From an uncultured Actinomycetes bacterium (lineage in GTDB: Bacteria; Actinomycetota; Thermoleophilia; Gaiellales; JAICJC01), in assembly GCA_963813245.1 (NCBI GenBank), contig CAWEYE010000010.1, positions 185,053 through 249,052 of the forward strand: a stretch of 64,000 nucleotides of DNA, written 5' to 3'. Below are positions 1 to 64,000 of the stretch, one piece after another. Numbering within the stretch: the stretch's first letter is position 1; each line of letters begins with the position of its first letter. The notes under the pieces are model-generated. The model was given only the letters and a program-made list of their open reading frames with translations. It made no database searches and was not told the DNA's origin. A program made the position numbers and the translations under genes.

Positions 1-501
1 GAGTTCGCGCACCAGCCGCTCGCGGACGGCGAGCGGGTCGAGCTCGGCAACACGATCGTGACGGCGCTCGCGACCCCGGGCCACGCCCCCGCCCACCACA
101 CCTACCTCGTCGCCGACCTGCGCAGGGACACGGACGAGACGTGGCTCGCGTTCACCGGCGACTCGCTGCTCGTGAACGACGCCGGCCGCCCCGACCTGCA
201 CGCCGGCGGCGGCGACCCGCGCGACCTCGCGCGCATGCAGCATGCGTCGATGCGGCGGCTGCTCGAGCTGCCCGACTAGGTTCTGGCGCTGCCCAGCCAC
301 TACGCCGGCTCGGTGTGCGGCCGCGGGCTCTCGGGAAACCCGCTCTCGAGCATCGGCTTCGAGCGGCGCCACAACGCGTCGCTGCACGACATGGGCGCAT
401 CGGAGTTCGTCGAGGCCCTGCTGCTGAATCTTCCGCCCGCGCCGCCCGATCAGGCGGCGATCGTCGCCGCGAACCGCGCGGGCGCCCTGGAGCACACTTA
501 G
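1..501 (+). CDS. MBL-fold metallo-hydrolase (persulfide dioxygenase/Blh-like), 5'-truncated by the window edge; in-frame TAG at 277-279
   Basis: ATPGHAPAH, FTGDSL, GRPDL motifs. Reading through the TAG stays in frame: VLALPSHYAGSVCGRG...SSIGFERRHN. Confidence 0.75.
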
Positions 502-704
502 ATGATTGATTCCACGCCGCCGTGATGTCCTGGGCGGCTGCGAACCGAGCAGCGCAAGGACGCAGGGAGCGTTCATACTGGGCCAAGTATGGGCGCAACC
601 GAGGACGCAGCGATGCGACGGTTCGCAGCCGCAGCCCCACCACGCACCGAACCCCCACCACAGCCTGACGTCCAGGCGCGCGGCGGCGTGGAATCAATCA
701 TCTA
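499..704. mobile_element. TA-flanked MITE-like (ERIC-like) structured repeat, copy 1
   Basis: Perfect 24-bp terminal inverted repeat (499-522 tagatgattgattccacgccgccg / 681-704), nested inner stems (gcggctgcgaaccg/cggttcgcagccgc), homologous to 22932-23199. Confidence 0.75.
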
Positions 705-1477
705 CTAGCGCATGTAGCGGCGCACGGCGAGGCGCGACTTGAGCGCGTGCTGCTCGGCCCGGCCCTGGACGCGCGCGGCCATCATCACCGGATCTCGCTC
801 GTCGGCGTCGGCGTCGCTCTCGGCGGCCTCGGCGATCTGGACGACCATCGCGCGATCGTGCTCGGCGATCGCGGCGACCTCGCAGCCGATGCGGTAGCGG
901 CCGAACGAGATCGGCTCGGCCCGCATCACCAGCGCCTCGAGCGTGATCGGGCGGGCACCGATGTGAATCGAGAGCATCACCCGGTCGCCGACCGTGAGCG
1001 CGAGCTCGGTCACGAAGGCGACTCCGCCCTCCGAGAGGTCGGCCGTGCGGACGTGGAAGTGCTCGCCGTCGGGAAGCGCTCTCGATCGCAGCACCACGGC
1101 CTCGGCATCGTCGCTGCGCTGCGCGCGCTTGGTGCGGCGGTGGCCAGGCTGGTGCACGATGTCGATGACGCGCAGATGCAGCAGGGTCTGGTTCGACGAC
1201 TGGAAGTAGGCCTTCTCGATCCGCAGGGAGATGTCGTAGCCGCCGCCGTTCTGAGTCGCGCAGCGGGCACACGACGACGAGCTCGGGCTGCATCAGCATC
1301 TGCGGCGCGTAGCCGATCAGGAGGCCGCGGTCGAGGTCGGCGAGCACCACCTCGGCGACACCGCCGGCCGAGAACACGCCGATCGGGGTCGGCAGCGGCG
1401 GCAGCAGCGACAGGAACTCGTCGAGCAGAAGGCCGTCGGGATCGGGATCGGGGAGGCACGTGGGCGAACTCGGACAT
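705..1477 (-). CDS. PilZ-domain protein (apparent frameshifts near 1455 and 1250)
   Basis: RRTKR and DLSEGG c-di-GMP-binding motifs in ORF 705-1157. The N-terminal part continues in adjacent frames up to ATG 1477. Confidence 0.7.
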
Positions 1478-1539
1478 GTCGTCCCAGTCATCGGCGCGCG
1501 TGCCACCGGGCTTGAACGCGCGCCGCAGAACGCGCCGGC

Positions 1540-1570
1540 GGGGACTGTCCCCGGTCGTGGGACAGCCCCC
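1540..1570. repeat. Pair of 13-bp REP-like palindromes
   Basis: ggggactgtcccc at 1540-1552 and degenerate tgggacagccccc at 1558-1570; same family as 6832-6986, 52313 and 54138. Confidence 0.65.
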
Positions 1571-1584
1571 GCCGCGTTGCGTCG

Positions 1585-2716
1585 CTAGTAGGTGAGCAGC
1601 AGCTCGACCCGGCGGTTGAGCGCCCGCCCTGCGGCGGTGGCGTTCGTCGTCCGGGGGTGGCTCTCGCCATAGGCGACGGCCCGGCAGGCGACGTGCGCGC
1701 GGTGCGAGATGAACGCGCACACCGCGTCGGCGCGGGCGAAGCCCGAGCCGGTAGTTGGCGGCCGCCGAGCCCAGGCTGTCGGTGTAGCCGGTCGCGACGA
1801 CCCGCCTGGCGCCCTTGAGCTGCCCGATCAGGCCCAGCAGGTAGCTGCGGCCGGAGGGCAGGAGCACCGCCGAGCCGCTCTCGAACCGCAGCGCACCCGG
1901 CGTCACATCGACGCGGGAGGAGACGACGTGCACCGTCTGCTTGGCGACGAGCGGCGGGTGCCGCCCACGGGCAGCGACCGCGACCGTGGCGACGACGTGC
2001 ACTCCGCCGGGCTGGTCTGCCAGCTTGCGGCCCTTGCCGGTGAGCACGACCTCGACCTTGCCGTGGCGGCGCTGGTGATAGCCGTGGAACACGCGCACCG
2101 CGTGGCCGATGACGATGCCGCGGGCAGTCGTCAGGGTGACCTCGCACCGCGCGATCCTGCCGGTGGCCAGGCTGCAGCCGACCTTGATGCTGTGCCCGGC
2201 GGGAGCGACCGCCGGCAGGCCGACCCGGGGATGCGATCCGACGACGCGGTGCTTGACCGTCCACATGGCGGAGGCGGCGGGGCCGAAGTCGCCGTCGGCG
2301 TTGACGCCGTGGACGCGGAACACGTGCTCACCGAGCCCGAGGCCGGTGTAGGTCTGCGGCGAGGTGCACAGGTCGAACTGGCCGCCGTCGAGGCTGCACT
2401 CGTAGCCGATGGTGGCGGCTCCCCACCACGGGTCCGCCGAGTACGCCGTGCCGTTCTCGTGAATCGCGAAGAGGCCGGGGGCCTGGCTGGCATCGACGCC
2501 GTTGTCATCCTCGTAGAACAGGGCGGTCGTGGTGTCCTCGAAGCGGACGCTGATCGCACCGGGCGTATCCACGCCGCCGACAGCGGTGACGAGCTTCGAG
2601 CCGTTGATGAGCACGCCGTCCGTGCCGGGGTTATCGCCGGCGCCCCCGGCGCTGGCGACACCGGGAACGGCCAGGAGCAGGATCGCAGCGGCGATCACCG
2701 CGCGTTTGAGGGACAT
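1585..2716 (-). CDS. Secreted protein with Ig-like repeat and C-terminal OmpA-like peptidoglycan-binding domain (frameshift near 1740)
   Basis: Signal peptide MSLKRAVIAAAILLLAVPGVASA; YECSLDG...CTSP...GEHVFRV repeat; GYTDSLGSAAAN; after the shift YGESHP...GRALNRRVE; AAGGA RBS. Confidence 0.75.
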
Positions 2717-2876
2717 GGTGAAATCCTTTGGGTCGGGGTCGGGTGCAACGCCCCTTGTGTTCGTCCCGCGCCGATCCGTGTCGACGGCCGGCGGCGGGAG
2801 CCCGGCTCCCATTGCGGGGTATCTTCACTTGCGAGTTTTCGGTACTGCTCGGGTCCCTCTGCGGTACCATCGGCCG

Positions 2877-4537
2877 GTGCCCGCCGACCTGATCCTGCGA
2901 AACGCGGTCGTGCACACCGTCGCGCGCCCGACGCACCGGCGCCGCCGTCGCGATCGACGCCGGCCACATCGTGGCTGTGGGGAGCGGGCAGGACGTCGAC
3001 GGCCTACGCGGCCCCGGCACCCGCGTCGTCGACCTGCAGGGCGCGCTGGTGCTGCCCGGCTTCGCTGGACGCGCACTGCCACCTGGGCATGAGCGGCCTC
3101 GGCACGACCCAATGCGATCTCGAGGGCAGCCACGGCGCCGACGAGCACCTGCGCCGGATCGCCGCGTACGGGGCGGCGCACCCCGACCGCGAGTGGGTGG
3201 TCGGCGGCGGCTGGTCGATGAACGACTTCCCCGGCGGGACACCGACCGCGGCCGCGCTCGACGCGGTCGTGCCCGACCGGCCCGCCGTGCTCACAAACCG
3301 CGACTACCACGGCGCGTGGGTCAACTCCAGGGCGCTCGAGCTGGCCGGCATCACCGCGGCGACGCCCGACCCTGCCGGCGGCCGGATCGAGCGCGACGCC
3401 CACGGCGCGCCGCTCGGGACGCTGCAGGAGCAGGCGATGCACCTGGTGCTCGACCGGACGCCCGCGCCCACCCACGCCGAGCGCGTGGCCGGCATCCGGG
3501 CCGGCCAGGACTACTACCACCGGCTCGGGATCACGGCCTGCCAGGACGCGCTCGTCGACGCCGACTGGCAGCGCGCCTACGAGCACCTGGCCCGGTCGGG
3601 CGAGCTCGGCCTGCGGGTGCGGGGGGCGCTCGAGTGGGACGCTGGCCGCGGCGACGAGCAGCTCGCCGAGCTGCGTCGAGCGGCGGGCGAGCGGCAGCGT
3701 CGGGCCGGCTCGCGTGCGGCCACGTCAAGTTCTTCCACGACGGCGTGGTCGAGAACCGCACCGCGGCCATGCTCGACCCGTACCTGGACGACGCCGGGCG
3801 GCCGACCGGCCGAGTACGGCATCGACATGTACGCACGCGGCCGACCTGGAGCGGTTCGTGCGGCCTGTGCGACGCGGCCGGCTTCGGCGTCCACATCCAC
3901 ACGATCGGCGACCGGGCGGTGCGCGAGTCGCTCGACGCGCTCGAGGCCGCCGATCGGCCGCAACGGCCGCCGCGACGCCCGCCACCAGCTCGCGCACGTC
4001 CAGTTCGCCCACCCGGACGACCTGCCCCGCTTCGCGCGCGCTCGGGCGTGATCGCAAACGTGACGCCGCTGTGGGCGCGGCTCGAGGAGTACGTCGACCA
4101 AGCTGACGCTGCCGTTCGTCTCGGACACGGCCGCCGCCGGCATGTACCCGTTCGCAAGCATCCTGCGGGCCGGGGGCGCGCTCGCGTTCGGAAGCGACTG
4201 GTCGGTGTCGACGCCGGATCCGCTGCACCAGCTGGCGACCGCCGTCGCCCGCGTCGACCCCGAGGGATCGGCCGCCGAACCGTTGCTCGCCGGACGAGCG
4301 GCTCGACCTGGACGCGGCGATCGCAGCGCACACGATCGGCGCCGCGCACGCCTGCGTGGCTCGACGCGGTCACGGGCTCGATCGAGCCGGGCAAGCTGGC
4401 CGACCTGGTCGTGCTCGACCGCGACCTGTACGACCTGCACGCCGCGCGACTACCTGGGCGCGCGCGTGCTGGGGACGCTGGTCGAGGGCGAGGTCGTGTA
4501 CGCGGCCCCCGAGTCGGAGCTCTCACTCTCGACCTGA
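2877..4537 (+). CDS. Amidohydrolase family 3 (YtcJ-like), multiple frameshifts
   Basis: DAHCH, HGAWVNS, KFFHDG, HTIGDRA, AFGSDW, GSIEPGKLADLVVLD motifs spread over several frames; TACCAT -10 six nt before the GTG. Confidence 0.8.
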
Positions 4538-4540
4538 GCG

Positions 4541-5269
4541 TTAGGCTGCGCGCACAACCACGAGCGTCCCCAGCCGGGCAACCCGGCGCAGGAGCGCGAT
4601 CGCCGGCAGGCCGGCGTGGATGCAGCCGTTGCTGACCGGCCCCATCGGGCCGGGGTGGATCGCGATCGTGTCGCCGCCGGCCCAGGTGGGAGCAAGATGG
4701 GTCTGGTGGGCCGAGAGCGCGAGCGCAAACGGCGCGTACGGGCTGCCGACCGGGAACCGCACCCGGTCAATCACCGAGAACCGGCCGACGGGGGTCGGCG
4801 TGGCCGGGGTGCCGTGCCCGATCGGGAACGACCCCAGGAGGCGGCGGCCGCGCAGCACCCGCAGGCGGCCCCGGGCCAGATCGACGACGACCCGGGTCCG
4901 CGACCACCGCAGGGGGAGCGAGCGCAGGTCGAGATGCACGACCCGGCTGCGCGCGCCCACGGGCACGAGCGCGGAGCCCCGCGTGCCTTTGCGCGCGAGC
5001 ACCGGCACCCACAGCGGCTCGCCGAACTGCGTCTTTGCGGCCACCCGCCCGAAGGGCGTGCGCAGCGGCCGCAGCAGCTTCGCCATCAGATAGGTGCCGC
5101 GGCCGCTCGGCCGGGCCGGCACGTGCCAGACCGCCGGCGCATGGGTCTGCGCCGCCGGCGGCGGAGCATCCCGGCGCACGGGCGCGGGGTGCTCCGCCGC
5201 CGATGCCCCGGCACATGCGGTGCAAACACAGGCGACCACGACGGCCGCGCCCCAGACCCGAAACCCCAT
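4541..5269 (-). CDS. L,D-transpeptidase family protein
   Basis: Signal-like N-terminus; TPTPVGRF; IAIH...SNGCIH catalytic His/Cys motif; TATGCT -10 at 5277-5282. Confidence 0.8.
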   Translation of the reverse strand: MGFRVWGAAVVVACVCTACAGASAAEHPAPVRRDAPPPAAQTHAPAVWHVPARPSGRGTYLMAKLLRPLRTPFGRVAAKTQFGEPLWVPVLARKGTRGSALVPVGARSRVVHLDLRSLPLRWSRTRVVVDLARGRLRVLRGRRLLGSFPIGHGTPATPTPVGRFSVIDRVRFPVGSPYAPFALALSAHQTHLAPTWAGGDTIAIHPGPMGPVSNGCIHAGLPAIALLRRVARLGTLVVVRAA

Positions 5270-5304
5270 CCCGGAAAGCATACGTCGGCGGTCAACCCCT
5301 GCGG

Positions 5305-5310
5305 TATCGT
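5305..5310 (+). promoter_or_regulatory. Putative -10 element for the retron ncRNA/RT transcript
   Basis: TATCGT (TANNNT) ends 5 nt upstream of the first inverted-repeat arm at 5316. Confidence 0.45.
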
Positions 5311-5315
5311 GCGCC

Positions 5316-5477
5316 GCATCCGACGACGCGCCCCGAGGCGACCCGCTCGGCGGGTCTCTCTGGGGCACCCCCAGGGGAACCGGTGTCACCACGCATCGCA
5401 TCGCATGCGCCTCGCTGCGCCTCCGTCGCAGGTCCGCGCACGCAGGACAGGGACAGTTGGGGCGCGTCGCCGGACGC
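5316..5477 (+). ncRNA. Putative retron msr-msd non-coding RNA
   Basis: Closing inverted repeat 5316-5334 / 5459-5477 (17 of 19 complementary); G residues immediately after the 5' arm; two short stem-loops at 5340-5356 and 5357-5377; ends 6 nt before the RT ATG. Confidence 0.65.
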
Positions 5478-5483
5478 TCTCGC

Positions 5484-6828
5484 ATGACGCAGTGGAGCCG
5501 GACGGAGCGCGCCCGGGTCGCCCGCGCGACGGCGGCGGCCTTCCTGGACGGCGATTGGGAGCCCGCCGGCATGGCCACGCGAGCGGCGGCGGCCTTCGGA
5601 CGGCGGCCGCGCTTCATTGCGGGGGTCGCCGCGGAGGTTGCGGCGACCTACCGCGAACGCCCCGGCCGACCGGCCGCGCGAGCTCGCGGCCGTGATCGAG
5701 CGGAACCTCGACCGGCTCGACACCCGCGGCCTGCTCCCCCAGCCGCCGCGGCATGTGCCGACGGCGGTCTTCGCGCCGGCGATGGGGCGGATGCGCTGGC
5801 CGGTGCCCGTGCTCGACACCCCGGCCGACCTGGCCGGGATGCTCGACCTGCACCGTGGCGAGCTCGCCTGGCTGGCCGACCGCCGCGGGCTGGAGCGGCG
5901 CGCCCGCGACCTGCGGCTGCGCAACTACCGTTACCGCTGGCTGGCCCGGCCCGGTGGGCCGCCGCGGCTGATCGAGCAGCCCAAGCGCCTGCTCAAGGAG
6001 ACGCAGCGGCGGCTCCTGCGGGGGATCCTCGAGGCGATCCCGCCGCACGACGCCGCCCACGGCTTCCGCCGCGGGCACTCCGCGCTCACCCACGCCCGCC
6101 GCCACACCGGCCGTGAGGTCGTGCTGCGGTTCGACCTGGAGGACTTCTTCGCCTCGATCCCGGCCGGCCGCGTGTACGGCGTCTTCCGCGGCGCCGGCTA
6201 TCCGGAGGCGGTCGCGGCCGACCTCACCGGGCTCGTCACGAACACGCTGCCCGTCGCGGAGTGGGCGGCGGCGCCGCGGGCGGCCGACCCGGCCGTCGGA
6301 GCGGCACACCACCGCCTGGGGCGGCGGCTGGCCGCGGCGCATCTGCCGCAGGGCGCGCCCACCTCGCCGGCGCTCGCGAACCTGTGCGCGTATCGGCTCG
6401 ACTGCCGCCTGGCCGGGCTGGCCGACGCGTTCGACGCGACCTACACCCGCTACGCGGACGACCTGGTGCTCTCGGGCGGATCGCGCCTGCACGCGGGCGC
6501 CGCCGCGGTGCGGGCCGCGGTCGAGGCGATCGCGCTCGCCGAGGGCTTCCGGGTGAACCCGCGCAAGTCGCAGCTGATGACCCGGGCGGGCCGTCAGCAG
6601 GTGTGCGGGGTCGTCGTCAACGCCCACCCGAATGCCGCGCGCGCCGACTACGACCGGCTGCGGGCCGCGCTGCACGAGGCCGCGCTGCGCGGGCCCGCCG
6701 CCGCCAACCGCGCCGGCGTCCCCGACCTGCGCGCCCACCTGCTCGGGAGGATCGGCTGGGTGGAGGCGCTGAACCCCGCCCGCGGGGCGAAGCTGCGGCG
6801 CCAGTTCGCCCGCATCGACTGGCCCTAG
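5484..6828 (+). CDS. Retron-type reverse transcriptase (~447 aa after removing one C from the C4 run at 5660-5663)
   Basis: RLIEQPK, AHGFRRG, HARRH (retron NAxxH position), DLEDFF, LPQGAPTSPALAN, YTRYADD, VCGVVVN (retron VTG position). Confidence 0.9.
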
Positions 6829-6831
6829 GCC

Positions 6832-6986
6832 GGGGACAGTCCCCAAACACCGGGGACAGCCCCCACGCAGCCTCAGGTGCCTGGCACCGTCGCGGTGCCA
6901 GGCACCGCCCACGGGGAACCGGGGACAGTCCCCCGCTCCAAGAACCGTCACCGAGATGTCACGGCGCTCGTTCGGGGCCTGGCCCC
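6832..6986. repeat. Cluster of six 13-bp palindromes (5-bp arms, CAG/CTG centre)
   Basis: Copies start at 6832, 6852, 6876, 6894, 6921 and 6974 (ggggacagtcccc, ggtgcctggcacc, ggggcctggcccc variants). Confidence 0.75.
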
Positions 6987-6988
6987 GG

Positions 6989-7785
6989 TTAGACGCCGAT
7001 CGGGTGCCAGACGGTCTTTGCCTCCATCAGCGGCTCGATCTCCCACACGCTCTGCCCGGTGGCCGAGCCGCGCACGACCCGCTTCACGTTCTCGGCCGCC
7101 AGCCGCTCGAGCTCCGCGGCGGCGTCGGCCGGCGCGCCGGTGAGGTCGATCGCGTTCACGTCCATGTGGCTCGCCAGGATCTGCGCGACCTCGGCGGAAT
7201 CGCCGGTGAGGATGTTGACCGCCCCGGCCGGCATGTCGCTCGTCGCCACCGCCTCGGCCAGCTCGACCGCGGCCAGGGGATGGGCGCTCGAGGCGACGAC
7301 GACGGCCGTGTTGCCGCCGACGAGCGCCGGCAGGAGCCGCGACACGAGCCCCTCGAGCGCCGGCTCGGGCGGGGCCAGGATCGCGACCACGCCGGTCGGC
7401 TCGGGGATCGTGAAGTTGAAGTACGGCCCGGCGACGGGGTTGGCCCCGCCCAGCACCTGGGCCAGCTTGTCCGCCCAGCCCGCGTACCAGACGACCCGAT
7501 CGATCGAGCGCTCCACTTCGTCGGGCCCGGAGCAGGCCGCCCGAAGGTCGACGGCGCGCGTCTCCATCATCTCGGCCAGCCGGTAGAGCACCTGACCGCG
7601 GTTGTAGGCGGTCGCGCCCGACCACTTCGCGACGGCCGAGCGGGCCGCGCGGACGGCGTCGCGGGCGTCCTTGCGCGACGCGCGGGCGACGTTCTGGCCC
7701 TCGGCCTCGTAGGTGCGGCCCGACTCGGAGCGCGGGAACGCGCCGCCGATGTAGAGCTTGTACGTCTTGCGCACCGGCAGGCGGG

Positions 7786-7789
<4 letters not shown>
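6989..7789 (-). CDS. Short aldehyde dehydrogenase-family protein (NAD-binding part only)
   Basis: KTYKLYIGGAFPRSESGR, YAGWADK, EPTGVV; overlaps the upstream ALDH stop (GTGA). Confidence 0.85.
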
Positions 7790-9266
<1,477 letters not shown>

Positions 9267-9267
<1 letters not shown>

Positions 9268-10205
9268 CAGTCGATGCTGAAGTGGTCGGGGGATTGGTAG
9301 GCGCCGGTGCGCTGCTTGCGCATCTGCATGAGCACGTCGTTCAGGAGCGACGAGGCGCCGAACCGGAACTTCTCCGGCGTCAGCCAGTCGCGGCCGAGCG
9401 TCTCGTGCAGCACACACAGGTACTGGATCGCGACCTTCGAGTGGCGGATGCCGCCCGCGGGCTTCATCCCCACCTGGCGGCCGGTCTCGGCCTCGACGTC
9501 GCGGATCGCCTCGAGCATGCACAGCGTCACCGGCAGCGTCGCCGCCGGGCTGACCTTGCCGGTCGACGTCTTGATGAAGTCGGCGCCGGCGGCCATCGCC
9601 AGGAGCGACGCGCGGCGGACGTTGTCGTAGGTGCCGAGCTCGCCCGTCTCGAGGATCACCTTGAGGTGCGCCCGGCCCGCGGCCTCCTTCACGCGCACGA
9701 TCTCGTCGTACACCTTGGCGTAGCGGCCCGAGAGGAACGCGCCGCGGTCGATCACCATGTCCACCTCGTCCGCGCCGAGCTCGACCGCGGCCCGCACATC
9801 GGCCAGCTTGACCTCGATCGGCGACTGGCCCGACGGAAACGCCGTCGCGACCGACGCGATCCGCACCGTGCGATCCTCGCCGAGCCGCTCGCGCGCGACC
9901 GCGACGAGGTTCGGGTAGACGCACACGGCCGCCACCGACGGCACGCTCGGATCCGGGTCGGGGCGCACGGCCTTCGCGCACATGGCCGCCACCTTGCCGG
10001 GCGTGTCGGCGCCCTCGAGCGTCGTCAGGTCGATCATGCGCACGGTCAGGTCGAGCGCGGCCAGCTTCGACTCGCGCTTGATCGAGCGCTTGGCCAGATC
10101 GGCCGCCCGGGCCTCGAGCGCGACGGCATCGACGGCGCCGATGCGCGGCAGGCGCGGCTCAAGCGGCAACTCGAACCCGCGGGTGAGGGTGGCCGTCCCG
10201 TCCAT
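9267..10205 (-). CDS. deoC: Deoxyribose-phosphate aldolase
   Basis: DLTTL, GADEVDMVI, LKVILETGEL, GADFIKTSTGK, KPAGGIR, RFGASSLL. Confidence 0.95.
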
Positions 10206-10257
10206 CAGCCCGTCAGTGTAGATCCTTCGACTCGAACCACGAGGGCGGACACATGGA

Positions 10258-10288
10258 CCAATCGGCATCCACGGCGAATGCCAATTGG
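10258..10288. repeat. 31-bp CCAATTG palindromic repeat, copy A (degenerate)
   Basis: ccaatcggcatcc-acggc-gaatgccaattgg. Confidence 0.7.
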
Positions 10289-10347
10289 CCCGGACGGCGC
10301 GCCATGAGTATCACCGCGGGGGCGGCCCGTTCCCGTGCCCGACCAGG

Positions 10348-11178
10348 TCATCCCACCGCGTCATCGCCGAACCGTACCGCCAGGCGCCCGTCGCCCACCC
10401 GCGCGAGCACGTAGATCGCAAACGAGATCGAGCTGATGAAGAAGCTCGTCGGCCACGGCTGCACCAGGCTGAGCAGGATGCCGCCCTCGGTCGCGACGAG
10501 CGCGATCACGATCGAGACGAGGATCGCCGTCGCCGGGTTCGCCGTGAGGCGCTGCGCGGCGGCGGCGGGCGTGATCACGAGCGTCAGCACGAGCAGGACG
10601 CCGACGACCTGGATGGCCTCGGCGGTCGTCAGCGCGAGCAGCAGGAACGTCAGCACCGAGAGCGCCCGCACGGGCACGCCGCGGGCCTCGGCCACCTCGG
10701 GATCGATGCTCGAGAAGAGCAGCGGCCGGTAGGCGGCGGCGATCCCGGCCAGCACGACGACGGCGACAGCGACGAGCGCGGCCAGCTGGCGGTCGCTGAC
10801 GCCGACGATGCTGCCGAAGAGCAGGTTGGTGGCCTCGGTGGCGTAGCCCTGGTAGAGGCTCAGGAAGAGCACGCCCAGCCCGAGCCCGAACGCGAGCACC
10901 GCCCCGATGGCGCTGTCGCGCTCACGCCCGCGCAGCGAGAGCAGGCCGAGCACGGCGCCGACGAGCAGCGAGCCGCCCATCATGCCGATCACGGGATCGA
11001 TGCCGAGCACGAGCGCGCCCGCGGCGCCGGTGAAGCCGAGCTCGGAGATGGCGTGCACGGCGAAGCTCGCGCCGCGGGTGACGACGAACGTGCCGATGGC
11101 GCCGCTCAGAACCGCCACGACGCCGCCGGCCAGCAGCGCCGTGTGCACGAAGTGCTGCCCCAGAAGCTCGGTGAACAT
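10348..11178 (-). CDS. Metal (Zn/Mn) ABC transporter permease
   Basis: Hydrophobic ABC-3 type protein with HAISELGFTG, LLFGSI, DPEVAEARG, VVGVLLV. Confidence 0.92.
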   Translation of the reverse strand: MFTELLGQHFVHTALLAGGVVAVLSGAIGTFVVTRGASFAVHAISELGFTGAAGALVLGIDPVIGMMGGSLLVGAVLGLLSLRGRERDSAIGAVLAFGLGLGVLFLSLYQGYATEATNLLFGSIVGVSDRQLAALVAVAVVVLAGIAAAYRPLLFSSIDPEVAEARGVPVRALSVLTFLLLALTTAEAIQVVGVLLVLTLVITPAAAAQRLTANPATAILVSIVIALVATEGGILLSLVQPWPTSFFISSISFAIYVLARVGDGRLAVRFGDDAVG

Positions 11179-11999
11179 CAGCGCGGCCCGGCCGGGGCAT
11201 GGTCGTGGTGATGGACGCCGTCGTCGTCGGGGGTGCCGACCACGACGATCCGCCCACGCACGCGCAGCACGTCGACGGGAGTGTCGTAGAGCCGCGACAG
11301 CGTCTCGGTCTGCAGCACCTCGTCGGGCGTGCCCATCGCCCACCGCCCCGGCGCCAGGTAGAGCACGCGGTCTGCGACCCGCAGGATCGGGTTCACGTCG
11401 TGGGTGACGAACACGACCGGTGTGCCCGCGTCGCGGCGGCGGCCGTCGAGCAGGTCGACGACCGTCCGCTGCGACGCCAGGTCGAGCGAGAGCAGCGGCT
11501 CGTCGGCCAGGAGCAGGGCCGGGTCGGAGACGAGCGCCTGGGCGATCCGCAGGCGCTGCTGCTCGCCGCCGGAGAGCCGCCCCACCGGGAGCTCGGCGTG
11601 TGCGGCCGCGCCGACGGCCGCAAGCGCGCGGGCGACGCGCTCGTCGGACGCCCGCGAGTGCAGCCCGAGGCCCCACCGGTGGCCGTCGAGGCCGAGCCGG
11701 ACGAGGTCGCACCCGCGCACCGGCGTATCGCGGTCAAACGCGCGCTGCTGGGGGACGTACCCGATCTGCGCCCTGGCCGCGGCCGGAGGCCGCCCGGTGA
11801 CCGAGACGGTGCCCGCGCTCGGCGCGAGCAGCCCGAGCAGGATGCGGACGAGCGACGTCTTGCCCGTGCCGTTCGGGCCGAGCACGGCCATGAACTCGCC
11901 CTTGTGAAGGTCGAAGCTCAGATCGTCCCAGAGCACGCGCGCACCGAAGCGCAGCGACACCTGCCGCGCCCGCACGACCGGCTCGGGGCCCGTGCTCAC
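11178..11999 (-). CDS. Metal ABC transporter ATP-binding protein
   Basis: GPNGTGKT Walker A, LSGGEQQR signature, LLLADEP Walker B, His-rich tail. Confidence 0.93.
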   Translation of the reverse strand: MSTGPEPVVRARQVSLRFGARVLWDDLSFDLHKGEFMAVLGPNGTGKTSLVRILLGLLAPSAGTVSVTGRPPAAARAQIGYVPQQRAFDRDTPVRGCDLVRLGLDGHRWGLGLHSRASDERVARALAAVGAAAHAELPVGRLSGGEQQRLRIAQALVSDPALLLADEPLLSLDLASQRTVVDLLDGRRRDAGTPVVFVTHDVNPILRVADRVLYLAPGRWAMGTPDEVLQTETLSRLYDTPVDVLRVRGRIVVVGTPDDDGVHHHDHAPAGPR

Positions 12000-12899
12000 A
12001 GGCGCAGAGCGCGCTCGAGCGCCCGCGCCTGACCGAGCTGCCAGGCCTGGAACCGCAGCCCCGCAGGCAGCGTCTCGCTCACGCCGATCACCGGGATCCC
12101 GGCGCCCTCGGCCGCTGCTCGGATGCGGTTCGTGATCGGCGAGACCGTCTGGTCGTTGTACAACAGCACCCGCACCCGGCGCCCGGTGAAAAGGGCGGTC
12201 ATCGCGGCCACAGCCTGCGGTGAGGGCTCGCTGCCGTCCTCGATCGCCCGCGAGAACGCCGCCGGCGTCAGGTTGCGCAGGCCCGCCGCGGCCAGCAGAT
12301 ACCCCGGCACGGGCTCGGTGTAGGCGACCGCCGTGCCGCCGAACCGCGCCCGGATCGCCGCCACCTCGCGCCGAAGCGGCGCCAGGCTGCGCTCGAAGCG
12401 GCGCAGGCCGGCGCGGTAGGCCCGGCGATGGGCGGGGTCGGCGCGGCTCGAGCCCTGCCGCGATCGCCGCGGCGATCCGGTCGAGCTTTGGCACGTCGTA
12501 CCACAGGTGCGGGTTTCGGTGGGCGCCGGTGACGCCGAGCACGTCGGCGATCGTGATCACGATCCGGTGTGAGCTGGGTGCCGCATTCTCGAGCTTCTGC
12601 ATGAAGCTGTCGTAGCCGACGCCGTTTTGGACGACGAGCGCCGCACGGGAGACGGCGAGCCCGTTGCGAGTGCCGGGCTCGAAGAGGTGCGGGTCGGCGT
12701 TCGGGTCGCTCAGGATCGAGGTCACTGCGACGCGCGATCCACCGATCTGGGAAACGATGTCGGCGTAGAAGTTCTCGGCGGCCACCACCTCCACCCTGCC
12801 CCCCTGCCCGGACCCGGACGAACCGGTCGCGGCCAGCCCGACCCCCGCGGCGACGAGCGCCACCGCAAGGCCGACGTACCCGAGCATCGTTCTCGACAC
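11996..12899 (-). CDS. Metal ABC transporter substrate-binding protein (frameshift near 12445)
   Basis: VVAAENFY, DPHLFEP, NPHLWYD; second frame has TEPVPGY and VSETLP. Confidence 0.88.
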
Positions 12900-12905
12900 C
12901 ACCGC

Positions 12906-12936
12906 ACGCTAACGGAAATGAAAACGGATGTCAATC
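12906..12936 (-). promoter_or_regulatory. Sigma-A promoter overlapped by a Zur-type box
   Basis: TTGACA (12934-12929), 17-nt spacer, TAGCGT (12911-12906); aaaTGAAAAcggATGTCAatc (12916-12936) resembles the actinobacterial Zur palindrome. Confidence 0.7.
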
Positions 12937-12977
12937 ACACTCTTGAGATCCGCGGGCGCGGCGACTACGCTCTTTGG

Positions 12978-13370
12978 GTGGACACCGGACGCAATCGCCG
13001 AAACCGCGAGGCCCTGCTCGACGCCGGCCGCTCGATCGGCCACGCCTTCAGCGTGCGCGAGCTGCACGAGACGGCCCGGCGCGATCAGCCCCGCATCGGC
13101 CTCACGACCGCCTACCGCGCGATCGAGCGCTGGCGCGACGAGGGCCTGGTCGAGGAGGCCGGCACACGCTCCGGCGAGGCGGTGTTCGTGATGTGCGGCA
13201 CGAACGGCCACCACCACCATCTCGTGTGCGTCGAGTGCGGCGCCATCTCGACGCTGGAGGGCTGCGCGCTCGTGTCGCTGCGCCAGGCGGCCGAGGCGGT
13301 CGGGTTCGAGCTCTCCGACCGCGCGCTCCAGTCCCTGCCCGGCCGCTGCGCCCGGTGCGCGAAGCGGTGA
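12978..13370 (+). CDS. zur: Fur-family regulator (probable Zur)
   Basis: IGLTTAYR helix, HHHHLVCVECG, C-terminal CARC; divergent from the metal ABC operon. Confidence 0.8.
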   Translation: MDTGRNRRNREALLDAGRSIGHAFSVRELHETARRDQPRIGLTTAYRAIERWRDEGLVEEAGTRSGEAVFVMCGTNGHHHHLVCVECGAISTLEGCALVSLRQAAEAVGFELSDRALQSLPGRCARCAKR

Positions 13371-14419
13371 GCCTGCTGCGCGATCAGGCCCGGGCCGCGG
13401 CCAGCCCGGTCTTCGGCATCCCGCTCTCGGTGCTCGACGTGGCCCCGGTCGCGAGCGACTCGACCCCGGTCACGGCGCTGGCCGACGCGACCGCCCTCGC
13501 AGGGCTCGTCGACCGCCTCGGCTATCACCGGCTGTGGTACGCCGAGCACCACAACATGCCCGGGATCGCCAGTTCGGCCCCCGACGTGCTGATCGCAAAC
13601 GCCGCCCCTCGCACGACCCGGATCCGGCTCGGCTCGGGCGGCGTGATGCTGCCGAACCACTCGCCGCTCGTCGTGGCCGAGCGCTTCGGCACGCTCGAGG
13701 CGCTGCATCCGGGCCGGATCGACCTCGGCATCGGCCGCGCCCCCGGCACCGACCAGCGCACCATGCAGGCGCTGCGCCGGCTCGGCGGAGACGACGACCT
13801 GCTCGACCTGCTGCACGAGCTCTACGGCTTCTTCAACGGCTTCGCGCCGGGCGACGCCTACGAGGGCATCCACGCCGTGCCCGGGTACGGCTCGGGCATG
13901 CCGGCCCTGTGGCTGCTCGGCTCGAGCGGCTACAGCGCCCAGGCGGCCGGCCTCATGGGGCTGCCGTTCGCGTTCGCGCATCACTTCAGCGCGCAGAACA
14001 CGCTGCCCGCGCTCGAGCTCTACCGCTCGCGCTTCCAGCCGTCACCCGACCTCGAGGCCCCCTACGCCCAGGTGACCGTCTTCGTCGTCTGCGCCGAGAC
14101 CGACGCCGAGGCGCAGCTGCTGGGCTCGGCGATGGCGCTCAGCTTCGCCCAGCGCCGCAGCGGCCGGCCGCCCGGGCCCCTGCCCACGCTCGGGCAGGTG
14201 GAGCGGCACGCATGGACTCCCGACGAGCGCGCCTACGCCGACGCCTACCTGGGATCGCAGGTCGTGGGCAGCCCGGCGACGGTGCGCACCCGCCTCGACC
14301 AGCTCCTGGCCGAGACGGCGGCGGATGAGCTGATGGCGATCGCGAGCGTCCCGGACGCGGCCGCACGATCGCGGTCGTTCACGCTCCTGGCGGAGCTGGC
14401 CCAGCTCCCCGCAGCGTGA
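13367..14419 (+). CDS. LLM-class flavin-dependent oxidoreductase (luciferase-like)
   Basis: LSVLD, WYAEHH, GSGGVMLPNH, GRIDLGIGRAPG, WLLGSS, FAHHFS. Confidence 0.92.
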   Translation: MSLLRDQARAAASPVFGIPLSVLDVAPVASDSTPVTALADATALAGLVDRLGYHRLWYAEHHNMPGIASSAPDVLIANAAPRTTRIRLGSGGVMLPNHSPLVVAERFGTLEALHPGRIDLGIGRAPGTDQRTMQALRRLGGDDDLLDLLHELYGFFNGFAPGDAYEGIHAVPGYGSGMPALWLLGSSGYSAQAAGLMGLPFAFAHHFSAQNTLPALELYRSRFQPSPDLEAPYAQVTVFVVCAETDAEAQLLGSAMALSFAQRRSGRPPGPLPTLGQVERHAWTPDERAYADAYLGSQVVGSPATVRTRLDQLLAETAADELMAIASVPDAAARSRSFTLLAELAQLPAA

Positions 14420-14429
14420 TCCCGCCCGG

Positions 14430-15092
14430 CTAGCGCCAGGGCATCGTCGCCCGCTTGTGGGCGTCGACGTCGGCCCGTGGCGCCCGGCCGCGCCGCCAGA
14501 CGATGAAGAACCCGAACGGTGCCGCGATCAGTGGCAGGCCGATCACGAGGAGCGGCACGAGCACCCACGCCTTGGCCAGGTTGTTGCGCGCCGGCAGCCC
14601 CTGGGCGTGCGGCGCGAAGTCGGGCTCGGCGGTGATCGTGGCCGGACCGCCCGACCCGGCGAACTGCGCCGAGGCCGCCATCGACGCGACCAGCCAGCGG
14701 CCGCCCACCTGCTGCACGTGGGTCGTGTACACCTCGACACCGGCGTTGCTGCCGGGCTTCGGGTGCACCATCAGATCGAAGGTGACGTCACCAGGCGCGA
14801 CGGTGATCGGCCGGATGCCGAAGCTGTTCGCCGCCACCGGATAGGGGAACACCGGCAGCGAGCCCGACCGCCACTGGGCGCGGGTCGAGCCCACGCGCAT
14901 CGACGGCGTGGCCAGATCCCAGGCCCGGCCGGGATGCACGCGGCCGATCGCCTCGGGGATGAACGTCTTCAGGAGCACGCGGATGTCCCGCAGCTCGCCT
15001 TTCGGGATCGCCGGCGTCGACGTGGCCTGCGCCGGTGCGGCCGCCACCAGGGCCGCCGCGGCCGTGCCCAGCATGATCACCCACCGTCTCAC
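14430..15092 (-). CDS. Hypothetical secreted/membrane-anchored protein
   Basis: Signal peptide ending AQA; C-terminal hydrophobic helix followed by WRRGR. Confidence 0.65.
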   Translation of the reverse strand: MRRWVIMLGTAAAALVAAAPAQATSTPAIPKGELRDIRVLLKTFIPEAIGRVHPGRAWDLATPSMRVGSTRAQWRSGSLPVFPYPVAANSFGIRPITVAPGDVTFDLMVHPKPGSNAGVEVYTTHVQQVGGRWLVASMAASAQFAGSGGPATITAEPDFAPHAQGLPARNNLAKAWVLVPLLVIGLPLIAAPFGFFIVWRRGRAPRADVDAHKRATMPWR

Positions 15093-15112
15093 TCCTAATA
15101 GAGTGCCACAGG

Positions 15113-18100
15113 TCAGCCGACGGCTTCGGCCGAAGTGCGCTCGGCGACGGCGGCGGCCCGCTCGATCCACGGCTGCGCCCGCAGCTCCGCGAAGATGTCG
15201 CGCGCCTCGGCCAGCAGGGGCTCGGCCTCCTCGCTGCGGCTGTCGGCGATGAGCACCTCGGCGCGCTCGAGCATGGTGACCGCGAGCCAGAAGCGCAGGC
15301 CGAGATCGCGGAAGACGGTCTCGGCGGAGACCAGGTGCGCCGTGGCACCGTCGGCCGACTCCGCCAGGCGGGCTCGCGCGCGGCCGGCATGGGCACCGAG
15401 CGAGGGCGGCCGCAGGCCCGGCGGGATCGCCTCGATCCGGCCGACTACCTCCTCGGCCTTCCCCCGGTCGCCGCGCGCGAGGGCGGCCTCGAGCGTCCAC
15501 ATGAAGCCCATCTTGGCGTCCTGGCCGTCGAGGCCCAGAGTGTCGCCGAGCGCGAACGTCTGCTCGCCGGCGGCGACCGCCTCGGCGTGGCGGCCCTCGG
15601 CGTGCAGGACGCAGGCGTTCGCGGCCGCGAAGCCGGCCCGCTCCTGGACGTCGGCGGAATCCTCGAGGCGGGCGTAGATCTCGAGCAGCCGGCGGGCCGC
15701 GGCGACGTCGCCGCGGTTCACGTGGATCTCGAGAATCGAGCTGAGCGGGCTCAGGAGCGTCCCGCCCGTCGGCAGCATCTCCTCGGGCAGCTCGTGGTAG
15801 GCCGCGATCGCGTCGTCCCAGCGTCCGAGCATGTAGAGCGGATAGGTCGATTCGCTGAGCGCGAACCACTCGTGCGGCCGGCTGCCGACAAGGCGCGCGA
15901 GCGCGGCCGCCTGCTCCAGGTGGCCGAGCGCCTCGACGTAGCGGTCGCGCCGGAACGCGAGGTCGGAGAGGTTCGAGGCCGCGCGGCTCGCCTCCTCGCG
16001 CAGCTCGTGCTTCTGGGCCAGCTCGAGCGACAGCTGGAAGAGGCCGCGGGCCTCCTCGGGATGACGCCCCGACGCCCCCACCATCGCCTTGATCATCACG
16101 GCGTTCGTGAGCACCGTCGGCATGCCGCGCGCCTCGGCGATGTCGAGGGCCTCCTCGACCAGCTCGGCGCAGCGGGCCACATCCCCGGAGAAGTAGAACG
16201 CACCGGCCAGCCGGGTGGTGAGCGTTGCGAAGCTCTCGTCGGGCGGCTCGTTGCGGAGCACGTCGTGGGCCTGCTGCATGCGCTCGAGCGCCTCGGCCAG
16301 CCGGCCCTGCATCTGGTCGATCCGTGACCGGACGACGAGCACCCGCGCCGCCGAGCCGTGCTCTCCCGCCGCCTCGTAGAGGGCATGCGCGCGCTCGGCG
16401 AGCTCGGCGGCCGCGTCCTGCGCCGCCGCGCGCAGGGCCATCCGGGCGGCGCGGTCGAGCAGGCCGGCCTCGGCCAGCGGCGTCTCGCTCAGGCCGGCGG
16501 CCTGGGTGTAGTAGCGCTGGGCCTCGGTCGGAGCACCCAGCGACTCGGCCCGCTCCCCGGCGCGGACGAGCAGCTCGCTGGCCCGCCGCCTGACCGCCTC
16601 GGCGCCGTCCGCGTCGGGCGCGGCCGTGTAGGCGTCGATGTAGTGCGACGCCAGCATCTCGACGATCTCGTCGTCGTCGGCCAGCGTCCGCTCGAGATAG
16701 GCGGCCGCCGCCAGGTGGCGATCGCGCCGGTCGCGCATCGCCAGCATCTCGTAGGCCACCCGGCGCATCAGGTCCTGCAGGAAACCGTACTGGCCGTGCT
16801 CGGGCGAGCGTGGGTCGGCCTGGATCGACAGCACCTCCTTGCGCACGAGCGCCGCCATCACCGCCTCGACGCCCTCGGGGTCGATGCCCGAGAGCGCCTC
16901 GACCGCCTCGCGCGTGAACGTCTTGCCCAGCACGGCGCCGTCCTGGACGACGCGGCGCTCGTCGTCGGAGAGGCCGTCGAGCCGGGCGGCGATCAGCGCG
17001 TGCAGGGTCTCGGGCACCTCGAGCGCCTCGACCGGCCCGGCCGGCCGGTAGACGCTGCCCTCGCGCACGAGGTGGCCGCGGTCGAGCAGCATCCGCACCG
17101 TCTCCATCGCATATAGCGGGACGCCCTCGGCCCGGGCCAGGATCTGGCCGCGCAGGGTGTCGGGCAGCCCCGGCACGAGCCCCTCGAGCAGCGCGCGCAT
17201 CGAGTCCTCCGACAGCGGCTCGAGGTAGATCGACGTGAAGTTGCGCTTGCCGGCCCCCCAGGTCGCGCGCCGGTCGAGCAGCTCCGGCCGGGCGGCCGTG
17301 ACGACGAAGAGCGGGCTCTGGCGCGACCAGTCGAGCAGGTACTCGATGAAGTCCAGCAGCGACGCATCGGCCCACTGCATGTCCTCGAAGACGAGCAGCG
17401 TCGGGTACGCGTCGGCCAGCCGCTCGAAGAACGTCCGCCAGGCCGCGAACAGGTCCTCGCGGCCGAACGGGCTGCCCTCCTCCATCCCGATCAGATGCGC
17501 CACCCGCGGCTCCACGAAGCGGCGCTCGTCCTCGTCGGTGATGTGCTCGTCGAGCACCTCGGCGAGCTTGGCGAGCGCCGTATCCGACGGCTCGTCCTCG
17601 CTGATCCGGCAGCGCATCCGCACCATGTCGGCCAGCGCCCAGTACGTGACGCCCTCGCCGTAGGAGAGGCAGCGGCCGCGGTGCCAGTAGATCACCTGGG
17701 CGAGGCCGTCGAAGTACTTGTAGAACTCCCACACGAGCCGCGACTTGCCGATCCCGGCGATGCCCGTGACCGACACGAGATGCGCCCGGCGCTCGTCCGC
17801 CGAGGCGTGGAACAGATCCTTGATCTGGCGCAGCTCGCGGTCGCGGCCCACGAACGGCGCCTCCAGGCCCTCCGACTTGAGCGCGCCGCGGGCTCCCGAC
17901 ACGACCCGCACGGCCCGCGACAGCCGGTACAGGCCCGACTTGCCCTTGAGCTCGTGCGTGCCCGCGTCCTCGTAGACGATCGTGGGCTCGGTGGCCCGCC
18001 TGGTCGGCTCGCCCGCGAGCACCTGGCCGGGATCGGCCAGAGCCTGGATGCGGGCGGCGGTGTTCACGATGTCGCCCGCCACCATGCCCTGGCCGTCGGC

Positions 18101-18649
18101 TCCGACCGTGACCGTGGCCTCGCCCGTGAGCACGCCGGCCCGCGCGCGCAGCCCGGCAACGCCGATCTCGTCTCCGAGGGCGGTGACCGCGGCGACCAGG
18201 TCGAGTGCCGCCCGCACGGCCCGCTCGGCGTCGTCCTCGGTCGCGATCGGGGTGCCCCACACCGCCATCACGGCGTCGCCGATGAACTTCTCGACGGTGC
18301 CGCCGTAGAGCTCGATCAGCCGCCGCGACGCGTCGAAGTAGCGCGACAGGAGCTCGCGCACCTCGTCCGAGTCGCGCCCCTCCGAGAGGGTGGTGAACCC
18401 GACGAGGTCGGCGAAGAGCACCGAGACCAGCCGCCGCTCCGCCACGGCCGCCGCCGCGGGCACTGCCGGCGGGGCCGCGGCGGGCGGGGGCGCCGCCGAG
18501 ACGAGCGACGCCCCGCACTCGCCGCAGAACTTGGTGCCGGCCTCGACCGCCGAGCCGCACGCGGGGCACGCCCGCTCGAGGCCGGCGCCGCACTCCCCGC
18601 AGAACTTGCGCCCGGCGCTGTTCTCCGTGCCGCACTTCGGACAGTTCAC
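15113..18649 (-). CDS. Class III adenylate/guanylate cyclase with double zinc ribbon, AAA ATPase and TPR domains
   Basis: Four CxxC pairs; VLFADLVGFT, KFIGDAVMA, GDIVNTAAR; GIAGIGKS Walker A, FEDMQWAD; helical C-terminus. Confidence 0.93.
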   Translation of the reverse strand: MNCPKCGTENSAGRKFCGECGAGLERACPACGSAVEAGTKFCGECGASLVSAAPPPAAAPPAVPAAAAVAERRLVSVLFADLVGFTTLSEGRDSDEVRELLSRYFDASRRLIELYGGTVEKFIGDAVMAVWGTPIATEDDAERAVRAALDLVAAVTALGDEIGVAGLRARAGVLTGEATVTVGADGQGMVAGDIVNTAARIQALADPGQVLAGEPTRRATEPTIVYEDAGTHELKGKSGLYRLSRAVRVVSGARGALKSEGLEAPFVGRDRELRQIKDLFHASADERRAHLVSVTGIAGIGKSRLVWEFYKYFDGLAQVIYWHRGRCLSYGEGVTYWALADMVRMRCRISEDEPSDTALAKLAEVLDEHITDEDERRFVEPRVAHLIGMEEGSPFGREDLFAAWRTFFERLADAYPTLLVFEDMQWADASLLDFIEYLLDWSRQSPLFVVTAARPELLDRRATWGAGKRNFTSIYLEPLSEDSMRALLEGLVPGLPDTLRGQILARAEGVPLYAMETVRMLLDRGHLVREGSVYRPAGPVEALEVPETLHALIAARLDGLSDDERRVVQDGAVLGKTFTREAVEALSGIDPEGVEAVMAALVRKEVLSIQADPRSPEHGQYGFLQDLMRRVAYEMLAMRDRRDRHLAAAAYLERTLADDDEIVEMLASHYIDAYTAAPDADGAEAVRRRASELLVRAGERAESLGAPTEAQRYYTQAAGLSETPLAEAGLLDRAARMALRAAAQDAAAELAERAHALYEAAGEHGSAARVLVVRSRIDQMQGRLAEALERMQQAHDVLRNEPPDESFATLTTRLAGAFYFSGDVARCAELVEEALDIAEARGMPTVLTNAVMIKAMVGASGRHPEEARGLFQLSLELAQKHELREEASRAASNLSDLAFRRDRYVEALGHLEQAAALARLVGSRPHEWFALSESTYPLYMLGRWDDAIAAYHELPEEMLPTGGTLLSPLSSILEIHVNRGDVAAARRLLEIYARLEDSADVQERAGFAAANACVLHAEGRHAEAVAAGEQTFALGDTLGLDGQDAKMGFMWTLEAALARGDRGKAEEVVGRIEAIPPGLRPPSLGAHAGRARARLAESADGATAHLVSAETVFRDLGLRFWLAVTMLERAEVLIADSRSEEAEPLLAEARDIFAELRAQPWIERAAAVAERTSAEAVG

Positions 18650-18728
18650 GCCCCAAGTTTACGGTACGTCGTCAAGCGATTCCGGGCGCTCGTTCACCGC
18701 GCCTGCGCTTCCAGGATGTGGCTGTGCG

Positions 18729-19886
18729 TCAGTGCCTCCCGCGATGGGCCGAGTCGGCGGCTTTCGCCAGCGCATGCGCCGCCGCGAAGAACTTCTTCGA
18801 CTGGCCGTCGAAGAGGCCGTTCGCCGTCAGCGCGTTCACCGCCGCCATCGCGCCGGAATTGTGCACCGTCGAGGGCCTGATCACCGAGCACTTCGGCAGC
18901 TGCTGGCTGATGAAGTCGGCCGGCTCGGGCATGATCAGGTTGGTCTGGAAGCGCTCGCCCCCGAACGGCGGCGAGTTGAGATCGGGGAACGTGACCCCGG
19001 TCTCGGGATCCTTCACGCCCGCGAGCGGCTGGGCGACGGCGTTTCCGGCCTTGTCGTGCCACACGGCGAAGTGGTTCACCTCGACGCCGCCGATCGAGAC
19101 CACGATCCGCAGCACCTCGAGGCTCGAGACCTTGAGGCTCATCGTCGTGTACAGGCTCGACCCGCCCTGCTCGATCATCGCGAAGTGGAACCCGGCGGTG
19201 TTGGCGATGGCCTGCATCCGCATCTGCTTGGCGGTTGCCGGCGGCACCGGCGCGGACATGTTCGGCGGGGTGTCGGAGTCGTTCAGCGGGATCGCCGGCT
19301 CGTCCTTGATGTTCACGGCCTGCGGGAACGTGGCCCCGAAGTCCGGGTTCTGCGTGCTGCGGTAGCGCGTGTACCAGCTCGTGTCGACGTTCAGCTTCTG
19401 CAGGTTGGTGAGCCGGCCGACCTGACGGGCGCCCGTCGCCTTGCTGCTCGGGAGCGTGCGGAACTCGTCCAGGTTCACGGGCTCCTCGCCCTTCGAACGC
19501 AGGTAGGCGTTCAGGAAGTCGGCATGGCTGCGCTCGTCGTCGGTGTTGTCGGAGATGTACTGCGGCATGTCGCCGTCGAGGTTCTCGAGCGCTGCGATGT
19601 AGGCCGGGTTGCCGCCGTTCACGCCGCCGAGCTCCGCATACTGCTGCCACAGGTCGGTCTCGAGGAGCTCGGCCGCAGCCAGGAAGCGCAGGATCGCGGC
19701 GTCGCCGCGCGAGAGCCGGCCCGAGCCGGCGAACGCGGCGGCCGTTCCCAGCGCGCCTCCGGCGAGCGCCGTCGCGCCGGCGGTGCCGACGCCCATGAGG
19801 AACCCGCGCCTGCCGACGACCTTGTTCCAGTGCGACTCGAGCTCCTCCGCCGCCGGCGTGCCCTGAGTGGTATGTGTCGATTCCAT
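18729..19886 (-). CDS. Ferritin-like domain protein with Tat signal
   Basis: GRRGFL twin-arginine motif; ELLE, DDERSH, IEQGG, VEVNH di-metal motifs; GGAGG RBS. Confidence 0.8.
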   Translation of the reverse strand: MESTHTTQGTPAAEELESHWNKVVGRRGFLMGVGTAGATALAGGALGTAAAFAGSGRLSRGDAAILRFLAAAELLETDLWQQYAELGGVNGGNPAYIAALENLDGDMPQYISDNTDDERSHADFLNAYLRSKGEEPVNLDEFRTLPSSKATGARQVGRLTNLQKLNVDTSWYTRYRSTQNPDFGATFPQAVNIKDEPAIPLNDSDTPPNMSAPVPPATAKQMRMQAIANTAGFHFAMIEQGGSSLYTTMSLKVSSLEVLRIVVSIGGVEVNHFAVWHDKAGNAVAQPLAGVKDPETGVTFPDLNSPPFGGERFQTNLIMPEPADFISQQLPKCSVIRPSTVHNSGAMAAVNALTANGLFDGQSKKFFAAAHALAKAADSAHRGRH

Positions 19887-20019
19887 CTGCCCCTCCCGTT
19901 CGTAGGTATGCCCGCTCCCGCGGTTACGGGGCCGGCGAGGGGGTGGTTTCGGCGGGTGTGAGGCCAGTCACCAGGTACCGGTGACTGTGCGCTGCGTCAC
20001 GCTCCGAGCGGTGAAGCGC

Positions 20020-20946
20020 TCAGCGGGTGTGGTGGTCGGCGATGTACTTCTCGCCCTCGTCGCAGAAGAGCGTGACGATCGTGCGCAGCTCGGGGCGCTC
20101 GCTGCGCAGGCGCTTGGCGGCGACCATGTGCGCGCCCGAGCTCGGCCCGACGAAGATGCCGTGCTCGCGGGCCAGCCGCCGCATCTCGGCCACCGCCTCG
20201 TCGCTGGAGACGCTGACCATGTCGCCGATCTCGGAGCGGTGCCGCGCGATGATGCCGGGCACGAACCCGTCGGCGATGCCCTCGATGGCGTGCAGGGCGA
20301 TCTCGCCGCAGCAGATCGTGCGCGACTCACCGGGCTCGAGGCCGAGGATCAGCACGTCCGGGTTCACGGCCCGGAAGGCCTGCCCGACACCGATCAGCGT
20401 CCCGCCGGTGCCGACGCCCGCCACGAGGGCATCCGGCGGGGCGGGCAGCTGCTCCAGGATCTCGGCGCCCAGCCACTCGCGGTTCTCGATCACGTTCCAC
20501 TCGGAGTCGAACTGGCCCGGATGGAAGTACCCCGGCCGCTCCCCCAGGATGCGGGCGTGCTCGAGGGCGGCCGTGACGTGGAAGTCGCCGATCAGGAGCA
20601 CGTCGGCGCCGTGGGCGCGCGAGATGGCGATCCGCTCGGGGCTCATCCCCTCCGGCATCACGACCAGCATCCGGTAGCCCTTCGCGGCGGCGACCATGCT
20701 CATCGCGTTCCCGGTGTTGCCGCTCGAGGCCTCGACGATCGTGTCGCCCGGCGTGATCAGCCCCTCGGCCTCGGCCCGCCCGATCATGTAGCTGGCCAGA
20801 CGAGCCTTCACCGACCCGGACGGGTTCAGGTACTCGAGCTTGGCGTAGACGCCCTCGATGGCGAGCAGCGGCGTGCCGCCGATCGCCTCGACGACGGAGG
20901 TCGAGAGCGGCGGGGCGGCGCGGTGGGTGTTCGTGTCGATGATCAC
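20020..20946 (-). CDS. PLP-dependent cysteine synthase family protein
   Basis: KLEYLNPSGSVK, ASSGNTG, GVGTGGT, GPSSGA. Confidence 0.9.
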   Translation of the reverse strand: MIIDTNTHRAAPPLSTSVVEAIGGTPLLAIEGVYAKLEYLNPSGSVKARLASYMIGRAEAEGLITPGDTIVEASSGNTGNAMSMVAAAKGYRMLVVMPEGMSPERIAISRAHGADVLLIGDFHVTAALEHARILGERPGYFHPGQFDSEWNVIENREWLGAEILEQLPAPPDALVAGVGTGGTLIGVGQAFRAVNPDVLILGLEPGESRTICCGEIALHAIEGIADGFVPGIIARHRSEIGDMVSVSSDEAVAEMRRLAREHGIFVGPSSGAHMVAAKRLRSERPELRTIVTLFCDEGEKYIADHHTR

Positions 20947-20970
20947 GTGTCGAAAACGGTACCAGGACCC

Positions 20971-22897
20971 TCAGTCCTGCGGCGTCCAGGGCACCGGGAA
21001 GGCGACGCGCAGCCGCCGTCCGCCCAGGGTGCCCGTGGCGAGCGCCGGCCCGCCGCCCGGGGCGGTTGAGAACGTGAGCACGACCCGGCCCGAGGCGCCC
21101 CGCGGGCCGGCCAGGGTGAGGGTCGCCCGCATGCGGTGCGCGGCCCGGTTCCAGATCGCGGGGCCCGAGACCGCCAGGTCGGAGACGAAGCGGTCGGCGT
21201 GAAAGCGGATCTGCAGCGGCCGCTCCGAGTAGTACCCGCCGAGCACCCTGAACCGGCCGCCGCGCAGGCCGTGCCCGTCCACGCCGAACATGAGGTTGTA
21301 CCAGCGGGTGAACGCGTCGCCGACGACCGCGCCCGCCGCCCAGGCCGCCCGGCGCGCGGCCGGCGTCGAGCGGTCGCCCGTGAGCGCATGGGCGGGCGGC
21401 CCCGCCGCAAGCACGGCCGGGAACCGGGCCACCTCGACCGCCGGCACGTGCCCGGCGCACGAGGTGTCACCCGCGCCGAGATGGGCCAGGAACCTGCGCA
21501 CGAGCCCGCTCGCGCAGCCCTGGAAGTCGGCCAGCGCGCTCACGTGGTTCGTGTTCGCGCACCTGCACGTAGGTGGAGTCGGGCCAGGCCGCCGCAGCCC
21601 GGCGGGCATCCCCCACAGGCGTCGCCTGGTCGAACTCGCCGTCCAGCACCAGCACCGGGACGTGCGGCCGGGGGCCCGCCGGAAACGGCGGGTCGGGGAA
21701 GCGCGGCGCCGGCCAGCGGACGCATCCGAAGACGAGCTGGTTCTCGTCCAGCGAACCGAGCCAGACGCGCTTGGCAAACGGCGCGAACACGCCCGCCGGC
21801 AGCCGGTCGATGGCGCGGCGGAGCTGGGCCTGCCGCGCCGTCGGAGCGGCGCCGACGTCCCAGATCGTCGGGTAGTCGTGGCAGGAGACGGCCGCGAAGT
21901 CGCCGACCGAGTATCCCGCCGCGCCGCCGCCCGCGGCGTCGAACGAGACATCCTCGGCCGCGAGGCGCATGATCGGCGCCCGGTCGCCGCTGCCGTAGGC
22001 GTGCAGGGCGCCCGGCAGGTCGCGGAAGAACGTGTAGCTGAAGGTGGCGTCCTCGACGAGCTGGGCGAAGAGCGGGGGCGTCAGATGGACGGGCTCGACG
22101 AAGCCGTCGGCGTCGCGGCCGACGCCGACGAGCGGGTGCGCGGCGAGCGAGCGGCTGAACGACCCGATCGAGCGCAGGATGCCGTGGCACGCGCCGGCTC
22201 GCGCGCACAGCGCCCGCCACGCGTGGCGCAGCGAGACCGACTCCTCCGGCTCGAACGGGTGGAAGGAGTTGTCGTAGGTGCCGTCGAGCACCGCCGCGCG
22301 CACCATGCCCGGGTGGTGCAGCGTGAACACCTGGGCGGCGTAGCTGCCGTAGGAGTCGCCGTAGACATCGACCGTGCCGATGCCCAGGCCGCGCAGGATC
22401 GCCGCCAGGTCGTCGGCCACCGCCGCGCTGCCGAAGGCGCCGGCCCGCATCCCCAGCTGCCGCGCGCACGCGGCCGCCGCCCGCTCGTAGACGCCGACGC
22501 CGTTTTGGAGCGCCGGGCAGTCGATCACGCTCGACCCGCCGGTGCCGCGCTGGTCCATCACGATCAGGTCGTGGGTGCGGTGCAGCGGCCCGAGCATGAA
22601 GAGGTAGCTCTGGGCCGATCCGATCGACGGGTAGCCGGGGCCGCCCTCGAACGCCACCACCGGCTCGGCCGCCGCCGCGTTCTGGTCGGTGTGCCGGTAC
22701 ACGCGGAACTTCACGGTGAGCGGCCTGCCGATCCCGGGGTGCGACCAGTAGAGCGGCACCGGGATCGACCCGCACTCGATCAGCGGCTTGCCGCCGCAGG
22801 GGGCGAGCGCGATCGGGCTCGCCGCGACCGCGGGGCCGCCGACGGCGGCAGCCGCCACCAGGCCCGCCACCGAGGCGACGAGTGTCCGAACGTGCAT
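20971..22897 (-). CDS. Secreted alpha/beta hydrolase (tripeptidyl aminopeptidase-like; frameshift near 21560)
   Basis: Signal peptide, EGGPG, DQRGTG, GDSYG nucleophile, DQATP; His (NHV) just after the frameshift. Confidence 0.82.
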
Positions 22898-22931
22898 GCC
22901 GGGGAGTGTCCCACTCGGCCCGATTGCTGTC

Positions 22932-23199
22932 TAGATGAGTCACTCCGGATCCCTGTGATGCGCTGGGTGGCGAGAACCGAGCCTCGCAAGGACGCAGGGA
23001 GCGTGCATAGTGGTGGAAACTATGGGCGCGACCGAGAAGCGTTCAAGGGCCTTGCCCTTGAACGCGGTCTGAGGCGTCTGCGATTCACGCAGACGCCGAA
23101 GGGCGAGGCGACGGTTCGCAGCCGCAGCGCCACCAACGTCACGCCGACCACCAGGTGTCACCGCGGCCAGGCGCGCAGGGATTCGGGGTGCCTCATCTA
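22932..23199. mobile_element. TA-flanked MITE-like (ERIC-like) structured repeat, copy 2, with two extra internal hairpins
   Basis: Imperfect TIR tagatgagtcactccggatccctg / cagggattcggggtgcctcatcta; core cgcaaggacgcagggagcgt..cata..tatgggcgc..accgag..gcgacggttcgcagccgcagc shared with 499-704. Confidence 0.75.
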
Positions 23200-23210
23200 C
23201 ACTCGGCCGC

Positions 23211-24008
23211 ATGTGGCCCGACGGCATGCGTGCGGCGGCCGCCTTCACGTTCGACTTCGACGCGGAGGAGGTCTGGATCGGCGACGACCGGGAGAACGCC
23301 GACCGGCCCGGCGTGCTCTCGCAGGGCACCTACGGCGCGAAGGTGGCCGTGCCCGAGATCCTGGCGCTCCTACGCGGGCACGACCTGCGGGCCACCTTCT
23401 TCATCCCGGGACGCGTCGCGGAGCGCTACCCCGAGCGGGTGCGCGAGATCATGGCCGACGGGCACGAGATCGGCCACCACGGCTACACCCATACGTCGCC
23501 CGCGAACCTGGACGCCGCCGCCGAGCGGGACGAGCTCGTCCGGGCACTGGACGTGCTGCGGGGCTTCGGCGCCGACGTCGTGGGCTACCGGTCGCCATCG
23601 TGGGACTTCAGCCCGCGCACCCTCGACCTGCTGGAGGAGCACGGATTCACCTATTCGTCCAACCTGATGGACGACATCCGCCCCTACCGGCACCCGGACA
23701 AGCGCCTGGCCGAGCTGCCCATCCAGTGGATCCTCGACGACGCCGCCCACTTCTGGTTCGACGGCCGCGAGAGCTGGCTGCGCCGGATCTCGACTCCGAG
23801 CGAGGTGCGCGAGATCTGGGAGGCCGAGTTCGAGGGCATCCGCCGCCTCGGCGGCGCCTTCGTCCTGACCATGCATCCGCAGGTGATCGGCCGGCCGGGC
23901 CGGCTGCCGCTCCTCGACGGCATGATCACGCATGTGCTCAGCCAGAAGGACGTGTGGGTGGCGACGTGTCGGGAGCTGGCGGAGCGCGTGGGAGCCCCAA
24001 CCACCTAG
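23211..24008 (+). CDS. Polysaccharide deacetylase (CE4, PuuE/HpPgdA-like)
   Basis: [43 protein letters not shown]. Confidence 0.88.
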
Positions 24009-25505
24009 ATGCTCGCGCTGCTCGACGCCGGGAGCGCACGTCCCGCGCTCGTATCGCCAGACGACGGCACGACGGTCACGCATGCGCAGCTCGCCGCAGC
24101 GGCCGCCGGCATGGCCGGGGCGCTGGCCGCGGCGGGCGTCGGCCGCGGCGACCGCGTCGCCGTGGTGCTCCCGAACGGGCCCGAGATCGTCGCGATGCTG
24201 TTCGCGCATGGCCGCGCTCGGCGCCGCGATCGCCCCGCTCAACCCGGCCTACACCGAGCCCGAGTTCCGCTTCTACCTCGACGACCTCGATCCCGCAGCT
24301 GCTGCTGTCGTCGCGAGCCGGCTCGGCGCCGAGCGGCGCGGGCCGCGGCGGCCCGATCCCGATCGCGAGGAGGTCGCCGCCGTGCGGCCTGCCGGCGACC
24401 TGCCGCGGCTGACCGCCGGCGGAGACCGCGGCCGACGGCGGACGTGGCCGCCGGCGAGCCCGAGCGACGTCGCGCTGCTCCTGCACACGAGCGGCACGAC
24501 CTCGCCGCCCCAAGCAGGTGCCGCTGCTGCAGCGCAACCTGACCGCCCAGGCGCGCGCGATCGCGCGCCACTACGAGCTCGCCGACGACGACGTCTCTAC
24601 TGCGCGATGCCGCTCTTCCACGTCCACGGCCTGGTCGCCTCGACCCTGGCCCAGCTCGCCGCGGGCGGCACGGTGATCGTCCCGCGCCGCTTCAGCCCGC
24701 GCCGGTTCTGGGCGCAGGCCGCGCGACTGCGGCGTCACCTGGCTCTCGGCCGGCCCGACGCTGCACCGCATGATCCTCGACCAGCGCCGGCGACGCCGGC
24801 GGCGCCGCTGCGGTTCGTGCGCTCGTGCAGCTCGGCGCTCTCGCCCGAGCTGATGCGCGAGGCCGAGGCCCGCTACGGCGCGCCGATGATCGAGGCCTAC
24901 GGCATGACCGAGGCCACCCACCAGATGCCGTCCAACCCGCTGCCGCCGGCGCGCGCGTGCACGGGCTCGGTCGGCATCGCCGGCCGGCGCCGAGATCCGC
25001 ATCGTCGACGCGGCGGGCAGCGACGTCCCGCCGGCGCGCCGGGCGAGGTCGCGATCCGCGGCCCCGGCGTCACCCCCGGCTACCTCGGCAACGCCGAGGC
25101 GAACGCCGAGGCGTTCTTCGACGGCTGGTTCCGCACCGGCGACCAGGGCCGTGCTCGAGGACGGCTACCTGCGGCTGCGGGGCCGGCTCAAGGAGATGAT
25201 CATCCGCGGCGGCGAGAACATCTCGCCGTACGAGATCGAGGAGGTGCTGCTCGCCCACCCGCAGGTGGCCGAGGCGGTGGGCTTCGGCGTCGACGACGAC
25301 AAGTACGGCGAGACGGTGGCCGCCGCGGTCGTCCTGCGCGGCGACGTCGGCGCCGAGGAGCTGCGGCGAGCACGCCGCGGCGCTCGCTCGCGGCGTTCAA
25401 GGTGCCGGACCGCATCCACATCCTCGACGAGATCCCGAAGACGCCGACCGGCAAGGTGCAGCGCCCGCGCATGGCCGCGCGACCTGCGAGGGGCAGGCGG
25501 AGTGA
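24009..25505 (+). CDS. Acyl-CoA synthetase (oxalate-CoA ligase-like), multiple frameshifts
   Basis: [73 protein letters not shown]. Confidence 0.82.
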
Positions 25506-26487
25506 GGTTCGCGGTGCTCGGCGCGGGCGCGATCGGCGCCTACGTCGGTGCCGCGCTCGCCCAGGGCGGCGCAGCGACGTGACGCTGATCGCCCGCGGCG
25601 CGCACCTGCAGGCGATGCGCGCGCGACGGCGTGCGGGTGCAGAGCCCGCGCGGCGACTTCGTCAGCCACCCGGCCGCCACCGACGACCTCGACGCGCGTC
25701 GCCGACGCGGACGTCGTCGTTCGTCGGCCTGAAGGCGTACAGCCTGCCGGAGATCGCGCCCGCGATCGGCGCCGCGCCTGCGGCCGGCGGCCGTGATCGT
25801 GCCCGCCCAGAACGGCGATCCCGTGGTGGTACTTCCAGGCGCACGACGGCCCGCTCGCCGGGCGCACGCTCGAGAGCGTCGATCCCGGCGGCGTCGATCA
25901 GCCGCGTCGATCGCGGCCGAGCGCGTCGTCGGCTGCGTCGTCTACTGCTCGACCGAGATCGTCGAGCCGGGCGTGATCCGCCACATCGAGGGCACGCGCT
26001 TCGCGATCGGCGAGCCCGACGGGCGAGCCGGAGCGAGCGCTGCGGCGCGATCTCCGCGGCGCTGTCGCGGCCGGGCTCAAGTGCCCGGTCGACGCGCGAT
26101 CTGCGCCACCAGATCTGGCTGAAGCTGATCGGCAACGTCGCGTTCAACCCGATCACGACGCTGACCCGCGCGACGCTCGGCGAGCTGCGCGGCTCCGGAG
26201 CGCGCGCTGGCGCTACTGCGCGCGATCGTGATGGAGGAGTGCGCGGCGGTCGCGGCCGCGCTCGGCGTCGAGCTGCCGGTCTCGATCGACCGCCGGCTGG
26301 AGGCGGCGCTCGCGGTCGGCGACCACAAGACGTCGATGCTGCAGGACTTCGAGGCCGGCAAGCCGCTCGAGCTCGACTGCATGACCGGCGCGGTGGTCGA
26401 GATCGCGGATGCTCTGGGGTGGAGGTGCCGAGCACGCGCGTCCTGCACGGCCTGATCAAGGCGGTCGAGGAGCTGCGCGATGCCTGA
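25502..26487 (+). CDS. Ketopantoate reductase-family protein (PanE2-like), multiple frameshifts
   Basis: [39 protein letters not shown]. Confidence 0.82.
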
Positions 26488-27994
26488 GCCGCGCTGGGCG
26501 ATCGCGACCCCGCACACCGCCGCGACCGCCGCCGGGCGGGCGGCGTTCGAGGCCGGCGGAAACGCGGTCGACGCCGCTCTTGCCGCCGCGTGCGCGATCG
26601 CCGTCGTCTACCCGCACATGAACGCGGCCGGCGGCGACGTGATGGCGCTCGTGCACGACGGCGCGGCGCACGCGGTGAACGGCAGCGGCCGGGCGCCGGC
26701 GGGGATCCGCCCGGGGCCGGTGCCGCTGCGCGGCGTCGGCGCGATCACCGTGCCCGGCGCCGTGCGCGCGTGGGAGACGCTGGCCGAGCGGTGGGGGTCG
26801 TGGCCGCTCGCGCGGGCGCTCCAGGGCGCGGCGGGGCTGGCGCACGGCGGCGTCGCGGTCGCGCCTTCGCTGGCGCGGACGATCGTGGATTGCCGGGAGC
26901 TGATCGCCGCCGACGCCGGCCTGGCTGCGGTGTTCGCTCCCGGGGGGCGGCTCCTGGCCGAGGGCGAGACGCTGGTGCAGGAGCGGCTTGGCGCGACGCT
27001 CGAGCGGTTGGCCGAGCGCGGCGCCGGTGATCTCTACGGCGGCGAGACGGGCGCGATGCTGGTCGCGGGCCTCGGCGCTCTCGGCGCGCCGATGGCGCTC
27101 GCGGATCTCGAAGCGCACCGGACGGACGTCGCGCCCGCGTTACGGCATCGGGTGCTCGACGAGGACTACCTGACGATGGGACCGAACTCCCAGGGCTACC
27201 TGCTGCCACTGATCATGGACGTCGTCGCACGAGCGGGCCTGCGCGAGCCGTTCGGGCGCGGCGCGCCGCTGCTCGCGTCGGTCTTTGCGAGCGCCGCATG
27301 GGATCGTGACCGCCACCTGGCCGACCCCGATGCGATGCGGGTCGGGGTCGAGGAGCTGCTCTCGGACGCGCACGTGCAGGCGATTGCCGACGAGGCGGTC
27401 GGCGGCCCTCGGGCGGCGTCGCCGCGGGCGACCGGCGACACCATCGCCCTGGTCGCCGCCGACGGCTCGGGCCTCGCCGTGTCGCTCATCCAGAGCATCT
27501 ACTACGGGTTCGGATCGGGCGTGCTCGAACCGAGCACCGGGATCCTGCTCCACAACCGCGGCGCCTGCTTCTCGGCCGACCCGGCCAGCCCCAACGCGCC
27601 CGCGCCCGGCAAGCGGCCGCTGCACACGTTGATGCCGCTGATGGTCGAGCGCGAGGGCCGCGTGCGCTGGGTGGCCGGGACGATGGGCGGCCACGCCCAG
27701 CCCCAGATCCACGCCCAGCTCCTGCTGCGGCGGCGGGCCGGTGCCGACGCGCAGGCGGCGGTGGCGGCGCCGCGCTTCATCGTCGGCGATGTCGAGCCGG
27801 GCGCGGCGGTCGCCGTCGAGGCCGGCCTCGACTCCGCCTGGCAGGTGTTCACCGACGTGGGCGCGCCGCCGGTCGCGATCCCGCCCGGCAGCGGCCTCGC
27901 CGGCCACTCGCACGCGATCGCGGTGGCCGACGACGGCGCGTTCGACGCGGGCTCCGACCCGCGCGCGGACGGGGCGGCGGCGACCGGCGGCTGA
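26480..27994 (+). CDS. Gamma-glutamyltransferase family (Ntn hydrolase)
   Basis: [16 protein letters not shown] autocleavage site, [34 protein letters not shown]. Confidence 0.92.
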
Positions 27995-28000
27995 GCCCGG

Positions 28001-28738
28001 TCAGTCGCCGACGGCGAGCATCGTGGCGCTCGGCCCCGCGGGTCGGGCGCGACCGGACTCCGGCGGCAGGATCGGCGAGGCGTTGAAGCCCTTGACGGTG
28101 AGCCAGATCCCGAGCGACAGCTCCCACAGGAACTCCGGCGCCGTCGCGATCGCCTGAGCGGGGCCGCCCTCTGCGAAGACTCCGACCAGCACGAGGATCC
28201 CTGAAAGGCAGATCAGCGGGCCGCCGACGAGTCCCAGCACGGCCATGCGCCGCGGCACCAGGGCCGATCGGTACATCAGGTAGCCGAGCAGCATCCCGTT
28301 GCCGATGCCGACGACGAAGCCGGGTCCGAGCAGAAACGTCCAGTCCTTGATCGCGGCGAGCGCCACGGCGAGCGTGCCTGCGTCCGCGCCGTTCGCGGCC
28401 TGCTGCTGCAGGCTCACCACGCCAAGCACGCTGACGAGGCCGATCGCGATGAAGGTGGACTCGACGAGACGGGCCGTGACGTACCCGAGCGCGAGCATGT
28501 GGTTCTGGCGCTTGAGGATCGGATACAGGACGACGGCCGTGGCGACATTCGCGACGATCAGGAGCAGCTCGAGCGATGCTCCGACGAGGATGCGGGTGTT
28601 GTCGGCACCGGAGCCGGCGATGTAGGCGGCGGGGTGGCGGAGAACGGGTTCGAACAGATACAGCGCGGGGATCGACGTGATGTAGGTGATGATGAACAAC
28701 ACCCCGGCCGCAAGCGAGATCCGTCGGTTTGAGGTCAC
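28001..28738 (-). CDS. DUF4386-like integral membrane protein
   Basis: Multiple TM helices, RLVES, YRSALVPR, PEFLWELSLGIWL; GAAGGAG RBS. Confidence 0.75.
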   Translation of the reverse strand: MTSNRRISLAAGVLFIITYITSIPALYLFEPVLRHPAAYIAGSGADNTRILVGASLELLLIVANVATAVVLYPILKRQNHMLALGYVTARLVESTFIAIGLVSVLGVVSLQQQAANGADAGTLAVALAAIKDWTFLLGPGFVVGIGNGMLLGYLMYRSALVPRRMAVLGLVGGPLICLSGILVLVGVFAEGGPAQAIATAPEFLWELSLGIWLTVKGFNASPILPPESGRARPAGPSATMLAVGD

Positions 28739-28911
28739 GTTGGCTCCTTCCCGTCGCGACGTGCGACGTGGTGTGCTGGGCCGCACCGACCTCTGCGAAA
28801 GCCGACACGCTGGGCCGGGCGGACTTCTGCCCGGAAGCGCAACCGCAACGTTGGGTCTCGTACCGAAGCGGACAATCAGGGTATCACGCGAGTCGCGGAT
28901 GGCGAATTCTG

Positions 28912-28942
28912 CCAATTGACATCCACCATGGATGTCAATTGG
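28912..28942. repeat. 31-bp CCAATTG palindromic repeat, copy B (perfect)
   Basis: ccaattgacatcc-accat-ggatgtcaattgg; contains the stop codon of the MarR gene. Confidence 0.8.
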
Positions 28943-29384
28943 GTGGTGTCCGCCCCGCCAGCGCCAGCGCCCGCAGCCGCGGCACGAGCGCTTCGTCCTG
29001 CACATCGGCGAAGAAGGCGACATCGGCCGCCTCCACGTCGGCCAGGGCGCCCTGCAGGCGCTCGCGCCCCGCCGGCGTGATCGTCACCCGGACGCTGCGG
29101 CCGTCGGCGGGGTCGCGCAGCCGCTGCACGAGACCCGCCCGCTCGAGCGCGCGCACGACCTGGCTCGTCATCATCGCGTCGGTGCCGGCGTGCTCGGCCA
29201 GCCGCCGCTGAGAGGGCTGCTCGCCCTGCTCGCCCAGCCACCAGGCCGAGGCGAGCAGGACGAACTGGACATGCGTCAGGTCGTGAGGCGCAAGCGCGGC
29301 GCGCATCGCCCGCTGCCAGCGCATGGTCGCGTGCCAGAGCAGGAACCCCGGACTCTCCCAGGCTGAGGAGTACTCCGACCTCAC
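28935..29384 (-). CDS. MarR-family regulator
   Basis: SPGFLLW, LTHVQF, MTSQVVRALE, DPADGR; GTGA overlap with the upstream gene. Confidence 0.9.
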   Translation of the reverse strand: MRSEYSSAWESPGFLLWHATMRWQRAMRAALAPHDLTHVQFVLLASAWWLGEQGEQPSQRRLAEHAGTDAMMTSQVVRALERAGLVQRLRDPADGRSVRVTITPAGRERLQGALADVEAADVAFFADVQDEALVPRLRALALAGRTPPN

Positions 29385-29800
29385 GCCGGGAGCGTACGCC
29401 CCTGGGCGGCCGCCGCCAGAGCCGCGACGCTCTCCGGCAGGTCGGCGGCGACCGCCGGTCCGACCTGGTCGGCGTCGGGCCCGTCGGCGTCGATCTCCAC
29501 GACGATCCGCGCGCCCTCGCCGCGCGGCTCGACGCGGTGGCGGAAGCGCAGCACGAGCGGGCCAAGGCGCGTCTCGTCGGCGAACCCCGTCCCCTCCTCG
29601 ACCGCGGTGATCGTGAAGGCGATCGGCTCGGGCATGCCCTGCGGATGCAGCGTGCCGGTGCTGCCGGCGGCGAACGGCCCATCGAGCGTGGTCGCGACGA
29701 GGCTTGCGTCCCAGGCCGGCCAGCCCTCGACGTCCGCCCAGAGGGCGAAGACGGCCTCGGGCGAGGCGGGCGTGTCGTGCGTGTGCTCGGTGTTCCACAT
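29381..29800 (-). CDS. SRPBCC/polyketide cyclase-like protein
   Basis: ASPEAVFALWADVEGWPAWD, GPFAAG; AAGGAG RBS. Confidence 0.85.
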   Translation of the reverse strand: MWNTEHTHDTPASPEAVFALWADVEGWPAWDASLVATTLDGPFAAGSTGTLHPQGMPEPIAFTITAVEEGTGFADETRLGPLVLRFRHRVEPRGEGARIVVEIDADGPDADQVGPAVAADLPESVAALAAAAQGRTLPA

Positions 29801-29816
29801 GGATGCTCTCCTTTCG

Positions 29817-29856
29817 TATGTGCGCATATCTTATGCGCGCATACTGTCTGTGTCAA
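29817..29856 (-). promoter_or_regulatory. Sigma-A promoter with two palindromic MarR-like operators
   Basis: TTGACA (29856-29851), 17-nt spacer, TAAGAT (29833-29828); TATGTGCGCATA at 29817-29828 and TATGCGCGCATA at 29832-29843. Confidence 0.75.
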
Positions 29857-29884
29857 GCGCTGCGGCGAGCACACGGAGAAGTCC

Positions 29885-29922
29885 CGCCGTGGGGGTGCGT
29901 GGCGAGACGCTCCCCCACGGCG
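29885..29922 (-). terminator. GC-rich hairpin downstream of the peroxiredoxin gene
   Basis: cgccgtggggg / cccccacggcg arms with an inner gcgt/acgc stem. Confidence 0.5.
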
Positions 29923-29938
29923 AGGCTTGGAACGCTAC

Positions 29939-30595
29939 CTAGCTCGGGTCGGGGACGATCCGGATGTACGGCTTCGGCTCGTCCCAGCTGCCGAAGAGCT
30001 CCTTCGCCTGCTCGTTGTTCACCGAGCCGGCGATGACCACGTCCTCGCCCTTCTTCCAGTTCACGGGCGTCGCGACCTTGTGCTTGGCGGTGAGCTGGAG
30101 CGAGTCGAGCACGCGCAGCACCTCGTCGAAGTTGCGACCCGTGGTCATCGGATAGACGAGGATCAGCTTGATCTTCTTGTCCGGCCCGATGATGAACACG
30201 TTGCGGACGGTCTGGTTGTCCGCCGGCGTGCGGTCGGCGGGGTCGCCGGACACATCCCCGGCCAGCATGCCGTAGGCCTTCGAGATCGAGAAGTCCCTGT
30301 CGCCGATCAGCGGGTAGTTCGGCGCAGTGCCCTGCGTCTCCTCGATGTCCTTGAACCAGTCGTCGTGCTTCTCGACCGGATCGACGGAAAGCCCGATGAT
30401 CTTCGTGTTGCGCTTGTCGAACTCGGGCTTGATCTTGGCCATGTAGCCGAGCTCGGTCGTGCAGATCGGCGTGAAGTCTTTCGGGTGTGAGAACAGCACC
30501 GCCCATGAGTCGCCGATCCAGTCGTGGAAGCTGATCTTCCCATCCGTCGTATCGGCAGTGAAGTCCGGGGCCGTGTCATTGAGCTGCAACGCCAT
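29939..30595 (-). CDS. 1-Cys peroxiredoxin (Prx6)
   Basis: FSHPKDFTPICTTE, YPMTTGRNFDE, ATPVNW. Confidence 0.95.
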   Translation of the reverse strand: MALQLNDTAPDFTADTTDGKISFHDWIGDSWAVLFSHPKDFTPICTTELGYMAKIKPEFDKRNTKIIGLSVDPVEKHDDWFKDIEETQGTAPNYPLIGDRDFSISKAYGMLAGDVSGDPADRTPADNQTVRNVFIIGPDKKIKLILVYPMTTGRNFDEVLRVLDSLQLTAKHKVATPVNWKKGEDVVIAGSVNNEQAKELFGSWDEPKPYIRIVPDPS

Positions 30596-30695
30596 CGTGC
30601 GGTTCCTCCCTCATGCATCCAGCAGTGTTTGGATCCAAAAGCATACCGTTTCCCGGTCTGCTTCGAACGCAGGCGGCAGCGGCGGCAGAGGGGTG

Positions 30696-30953
30696 TCACT
30701 CCCGCCGCCTCCAGTCACGGAAGGCAGCGACCAGGCGGTCGCGGAACACGGGATCGAGCGCCTCCGGTGCCAGCGTCCCGGCCAGGCGCACGGTCTGGCG
30801 CATCTGGTCGAGGTACGCCGAGCAGCCGTCGCAGCCCGTCAGATGCGCCTCGAAGCGGACGCGGTCGATCTCGGCCAGGGCACCGTCGAGGTAGTCCGAC
30901 ACGAGCTCCACCACCTCGCGGCAGACGAGATCGTGCGTCGGAGAGACGTTCAT
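30696..30953 (-). CDS. Zinc-binding anti-sigma factor (zf-HC2), soluble
   Basis: CREVVELVSDYLDG, HLTGCDGC (HxxxCxxC); ATGA overlap with the sigma factor. Confidence 0.9.
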   Translation of the reverse strand: MNVSPTHDLVCREVVELVSDYLDGALAEIDRVRFEAHLTGCDGCSAYLDQMRQTVRLAGTLAPEALDPVFRDRLVAAFRDWRRRE

Positions 30954-31600
30954 GCCGCCACCTCGGCGAAGTAGGCCTCGAGCCGCGCCCGCACCTTCGA
31001 GCGAGCCCGGTGCAGCAGCACGCGCTCGTTGCCCTCCGAGAGCCCGAGCGCATCGCGCACCTCGGCCGCCGACCAGCCCTCGACATCGCGCAGCGTGATG
31101 ACGTCGCGCTGCGCCGGCGGCAGCTCGCCGATCGCCGCGAGCACGAGCGTGCGTGCCTCGGCGCCCAGGAGCACCGACTCCGGCAGCTCGGCCAGCGGCC
31201 GGGGCGGGCTCCCCCAGCTGCCGTCCGGCAGGAAGCGGTCGGGATCGACCGCCGGCCCATCGTCGCCTGCAAGCGCCGAGAACGGCACCGAGCGGCTCTC
31301 GCGCACCCCCCGCGTCCTCGCCTGATTCACCAGGATGCGGTAGATCCACGTCTTGAGCGACGACCGGCCCTCGAACGCCGGCAGCCCGCGCAGCACACCC
31401 AGCCAGGTGTCCTGGACGGCCTCCTCGGCGGCACTGCGGGTGCGCACGTACATCAGCGCCAGCCGCAGCAGCGAGCCGTGGTATCGCTCGACCAGCTCGC
31501 GGAACGCGTCCTCGTCACCGCGCAGGAGCGCCGCCACGGTGCGCCGATCGTCCTCGCCGAGGGCGGGTTCGGGGGCGTCGGGGTCGGCATCTCGGGTCAT
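30950..31600 (-). CDS. ECF RNA polymerase sigma factor
   Basis: GDEDAF, AEEAVQDTW, FEGRSSLKTW, LPPAQR, VLLHRAR. Confidence 0.93.
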   Translation of the reverse strand: MTRDADPDAPEPALGEDDRRTVAALLRGDEDAFRELVERYHGSLLRLALMYVRTRSAAEEAVQDTWLGVLRGLPAFEGRSSLKTWIYRILVNQARTRGVRESRSVPFSALAGDDGPAVDPDRFLPDGSWGSPPRPLAELPESVLLGAEARTLVLAAIGELPPAQRDVITLRDVEGWSAAEVRDALGLSEGNERVLLHRARSKVRARLEAYFAEVAA

Positions 31601-31790
31601 CACGAGGAGGAACACGAGCCTACCGTCCGGCGAGTGCCCCGGGTGTTACGCCGCGCGCGCGCCCGTGATCGCCACCCGCATCGATCGCAAGCGACAGGGA
31701 GCAGCGCGATGCGCGGGCGCTCGTCCGAACGGGGCTCGCTCTCGGGAATCCTCGGCGCGATTCCGGATCCGGCGGCGGCCGCCTCGTGAC

Positions 31791-31821
31791 CCAATTGGCA
31801 TCCACTGCGGATGTCAATTGG
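31791..31821. repeat. 31-bp CCAATTG palindromic repeat, copy C
   Basis: ccaattggcatcc-actgc-ggatgtcaattgg. Confidence 0.8.
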
Positions 31822-31833
31822 GAGGCGGGCGCT

Positions 31834-32754
31834 TCACCGCCGCCGGGCCAGCGCGCCGTGCCAGTAGGCCGCCGACTCCACGAGCTCGGCCACCACCTGG
31901 TCGTCGTCCTGCTCGAAGCTCGGGATCACCTCGAGCACCAGGGCGACCGCGCGCGCGCCCGACGCGTCAAGCGCGTCCAGAACGCGATCGGCGGCGATCC
32001 GGCCCCTGCGCGTTGTCGCTCGGCGGTGAACGGCCAGTGGTGGTCGGCGTCGGCGTCGCTCTGCTGCAGGTGCACGACCGGGGCGTGGGCGCCCAGACGC
32101 CGCAGCCACGCGTACGGGTCGCGGTCGTCCCCGCCCGTCCCCACGACGCACTGGTGGCCGATGTCGAGGCACAGCGCGACCGCGGCATGCGTCGCGTCGG
32201 CCGGCGCGAGCAGCGACTCGCACCTCGGCCATCGTCGACGGCTCGCGGCGCGCGGCCATGTTCTCGAACAGGAACGCTTCGAGGCCGCTGCCTCGCGGCA
32301 TGGCCGGCCAGCTCGCGCAGATCGGACCTGCAGGCCGGCCCAGAGCTCGCGGCGGCGATCCGCGTCGTGCCAGTCGGCGACGCTGAAGGCCCCCGACGTG
32401 GCCTCCGGCAGCCCGGCCGCCGACGAGCGCGGTGAAGTCGACCGCGCGCCGCAGCCACAGACGAGCCCGCCGCCGGCTCTCGGCGTCGGGGTCGAGCAGC
32501 AGGTTGCGGCCAGTAGGCGCCGAGCCCGGTGAACGTCGAGTGGACCGCCACCCCGTATCGGCCGCAGGCGGCGGTCACGGCCGCTGCCTGGTCCGGCAGC
32601 GATGCGTCGGCGTCGAGGTCGACCAGATCGAGGCAGTGCTGCACCATGTCGAGCCCGAGCGTGCCGGCGACGAGCTCCGCCCACCGTCCGGCTCGGGCCA
32701 GCGCTTGACGGCGAAGCAGGTGTTGATGCCGAGGCTGTACGTCGGGACGCTCAC
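31834..32754 (-). CDS. Sugar phosphate isomerase/epimerase TIM barrel (EryC-like), multiple frameshifts
   Basis: LGINTCFAVKRWPEP, HSTFTG, FENM, LCLDIGH, HLQQSD, HWPF, LEVIP. Confidence 0.75.
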
Positions 32755-34271
32755 GATTCGCTCCAATCCTGCCGCACAGCGGCTGCCGCGCGCGTGTGCT
32801 CGTACCACTGCAGGCGCGCCGCCAGCCGCTCGGAGCCGGCAGACGGCTCGTACCGGTGCGCGGCGGCGAGCATCGCGGCGACGCCAGCCGCAGCCTCGTC
32901 GGCGAGCCCCGCAGGCCGGCCGCCAGGAGCGCCGTGCCCGTCGCCGCGGCGTCCGCGCGCAGCGCCAGCACGGGCCGGCCGAGCAGGTCGGCCTTGATCT
33001 GGGAGAGCACCGGCAGGCGACCGCCGCCCCCGGCCACACGCAGCTCGTCGAGGGGCGAGCCCGCCGCTTCGAGCTCCCGGAGCGCCCCGCGACGCCGAAG
33101 GCGATCCCCTCGAGCACCGCGTAGGCGAGCGCCGGCCGGTCGTGGCGGTCGGAGAGGCCGACGAACGCACGCCCGCAGCGCCGGGTCGTCGCGCTCGCCG
33201 TCGCCGAGGTAGGGCAGGAACAGCGGGGCGACGTCACGGGCGTCGGCCCGCGTGCGGCGCAGCCGCCGCCGCAGGCGCTCGGCATCGGCCGCCAGCGCCG
33301 CGTGCCCCGCATACCCGAGCCGCCGCACCGCCCAGTCGATCGCAGCCCCGCTCGTGTTGACGCCGAGCTCGGTGCGTGAAGCGGTCGGGGACGACGTGAC
33401 TGTAGTGGGTCACCCGCACGTCGGCGAGCGGCTCGATCACCGCGGAGTTCAGGCACGACGAGGCACCGGCCATCTCGCTGATCGGCCCCGGGTCGACGAC
33501 GCCGCTGCCGAACGCGGCGCACTGGCTGTCAGCCGCGCCGATCACGACGGGGATGCCGGCGGGCAGGCCGGTCTCGGCCGCCGCGGCCGCGGGCGAGCTC
33601 CGCCGCCGTCGCCCAGGACGCCAGCACCTCCGGGAACAGGCCCGGGTCGACGTCGAACCGGGTCGAAGCATGTCGTCGGCCCAGCGCCGCTCGCGCAGGT
33701 CGAAGAACACGGTCGAGTTGGCGTGCGGTCTCGTCGGTCGCGTACGCGCCCGGTCAGGCGCCGCAGGACGACGTCGCGCGGCTGCAGGAAGCTGCCGCGC
33801 CGCCGCGAACACCTGCGGCTGATGCCTGCGCAGCCACAGGAGCTTCGGGCCGACGTGGAACGCCTGGGCGACGTGGCCGGTGCGCGCGTGCATCGCCTCC
33901 ACGCCGATCGCTCGCGCATCTCGGCCGCCTCGGCGATCGCCCGGTTGTCGCGGTAGAGCATGCCCGGGCCGACCGGCTCGGCCGTCGGCGTCGACCGGCG
34001 CCACCGTCGGGCACTGGCCGGTCAGGCCGATCGCCGGCCGACCGCGCTCCGCGCTGGGGCAGCGCGACGGCCAGGCCGGCGCAGCGCCGAGACGCGCGTG
34101 CTCGCGCCAGTCGCCGCGTCCTGCTCGGCCCAGCCGGGCTGCGGCGTCGTGCGTCGCGATAGGGCCGCCGCACCTCGTGCGACGACGGCCCCGGCCAGGT
34201 CGACCGCCACGGCCCGCGCGCCGGTCGTGCCGACATCGACGGCGACGAGCAGCGGGCCGGCGGCGCATCAT
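32751..34271 (-). CDS. FGGY-family carbohydrate kinase, multiple frameshifts
   Basis: [47 protein letters not shown] in successive frames. Confidence 0.8.
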
Positions 34272-35241
34272 CCGCGCACGAGCTGGTGCGCCTTGCAGCT
34301 TGTCGCCCGCAAGCACGATCAGCGCCCCGTTGAGCGCAGCCGGTGCCGTAGTCGCTGCCGGGGTTGACCGCGAGCGTCTTGCCGATGCGGCGAAAGCCGG
34401 CCGACTCGTGCACGTGGCCGTGCAGGCTCGACCATCGGCTGGTGGCGCTCGATCGCCGCGCGGACGGCGGTGCTGCCGACGGGTCCCGAGCTTGACCTGT
34501 CCCGCCGGCTGTCTGCACGGCGAGATCCGGCATCGAGCACGGGCGCCTCGTCGAGGCCGCTGTCGTACGGCGGCGACGTGGGAGTTGAGCACGAGCGCTG
34601 GCGCGGCTCGGGCACTGCAGCGAACAGCTCATCGATGCGCGCGCCCGAGCTCGTCCTCGGGCATCTCGCGGTAGCTGTCCCAGGGCGTCGGGTTCGAGCA
34701 GCCCCAGCGAGACGCAGCTCGTGGTCGTCGCCGAGGTCGAGCACGCGGCCCTCGGCGTGCTCGCCCCAGGGCGCCGCGTCGAGCAGCGCCGCCGAGCTCG
34801 GGCGGGTCGTCGTTGCCGAGCATCCAGAACGACGGGCATGCCCTGCGGGCGCAGGCGCTCGTCGGCGAGCTCCATCCAGCGCTCGCAGCCGCTCGCGCAT
34901 CAGGTCGAGGAGCAGCGTCCTCGATCGTGCCGTCGGCGACGCGCGGCGCTCGAGGTCACCGGGCGTCGAGCGCCACGGGTAGTAGCCGAGGTCGGAGATC
35001 AGCCGCTCGACTCCGGCGCAGCTCGTCGCCGTCCTCGATGTCGTGGCGGTGACCGCGGAACGTCGTCGTGAAACGGCCGCCGCCGAGGTCCTCGATCGCC
35101 TGGATCGCCTTGCCGGCGATGTCGCCGCCGAGGATCAGCACGTCCGGCCCGTAGACGCGCGCCGCCGTTGAGGAACTTGCGGAAGCACTTCTCCGAGCCG
35201 TGGACGTCGGTGGCGAAGAACAGGCGGATGCGGCGGGCCAT
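34268..35241 (-). CDS. Calcineurin-like metallophosphoesterase, multiple frameshifts
   Basis: ATDVHGS, GGDIAGK, GNDD, SNPTPW, HGHVHES, VNPGS. Confidence 0.78.
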
Positions 35242-35245
35242 CGCG

Positions 35246-36082
35246 CTACCCGGCCCACGAGCGCTGCCGCGCGACCGCGCGACCCGCTCGCATCATCGCG
35301 GCGACGCGGCCGGGTCGACCGGGTTCCAGGTGTAGCCGTCGACCTTCAGGCTGGTGCCGACGATCGGCGCCGTCGGCGAGCCGCCAGGACGTCGCTCGAC
35401 CGTCTCGTGGTTGACGCCGGTGTTGGCGAGCACGGGCACGTCGCGGCGCGGCCGTCCTTCGCCTCGCGAGATCTCGTCCATGCTCGCGCCGACCCCGGCC
35501 GCCGGCCCGGAGATGAGGAGCGCGTCGACGCCCATGTAGGCGGCGCTCGCCGCGCGCTCGGCGACGGTGCGGCCGCCGACCGAGCGGCTGAACTCCGGCG
35601 TGATGTTGGCGAAGATCGCGACGTCGTCGGCGCCGATCGCGTGCCGGTAGCCGGCCGACCTCGCCGTAGTCCGGGCGCGAGCAGTCCCATGTCGCTGTCG
35701 AAGACGCCGGTGAAGACCTCGCGGACGAACGACGGCGCCGGTCGCGACGGCGACGGCCACGCTCGCCGCCGCGTCCCACAGCAGGTTGACGCCGTACGGC
35801 ACGCGGATCTCGCGTCGCAGGCGGCCGATCGACGGCCGCCATCGCCGCCGCGACCTCGACGCCGACCGCCGGTCGAGTACGGGATGTCGTTCTCGTTGCA
35901 GAACAGGACCGCGTCGACGCCGCCGTCCTGGAGCGCCGCGACGTCACGCGCGAGCCGCCGATCGCACGATCGCGTCCATACCGCCGGCGGCGTCGTAGCG
36001 CGGCCGGCCCGGCAGGCCGTCCAGATGGCACATCGCGATCAGCGGCTTCTCGACGCCGAAGATCTGCGTCAGGTGCCTGCAT
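35246..36082 (-). CDS. BtpA/SgcQ family TIM-barrel protein, multiple frameshifts
   Basis: KPLIAMCH, FCNEND, PYGVNLLWD, NITPEF, VLANTGV, IVGTSLKVDG. Confidence 0.8.
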   Translation of the reverse strand: MQAPDADLRRREAADRDVPSGRPAGPAALRRRRRYGRDRAIGGSRVTSRRSRTAASTRSCSATRTTSRTRPAVGVEVAAAMAAVDRPPATRDPRAVRRQPAVGRGGERGRRRRDRRRRSSARSSPASSTATWDCSRPDYGEVGRLPARDRRRRRRDLRQHHAGVQPLGRRPHRRRARGERRLHGRRRAPHLRAGGRGRREHGRDLARRRTAAPRRARARQHRRQPRDGRATSWRLADGADRRHQPEGRRLHLEPGRPGRVAAMMRAGRAVARQRSWAG

Positions 36083-36085
36083 CGC

Positions 36086-36918
36086 TCACTTCTCCTTGCT
36101 CGACTGGCATCGGGTCGCGGCCGTCCGCCGGTCGGAGCGCGACGCGACGACCACGTTCACGCCCCGAGCGCCGCAGCGCGTCGAGCTCGCGCGTCGGCGG
36201 CGGCTCGTCGGTGATCAGCGTGGTCGATCGCGCTCGCCGGGGCGACCGCGGCCATCGTCCGTCACGCCGAGCTTGGACCCGTCGGCGACACGACCAGAGC
36301 GCGTCGCTGCGCTCGATCATCAGGCGCTGGATCTCGGCGGCCTCGTCGTCGAGCTCGGTGATGCCGTGGCCGGGCGCGTGAGCCCGGCCGCGCCGAGCAC
36401 GGCGACGTCCGCGTGATAGCGGCGCACGGTCGCGGCGGCCACCGGGCCGACGCAGGCGAGCTCGTCGGTCAGCACCGCGCCGCCGAGCACGACGACACGG
36501 CCCGCGGCGGGTCCCGAGCAGGCTCGCGACCGGCAGCGAGCCGGTGATGACCGTCAGCTCGTCGCGCGGCGGCAGGAACATCGCGAACTGCTCGGTCGTC
36601 GTGCCGATCCCGACGAAGATCGAGCGCGTCCGGCGCCAGCGACTCGGCGGCGCGCATCCCGATCAGGCGCTTGGCCGGCGCGTTCTGCGAGCGCGCGGGC
36701 GTTGAACAGCAGCTCCATCGAGCGGGTGATGTGGGCGGTCGCGCCGCCGTAGGTGCGGCGCAGGAACCCGTCGCGCTCGAGCCGCGTGATGTCGCGCCGG
36801 ATCGTCATCTCGGACACGCCGAGCTCGGCCGCCAGCTCGCGCGATGTGGATCGTCTGCTCGCTCGGCGACCCGCTCGAGGATGCGGTGCCGTCGATCGAC
36901 GGCGAGCATGACGGTCAT
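36086..36918 (-). CDS. DeoR/GlpR-family regulator, multiple frameshifts (ends approximate)
   Basis: ELAAELGVSEMTIRRD HTH, RTYGGA, GIGTT, TVITGS, DGSKL, LITD. Confidence 0.82.
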
Positions 36919-36984
36919 CGTGTCGTCCGACTCGTGGCACGCGACAGACTACGACACGTTGATCGTAGCGCTCGCGCGATGTCG

Positions 36985-37019
36985 AGATGTCTGATCTTGG
37001 CGGAAGATGTTCGATCTTG
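36985..37019. promoter_or_regulatory. Putative DeoR/GlpR operator (direct repeat, 20-bp period)
   Basis: agatgtctgatcttg (36985) and agatgttcgatcttg (37005) between divergent genes; resembles the GlpR box WATGTTCGWT. Confidence 0.55.
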
Positions 37020-37084
37020 TTACCTCCGATGAGCGATCGTTAATCACGGTCAGGAGCGAGCCGACGGCAGGCGTGGGTACGCCA

Positions 37085-38755
37085 ATGGGCCGATCGCGAG
37101 CGAGCCGGCAGTCGAGCAGCAGCTGTTCGTCCGCCGCAGCACCGGACTCGTGCGCGAGGCCTCGGCCCTCGACGCCACGATCTTCAACGCCGTGTTCTCG
37201 GCGCCGGTCGGCGCGACGCTCGCCTGGGGCGTGTTCTTCGCGCTCACCGCGTTCCCCGGGATCGGACCTGATCGCGGCGACGCTGTGGTCGCTCGTCCTC
37301 AACATCCCGATCCTGATCATGATGGCCCTGCTCGCGTCGTCGATGCCGCAAGACCGGCGGCGACTACGTCTGGGTCAGCCGGATCCTGTCGCCCCCGGCC
37401 GCGCTCGTGTCGAACTTCGGCGCGGCGTTCTCGGCGATGATCGGCGCGACGTTCTGGGCGCGGTACTTCCCCGTGTTCGCGCTCGGGCCCGTGCTCGTCA
37501 CGCTCGGCGTCGATCTTCAACAGCCACACGCTCATCAGCTGGGGCACGCACGTCCAGACGCGACAAGGGGTGGATCTTCGTCGGCGGCCTGCGTGATGAT
37601 CGTGCGCGATGACGCGCGATCCTGATCGCCGGCACGAAGACGACGTTCCGGTGGCAGAACGCGTTCTGGATCATCGCCACGCTCGGGCACGCTGCTCGCG
37701 TTCGTCGTGCTCCTGTTCGGCTCGCACGGGCAGCTTCCTGCAACCACTTCAACACCGTCGTCGCACACGTTCGGCGCCCACGGCGACGTCTACCACGAGC
37801 GTCGATCACCACGGCGAAGGCCGGCGGCGCCCATCCCAAGGCCTTCGGCGTCCGCGACCGCGCCCAGCCATCTTCGTGATCATGACGTTCATGATGTGGA
37901 ACTGGTGGAGCGTCTACCTCTCCGGTGAGCTCAAGAGCGCGTCGAACCGCAACCGCCAGATGGGCGATCATGTTCGGCGCGCTGATCTGGGACGTCGATC
38001 GGCCTCGATCATCGGCGTCGCTGCTGATCTACAAGGTCGCCGGCTACTCAGTTCATGGTCGGCGCGAACACCGCGCCCAACGCCGGCCTACGTCCTGCCG
38101 ACCGGACCCTTCTACCACTTCTTCGCCGTCGCTGGTCGTCAACAACAACGTGCTGACGACGATCATCGTGGCGTCGTTCCTGTTCTGGAGCCTGCCGGCG
38201 ATGGTCGGCAACACGTTCATGCCGGTCCGCAGCGTGTTCGCGTGGTCGTTTGACCGGCGTGCTGCCCGAGCGGTTCGCCAGACGTCAACGAGCGCTTCCA
38301 CTCCCCGGTGCCGGCGATCCTGCTCGTGATGGCGCATCGTGACCGCTGATGCTCGCCTGGAGCGTCGACCGCGACGACGTTCCAGACCTGCTCGCGCTCG
38401 GCGTGCTCGCCGGCGTCGTGTGCGTGGCGATCGTCTGCGTCGCCGCGTTCGCGTTCCCGACCGGCGGCCGCGACCTCTACGACGGCTCGCCGGCGAACGT
38501 CAGCGTTCGGCGGCATCCCGCTGCTGCAAGATCGTCGCGCCGCTCTCGTTCGTGGCGATGGCGTTTCTCGTGTACGACACCCTCAAGTATCCGGCTCTCG
38601 CGCTCTCCGGCGACGCGAGCCACAAGTGGTACGTGCCCGCCTTCATGCTGGGGACGGCGGCGTTCGGGCTGATCATCTACTACGGCGCGCGCTTCTGGCG
38701 CAAGGGCGGCGGCGTCGATGTCGACCTGGTCTACCGGGAGCTCCCGCCTGACTGA
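37085..38755 (+). CDS. APC-family (amino acid/amine) permease, multiple frameshifts (start approximate)
   Basis: GLVRE, GGDYVWVSR, YLSGELK, RSVFAWSFDR, C-terminal YRELPPD. Confidence 0.78.
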
Positions 38756-38783
38756 TCTGAGCTCCCGTTTCCACCCGAGAACG

Positions 38784-38821
38784 ACGAAGAGCGAGCCGCC
38801 CGGGGGCGGCTCGCTCTTCGT
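38784..38821. terminator. Bidirectional hairpin between convergent genes
   Basis: Perfect 17-bp stem acgaagagcgagccgcc / ggcggctcgctcttcgt with a 4-nt loop. Confidence 0.75.
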
Positions 38822-38842
38822 GCTGGATGGGGCAGTTGGGGC

Positions 38843-39517
38843 TTAGGAAGCGGCGACCGGAGTCGACGTCGGGGCCTTCGGCGAGCGCCTGCCGAAGACA
38901 CCGTTCAGCGCGTTCTCGGGATTCCGCAGTGCTCCGCCGATCGCGAGGATCGAGAAGCCGAACCCGGAGAGCACGAGCGCCACGCCGACCACGATGCCGA
39001 ACAGGGCCAGCTGGCTCGCCATGAACGACGCGTTGAGAGCGGTCGTCAGAGCGGTCTCGGTGACCCACACGTTGCGGGCGCCGTTGGAGACGGGCTGCTT
39101 CGTGGTGGGATCGACCGCAGCGGCGGTCGGGACATCGGTGCCGCCACCCGGCATGAGCTGCGCCTTGGGCGTACCCGGCTTGGCGACCCAGATGCCCATC
39201 TGCGAGTACAGATAGCCGCCGGTGGCCTCGAGGGCGTGCACCTGCATGTACTCGGCGAAGCAGCGAGCCCGCGAGCCGGAGTTGATGTCCTTGTTGGCGA
39301 CGCTGCAGGACGGGATCTTGACGTTCGTGAGGTGGGCCTCCTTGACGGCGGCCGTGATGCCGGCCGGGGTCATGTCGGCGGTACCGACGATCTTCTGATC
39401 CTTCAGGCTGTTCGTGACGGTCGACTGACCGTTGACGCCCATGACGATCGCAACGACGCCGAAGACAATGAGGACGAGACCCGCAACGAGCCCGCCGATT
39501 TCCAGAACCTTGCGCAT
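38843..39517 (-). CDS. Hypothetical membrane protein (two TM helices flanking an extracellular domain)
   Basis: N- and C-terminal hydrophobic helices, HALEATGG, ETALTTAL; GAAGGAG RBS. Confidence 0.75.
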   Translation of the reverse strand: MRKVLEIGGLVAGLVLIVFGVVAIVMGVNGQSTVTNSLKDQKIVGTADMTPAGITAAVKEAHLTNVKIPSCSVANKDINSGSRARCFAEYMQVHALEATGGYLYSQMGIWVAKPGTPKAQLMPGGGTDVPTAAAVDPTTKQPVSNGARNVWVTETALTTALNASFMASQLALFGIVVGVALVLSGFGFSILAIGGALRNPENALNGVFGRRSPKAPTSTPVAAS

Positions 39518-39700
39518 GTGAAAACTCCTTCTCGCTGTTGTGGTCGTGCGCTTTACAAGGACTGCCGATCCGTAGCGCTCGCGCGATTTCCGCCTCGCAT
39601 CGACTTGAAGCGCATCATCGGCCCACCCGGTGGGTGTCAGCATCCGGGCGGGGACGGATCTTGCGTACGGATAATCCGCACAGGGGTACGCGATCCTCCG

Positions 39701-40582
39701 TCAGACGAGGTGCAGATCGCGCCGCGTGCGGCGGCCGCTCGAGGCGCCTGGAAGCGGCTCCTGGAGCGGGTTTGCGAGCGGCACCTGCACGTCCAGAGAC
39801 TCCATGCCGCGCAGGACGCGAAGATCGAGGCGGCCCGCGGGCGCCGCATCGGCGATCGCGGCATAAAGGCCGGCGACCGAGGTCAGAGGGCGGGCTCCGG
39901 CCCGCTCGAGGACGTCGCCGGGGTGCAGGACGTCACGGGCGGGGCTCGCCTCCTCGACGTCGCGGACGAGCAGGCCCGCGCACGCCGGCAGGCCGACGGC
40001 CCGGCGCATCGCGATCGTGACGTGCGCCGGCGAGAGCGTGAGGCCGAGGCGAACGCCCGAGCCGGCCGGCGGGAGCGATCCCTCGTACTCGACCAGCAGC
40101 TTGCGGAGCAGGGTGGCGAGCACGGCCCGCTCGTCGTCGTCGAGCGCGACCAGCAGGCGGCGCTCGTTCTCGAGGTGCGCGGGGACGACGCGCTCGAATA
40201 CCAGGCGCCCCTGCTCGGTCAGGACGATCAGGCTGTTGCGGCCGTCGCCCGGGTCGGGGCGCCGCTCGACCAGGCCGTCCTCGGCGAGGCGGTCGATGCG
40301 CACGCTGATCGTCCCCGAGGTCAGCCCGAGCTCGTCCATCAGGGTGCGCTGCGGCACGCCGGCGGCCCGATCGAGACGGGCCAGGGTGACGAGCACCGCG
40401 AAGCCGGGGGCCGACAGGCCGTGTCCCTCGAAGACCGCCTCGAGCGCGCCCTCGATGTACGTCCGGGCACGCGCGAGCCGTGCGACGATGCCCACCGGCG
40501 CGAAGTCGAGCTCGGGGCGAACGCGGTTCCAGTCGGCGATGAGGCGATCCACGGAGTCGGCCGGGATGCGGCTGTGGTCCAT
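39701..40582 (-). CDS. MarR-family regulator fused to a C-terminal PDZ-like domain
   Basis: TamR-like N-terminus (DSVD..W..RPELD; LTSGTIS..IDRL; DPGDGR); C-terminus RLGLTL..GLLVRDVEEASPA..LHPGDVL..LRVLRG. Confidence 0.8.
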   Translation of the reverse strand: MDHSRIPADSVDRLIADWNRVRPELDFAPVGIVARLARARTYIEGALEAVFEGHGLSAPGFAVLVTLARLDRAAGVPQRTLMDELGLTSGTISVRIDRLAEDGLVERRPDPGDGRNSLIVLTEQGRLVFERVVPAHLENERRLLVALDDDERAVLATLLRKLLVEYEGSLPPAGSGVRLGLTLSPAHVTIAMRRAVGLPACAGLLVRDVEEASPARDVLHPGDVLERAGARPLTSVAGLYAAIADAAPAGRLDLRVLRGMESLDVQVPLANPLQEPLPGASSGRRTRRDLHLV

Positions 40583-40585
40583 GCC

Positions 40586-41200
40586 TCAGCCCTCGTCCCG
40601 GAGCAGCCGGAAGGCGAGCCGCCGGCCCATCCCCTGGCTGAACGCCAGCTGGAACCAGAGCCGGGCGACGCCGTCGAGCGTCCCGGCGGCGCCCAGGTCG
40701 CCGATGCGGACGGGATCGAGGCCGACCGCGCGGATGATCGCCTCCACCGTCTCTCCGGCGGGCCCGTCGGGGCCGCACCAGAAGAGCGTCGCCGTGGTGC
40801 CGCCGAAGTCCGGATTGTCGAAGTTCTCCCAGCCGACCGAGCAGAAGGCCCGGGCGACGGTCGCACCGGCCGCGTCCGCCGCCCAGGCGTCGAGATGGTT
40901 CAGGGATCCGCCGGTGCCGCCGGCGACATCGTTCGTCGCGTCGATGACGACCTTGCCTGCGACGCGCCCCCCGTGCTCGCGCGCGAAGGCCGGGATCTGG
41001 GCGCCGGGGATGGCGACGATCACCGCCCCGGCGGCGGCGACGGCCTCCTCGACGGTCGCGATCTGCACGCGCGCGTCGATCTCGTCGCGCTGCGCGCTCA
41101 GCGGGGAGCGCACGCCGACCGTCACCGTCTGCCCGCTTTCGGCGAGCCGCTGGGACAGGGTGCGCCCGATCGCCCCCGCCCCGATCACCGCGATCTGCAT
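40586..41200 (-). CDS. NADPH-dependent F420 reductase / NADP oxidoreductase family
   Basis: IAVIGAGAIG, VGVRS, KVVIDATN, VARAF, CGPD. Confidence 0.85.
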   Translation of the reverse strand: MQIAVIGAGAIGRTLSQRLAESGQTVTVGVRSPLSAQRDEIDARVQIATVEEAVAAAGAVIVAIPGAQIPAFAREHGGRVAGKVVIDATNDVAGGTGGSLNHLDAWAADAAGATVARAFCSVGWENFDNPDFGGTTATLFWCGPDGPAGETVEAIIRAVGLDPVRIGDLGAAGTLDGVARLWFQLAFSQGMGRRLAFRLLRDEG

Positions 41201-41267
41201 GGTGTCTCCTCGAGTCGTGATTCGCTGATCGGGTGAGTCTATCGTCGCCAAACGTTGTACACAAGCC

Positions 41268-41292
41268 TTGAATTCAAACTAGTTGAAGATAA
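41268..41292. promoter_or_regulatory. Putative operator pair for the MarR-PDZ regulator
   Basis: Palindrome ttgaattcaa (41268-41277) and degenerate ttgaagataa (41283-41292) in an AT-rich patch upstream of the reductase-MarR operon. Confidence 0.45.
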
Positions 41293-41377
41293 CGCGTCAT
41301 GTTAGTCAGGGTTAAGGACGTTGTGAAGTTCCGATGGAAGCATGTGGAAACCGGCAGAAATGGCCGATGATCGCCGC

Positions 41378-42136
41378 ATGCCCCGCTCCCAGCGCCTCCT
41401 CCTCACCGCCCTCGCCGCCATCGTGGCCGCGACCGCCCTGCTCGTCTCGCCCGCCGCGGGCGCCACGCCGCCGCCGCCGTCGTCCCGGTTTCCGAAGATG
41501 ATCTTCTACCGCCAGTTCAAGCTGCCGCTCAAGCCGCACACCTGGACGCTGTACCAGGGCCAGCCGGCGTGCTGCAAGGATTCGCTCTGGGCCAAGTCGC
41601 ACGTCGTGTCGAAGGCCGGCGCGCTGCGCATCCAGACCTACCGCGACCCCCGGTTCGGAAACGCATGGGTCTCGGGCGGCGTCTCGATGGCCCGGCTCGT
41701 GAACCAGACGTACGGGCGCTGGGTCGTGCGCTTCCGGATGCCGCGCGGCACCGGAGTGGGCATGGACGTCGCGCTGCGCCCGTCGGGCGGCGGCACGGTC
41801 GTCGACTGGATCGAGGAGTCCTCCGACCACGGCGCGCTGCGCAACATCGAGACCGCGACGCTCCACTACGGCAGCACGCGGGTGCACGCCAACGTGCGCG
41901 CCAACTTCACCAAATGGCACACGATGACGCTCGCGTGGGTGCCCGGCCAGATCACCGTGCGCCTCGACGGCCACCTCTGGGCGAACTACCGCAGCCACAT
42001 CCCCTCCTCGCCGATGCATCTCACGATGCAGACGAACACGGGCACGAACGGCTTCTCGGGGACGCTGCCGAACTCCACCACCCCGCGCAAGCTCGCGCTC
42101 CAGATCGACTACGTCGCGGTCTACAAGTACCGCTGA
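41378..42136 (+). CDS. Secreted GH16-like (ConA-fold) protein
   Basis: Signal peptide; SGG, QTYGRWVVR, VVDWIE, WHT...W, LDG, MHLTMQ, IDYVAVY. Confidence 0.75.
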   Translation: MPRSQRLLLTALAAIVAATALLVSPAAGATPPPPSSRFPKMIFYRQFKLPLKPHTWTLYQGQPACCKDSLWAKSHVVSKAGALRIQTYRDPRFGNAWVSGGVSMARLVNQTYGRWVVRFRMPRGTGVGMDVALRPSGGGTVVDWIEESSDHGALRNIETATLHYGSTRVHANVRANFTKWHTMTLAWVPGQITVRLDGHLWANYRSHIPSSPMHLTMQTNTGTNGFSGTLPNSTTPRKLALQIDYVAVYKYR

Positions 42137-42290
42137 GGCTCCCCGTGCCGGCGGAAACGCTTCGGCGTTCTCGCAGCGTGGAAGTTGACAGTTGCCGTTG
42201 CTGCAGGATGATGGAGTAGCGAGCTCTCGTCCCGGACCGTGTTCGCCGACGCAAGCACGCCAACACGCCGACAGAGGAGAGTGAACTCTC

Positions 42291-42605
42291 GTGGAGAGAA
42301 GCGACGTTTCCGACACCCCCCAGGAGGCCGCGTACAGGGCCCAGCTGGCCGCCTACTTCGACGCGGTCATCAATCACGGCGAGGCCGGGGACATCCTCCG
42401 CAACCTCGAGCGGGCGGTCGAGCGCCTCGCGTTCGTGCGCTCCTGCATCATCCCGTTCACCGTCAACGCCGACGGCGCCCTGCACCAGGATCCCTACCAC
42501 CCGATCGAGGTCATCAGCGACGAGCTGAACTACATCGGGTTCCCGGCGCCGCTGCTCGACGACGTCGAGCCGCAGCGCGTGGGCGGCGCGGTCAGCGAAC
42601 GCTGA
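42291..42605 (+). CDS. Hypothetical protein
   Basis: 104-aa ORF with GC3-rich codons, upstream GAGGAG and TTGACA at 42185. Confidence 0.55.
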   Translation: MERSDVSDTPQEAAYRAQLAAYFDAVINHGEAGDILRNLERAVERLAFVRSCIIPFTVNADGALHQDPYHPIEVISDELNYIGFPAPLLDDVEPQRVGGAVSER

Positions 42606-43961
42606 CGGGCCGCTCGACGGCGTAGAGCTGCCACTCGCCCGGCAGGCCCTTGAGGGTGGCGCTGCCGCCGTGCTCGAACCGGATGCCCGACCCGACGACG
42701 AGGTCCTTGACGGTGCTCGAGACGAGCACCTCGCCGGGCGCCGCCTGCGCGGCGACGCGGGCGCCGATATGGACGGCGATGCCGCCCACCTTCCCGTCCA
42801 CCACCTCGCATTCGCCCGTGTGGAGCCCGGCGCGCACCTGCAGCCCCACCTCCTCGACCGCATCGGTGATGGCGCAGGCGCAGCGGATGGCGCGGGCCGG
42901 GCCATCGAAGCGCGCAAAGAAGCCGTCCCCGGCCGTGTCGACCTCGTGGCCCGAGTACCGCACGAGTTGGCGCCGCACCAGCGCGTGGTGGCGCTGCAGG
43001 AGCACCTTCCACTCCCGGTCGCCGACCTCGGCGAGCTTCTCCGTCGAGCCGACGATGTCCGTGAACATCACCGTGGCGAGCACGCGGTTGTGCTCCACCT
43101 CGTCCCACTCCCCGCTCTCCCAGATCTCCGACAGGAACCGCCTCGCCTCCCCGGCGAGCTCGTCCGGCCGCACCCACCAGCCGTGGTCATCGCCGGGCAG
43201 CTCCACCATCTCGGCCCCGGGGATGCGCTCGGCGATGTACCGGCCCTCCTCGAGCAGCCACACGGGGTCGCCGACCGGATGCAGGACGAGGGTGGGCACG
43301 GTGATCGCCCGCAGGACGTGGCGTACGTCGGCGCCGCGGTTCATGCGGATGAGAGCGCGCACGGCGCCCGGGCTGGCGCTCATCAGCACCCACTTGCGCC
43401 ACCACGCGCGCGCTTCCGGATCGTCCGCGATGCTCGGTGAGAGGAACTTCAGGCGCACGTCCAGCCATTCGTCGGAGCCGATCGGGGGAACTTCGGGCGC
43501 GGCGATCAGCTCGTCCCACTGCGCCGGGGTGAGGGCCCACGAGTAGTCCTCGGCCCAGGTGTGGCTGGCGCCGGTGCCGTACAGGATCGCGGCGGCCGTC
43601 CGCTCGGGTAGGTGGCGGCGAAGAGCAGCGTCATCGGCCCGCCCTCCGACACGCCCATGATCGCCGCCCGCCGGGAGCCGACGGCGTCCATCACCGCGCG
43701 GATGTCGTCCATGCGCGTCTCGAGGTCGGGGACGCCGGCGTCGCGATCCGAGAGGCCGGTGCCGCGCTTGTCGAACAGGATCAGGCGCGAGAACTGCGCC
43801 AGCGCGCTCAGCGTGTCCCGGGCCGGACCCTCCCACGCCGTCTCGAACGCCGAGAGCACCCAGCCGCCCACGAACACGAGGTCGAACGGGCCGTCGCCGA
43901 CGACGCCGTAGGCGATGCTGACATCCCCGCTGCGAGCGTACTGCACACGCGGCGCTTCCAT
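42592..43961 (-). CDS. Alpha/beta hydrolase-adenylate cyclase fusion (LipJ-like; frameshift near 43605)
   Basis: FDKRGTGLSDR, GVSEGG; then ATVMFTDIVGST, TAGDGF, RAGLHTGE, VHIGARV. Confidence 0.88.
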
Positions 43962-43981
43962 CCGGTGAGTATCGCACCGGT

Positions 43982-44623
43982 CTAGACCTGGCCGGGATAG
44001 AAGCCGAGCCGGGCGAGCGGCTCGACGATCTCGTGCTCCTCGTAGGAGAGGTGCGAGAGCAGCGCGTCGGTGAGGAAGTCGATCGCGGCCTGGATCCCCG
44101 CGTAGCTCCCGGGGTGGTTGAGATGGTCGACGAGCGCGCGGTCGACCGCCTGGACGGCGTCGTGGATCGCCAGGTGCTCGTCGCGCAGGCGGTCGATCAC
44201 CGGTGCCAGGTTCGCGTCGCTGCGGACGAGGTGCGGGAAGACCGCGTCGTCCTCGAGGCCGTGATGCTGGGCGACGATGCCGCAGTAGCGGGCGCAGAAG
44301 GCCCCCACCGCCCAGTCGTTCTGGCGCAGCGCCATCTCGTTCAGGGCGGAGCGCGCGGCGCCGGCCGTGAGGGCGCCGTCGCGCACCTGCGCCAGCACGT
44401 CGCGCAGCTCGCGGAGCTCGCCCCGGAGCATGTCGTGCACGTCGACGAGGTGCTGGCCGACGAGCCGGCCGCGCCTGGTGTAGGTGACGTCGGGCCCGGA
44501 CTCCGGCCGGTGCGGCCGGGTCGCCTCGTCCCAGGCGGTGGCGGCGCTCAGGCGCGCGCCGTCGTCGGGGGTCGGCGTCACCCCGAGGCGGTCGTATTCG
44601 GACGTCGTCTCCCGACCGGTCAC
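43982..44623 (-). CDS. Hemerythrin-domain protein
   Basis: HDMLR, HHGLEDDAVFP, EHLAIH, HLSYEE; TAGCTT -10 six nt upstream. Confidence 0.85.
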   Translation of the reverse strand: MTGRETTSEYDRLGVTPTPDDGARLSAATAWDEATRPHRPESGPDVTYTRRGRLVGQHLVDVHDMLRGELRELRDVLAQVRDGALTAGAARSALNEMALRQNDWAVGAFCARYCGIVAQHHGLEDDAVFPHLVRSDANLAPVIDRLRDEHLAIHDAVQAVDRALVDHLNHPGSYAGIQAAIDFLTDALLSHLSYEEHEIVEPLARLGFYPGQV

Positions 44624-44763
44624 GGCGGCAAGCTAGCCGCATCCCCCGCGCGCCCGCCGCCGCTACCGGCGTGCGCAGTTCTCCGAACGCCGATCCGTGG
44701 CCGCCCCGATGCGGAAACGGGCGCGCCGTGCCACTGTGGAGTGGTACGCCGAGAGGAGACGCC

Positions 44764-45012
44764 ATGCAAACCCCAACTCACACCTGGGAGCGCCTTGCCG
44801 CGCTTGATCCGCCCGTGGCATGGCGGCCGTGGCTGCAGCGCCACGAGCGGACGATCGCGCTGTGCGGGGCGATCTTCGTCGCCGGCATCGCGTTTGGGGC
44901 CGGTGGACGGTCGAAGAAGACCGCGGTCGTCGTCCGGATCCACCACAACCAGTTCCGGGTCACGAACGAGGGGACGATGGGTCTCCTCGCGAGAGCCGCC
45001 CGCCGTCGATGA
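44764..45012 (+). CDS. Small hypothetical membrane protein
   Basis: GAGGAG RBS, ATG, one hydrophobic segment; converges on the tRNA 3' end. Confidence 0.45.
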   Translation: MQTPTHTWERLAALDPPVAWRPWLQRHERTIALCGAIFVAGIAFGAGGRSKKTAVVVRIHHNQFRVTNEGTMGLLARAARRR

Positions 45013-45016
45013 GAGA

Positions 45017-45089
45017 TGGAGCTAGTCGGGCTCGAACCGACGACCTCCACGCTGCCAGCGTGGCGCTCTCCCAGCTGAGCTATAGCCCC
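45017..45089 (-). tRNA. tRNA-Ala (GGC)
   Basis: GGGGCTA/TAGCTCC acceptor stem with G3:U70, anticodon arm CCACG-CTGGCAG-CGTGG, GGTTCGA T-loop; CCA not encoded; TATACT -10 upstream. Confidence 0.97.
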
Positions 45090-45124
45090 AAGTCGGGCCG
45101 CAGTATACCGCCACTTCCGCCGGG

Positions 45125-45673
45125 TTAAGACGCCGGGGTGAGCGGCCCGATCGGCCGGACGGCCATACCGCGCGGCTCCGCCAGCCGCTCGAGGACGAGC
45201 GCCGTGTCCGCGATCGCGACCCCCGACAGGTGCTGGTCGCGGGCCGTGAAGTCGGCCACGATCTCACCCAACGCCGCGGCGTAGGCCCGGTCGTCGCCGT
45301 CGCCGAGGGCGGCGAGCGCCCGACCGGTGCGCGCGAACGAGTCGCCCCCGGCGAGCATCGTCGCCACGTCGGGCCGCTCGCCCACGGCCACCTGCGCCAG
45401 CGCCCGCAGATACGCCGAGGCCGGCGTGTCGGCCTCCCCCACCTCCCGCAGCGCCTGGCGGGCGATCGGCTCGGCCCCGTCGCCCAGGAGGAGCGCCATC
45501 TTGAGCGCGCCGACCAGCCGCCCCCAGCTGGCGGGCCCCGACTCGGCGTGCGAGGCCAGGTAGGCGTCCCGGGCCGCGAGCAGGGCCGGGCGGGCATCGC
45601 CTCCGCGCAGCAGCGCCCGGTAGGCCTCGGCCTCGGCGGCGAGCGCGGCGTTCAGGTGGGCGCCGGCGCTCAC
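45125..45673 (-). CDS. Hypothetical Ala-rich helical protein
   Basis: GTGA overlap with the upstream gene; SWGRLVGALK. Confidence 0.65.
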   Translation of the reverse strand: MSAGAHLNAALAAEAEAYRALLRGGDARPALLAARDAYLASHAESGPASWGRLVGALKMALLLGDGAEPIARQALREVGEADTPASAYLRALAQVAVGERPDVATMLAGGDSFARTGRALAALGDGDDRAYAAALGEIVADFTARDQHLSGVAIADTALVLERLAEPRGMAVRPIGPLTPAS

Positions 45674-46077
45674 TCGAGCGGCTTTCGCCCGGCGAAGCCG
45701 TCCTGCGGCGAGTGCCAGAAGGCGATCCGCTCCTCGCCCACGTGCCAGCACAGGAGCGCATCCTGGCCGTCGACCTCGGCGGGGAAGTCGATCAGGCCGC
45801 GGTCCATGTCCTTCACCTGCACGCCCTGATCCGTGAAGCGCGCGACGATCTCGTTCAGCTCCGCATGGGCGGCCTCGACCGCCCGCTGCAGGTCACGCAC
45901 CTCCGGCCGCTCCATGTTGCCGCCGTTTGATCCGATCGCGATCACGAGCTTGCGCCAGCGCGACTCGAGGTCGCGGAGGGCCGCGCAGGCCTCGACCATC
46001 CGCTCCGCCAACGCCCGCAGCTCGGAATCGAGCAGCTGCTGCGCCTCAGCGAGGGTGAACCGCCGCTCGTGCTCCAC
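45670..46077 (-). CDS. DUF2203 family protein
   Basis: FTLAEA, VKDMDRGLIDFP, LCWHVGE, GFAGR. Confidence 0.88.
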   Translation of the reverse strand: MEHERRFTLAEAQQLLDSELRALAERMVEACAALRDLESRWRKLVIAIGSNGGNMERPEVRDLQRAVEAAHAELNEIVARFTDQGVQVKDMDRGLIDFPAEVDGQDALLCWHVGEERIAFWHSPQDGFAGRKPLE

Positions 46078-46086
46078 CGGCCTCGG

Positions 46087-46464
46087 TCACCCGGCCGCGT
46101 AGGTCTCGCTCGGCACCTGCCCCCACAGCGCCTCCAGGCGGTAGAAGGCGCGTGCCTCGGGCGTGAACACGTGCACGACGACGTCGAGGTAGTCGAGCAG
46201 GATCCAGTCGCCCTGGCGGTGCCCTTCGATCCGCCGCGGCATCAGGCGGCCGTCGTGCTTCAGCGTCTCGTGGATCTGGTCGGCGATGGCCTGCGCCTGG
46301 CGAGGGTTGCGTCCAGAGCAGATCACGAAGTGGTCGGTGTAGCTGACCACCTCGCGCATGTCGAGGATGACGATGTCGGTGGCAAGCTTCTCCGCCGCCA
46401 GCGAGGCGATGCGGTGCGCCAGCTGGGTGGTGTCTGTCAGGCCGCGATCCCCATACCGTCGCAA
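46087..46464 (-). CDS. rsfS: Ribosome silencing factor (start uncertain)
   Basis: KLATDIVILD, DHFVICSG, WILLDYLDVVVHVF, FYRLEALW. Confidence 0.93.
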   Translation of the reverse strand: MRRYGDRGLTDTTQLAHRIASLAAEKLATDIVILDMREVVSYTDHFVICSGRNPRQAQAIADQIHETLKHDGRLMPRRIEGHRQGDWILLDYLDVVVHVFTPEARAFYRLEALWGQVPSETYAAG

Positions 46465-46469
46465 TCAGC

Positions 46470-47033
46470 CTAGCACGGGGTCGGGCGGTACAGCCCCTCG
46501 CGCCCGATCGCCGCGACCACCCCGGCCGGCACCAGGCCGCTCACATCGATGCCCTCGGCCACGCTGCGGCGAAGCTGCGAAGACGCCGCGGCGACGGGCT
46601 GCATCACGAGCTCCTCGGCATCGTCGGCGTGCGGGGCGCCGGGACGGGCGGCCACCGCCACCCGGGCCAGCTCGCGCACACGATCGGGGCGATGCCACGA
46701 CCCGAGCGCGGCCAGCTGGTCGGCTCCCAGGATCAGGTACAGCTGCTGGCCGGGGCCCGCGAGCCGCTCGAGCGTGTCCACGGTGTAGCTCGGGCCGGGG
46801 CGGTCGAGCTCGAGCCGGCTCACCTCCACCCGGGGCTCGTCCGCGAACGCCGCGAGCGCCAGCCGATAGCGCGTCTCGGCCGGGGTCTGCGGGGCCGGCC
46901 GGTGCGGCGGTTGTGAGCTCGGGACGACCAGCACACGGTCGAGACCGAGCTGGTCGCGGGCCGCGCGGACGACGGCGAGGTGGCCGTTGTGGGGCGGATC
47001 GAACTGCCCGCCGAAGACGCCGAGGCGGGTCAC
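46470..47033 (-). CDS. nadD: Nicotinate-nucleotide adenylyltransferase
   Basis: GVFGGQFDPPHNGH, SYTVDTL, ILGAD, SSQLR, GLY. Confidence 0.93.
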   Translation of the reverse strand: MTRLGVFGGQFDPPHNGHLAVVRAARDQLGLDRVLVVPSSQPPHRPAPQTPAETRYRLALAAFADEPRVEVSRLELDRPGPSYTVDTLERLAGPGQQLYLILGADQLAALGSWHRPDRVRELARVAVAARPGAPHADDAEELVMQPVAAASSQLRRSVAEGIDVSGLVPAGVVAAIGREGLYRPTPC

Positions 47034-47035
47034 GG

Positions 47036-48360
<1,325 letters not shown>

Positions 48361-48624
48361 TCAGGCAGCCGGTTCGGAGGCCTGCACGCTGATGTAGCGC
48401 CGGCCCTTGCGCTGCCCGAACTCGACCGTGCCGTCCACCGTGGCGAACACCGTGTCGTCGCTGCCCAGGCCCGCTCCGGCACCGGGGTAGAAGCGCGTGC
48501 CCCGCTGGCGCACGATGATCGCGCCCGCCGTCACGGTCTGGCCCGAGAACACCTTGACGCCCAGTCGCTGCGCGTGTGAGTCGCGCCCGTTCTTGGACGA
48601 TCCGAGACCCTTCTTATGCGCCAT
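48361..48624 (-). CDS. rpmA: 50S ribosomal protein L27
   Basis: [23 protein letters not shown]. Confidence 0.98.
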
Positions 48625-49141
48625 CGCCCGTGTCCTCCTTCTTCGCCCTCGTCCGCCGCGGCCGCGCAGCCGGTGCGTCGGCCTGCTCCGCGCTCTCGGC
48701 CTTCGGCTTCGCCGCCGCCCGTGGCTTGGGAGCCGCCTTCGGCTTGGCCGGCGCCCGTGCCGGGGCCTTCGCCTCGGCGGCGGGGGCCTCGGCCGGCTCG
48801 GCCTCAGGCTTGCGGGCCGGTGCCCGCTTGGGCCGCGCCGAGCCGCCGATCGACTCGACCGAGATCCTGGTCAGCTCCGACCGGTGCCCGCGCGTCTTCT
48901 TGAAGCCGCGCTTCGGCTTGAACGTGAACACCTTGATCTTCTCGCCGCGCAGATGTTCGACCACCTGCACCGAGACGGTGCCCTGCAGCTTCTCGCGGTC
49001 GGTCACGACCTCGTCGCCGCCCGTCATGAGCACGTCCGGCGTGAACGCCTCGCCCGCAGCATGCGGCTGCCGGTCGACCAGGAGCTTCTGCCCCTGCTCG
49101 ACGCGGTACTGCTTGCCGCCGACCTTGATCACCGCGTACAT
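48614..49141 (-). CDS. rplU: 50S ribosomal protein L21 with Ala/Lys/Pro-rich C-terminal tail
   Basis: [21 protein letters not shown]. Confidence 0.97.
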
Positions 49142-49165
49142 GAGCCGCGGAATGGTACCAGAGCA

Positions 49166-51634
49166 TTACCCACCGAGGATCTTCCCCAGGAGCCCGCGCT
49201 TGCGCTCCGACTGAGGCTGCGCCCCGTCGGCGGCCGGCGCGGCCGCAGCCGGGGGCTCGGCCGGCGGGGACACCACCTCCGGAGGCGGTGCGGCGGGCGC
49301 CGCCGCCGGTGCGGGCTCGGGGTCCGCGGTCGCCGCCGCGGCCGTGGCCGTGCGCTTGGCGGGAGCCCGGCGGCGCGTGCGCGGCGCGGCGGCCGGTTCG
49401 GCATCGGCGGCCGGTGCCGCCGCGCTCGGCTCGTCAGGCTTGGGAGCCGCGCCGGGGTCGGCGTCCGCCTGCGGGGTCGATCCGTCCGCATCGGCGCTCG
49501 CCGTCCGCGAACGCCCACGCCCGCCGCGCTTGCCGCGGCGTCGGCGCTTGGTGCCGGCGGCTTCGTCGCCGGTCTCAGCCGCGTCGACTACATCGGCCGC
49601 ACCGTCTGCGCCGGCATCCGCGCTCGCATCGGCTGCCGCCGGCTCGTCGGCAGACGCCGCCTCGGCGGGCGCCGCCTCGGCCGCTGCCGTGTCGGCCGCC
49701 GGCTTGGCCCGCGTCCGCCGCCGCGGCTTGGGTGCAGCCGTGGCGTCGTCGGCGGCCTTGCCGGCGGCGTCGGCCTCGGTCGTCGCCGCAGCCGCCGCGG
49801 CCGGCTTCGCCGGCGTCTTGCGGCGCGTGCGCGGCCGGGTGCGCTGCTCGAGCTCGAGCCGCTCGCCCACCTCGCGGTCGAACTCCGGCAGCTCGTAGTC
49901 GCCCGGCTCGGGCGGCAGATCGATCGCGGTCGGCTTGGCGTCGAGCAACGTGGCGTAGGCCACCGTCCGGGTGGCCCGGTCGATGCGCACCTTGTGCTGC
50001 TGGCCGACGTAGCCGATCGCGCCGCCCACCACCACCGGGTAGCCGCCGTCGACCCTGGCGACGCCGTCGGTGATGTTGTACATGTGCGGCTCCGAGATCT
50101 TGACGGTGCGCTCGTCGCCGTCGGCGAACGGCAGGCCGTCGCCGTCGATCTCGGCCCGCGAGCCCTCACGGATCACGTCCACCTCGCTCAGGAGCATCCG
50201 CTCGACCGGCTCCAGGGTGAAGAACTTGCGCGTCTCGCGCTCGAGCTCGAGCAGCTTCATGCCGCCCGCGCCGACCAGGCCCGAGGCGACCTTCGCATTC
50301 AGCCGCACCAGGAACGCCTCGGCGCCCGATGACCGGGCCAGCCGGCGCAGGCGCCGTTCGGCCTCGACGGCCATCGTCTGCTCGGAGAGGACGACGCCCT
50401 CGCCGCCGCATGTCGGGCAGGTGCGGGTGAGGATCTCGCGCACGCCCGCGGTCACGTTCTGGCGGGTCATCTCGACCAGCCCGAGCGGCGAGATCTCGAC
50501 CAGATACGTCTTCGTGCGGTCGTTCTCGAGCTCGGCCTGGAGCACCTTCAGCACCTCGGCCCGGTTCTTCGCCGACGCCATGTCGATGAAGTCGATGACG
50601 ATGATGCCGCCGATGTCGCGCAGGCGCAGCTGGCGCATGACCTCCCGCGCCGCCTCGATGTTGTTGCGCGTGATCGTGTCCTCGAGCCGCCCGGACGAGC
50701 CCACGAACCGGCCCGTGTTGACGTCGATGACGGTGAACGCCTCGGCGTAGTCGAAGATCAGGTAGCCGCCGGACGGCAGGTCGACGCGCTTGTTCAGCGT
50801 CGAGAGGATCGCCTGGTCGACGCCGTAGCGCTCGAACAGCGGCACGCTGTCGGAGTAGAGCTTGATCCGGTCGACGAACTCGGGCTGCGTCGTGCGCACC
50901 CAGCCGAGGATGCGGCGGTACTGGCGCTCGGAGTCGACCAGCACCTCCTGCACGTTTCGCGCCAGCAGGTCGCGGATCACCTTCAGCGACAGGTCGGCCT
51001 CGGCGTAGACGAGGCTCCCGGCCTTCGCCGGCTTCGCCCGGGCCTCGACCTGGGCCCACATCTTGTGCAGGAAGCGCAGGTCGCGCTCGAGGTCGTCGGC
51101 GGTGGCGCCGGCGGCCGCGGTGCGGACGATGATGCCGCCCTGCTCAGTCTCGAGCGACTTGGCCAGCTTGCGCAGCCGCTCGCGCTCGCCGTCGGGCAGC
51201 CGCCTCGACACCCCGGAGCCCTCGCCGTGGGGCGAGAGCACCAGGAAGCGGCCCGCGATGGAGAGCTCCATCGTGACCCGCGGCCCCTTGGTGCCCATCG
51301 AGTCCTTGACGACCTGGACGAGCACCTCCTGGCCGGGCTTCAGGAGCTCGTCGATCTTGCGCCGGCGGCGCGACTTCGGGTCCTGGCCGGGGACGACGAC
51401 GTCGTCCACATACAGGAACCCGTTGCGGGGCAGGCCGAGGTCGACGAAGGCCGCCTCCATGCCGCGCAGCACGTTGTCGATCTTGCCTTTGTAGATGTTT
51501 CCGGCCAGCGAGCCCTCGCCGCGGCGCTCGATCAGCGCCTCGACGGTACGGCCCTCTTCGACCACGGCCACCCGCAGCTCGGACAGGTCGACCGAGATCA
51601 GGATGGTCTTCGATACGTTCGATGTAAGTGTCAA
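49166..51634 (-). CDS. rne: Ribonuclease E/G family
   Basis: [41 protein letters not shown]; low-complexity C-terminus. Confidence 0.93.
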
Positions 51635-52278
51635 GTGCGTACTCCCACCGGCTGGTCGCGAAGGCAGATGCGCGTCCGTACCAGCCGCTTGATGTTCGCG
51701 GTGCGGCCGATGAGGCCGGCAACCGCCTGTGCAATCTCCTCCGGGCGTGCGGTGCCGGCTTCGGTCATCCGAAGCTCCATCCGCAGCAGTCCCGGCTCGT
51801 GCTCGATGCTCGAGCAGTACGTGCGGACGTCGATCCGGCGATCGGCCTTGCCCGGGGCGGTTCGCACCACCTCGCAGCTCTCGGCCTCCGCGAACGCGTG
51901 CAGCGCGCGCGGCCAGTCGACGTCGTCCTCCACCTCCACGTCGTAGGCGGTCGCCTCCACACGGGCGGCGGCCGTCCGGCCTTCGGCCGGCTGGACGCCG
52001 ACCACGGTCATGCCGTGCGGCAGCTGCGCGTCGAGCCGCTCGGCCACCTCGGCCGGGTCGGGATCGTCCACGAGCTGCACGTCGGCCAGGTCTGCCAGCG
52101 CCTGCACACCGACCGCCCGCGGCATCGCGAGCGAGATCACAGGACGAGGCTTCATGCCCTTCGACAGGGCGATGTCGTAGCCGGCGCGCCGCAGCGCGCC
52201 GAGCAGCGTGTCAACGGTTTCGAGGTGCGACAGAAAGCGCGCCCGTCCGCCAACCGCAAAGGTAATTCGATATGTCAA
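51631..52278 (-). CDS. Radical SAM-associated protein (TIGR03936/DUF2344-like)
   Basis: RFLSHLE, ALRRAG, GMKPRP, RPEE; follows the radical SAM gene. Confidence 0.88.
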   Translation of the reverse strand: MTYRITFAVGGRARFLSHLETVDTLLGALRRAGYDIALSKGMKPRPVISLAMPRAVGVQALADLADVQLVDDPDPAEVAERLDAQLPHGMTVVGVQPAEGRTAAARVEATAYDVEVEDDVDWPRALHAFAEAESCEVVRTAPGKADRRIDVRTYCSSIEHEPGLLRMELRMTEAGTARPEEIAQAVAGLIGRTANIKRLVRTRICLRDQPVGVRT

Positions 52279-52312
52279 CGATGTGTCTCAACTTTCAAAA
52301 TGCGCGGAGACC

Positions 52313-52325
52313 GGGGTCTGACCCC
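52313..52325. repeat. 13-bp REP-like palindrome
   Basis: ggggtctgacccc followed by ggttt. Confidence 0.6.
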
Positions 52326-52334
52326 GGTTTCCGG

Positions 52335-54101
52335 TCAGCTCACCAATCTGTTGCGGACGGGGCCGAAGCACGCACCGCAGTCCGTGCATCCGTCCCAGCG
52401 GCAGTCGCCCGTCGCCACCTCGGCGCGGCTCTGCCCCCACTCGTCCAGCAGGAACTCCTTGGAGACGCCCGAGCGCACGTGATCCCACGGCAGCTCGTCC
52501 CACTCTCCAAACTCTCGCGTGGCCTGCTCGTCGATGCTCGAGCCGCAGGCCGCAAACGCCGCCTCCCAGGCGGCCTCCTGGTACATCTCGCTCCAGGCGT
52601 CGAAGCGCGCACCCGCGCGCCACGCCCGCTCGATCACGTCCGCCAGCTCCTCGCCGCCACGGGCGAGCGCGCCCTCGAGCATCGACGTGCCCAGGTCGTG
52701 CAGCGAGAGCCGGATCTGGCGGGTGGGCATCGCCCGGCGCATGTACGCCTGCTTCGCGTCGAGCTGGGCGCGGCTCGACATCCCCTCCCACTGGAAGGGC
52801 GTGTGCGGCTTGGGCACGAAGTTCGAGACGCTCACGTGCACCGAGAACCGGCCGCCGCCGGGGCGCACCCGCCGCCCGATCTCGCGCGCCCGGATGCCGA
52901 GATCGACGATCCCCTGCACCTCGGCGTGCGTCTCTCGCGGCAGGCCGATCATGAAGTACATCTTCAGGCTGGTGTAGCCGGCCTGGAACGCCGCCTCGAT
53001 CGCGCGCTCGATCATCTCGTCGGTGATCGTCTTGCAGATGATGTCGCGCATCCGCTGCGTGGCCGCCTCGGGCGCCAGCGTGATCGAGCTCTGGCGGGCG
53101 TTGGCGGCGGCGGTGAGCGCCACCGGCCCCGTGTCGACGCGGTTGGACGGAAGCGACAGGTGCAGCGTCGGCAGCCGCGTCTTGATCTTCTCGATCGCGG
53201 GCACGATGCCCGTGTAGTCGCTGGTGGCAAGCGACGTCAGCGACAGCTCGTCGTAGCCGGTGCAGCCGAGCTGGGCGAGGCCGGCCTCGGCCACCTCGTC
53301 CGGCGAGCGCTCGCGCACGGGCCGGTACCACGTGCCCGCATGGCAGAAGCGGCAGCCGCGGGTGCAGCCGCGCATGACCTCGACCGACGCCCGCGAGAAG
53401 ATCGCCGACGAGTACGGCACCACGACCCGGGTCGGGTGCGTCTCGATGCCGAAGTCGGCATAGACGGCGCGCTCCACGGGGTGGCGTCCGCGCCCCGGCA
53501 GGTACAGGTACGGGTTCTGGGCGAGGGCCGCCATGCGCGCGGCCCGGCCGGGCACGGTCGCGATCACGTCGAGCACCGCCTCGAACGCGCGCTCGGACTC
53601 GCCCATGAAGACGGCGTCGAAGAACGGCCCGAGCGGCGCGGGGTTGGAGGCGCTCGGGCCTCCGGCCACGACGATCGGATCGTCGTCGCCGCGATCGGCG
53701 GCGCGCAGGGGGATGCCGGCCAGATCGAGCACCTCGAGCACGTTCGAGTAGGTCAGCTCGGCCTGAAGGGTGATCCCGAGCAGGTCGGCCTCGCGCACGG
53801 GCCGCCACGACTCGAGCGTGAACAGCGGCAGGCCTTGCCGGCGCATCGCGTCGGCCATGTCGGGCCACGGGCAGTACACCCGCTCGGCCGCGATGCCCTC
53901 GCGGCGGTTGATCTGCTGGTAGAGGATCTGCAGGGCCTGATTTGAGATCCCGATCTCGTATGCGTCGGGATAGCAGAGGGCGACGAGCGCGGTCGCCTGC
54001 GGCTTGCGTACCTGGTTGGCCTCGCCGCCGATGTAGCGCGACGGCTTTTGCACCGTCTCCAGCACGGCCTCGATCCTGTCTTCGAGCAGGGCTTTGCCCA
54101 T
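52335..54101 (-). CDS. B12-binding-like radical SAM protein (TIGR03960-like)
   Basis: KPSRYIGGE, PDAYEIG, RGCTRGCRFC, APEA, FVPKPHTPFQW, C-terminal CxxxxCxxCxxC. Confidence 0.93.
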   Translation of the reverse strand: MGKALLEDRIEAVLETVQKPSRYIGGEANQVRKPQATALVALCYPDAYEIGISNQALQILYQQINRREGIAAERVYCPWPDMADAMRRQGLPLFTLESWRPVREADLLGITLQAELTYSNVLEVLDLAGIPLRAADRGDDDPIVVAGGPSASNPAPLGPFFDAVFMGESERAFEAVLDVIATVPGRAARMAALAQNPYLYLPGRGRHPVERAVYADFGIETHPTRVVVPYSSAIFSRASVEVMRGCTRGCRFCHAGTWYRPVRERSPDEVAEAGLAQLGCTGYDELSLTSLATSDYTGIVPAIEKIKTRLPTLHLSLPSNRVDTGPVALTAAANARQSSITLAPEAATQRMRDIICKTITDEMIERAIEAAFQAGYTSLKMYFMIGLPRETHAEVQGIVDLGIRAREIGRRVRPGGGRFSVHVSVSNFVPKPHTPFQWEGMSSRAQLDAKQAYMRRAMPTRQIRLSLHDLGTSMLEGALARGGEELADVIERAWRAGARFDAWSEMYQEAAWEAAFAACGSSIDEQATREFGEWDELPWDHVRSGVSKEFLLDEWGQSRAEVATGDCRWDGCTDCGACFGPVRNRLVS

Positions 54102-54137
54102 TGCACCGCATGGTAGTCGACGGTGTTAAGGGGACGC

Positions 54138-54150
54138 GGGGACTGTCCCC
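54138..54150. repeat. 13-bp REP-like palindrome
   Basis: ggggactgtcccc followed by ggtttt. Confidence 0.6.
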
Positions 54151-54159
54151 GGTTTTCGG

Positions 54160-55059
54160 CTACGAGCGCAGGCGCTCGGCGAGCGTGCGCAGCTTGGAGA
54201 CGTCGGCCACGGCCCCGCGCTCGAAGTACTCGACCGCCGCCCGTCCGATCGCCCGCGTGCCCGAGTAGGCGACGCCGCCCTTGATCACCCAGCCGGCGAC
54301 GGGGACGACATCCAGGAGCTCGCGCGCGGCCGCGCGCAGGCCGAAGCCGGCGCCGAGCAGGCCGAGCAGCTCGACCGCCCGGTCGGGGCCGACCTCGACC
54401 CCGTAGCAGACGCCCAGGTGCAGCATCAGGCGCATCTCGACCGCGGTCAGCAGCGGCATGTCGGCGCCGGGGATCCAGATCGCCGCAGCGATCAGCGCGT
54501 TTCGGCGCGCCGCCGTCTCGATCATCGTCTCGACCACGAGCGGCCGCAGTGCGGGCAGGCGGGCCGCGAGCGCCGGCCCGGACGTGCCGGCCTTCGCGGC
54601 GATCATGCGCAGCACCCGCTTGGCCGGGAAATGGCCGGTCTTGATCGCAAGGACGTTCTCGGGCTCGATGCCACGCACGCGGGTGGCCTCGACCGACGCG
54701 TCCATGGGCAGCTCGACGCCTTCGAGCAGAACGAGTAGCGGACGGTCGGCGCGGCCGACGACCTCGAGGTCGGCCCGCGTCTCGTCGTCGAGGGTGTGCG
54801 TCACCTCACCGCCGTAGACGATCACCGACGCCCGCCGCAGCTGCGCCCGATCCTCCGGCCGCAGCCGCCGGATCGCGAACGACTCGACGGCCGACGTGTT
54901 GCTCCACTTCGCGCCCAGGAGCGCCGCCCGCACCCGCTCGACCGGCGCCGAGCGCCCGCACAGGATCACCGGGCCGACGCCGGTCGCGTCGTCTGAGACC
55001 TCCTTCAGCGCCTTCTGCACCATCGTCGCGGATGCGACCGCCCCGAGCCGCTTGCTCAC
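54160..55059 (-). CDS. DUF697/YcjF-like protein
   Basis: IPGADMPLLT, VPVAGW, TRAIG..YF; GTGA overlap with rodA. Confidence 0.72.
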   Translation of the reverse strand: MSKRLGAVASATMVQKALKEVSDDATGVGPVILCGRSAPVERVRAALLGAKWSNTSAVESFAIRRLRPEDRAQLRRASVIVYGGEVTHTLDDETRADLEVVGRADRPLLVLLEGVELPMDASVEATRVRGIEPENVLAIKTGHFPAKRVLRMIAAKAGTSGPALAARLPALRPLVVETMIETAARRNALIAAAIWIPGADMPLLTAVEMRLMLHLGVCYGVEVGPDRAVELLGLLGAGFGLRAAARELLDVVPVAGWVIKGGVAYSGTRAIGRAAVEYFERGAVADVSKLRTLAERLRS

Positions 55060-56210
55060 CTGGCGTACACCGGCTCGTCGGCGGTCTGGGCGTGGACGTG
55101 GATCGCCTGCAGCACCCCGATCGCGAGCAGGTTCGTGATCGTGTGCGAGCCGCCGAAGCTCATGAACGGCAGCGGGATCCCGGTCACGGGCGCAAGGCCG
55201 ATGGTCATGCCGATGTTGATGAAGATCTGGAAGAGCAGCATCGACACCACCCCGGCCGCCACCAGGCTGCCGAAGGTCGAGCGCGACTTGGTGATCACCT
55301 TCAACCCTCGCCACAGGAGCAGCGCGTAGAGGCAGATCAGCCACGCCGCGCCCACGAAGCCACGCTCCTCGCCCACCACGGCGAACACGAAGTCGGTGGG
55401 TGCCTCGGGCAGGAAGCCGAGCGAGGTCTGCGTCGCGCCGACCTGCGGCGTTCCCGGCGCCGTCGCGCCGGTGCCCGTGCCGCCCAGGCCGCCGTGCGAC
55501 ACCGCGATCACCGACTGGTGCAGCTGGAAGCCGTTGCCCTGCGTGTCGTTCGGGTTGGGGTGCAGGAAGTCGGTCAGGCGTGAGATCTGGTAGCCGTGCA
55601 CCACCTGCACGCCCATCCCCGGCAGGATCGAGAACACGAGCGCGACGGTCACCGCGACGGCGATCGCCATCCAGACGAAGTGCTGCCAGGGGATGCCGTA
55701 GACGAAGAGCATCCCGAGCATGATCGCCACGTAGACGAGCGTGGTGCCGAAGTCGGGCTCCTTGAACACGAGCATCGCCGGCAGGAGCACGTAGAGGATC
55801 GCAAGCAGCGTCAGCCGGGCCGGGCCGGTGATGCCGCGGCGCGAGGCCAGCACCGCCGCCAGGCCGACGATCAGCAGCAGCTTGGCGAACTCCGACGGCT
55901 GGAACTGGAAGGCGCTCAGGTTGATCCAGCGCTTGCCGCCGCCGATCGAGGTGCCGGCCGCGAGCACGGCCGCGGTGCTCAGCAGCACGAAGGCGTAGAG
56001 CGCCCAGCGCACGCGCCGCATCAGCGTCGGCGGCACCGCCGCGACGGCGAGCATCCCGACCGTGCCCACGACGACGTACAGCACCTGGTGGCCGTAGAGA
56101 TTGCCCGCGTAGTGGCGCGAGACCGTCTGCATGATCCACAGGCCGAAGGCCGAGATCGAGAGGGCGGTCGCCAGCATCAGATAGTCGAGGTGGCGCAGGT
56201 AGTGGTTCAT
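55056..56210 (-). CDS. rodA: Rod shape-determining protein RodA (SEDS)
   Basis: KRWI, QPSEFAK, PDFGT, LPEAPTDFVF, EERG, GIPLPFMSFGGS. Confidence 0.95.
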   Translation of the reverse strand: MNHYLRHLDYLMLATALSISAFGLWIMQTVSRHYAGNLYGHQVLYVVVGTVGMLAVAAVPPTLMRRVRWALYAFVLLSTAAVLAAGTSIGGGKRWINLSAFQFQPSEFAKLLLIVGLAAVLASRRGITGPARLTLLAILYVLLPAMLVFKEPDFGTTLVYVAIMLGMLFVYGIPWQHFVWMAIAVAVTVALVFSILPGMGVQVVHGYQISRLTDFLHPNPNDTQGNGFQLHQSVIAVSHGGLGGTGTGATAPGTPQVGATQTSLGFLPEAPTDFVFAVVGEERGFVGAAWLICLYALLLWRGLKVITKSRSTFGSLVAAGVVSMLLFQIFINIGMTIGLAPVTGIPLPFMSFGGSHTITNLLAIGVLQAIHVHAQTADEPVYAR

Positions 56211-58219
56211 CGCGACTGGTCCTGCCCGGCGTGGAACACGAACTGGCGTTGCGGTGCGAAGAACGACTGGAACACGCTCGCCGCCACCGGCGCGGCCGAG
56301 ACGCCGCCGTGGCCGCCGTTGTGGATGAACGCCACGACGACCAGCGAGCGGTTGCCCTGCGACGCCCAGCCCGCCCACCAGGCGTCGGCGCAGTTCGGGC
56401 AGGTCGCGGTCGGCACCTCGGCGGTGCCGGTCTTGCCGTACACCGTGGGCGAGAAGTGGCCGAAGGTGGCGGTCGAGGTGCCGTCGCCGGCGTGGGTGGC
56501 TCCGTACAGGCCGAGCTTGATCTCGGCGAGCAGCGTCGGGGAGAGCTTCAGCCGCCGCACCGGCCGCGGATCGATCGCCCCGCCCGGCGCGACCTGGGTC
56601 GTGCTGCCGGGCTGGAGGATGGCCTCGCCGACGTGCGGGGTGACGACGTCGCCGCCGTTCTCGAGGGCGGCGTAGGCGACCGCCTGCTGCAGCGGCGAGA
56701 CGAGCAGGTTGCCCTGGCCGATCGACATGTTGATGTCGTCGCCGGGGAGCCAGCTCTGCTCGATCTGCTGCTGCGCCGGCGTGCCGAGCCAGTTCTGCTC
56801 GGCCTTCCACAGATGGTCGGGCACGACGCCCGCCTGCGCGCCGCCGGCGTCAAGCGGCGGCGCCGTCCCGTAGCCGAGCTGGCGGATCCAGCTCTGGAAC
56901 TGGTCGTTGCGGCCCCAGAACAAGTCGCCGAGCTGATAGAAGAACGTGTCACAGGAGACCTCGAGCGCCTTCGAGAGATCCATCGATCCCATCGAGAGCG
57001 GCGTCCAGTCGTGGAACACGGTCTTCTGTTTGGCGATGTCGTTGCGCGAGATGTACTGCCCCGGGCAGTCGAGCCTCTGCCCCGGCGCGAGGATGCCCGA
57101 CTCGTAAGCCGCCGTCGCCGTGATCGGCTTGAAGGTCGAGCCGGCCGGATACGTGCCCTGGAACGCCTTGTCGTAGGCCGGCGTGAGCTTGCTCTTGAAC
57201 ACGGCGCCCGAGCCCTTGTACGGCGGCACGTGCACCATCGGGCTGTACGTCGGCCCCGACGCCATCGCGTAGATGGCGCCGTTGGAGGGGTTCATCGCCA
57301 CCACCGCCCCGTAGTCGGCCGGCTGGCCGTCGAGATGGGCGATCCCGAGCCCCTGCACGATCGCCGCCTGCGCCGCGCGCTGGAGCTTGGCGTCGATGGT
57401 CAGGCGCAGGTTGTTGCCCGGCACCGGCGACTGGGTCAGGTAGGCCGGGCCGACGGGCGCGCCGGAGGGGTCGACCGTCTCCTGGATCTGGCCGTCCTGG
57501 CCGCGCAGGTAGCGGTCGTACGTCTTCTCGACGCCGCCCTGGCCGGCGGTGCCGATCGTCGGCAGCTTCTCGCCGTAGGAGCGATCGTGGATGTTCTCGG
57601 CCGTGATCGCGCCCACGAATCCGATCAGGTTGGGGTTGATCGGGCCGAACTCGCGCAGCGACGGGTAGCTGCGCTGGTACAGATGCTCGAACTGGACGCC
57701 GGCGAAGAGCCACCGGCGCTCGAGGACGTACGCGGTCATGCGCCGGTCGACGGCGAACGGCAGGGTCACCGGGTAGCCCGGGTTGGCGCTCGCCAGGCGG
57801 GCGAACACGTGCCACATGTGCGGGTAGGGCACGGCCAGCACCCAGGCCAGCCGCTTCAGCACCCGGCACGGCGGCACGAGCGGCACCGGCTGCTTCGACC
57901 CGAGCGTGGTGACGCACGCCACCTGGCCGAGCCGGGCGGCGTCGACCTGCACGGCGATCGCAGCGGTGTTCGAGACGAGCACGTTGCCGTTGCGATCGAG
58001 GATCTCGCCCCGCGGCGAGGGCACGTCGATCGTGCGCACGCTGTTCTGTGCCGCGGCCGCGACGTACTGGTCGGAGTGCAGCACCTGCAGCGCCCACAGC
58101 CGGAAGAGCAGGACGCCGAGCAGCACCGCCGCGATCACGCCGAGCGTCGCCGCCCGGATTGCCAGAGGCACCGGGTCGGGCGTCGCCTCGGGTCTAGACG
58201 GCGGTCGCTGTAGATACAT
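56207..58219 (-). CDS. mrdA: Penicillin-binding protein 2
   Basis: PRGEILDRNG, STFK (SxxK), SCD, KTGTAE. Confidence 0.93.
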   Translation of the reverse strand: MYLQRPPSRPEATPDPVPLAIRAATLGVIAAVLLGVLLFRLWALQVLHSDQYVAAAAQNSVRTIDVPSPRGEILDRNGNVLVSNTAAIAVQVDAARLGQVACVTTLGSKQPVPLVPPCRVLKRLAWVLAVPYPHMWHVFARLASANPGYPVTLPFAVDRRMTAYVLERRWLFAGVQFEHLYQRSYPSLREFGPINPNLIGFVGAITAENIHDRSYGEKLPTIGTAGQGGVEKTYDRYLRGQDGQIQETVDPSGAPVGPAYLTQSPVPGNNLRLTIDAKLQRAAQAAIVQGLGIAHLDGQPADYGAVVAMNPSNGAIYAMASGPTYSPMVHVPPYKGSGAVFKSKLTPAYDKAFQGTYPAGSTFKPITATAAYESGILAPGQRLDCPGQYISRNDIAKQKTVFHDWTPLSMGSMDLSKALEVSCDTFFYQLGDLFWGRNDQFQSWIRQLGYGTAPPLDAGGAQAGVVPDHLWKAEQNWLGTPAQQQIEQSWLPGDDINMSIGQGNLLVSPLQQAVAYAALENGGDVVTPHVGEAILQPGSTTQVAPGGAIDPRPVRRLKLSPTLLAEIKLGLYGATHAGDGTSTATFGHFSPTVYGKTGTAEVPTATCPNCADAWWAGWASQGNRSLVVVAFIHNGGHGGVSAAPVAASVFQSFFAPQRQFVFHAGQDQSR

Positions 58220-58736
58220 TGGCGCGCATGCGGGCCGGTCGGAAGAGCCGCCGCAGGAGCGGCAGCAGGATCAGGGCGAGCAGGGTCGTCTGCAGGATCG
58301 AGGGCACGATCTGATGCCACACGAGGTAGCCGATGTCATAGCCGTAGCCGAGCAGCACCTCGACGGCGACGAGGGCGATCTCGACGAGCAGCGCGCCCGC
58401 GATCACCCAGGGCAGCGGCCGCGGCGGCGCCGGCTCGAGCATGCCCGCGCCCGCCTCGCCCCGGCCCGAGAACGTGGTCACGGCCCAGGCGCACGCCAGG
58501 TAGGCGAGCGACGTCATGCCGAGGTGCTGGTAGAGCAGGGCGTCGAGCAGGAAACCGCCGGCGAACCCGGCCACCGCGGCCAGCTCGAGCCCGCGCCAGA
58601 GCGCCAGCGCCACGACCAGGATCGCGACCAGGTCGGGCCCGCCGCCGAGCGGATAGAACTGCGGCGTGACGGACACCTGCACGACGACCAGGACGAACAC
58701 GCACACGAGCGCCTTCAGATAGTCGAGCCCCGCCAC
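58194..58736 (-). CDS. mreD: Rod shape-determining protein MreD
   Basis: Hydrophobic, PDL and GFLLD motifs; lies between mreC and mrdA. Confidence 0.85.
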   Translation of the reverse strand: MAGLDYLKALVCVFVLVVVQVSVTPQFYPLGGGPDLVAILVVALALWRGLELAAVAGFAGGFLLDALLYQHLGMTSLAYLACAWAVTTFSGRGEAGAGMLEPAPPRPLPWVIAGALLVEIALVAVEVLLGYGYDIGYLVWHQIVPSILQTTLLALILLPLLRRLFRPARMRANVSTATAV

Positions 58737-59599
58737 TAGTGGTGCGTCTCCAGGACGATCACGCCGTCCAGGTTGGTGAAGTCGACGAACGGCGTCACCT
58801 GGATCTGCATGTTGGGGCTGCCGTCGAGGGGCGTCGCCTGGGAGACGCGCCCGATCGCCAGGCCGTCTGGGTACATCGAGTTCAGCCGGCCGCCGCTGCC
58901 GGTGGTGATGACCGTGTCGTTCGTGCGCACGCGCACGGCCTTTGGCACCTGCAGCATGTTCAGCTCGCCCGGCGTGCCCGTGGCCGCGACGATCGTCCCC
59001 ACAGCCCCCTGCTCGCCCAGCACCTCGGCCGTGACGCCCGTGGTCGGATCGAGCAGGAGCTGCACCGTCGCCGTGCTCCCGGTGACCTCGGAGACGCGCC
59101 CGACGAGGCCGCCGCCGTCGGACGACGGCGCCACCACGGCGTCGTTCTTGCTCACGCCCTGATCGCTGCCGATGCCGATCATGACCGTGTTCGAGAGCAG
59201 CGGGTGGAACTGGACGATCACCGATCCCGAGACGAACTTGAACGACGGGTTCTGCTCGCCCCAATGGGCGAGCGCCCCCAGGGTTGCGACCTGGGCGGCG
59301 AGCTGCGCGTTGCGCGCCGTCGCCAGGCCGAGCTTGACCTTGAGCGTCTTCAGCTCGGCGGTCTGGTTGCGGGCGTGGATGAGGCCGGTCGTCCAGTGCC
59401 AGCCGTCCACGAAGGGCCGGGTGACGCGGTGGGCGACGGACGCGAACGGGGCGGTCAGCTCGACGACCCCACGTTGCATGGAGCCGACGACGCCGGTCGA
59501 CCCCTCCCGATAGGACATCGTCAGGAGCGTGAGCGAGGCGGCGACGAGCAGGCCGACTACGGCCCGCCTGCGTATGACACGGTTCTTGCTTAGAAGCAT
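58736..59599 (-). CDS. mreC: Rod shape-determining protein MreC
   Basis: N-terminal TM plus coiled coil, GLVGRV, TTG, YPDGLAIG. Confidence 0.9.
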   Translation of the reverse strand: MLLSKNRVIRRRAVVGLLVAASLTLLTMSYREGSTGVVGSMQRGVVELTAPFASVAHRVTRPFVDGWHWTTGLIHARNQTAELKTLKVKLGLATARNAQLAAQVATLGALAHWGEQNPSFKFVSGSVIVQFHPLLSNTVMIGIGSDQGVSKNDAVVAPSSDGGGLVGRVSEVTGSTATVQLLLDPTTGVTAEVLGEQGAVGTIVAATGTPGELNMLQVPKAVRVRTNDTVITTGSGGRLNSMYPDGLAIGRVSQATPLDGSPNMQIQVTPFVDFTNLDGVIVLETHH

Positions 59600-59700
59600 T
59601 CCTCAGGGCGGGTCGGAAAGCGCGATTCTACCTGACGGCCCGGAAACTTCCCGCATATGCACGCCAACCCGGGTCCAATCTCCGAAGGGATACTCGGGCC

Positions 59701-59958
59701 ATGAGCAAACAACGCGCACTCACCATCGCCGGCATCGTCGCCGGCGTCTTCTTCATCGCCGTCGCCATCATGTACTGGACGGTGCCGCCAAAGTCGCTGC
59801 CGCTGCCGAACTTCCTCGGGCACGAGAGCGGCGTCTCGGCCGTGCACGTGAAGCACGGCGTTGCCTCGTTCCTGGTCGGGCTGGCCTGCTTCGTCTTCGC
59901 CTGGTTCCAGAGCGGGCCCAAGCGCGAGGGCACCGCCCACCCGGACGTGCAGGCGTAG
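59701..59958 (+). CDS. Small two-TM hypothetical protein
   Basis: Two hydrophobic helices, SLP..FLGHE..HVKHG; GATACT six nt upstream of ATG. Confidence 0.75.
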   Translation: MSKQRALTIAGIVAGVFFIAVAIMYWTVPPKSLPLPNFLGHESGVSAVHVKHGVASFLVGLACFVFAWFQSGPKREGTAHPDVQA

Positions 59959-59966
59959 CGGCTCGG

Positions 59967-60851
59967 TCAGCTGACCGCGAACCAGATCGAGAGCACGATG
60001 CCCTCGACGAAGCAGAACGCCGCAAACGGCGTCAGCCGTTTCGTCTCGAAGTAGCGCATCAGGAAGCGCACCGACAGGTAGGCCGTGAGGGCGGAGCAGA
60101 GCGAGGCGGCCACCGCCGGGCCGCGCACGCCGTTGCCGTCGGAGCCCAGGAGCACCGGGATCTTGAGCACGGCGGCGGCGCCGATGATCGGCGTCGCGAG
60201 CAGGAACGCGAACCGGGCCGCGTCCTCGTTGGAGAGCCCGACCAGGAGGCCGCCCCCCATCGAGGCGCCCGAGCGCGAGAAGCCCGGGATCAGGGCGATG
60301 GCCTGCGACGCTCCCACGCCGACCGAGTCGCGCCAGCTGGCGCGCTCGGCGATGCGATGGTCGCCGTCGGCCTCGCCCTCCGGGACGCCGGGCGCGCGCC
60401 GCCGCAGCCGCTCGGCGAAGAACAGCATGATGCCGTTCAGGATCAGGAAGAACGCCGCCGACTGGGCCGACGCGAACACCGACTGCAGCTTGTCCTGCAG
60501 CAGCAGGCCCAGGATGCCGGCCGGGATCGTCGCCACCACGATCAGCCAGCCGAGCCGCCCGTCCGGGTTAGTGGGCGCGATCTCGCGCTCGCGGAGCGAC
60601 CGCCCCATGCCCGAGAGGATGCGCACCCAGTCGCGCCAGAAGAACCCGAGCAGGACGATGGCCGTCGCCAGGTGGGTCGCCACGAGGAATGCGATGAAGT
60701 ACTTGTCCTCCTGGTGGATGTCCCACCCGAACACGCGCGGCGCGATGACGCTCTGCCCCAGGCTCGAGATCGGGAACAGCTCGGCGAAGCCCTGCAGCAG
60801 GCCGAGCACGACGGCCTGCCCATACGAGATCGGTCCGGCCAACATCAGCAC
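59967..60851 (-). CDS. uppP: Undecaprenyl-diphosphate phosphatase (BacA)
   Basis: QGFAELFPISSLG, HLAT, ATIPA, IPGFSRSG, FAFLLATP. Confidence 0.93.
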   Translation of the reverse strand: MLMLAGPISYGQAVVLGLLQGFAELFPISSLGQSVIAPRVFGWDIHQEDKYFIAFLVATHLATAIVLLGFFWRDWVRILSGMGRSLREREIAPTNPDGRLGWLIVVATIPAGILGLLLQDKLQSVFASAQSAAFFLILNGIMLFFAERLRRRAPGVPEGEADGDHRIAERASWRDSVGVGASQAIALIPGFSRSGASMGGGLLVGLSNEDAARFAFLLATPIIGAAAVLKIPVLLGSDGNGVRGPAVAASLCSALTAYLSVRFLMRYFETKRLTPFAAFCFVEGIVLSIWFAVS

Positions 60852-60885
60852 GAGCTGCCCCCTCGGTCAGTGAGATCGCGCAAAC

Positions 60886-61983
<1,098 letters not shown>

Positions 61984-61999
61984 AAACGGCTAATCGATT

Positions 62000-62572
62000 C
62001 TAGCGTATCGCCGCAGCTGCCATCGCGTCGATCAGCGCCGGGACGGGCAGGCCGACCACGTTTGAGTAGTCGCCGGCGATGGATCGCACGAGCGCCGCCC
62101 CCAGCCCCTGCACCGCGTAGCCCCCGGCGCGGTCGCGCCACTCGCCCGACGCGAGGTACCAATCCAGGTCGCTCGGCGCAAGCGGCGCGAAGGTGACGTC
62201 CGTGACGGCGCTGCGCACATGCTCGACGCCGTCGCAGCGTAGGCACAGGCCCGAGTGCACCGCATGGGTGTTCCCCGAGAGCAGGCTCAGGTACTCGCGG
62301 GCCTGGTCCTCGCCGGCCGGCTTTCCGAGCACACGGCCGCCGACGACGACGATCGTGTCCACTCCCAGGACGCGGTCGCCCTCGACCGACGCCGCCTTCG
62401 CCCGGGCGTGGGCGACGGCGATCTGGGCCGGCTCGCCCGGCAGCTCGGGCTCGTCGTAGTCCGGCGGCACGACGTCGAAGTCGATGCCGAGCATGGTCAG
62501 GAGCGCGCACCGCTGGGGGGAGCGCGATGCCAGCCGCAGCCGGCCGAGGTGCCGCAGCCCCTCCGGGATCAT
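62000..62572 (-). CDS. maf: Maf nucleotide pyrophosphatase
   Basis: [33 protein letters not shown]. Confidence 0.93.
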
Positions 62573-62994
62573 CCCCGCAGCTCGGAGTCCGCGAAGAAGA
62601 TCGCGATCTCACGAGCGGCGGAGGCGGGCGAGTCGGAGCCGTGGACGACGTTTCGGCCCAGGTCGAGTGCGAAGTCGCCCCGGATCGTGCCCGGCGCCGA
62701 GTCGAGCGGGTTGGTGGCGCCCATCATGGACCGCACCGCCGCGACGGCGCCGAGCCCCTCGATCACCATCGCCACCACCGGCCCGGAGGTGATGAACTCG
62801 ACGAGCTCGGGGTAGAAGGGCTTACCGACGTGCTCGACGTAGTGCTCCGCCGCCTGCTGCTCGCTGACGCGGACGAGCTTCAGGCCGCGCAGCGTGAAGC
62901 CGCGCCGCTCGAAGCGCGAGACGATCTCGCCCACGAGCCGCCGCTCGACGGCATCGGGCTTGACCAGGAACAGGGTGCGCTCGACGTCTGCCAC
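62569..62994 (-). CDS. ndk: Nucleoside-diphosphate kinase
   Basis: [26 protein letters not shown]. Confidence 0.97.
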
Positions 62995-63013
62995 GATCGC
63001 TTGACCGGCCCGC

Positions 63014-63559
63014 TCAGGCCTCGGTCGTGGTGCGCTGGCCGGCGCCGCGCCGCGGCCGCTCCGGCGGGGGCAGGGTCGTGGCCACCGTCTCGCAGTACGG
63101 GCACAGACGCCAGGTCGGGTCGAGCGGGGCCTTGCACCGGCGGCAGGCCTGCTTCAGCTTGGTGCCGCAGTGGGGGCAGGACAGGAAGCTCGCCTCGGAA
63201 GGGTTGCGGCAGTACGGGCACACCGAGTCGGCGCCGAGCCGGCGCTCCATCGCCCGGATCTCGAGCTCGCGCTCGTGCACGTCGGCGATGTACTCCGGCG
63301 GGCGCAGGATCAGGTAGATGAGCACGCCGACGAACGGGAAGCACACGGCCGTGGCGACGCAGACGCCCACGATCACCGGGTCCTCGACCCGCCGGCGGGC
63401 GTCCTTCCACGTCCAGAACACGAGCGCGGCGTAGAGCGCGATGACGAACAGGATCGAGAGCTTCTCGAACGCCGAGAAGTAGCTCGAGCTGAAGAAGTTC
63501 GTGACGCTCGAGAACGAGCCCGAGTCGGTGGTGGTGGTGGGGGTGGTTGCGAAAAGCAC
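63014..63559 (-). CDS. Membrane protein with double zinc ribbon
   Basis: Two TM helices ([17 protein letters not shown]) and four CxxC pairs. Confidence 0.85.
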
Positions 63560-63569
63560 GCGAAGTCGC

Positions 63570-64000
63570 TCAGTGTACGGCCGCCGGCGCGGTTCCGGCG
63601 CCGGCTGACCGTGTGGTCAAGTCATGGAGAAGATACAGCGAACCGCAAATGACGACCGCTCCCGACGGCCCGGCCAGGGCCAGGGCGCGCTCTCGAGCCG
63701 CCACCGGGTCCGGCTCGGCCGGCCCTCCGGTGAGCGCGCTCAGTGTATCCGCTGCAAGCGCGCGTGAATTGGTCGATTGTGTAGCAACGATCTCCGGGCA
63801 GACCTGGCGCAGGAGCGCGACCATCGCCCCGACATCCTTCTCGCCGAGGGTCGAGAACACCGCCACGCAGCGGCGATCCCCGACGATGCCCGGCAGCTCG
63901 GACACGAGCCGGCGCATGCCCGCCGGGTTGTGAGCGCCGTCCCAGATCTCGAGCGGCGCGGTGCCGCGCACCTCCATCCGCCCGGGGATGCGCACGGCGA
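63570..64000 (-). CDS. folC: Folylpolyglutamate synthase, 3' part (truncated by the window edge)
   Basis: PGRME, DGAHNP, CGSLYL; canonical position upstream of ndk. Confidence 0.9.
   Translation of the reverse strand, partial: AVRIPGRMEVRGTAPLEIWDGAHNPAGMRRLVSELPGIVGDRRCVAVFSTLGEKDVGAMVALLRQVCPEIVATQSTNSRALAADTLSALTGGPAEPDPVAARERALALAGPSGAVVICGSLYLLHDLTTRSAGAGTAPAAVH

Follow-up and report, generated by a model that had tools for sequence, protein, structure and literature searches.

A probable two-part retron cassette of the effector-less clade 11/outgroup lineage in an uncultured Actinomycetes bacterium

Retrons with and without a linked effector

Characterised retrons are tripartite, toxin-antitoxin-like defence systems, and lineages that lack an effector are the clearest exceptions. 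Stand-alone (msr-msd)-RT cassettes, termed "orphan retrons", have been described by Mestre et al. (NAR 2020, PMC7736814) in a branch of reverse transcriptase (RT) clade 11, a clade reported there as essentially restricted to Actinobacteria, and the authors posed an effector acting in trans and a different function as the alternatives for these cassettes. The clade 11 entries of the SPIRE survey (2026, PMC13712802) comprise two msr/msd models, OutgroupA and OutgroupB, and list no accessory module. According to the available text of the Khan 2024 preprint, retrons of every RT clade have been tested for RT-DNA, and the clades other than 2, 9, 10, 3, and 4 are described as showing "intermediate production". 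No function of the effector-less retron lineages is reported in the accessible text of the literature searched.

The other retron branch reported mostly without a linked effector is that of Retron-Eco5 (Ec107) in clade 2. Clade 2 is mostly gammaproteobacterial according to Mestre et al. (PMC7736814), and the clade2_Ec107like group is assigned mainly to Bacillota in SPIRE (PMC13712802). Type XIII retrons (clade 10; the Mx162/Mx65/Ne144 group) are described as vertically inherited, with linked SWIM/winged-helix and HEAT/ARM-repeat genes (PMC7736814). For Retron-Eco1 (Ec86), the complex of RT, msDNA, and effector has been solved (7v9u, 7v9x, 8qbk).

The locus described here lies in a stretch of 64,000 nucleotides, referred to as the window, in which the original prediction had placed a retron-like ncRNA and RT with no effector gene. 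This bipartite reading is supported, since the RT compares best with retron RTs, the ncRNA shows covariation, and homologues have no adjacent conserved effector. The locus is probably a two-part retron cassette of the effector-less "clade 11/outgroup" lineage. It shares with the stand-alone cassettes of clade 11 an ncRNA directly upstream, the absence of an associated protein, and an Actinomycetota-type host; no architectural difference was found, and the window copy is frameshifted. The stand-alone architecture has already been described, and the locus is a further example of a known group of retrons without the usual neighbouring toxin gene, with nothing new in its architecture. The features are as follows.

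4541-5281, minus strand: L,D-transpeptidase (LDT; YkuD) gene, divergent (Pfam YkuD 4.5e-13)
5305-5310, plus strand: -10-like hexamer TATCGT, conserved in the alignment of the genus, 5-6 nt ahead of the first arm
5316-5477, plus strand: retron-type ncRNA (msr-msd), from the RNAalifold consensus of 13 genus sequences and covariance model R1
5316-5336 and 5457-5477, plus strand: a1 and a2 arms of the ncRNA (RNAalifold consensus)
5337, plus strand: candidate branching (priming) guanosine G5337, unpaired, immediately 3' of the a1/a2 stem, its role proposed by analogy
5340-5356, 5357-5377, and 5381-5398, plus strand: three msr hairpins of the ncRNA (RNAalifold consensus)
5403-5443, plus strand: longer msd hairpin of the ncRNA (RNAalifold consensus)
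5456, plus strand: invariant G5456, directly 5' of a2, the presumed first template position for cDNA synthesis
5484-5665, plus strand: N-terminal piece of the RT gene (family-specific four-helix extension), frame 3, ending at the frameshift
5666-6828, plus strand: main body of the RT gene (RT domains, YADD, thumb/X-Y region), frame 1, stop at 6826-6828
6830-6845, 6850-6865, and 6919-6934, no strand: dispersed palindrome CCGGGGACAGTCCCC in three copies, separate from the retron
6876-6906, no strand: 14-bp perfect hairpin, not part of the retron
6989-7789, minus strand: short aldehyde-dehydrogenase (ALDH)-family gene, convergent (Pfam Aldedh 7.6e-33, profile positions 21-233 of 461)

The reverse transcriptase and its N-terminal extension

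Retron RT motifs are defined as NAxxH in region X and VTG in region Y (SPIRE 2026, PMC13712802). The original prediction read an RT with YADD and with motifs at the retron positions, and the translation agrees: it matches RVT_1 of Pfam (5e-20), YADD is legible, and HARRH stands for NAxxH and VCG for VTG. The consensus of the family at these sites is THAxxH, with an invariant final H, and RQxVxG, with an invariant Q and G and hence VxG at the VTG site. The family has retained the retron motif positions of regions X and Y, but not the N of NAxxH and the T of VTG, and this variation in the signature motifs counts against the retron reading.

Judged by sequence profiles and by the fold of a close homologue, the RT groups with the retrons. 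The best PADLOC models are RT_other (514 bits, 1e-154) and RT_outgroup, which is labelled retron (494 bits, 1e-148), the next being RT_XIII of the type XIII retrons at 286 bits, and the best 25 of the 57 matched models are all retron-type RT models. A profile search of the PDB returns the RT of retron Ec86 at the top (5e-55), and 13 retron RT rows precede the first group II intron maturase (5hhj, 1.2e-10). The structure search used an AF2 model (pLDDT 95) of the protein of a close relative, L002, which is 88% identical to the RT of the window. Ranks 1-17 of its Foldseek matches are all retron RTs, with the first non-retron at rank 19, and among solved RTs the nearest in fold is that of Ec86 (TM 0.80-0.82 along the Ec86 chain, at 27% identity). 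The NCBIfam model retron_St85 matches at 161 bits, under its cut-off of 235 bits. The maturase entry 5hhj was deposited under the name "Retron-type reverse transcriptase".

Retron-Eco5 (Ec107) belongs to a different RT clade; the PADLOC model RT_Ec107-like gives 157 bits for the RT of the window, against 514 bits for RT_other. We take the PADLOC labels RT_outgroup and RT_other to be linked to clade 11 of Mestre and colleagues, whose RT alignment has 1,928 sequences. The placement of the locus in clade 11/"outgroup", made by way of these labels and the naming shared with SPIRE, is tentative.

The N-terminal extension of the RT is a conserved four-helix bundle of ~80 residues that is present in every homologue examined, and the piece at 5484-5665 matches positions 62-119 of the RT_other profile. 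The Ec86 RT (~320 aa) is without the helical extension, of ~115 aa in this comparison, and we know of none in Retron-Eco5 (Ec107). Positions of the extension conserved at ≥90% are solely L, W, and P, with no conserved polar residues. A Foldseek search with a model of the domain gave no significant match (E ≥ 2.8), and a wide VIA-align search with it brought up generic helical bundles, with a Z of 4.7 at best; these negative fold searches are no evidence of a new fold. An ESM Atlas search with the N-terminal 115 residues returned just unnamed clusters (≤0.80, in the noise range). The retron had been suggested to act alone, to act with a partner in trans, or to use this extension as its effector. 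The last is the least supported of the three options, as the missing match to a known fold and the absence of conserved polar residues make an effector role unlikely.

The ncRNA and its conservation

Mestre et al. (2020, PMC7736814) describe the msr-msd transcript as terminal inverted repeats (a1/a2), one to three msr hairpins, and a longer msd stem-loop. The ncRNA upstream of the RT has this layout, its a1/a2 ends enclosing three msr hairpins and a longer msd stem-loop, and the same a1/a2-msr-msd logic is found in Ec86. The conserved G that retrons have at the inner end of a1 is represented by G5337.

The predicted 19-nt inverted repeat (5316-5334/5459-5477) is present, with 17 of its 19 positions complementary, and so are the G residues right after the first arm (G5335, G5337, and G5338). 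The DNA is G+C-rich, and a scan of 5200-7000 for inverted repeats lists 66 pairs; folded as a single sequence, the ncRNA has a z of -3.2 on the plus strand and -3.9 on the minus strand. The inverted repeat alone is unexceptional; its significance comes from conservation and covariation. The description of the interior changes in part. Two short hairpins had been proposed, and the consensus has three, together with the longer one at 5403-5443. The plus-strand-only pairs of the second hairpin hold, with U.G at columns 57/77 in 11 of the 13 genus sequences and at columns 59/75 in all 13, and a wide alignment has UG at the equivalent pair in 70 of 82 sequences.

The covariance model, built from the 13 same-genus sequences, scores 177.4 bits at 5316-5477 and has no other match in the genome. 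It places the ncRNA directly upstream of the RT in all 80 of the 80 best related loci at E<0.01 (77 of them at E≤0.001), with 79 matches on the RT strand, and the ncRNA-RT loci found in this way span several phyla. The matches are 163-195 nt long. Homologues retain the inverted repeat and the hairpins: among 85 sequences, compensatory changes occur in 47 of 51 base pairs, and the share of paired cells is 92.8% (39.7-45.5% for slid controls), a result that 0 of 500 shuffles attain. The alignment behind these counts was fitted to the model, which favours structure. G5337, which is unpaired, is a G in 98% of the 85 aligned sequences and G5456 in 100%; by analogy, G5337 is likely the priming G. 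Positions C5399, C5402, C5441, A5447, C5448, G5451, and G5456 of the msd region are conserved at 93-100% in the same sequences. An Rfam scan of 4500-7500 at E≤10 left the ncRNA unmatched and gave just two weak, unrelated matches outside it.

Transcription of the ncRNA from the minus strand was considered because two A.C mismatches in the a1/a2 stem of the window would be G.U on that strand. It was ruled out, as the conserved U.G pairs form on the plus strand only and minus-strand matches of the covariance model score ≤20 bits.

The upstream structure could also be a mere cis-regulatory 5' leader of the RT mRNA, acting on translation or stability and serving as neither template nor primer. Only 6 nt separate the end of the a2 arm from the start codon, so that the stem could occlude ribosome binding, and co-conservation with the RT would be equally expected of a leader. 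However, the closed ends, three msr-like hairpins, longer hairpin, and invariant unpaired G reproduce the msr-msd layout given by Mestre et al. (PMC7736814), and the RT is of the retron lineage, in which such RNAs serve as primer-template. At one locus (L023), moreover, the element is intact but has the opposite orientation to the RT, an arrangement incompatible with a translational leader. A simple leader is highly improbable.

A -10 box had been proposed just before the first arm. The hexamer TATCGT is found there, and 64 of 85 homologous loci have a TANNNT hexamer whose first base lies 4-8 nt ahead of the model start, though a sigma-70 consensus scan of 5150-7050 gave no promoter and one terminator-like site, inside the LDT gene. 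The case for the -10 box is made by the conservation of the hexamer and not by the sigma-70 scan, and TATCGT is a probable promoter element of the ncRNA-RT transcript. No RNA sequencing runs matched the locus, and the best DNA runs share ≤0.20 of the sampled words.

Gene neighbourhood

The original prediction named a divergent L,D-transpeptidase and a convergent ALDH operon as neighbours, and the analysis found a divergent YkuD gene and a short convergent Aldedh-family gene. The former adjoins the RT in 15 of 15 close relatives (L002-L016), and the latter lies downstream of it in 11 of these 15; both are syntenic within the genus only. This within-genus synteny resembles the vertical inheritance of the type XIII retrons, but the SWIM/winged-helix and HEAT/ARM-repeat genes of that type were not found beside the window family.

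No ORF family within ±4.5 kb is common to more than 9 of 77 distant loci. The largest family shared outside the genus, at 9 of the 77 loci and on a variable side and strand, includes a gene ~4.4 kb from the RT of the window that, by its sequence, looks like an ABC-transporter ATPase. The other shared ORF clusters are shadow ORFs over the RT or the ncRNA, and within ±1.5 kb, at relaxed thresholds, no ORFs are shared save shadow ORFs over the ncRNA. A search for longer, fused relatives found no recurrent fused form among 13 matches. Three of these, the nearest ones, are singletons that carry unrelated additional domains and are probably gene-call run-ons, and the other ten belong to a more distant RT group of ~900-1060 aa.

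The homologues have no adjacent conserved effector, and neither a co-encoded nor a fused effector of the kind that makes retrons tripartite was found. Retron-Eco1 (Ec86), in contrast, is tripartite, with an adjacent effector that is an N-glycosidase. Going by the gene neighbourhoods compared, the missing effector is a trait of the family and not a local decay.

The palindromes noted downstream of the RT are present and are not retron-specific, as 6830-6934 holds copies of CCGGGGACAGTCCCC, which is dispersed throughout the genome with 68 matches (1 for the reversed control) and has 9 matches in the window, against 0.17 expected. In soil contigs, the hairpin at 6876-6906 is marked by a spike in depth and by many loose ends.

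The frameshift in the RT gene

The frameshift mentioned in the original prediction is real at the level of the assembled sequence: compared with six relatives, the RT gene is split by one extra base in the CCCCGG at 5660-5665. The first 60 codons begin at the ATG at 5484, in a different frame from the RT body. By tblastn, the N-terminus and the RT body share one frame in 10 genus homologues and occupy two frames in the window and in a second genus member (L010), whose RT has an indel and a TGA. Programmed frameshifting was ruled out on the ground that 10 of the 12 genus homologues are a single ORF.

Since its RT is frameshifted, the window copy may be inactive. It could be a dead relic, in which the +1 frameshift is genuine, no RT is made, and the ncRNA is a conserved leftover. 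Broken RTs do occur elsewhere in the family, in L010 and, with one in-frame stop each, in two of 80 distant loci (L073 and L075), and the element is dispensable: of the high-quality genomes, 4 of 7 in the genus and 6 of 289 in the class carry the cassette. Against decay, both halves of the gene are open, retain every catalytic motif, are 88% identical to intact relatives, and have no stops or further indels. The adjoining amidohydrolase gene, moreover, has at least eight frame switches, although most of its segments match an intact relative at 66-96% identity (50% in one chunk), whereas there are none in the LDT gene, two ALDH genes, and deoC, a pattern suggestive of indels introduced locally during assembly. 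Completeness is only 84% and 67% in the two genomes whose RT is broken, although both are highly contiguous. Such a combination is typical of indel-prone long-read bins. Contigs of four soil/rhizosphere runs contain relatives' fragments, mostly 90-95% alike, with negligible depth at 5627-5687. An assembly indel is a likelier cause of the +1 frameshift than genuine decay, and the relic reading, while conceivable, is doubtful.

Proposed mechanism and function

One transcript, most likely from the promoter with the -10-like box, would carry the ncRNA and, 6 nt later, the RT. The ends of the ncRNA would pair, a1 with a2, enclosing the three msr hairpins and the one msd hairpin. In analogy to characterised retrons, the msr hairpins would be bound by the RT, and the 2'-OH of G5337, which is conserved and unpaired, would act as the primer. 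Starting at G5456, reverse transcription would proceed leftwards across the msd region, through the hairpin at 5403-5443, to yield a branched msDNA of roughly 55-60 nt. We infer the production and size of the msDNA, the priming G, and the transcription start from this analogy.

DRT2 and DRT9, defence systems of a UG-class RT and an ncRNA, are likewise without a separate effector gene. Their ncRNA architecture and cDNA chemistry differ from those of this retron-like locus. The family could work as these systems do, with the cDNA itself active (in DRT2 and DRT9, a repetitive or homopolymeric DNA) and without a branched msDNA as sensor. It consists of RT and ncRNA with no partner gene, and the primary sequence of the msd region is unusually conserved across phyla at the seven positions given above, suggesting that the nucleic-acid sequence itself is under selection. 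However, the RT is far nearer to retron RTs (5e-55 for Ec86) than to DRT2 (4e-8) or DRT9 (2e-5), and the ncRNA shows hallmarks of retrons, namely inverted repeats at its termini and, where the stem ends, a conserved G. The ncRNA is also without the direct repeats needed for template jumping, and its variable length argues against a fixed coding repeat. A DRT-like mode of action is very unlikely.

For a retron cassette that makes msDNA, the absence of an effector beside it in any lineage examined leaves an unlinked partner or a function of its own. Our preferred guess, to which we give about an even chance, is that the RT-msDNA complex acts with an unlinked host or effector protein. That the complex has a function of its own is a more tentative proposal. 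A specific and rather speculative form of it, which we consider unlikely, is that the clade 11 cassette is a self-sufficient retron, an RT-msDNA particle without a toxin partner that, for example, sequesters or senses a conserved cellular or phage factor. Such a particle may include the family-specific N-terminal four-helix domain and the msd sequence conserved across at least four phyla, and some lineages may pass the element on stably at one fixed position in the chromosome. If true, this would be a non-abortive or even non-defence use of msDNA.

The problem posed by the effector-less retrons is sharpened by the conservation of the ncRNA-RT unit across several phyla, a near-invariant candidate for the priming G, a conserved msd sequence, the N-terminal four-helix domain in every homologue examined, and the finding of no linked partner gene.

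Distribution

The three genus genomes that lack the RT (G009, G012, and G013) have best LDT homologues that are 50-52% identical, with uncertain orthology, and no ALDH gene or ncRNA was found within 1.5 kb of them. The cassette has ~590 carrier species. The 80 best loci come mostly from Solirubrobacterales/Thermoleophilia, Acidimicrobiia, Nocardioides, and other Actinomycetota, and also include records of Myxococcota, Planctomycetota, Dormibacterota, and Pseudomonadota. Like the orphan retrons of clade 11, they are mainly from Actinobacteria and have no specifically associated protein, and their range is broader than the "essentially Actinobacteria" given by Mestre et al. for the clade, which is consistent with the relevant part of the SPIRE table. 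Cultured carriers are present among the records (Nocardioides zeae JCM 30728 and Solirubrobacter soli DSM 22325), so the role of an effector-less retron is directly testable.

The upstream RNA

The inverted repeat proposed for the region upstream of the RT gene is present at 5316-5334 and 5459-5477 (19 nt, 17 of 19 complementary). The repeat alone is little proof of a functional RNA, since a scan of 5200-7000 listed 66 inverted-repeat pairs including this one, and the gain of the single-sequence fold over shuffles is moderate and found on both strands (z of -3.2 on plus and -3.9 on minus). The G+C content around the cassette is ~75%. Across 13 genus sequences, the ~170 nt 5' of the start codon have a mean column identity of 86-88%; for the RT protein, amino-acid identity reaches 78%. 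RNAalifold on these 13 sequences places the core of the closing stem at 5319-5336 paired with 5457-5474, enclosing the following elements.

5340-5356, plus strand, short hairpin
5357-5377, plus strand, short hairpin
5381-5398, plus strand, short hairpin
5403-5443, plus strand, longer hairpin

The original prediction of two short hairpins is thereby replaced by three short hairpins and a longer one, while its claim of G-U pairs restricted to the plus strand stands: the structure contains invariant U.G pairs that the minus strand is unable to form.

A covariance model, R1, was built from the same 13 sequences (169 positions, 51 pairs) and searched in the best 80 loci of 589 confirmed relatives from species-representative genomes. 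These loci belong to Actinomycetota (Solirubrobacterales/Thermoleophilia, Acidimicrobiia, Nocardioides, and others), Planctomycetota, Dormibacterota, and Pseudomonadota, and also include Myxococcus, Corallococcus, and Pyxidicoccus records. R1 matches directly 5' of the RT in 80/80 loci at E<0.01 (77 at E<=0.001), on the RT strand in 79 of them, and secondary minus-strand matches do not exceed 20 bits. In an alignment of 85 sequences (82 distinct rows), standard pairs fill 92.8% of cells compared with 39.7-45.5% when partners are slid; this alignment was fitted to R1, which somewhat inflates the pairing, but the margin over the controls is still large. Compensatory changes occur in 47 of the 51 pairs (21-29 in slid controls), and none of 500 shuffles reached the observed pairing and compensation values.

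The G noted right after the first arm, a candidate priming G, is also conserved. G5337 is unpaired, lies directly 3' of the last a1/a2 pair, and is G in 98% of the aligned sequences, and G5456, directly 5' of a2, is G in 100%. A -10 box had been placed just before the first arm, and a TANNNT hexamer does begin 4-8 nt 5' of the model start in 64/85 loci. By the definition given in the available text of Mestre et al. (PMC7736814), the upstream RNA has the msr-msd layout. The genome carries one copy of the ncRNA and one RVT_1 gene.

At one of the 80 loci, L023, the whole ncRNA is inverted with respect to the RT but otherwise intact (4749-4934, minus strand, 57 bits; RT at 5001-6305, plus strand), which could reflect inversion between the a1/a2 repeats or a short-read assembly artefact. 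In the window, the start codon of the divergent L,D-transpeptidase (LDT; 5281, minus strand) is only ~24 nt from the retron -10-like box (5305-5316 region), so the LDT mRNA must either be leaderless or start from a promoter that overlaps the ncRNA region.

The reverse transcriptase and its frameshift

The motifs YADD, HARRH, and VCG are legible in the translation as claimed, and the Pfam domain RVT_1 is recognised (5e-20). Among PADLOC models, RT_other fits the RT body best (514 bits), then RT_outgroup (494 bits), which is labelled retron, and then RT_XIII (286 bits); the NCBIfam retron_St85 match is below its cut-off (161 vs 235 bits). A profile of 77 family members searched against solved structures ranks the retron Ec86 RT first (5e-55), followed by Eco2/Ec67, Ec78, Eco7, Ec83, and Eco8, whereas group II intron RTs and DRT2 reach 1e-10 and 4e-8. 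The AlphaFold model of L002, an intact homologue with 88% identity (pLDDT 95, pTM 0.91), retrieves retron RTs at Foldseek ranks 1-17, with TM 0.80-0.82 over the Ec86 chain. The RT thus groups with retrons, as originally predicted. Ten distant proteins of ~900-1060 aa (P0004-P0013), described as retron-type reverse transcriptases, share 33-36% identity with about two thirds of the query; they carry long unannotated extra sequence, and only RVT_1 is recognised in them.

In the window, ~60 codons follow in frame from the ATG at 5484, and the RT body, ending with the stop codon at 6826-6828, is in a different frame. RT_other, the PADLOC profile that matches the body, also matches the N-terminal piece (profile positions 62-119), and in 10/12 same-genus homologues the two pieces are a single ORF of 442-451 aa. 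Nucleotide alignment with six relatives locates a single additional base within CCCCGG (5660-5665). A second genus locus, L010 (G010:C10:406162-410343), has a broken RT with a different 1-nt insertion and a TGA. The Amidohydro_3 gene 1 kb upstream (2870-4530, plus strand) has at least 8 frame switches relative to its intact homologue in the close relative L015, with segments mostly 66-96% identical and one 36-residue chunk at 50%; these are probably a patch of assembly indels. LDT, two ALDH genes, and deoC have no frame switches. Both genomes in which the RT is broken (the window's and that of L010) are very contiguous yet score only 84% and 67% complete. Based on this circumstantial evidence, the RT frameshift is rather likely to be an assembly artefact. 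Outside the genus, the RT copies of L073 and L075 are also broken, by one in-frame stop each.

Absence of an effector gene

The predicted lack of an effector gene was borne out by a survey of homologue neighbourhoods. Stop-to-stop ORFs of at least 90 aa within 4.5 kb of the RT were compared across 93 loci (4,492 ORFs, BLASTP E<1e-10). The most widespread family outside the genus occurs in 9/77 loci, on either side and strand, at distances of 0.6-5 kb. One member is a window ORF, ~4.4 kb from the RT, that from its translation looks like an ABC-transporter ATPase. The remaining recurrent clusters are shadow ORFs over the RT or ncRNA. A relaxed pass (at least 45 aa, 1.5 kb on either side, E<1e-4, 78 loci) gave three top clusters (26, 21, and 14 loci), all shadow ORFs over the ncRNA, and others in at most 7 loci, although ORF clustering may miss small or very fast-evolving partners. 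No recurrent fused form of the RT was found among proteins of 784-2235 aa. The missing effector is therefore real and family-wide.

The N-terminal extension had been put forward as a possible effector. In the structure model, residues 1-80 consist of four helices, with an ordered linker after them, and the domain is present in 77/77 aligned homologues. Pfam does not recognise it, fold searches found nothing significant (Foldseek E at least 2.8; best VIA Z 4.7, to generic helical bundles), and an Atlas search gave no lead. Only L21, W25, W44, P60, L67, and W105 are conserved at 90% or more. As a small helical bundle lacking conserved polar residues, the extension is unlikely to be an enzyme, and is read as a module with a role in structure, nucleic-acid binding, or oligomerisation.

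The cassette occupies one chromosomal site within the genus. The neighbours named in the original prediction are shared by close relatives: the divergent YkuD L,D-transpeptidase lies 5' in 15/15 and a short Aldedh-family gene 3' in 11/15. The cassette is patchily distributed, occurring in 11/24 genus genomes (4/7 of those with completeness of at least 90% and contamination of at most 5%) and in 6/289 high-quality genomes sampled across the class, in 2/12 families. The short ALDH-family protein (6989-7789, minus strand; 266 aa) covers only profile positions 21-233 of 461. Since it is 76-97% identical in relatives and adjoins a full-length ALDH, it looks like a conserved truncated paralogue and not a fragment.

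Comparison with described retrons

The retron reading of the cassette is well supported, and its architecture has already been described. In the available text of Mestre et al. 2020 (PMC7736814), retron RTs are split into 11 clades, with clade 11 found essentially in Actinobacteria only, and clades 2 and 11 have branches that carry stand-alone (msr-msd)-RT cassettes. Most genomes that host such "orphan retrons" have no homologues of the proteins known to associate with retrons. For these retrons the same text leaves both a trans effector and a different mechanistic function possible; it also suggests possible domestication of some retrons that are inherited vertically. The accessible part of the SPIRE survey (PMC13712802) gives clade 11 two msr/msd models, OutgroupA and OutgroupB, and lists no accessory module there. 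Retrons of each RT clade were synthesised in the census preprint of Khan et al. (PMC10849725), according to the excerpted text of which RT-DNA production was intermediate outside clades 2, 9, 10, 3, and 4. No functional study of clade 11 was found in the literature search. The remaining interest of the window cassette is the biology of effector-less retrons, on which three features offer handles: an ncRNA sequence conserved across phyla, a candidate priming G, and an N-terminal domain as yet unexplained.

Repeats downstream of the RT

The palindromes noted downstream of the RT are present and comprise two elements.

6830-6845, 6850-6865, 6919-6934 (also 1540-1552 and 54138-54150), REP-like palindrome CCGGGGACAGTCCCC, dispersed repeat
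6876-6906, perfect 14-bp palindromic hairpin, GGTGCCTGGCACCG / CGGTGCCAGGCACC

In the 4.4-Mb genome, CCGGGGACAGTCCCC has 68 matches with at most one mismatch, compared with 1 for the reversed control, and its copies are often clustered, 2-4 together. In soil metagenome contigs, depth spikes strongly at the hairpin (up to 383) and there are many different loose ends. The hairpin appears to be another short repeat of wide distribution, or a terminator-like element.
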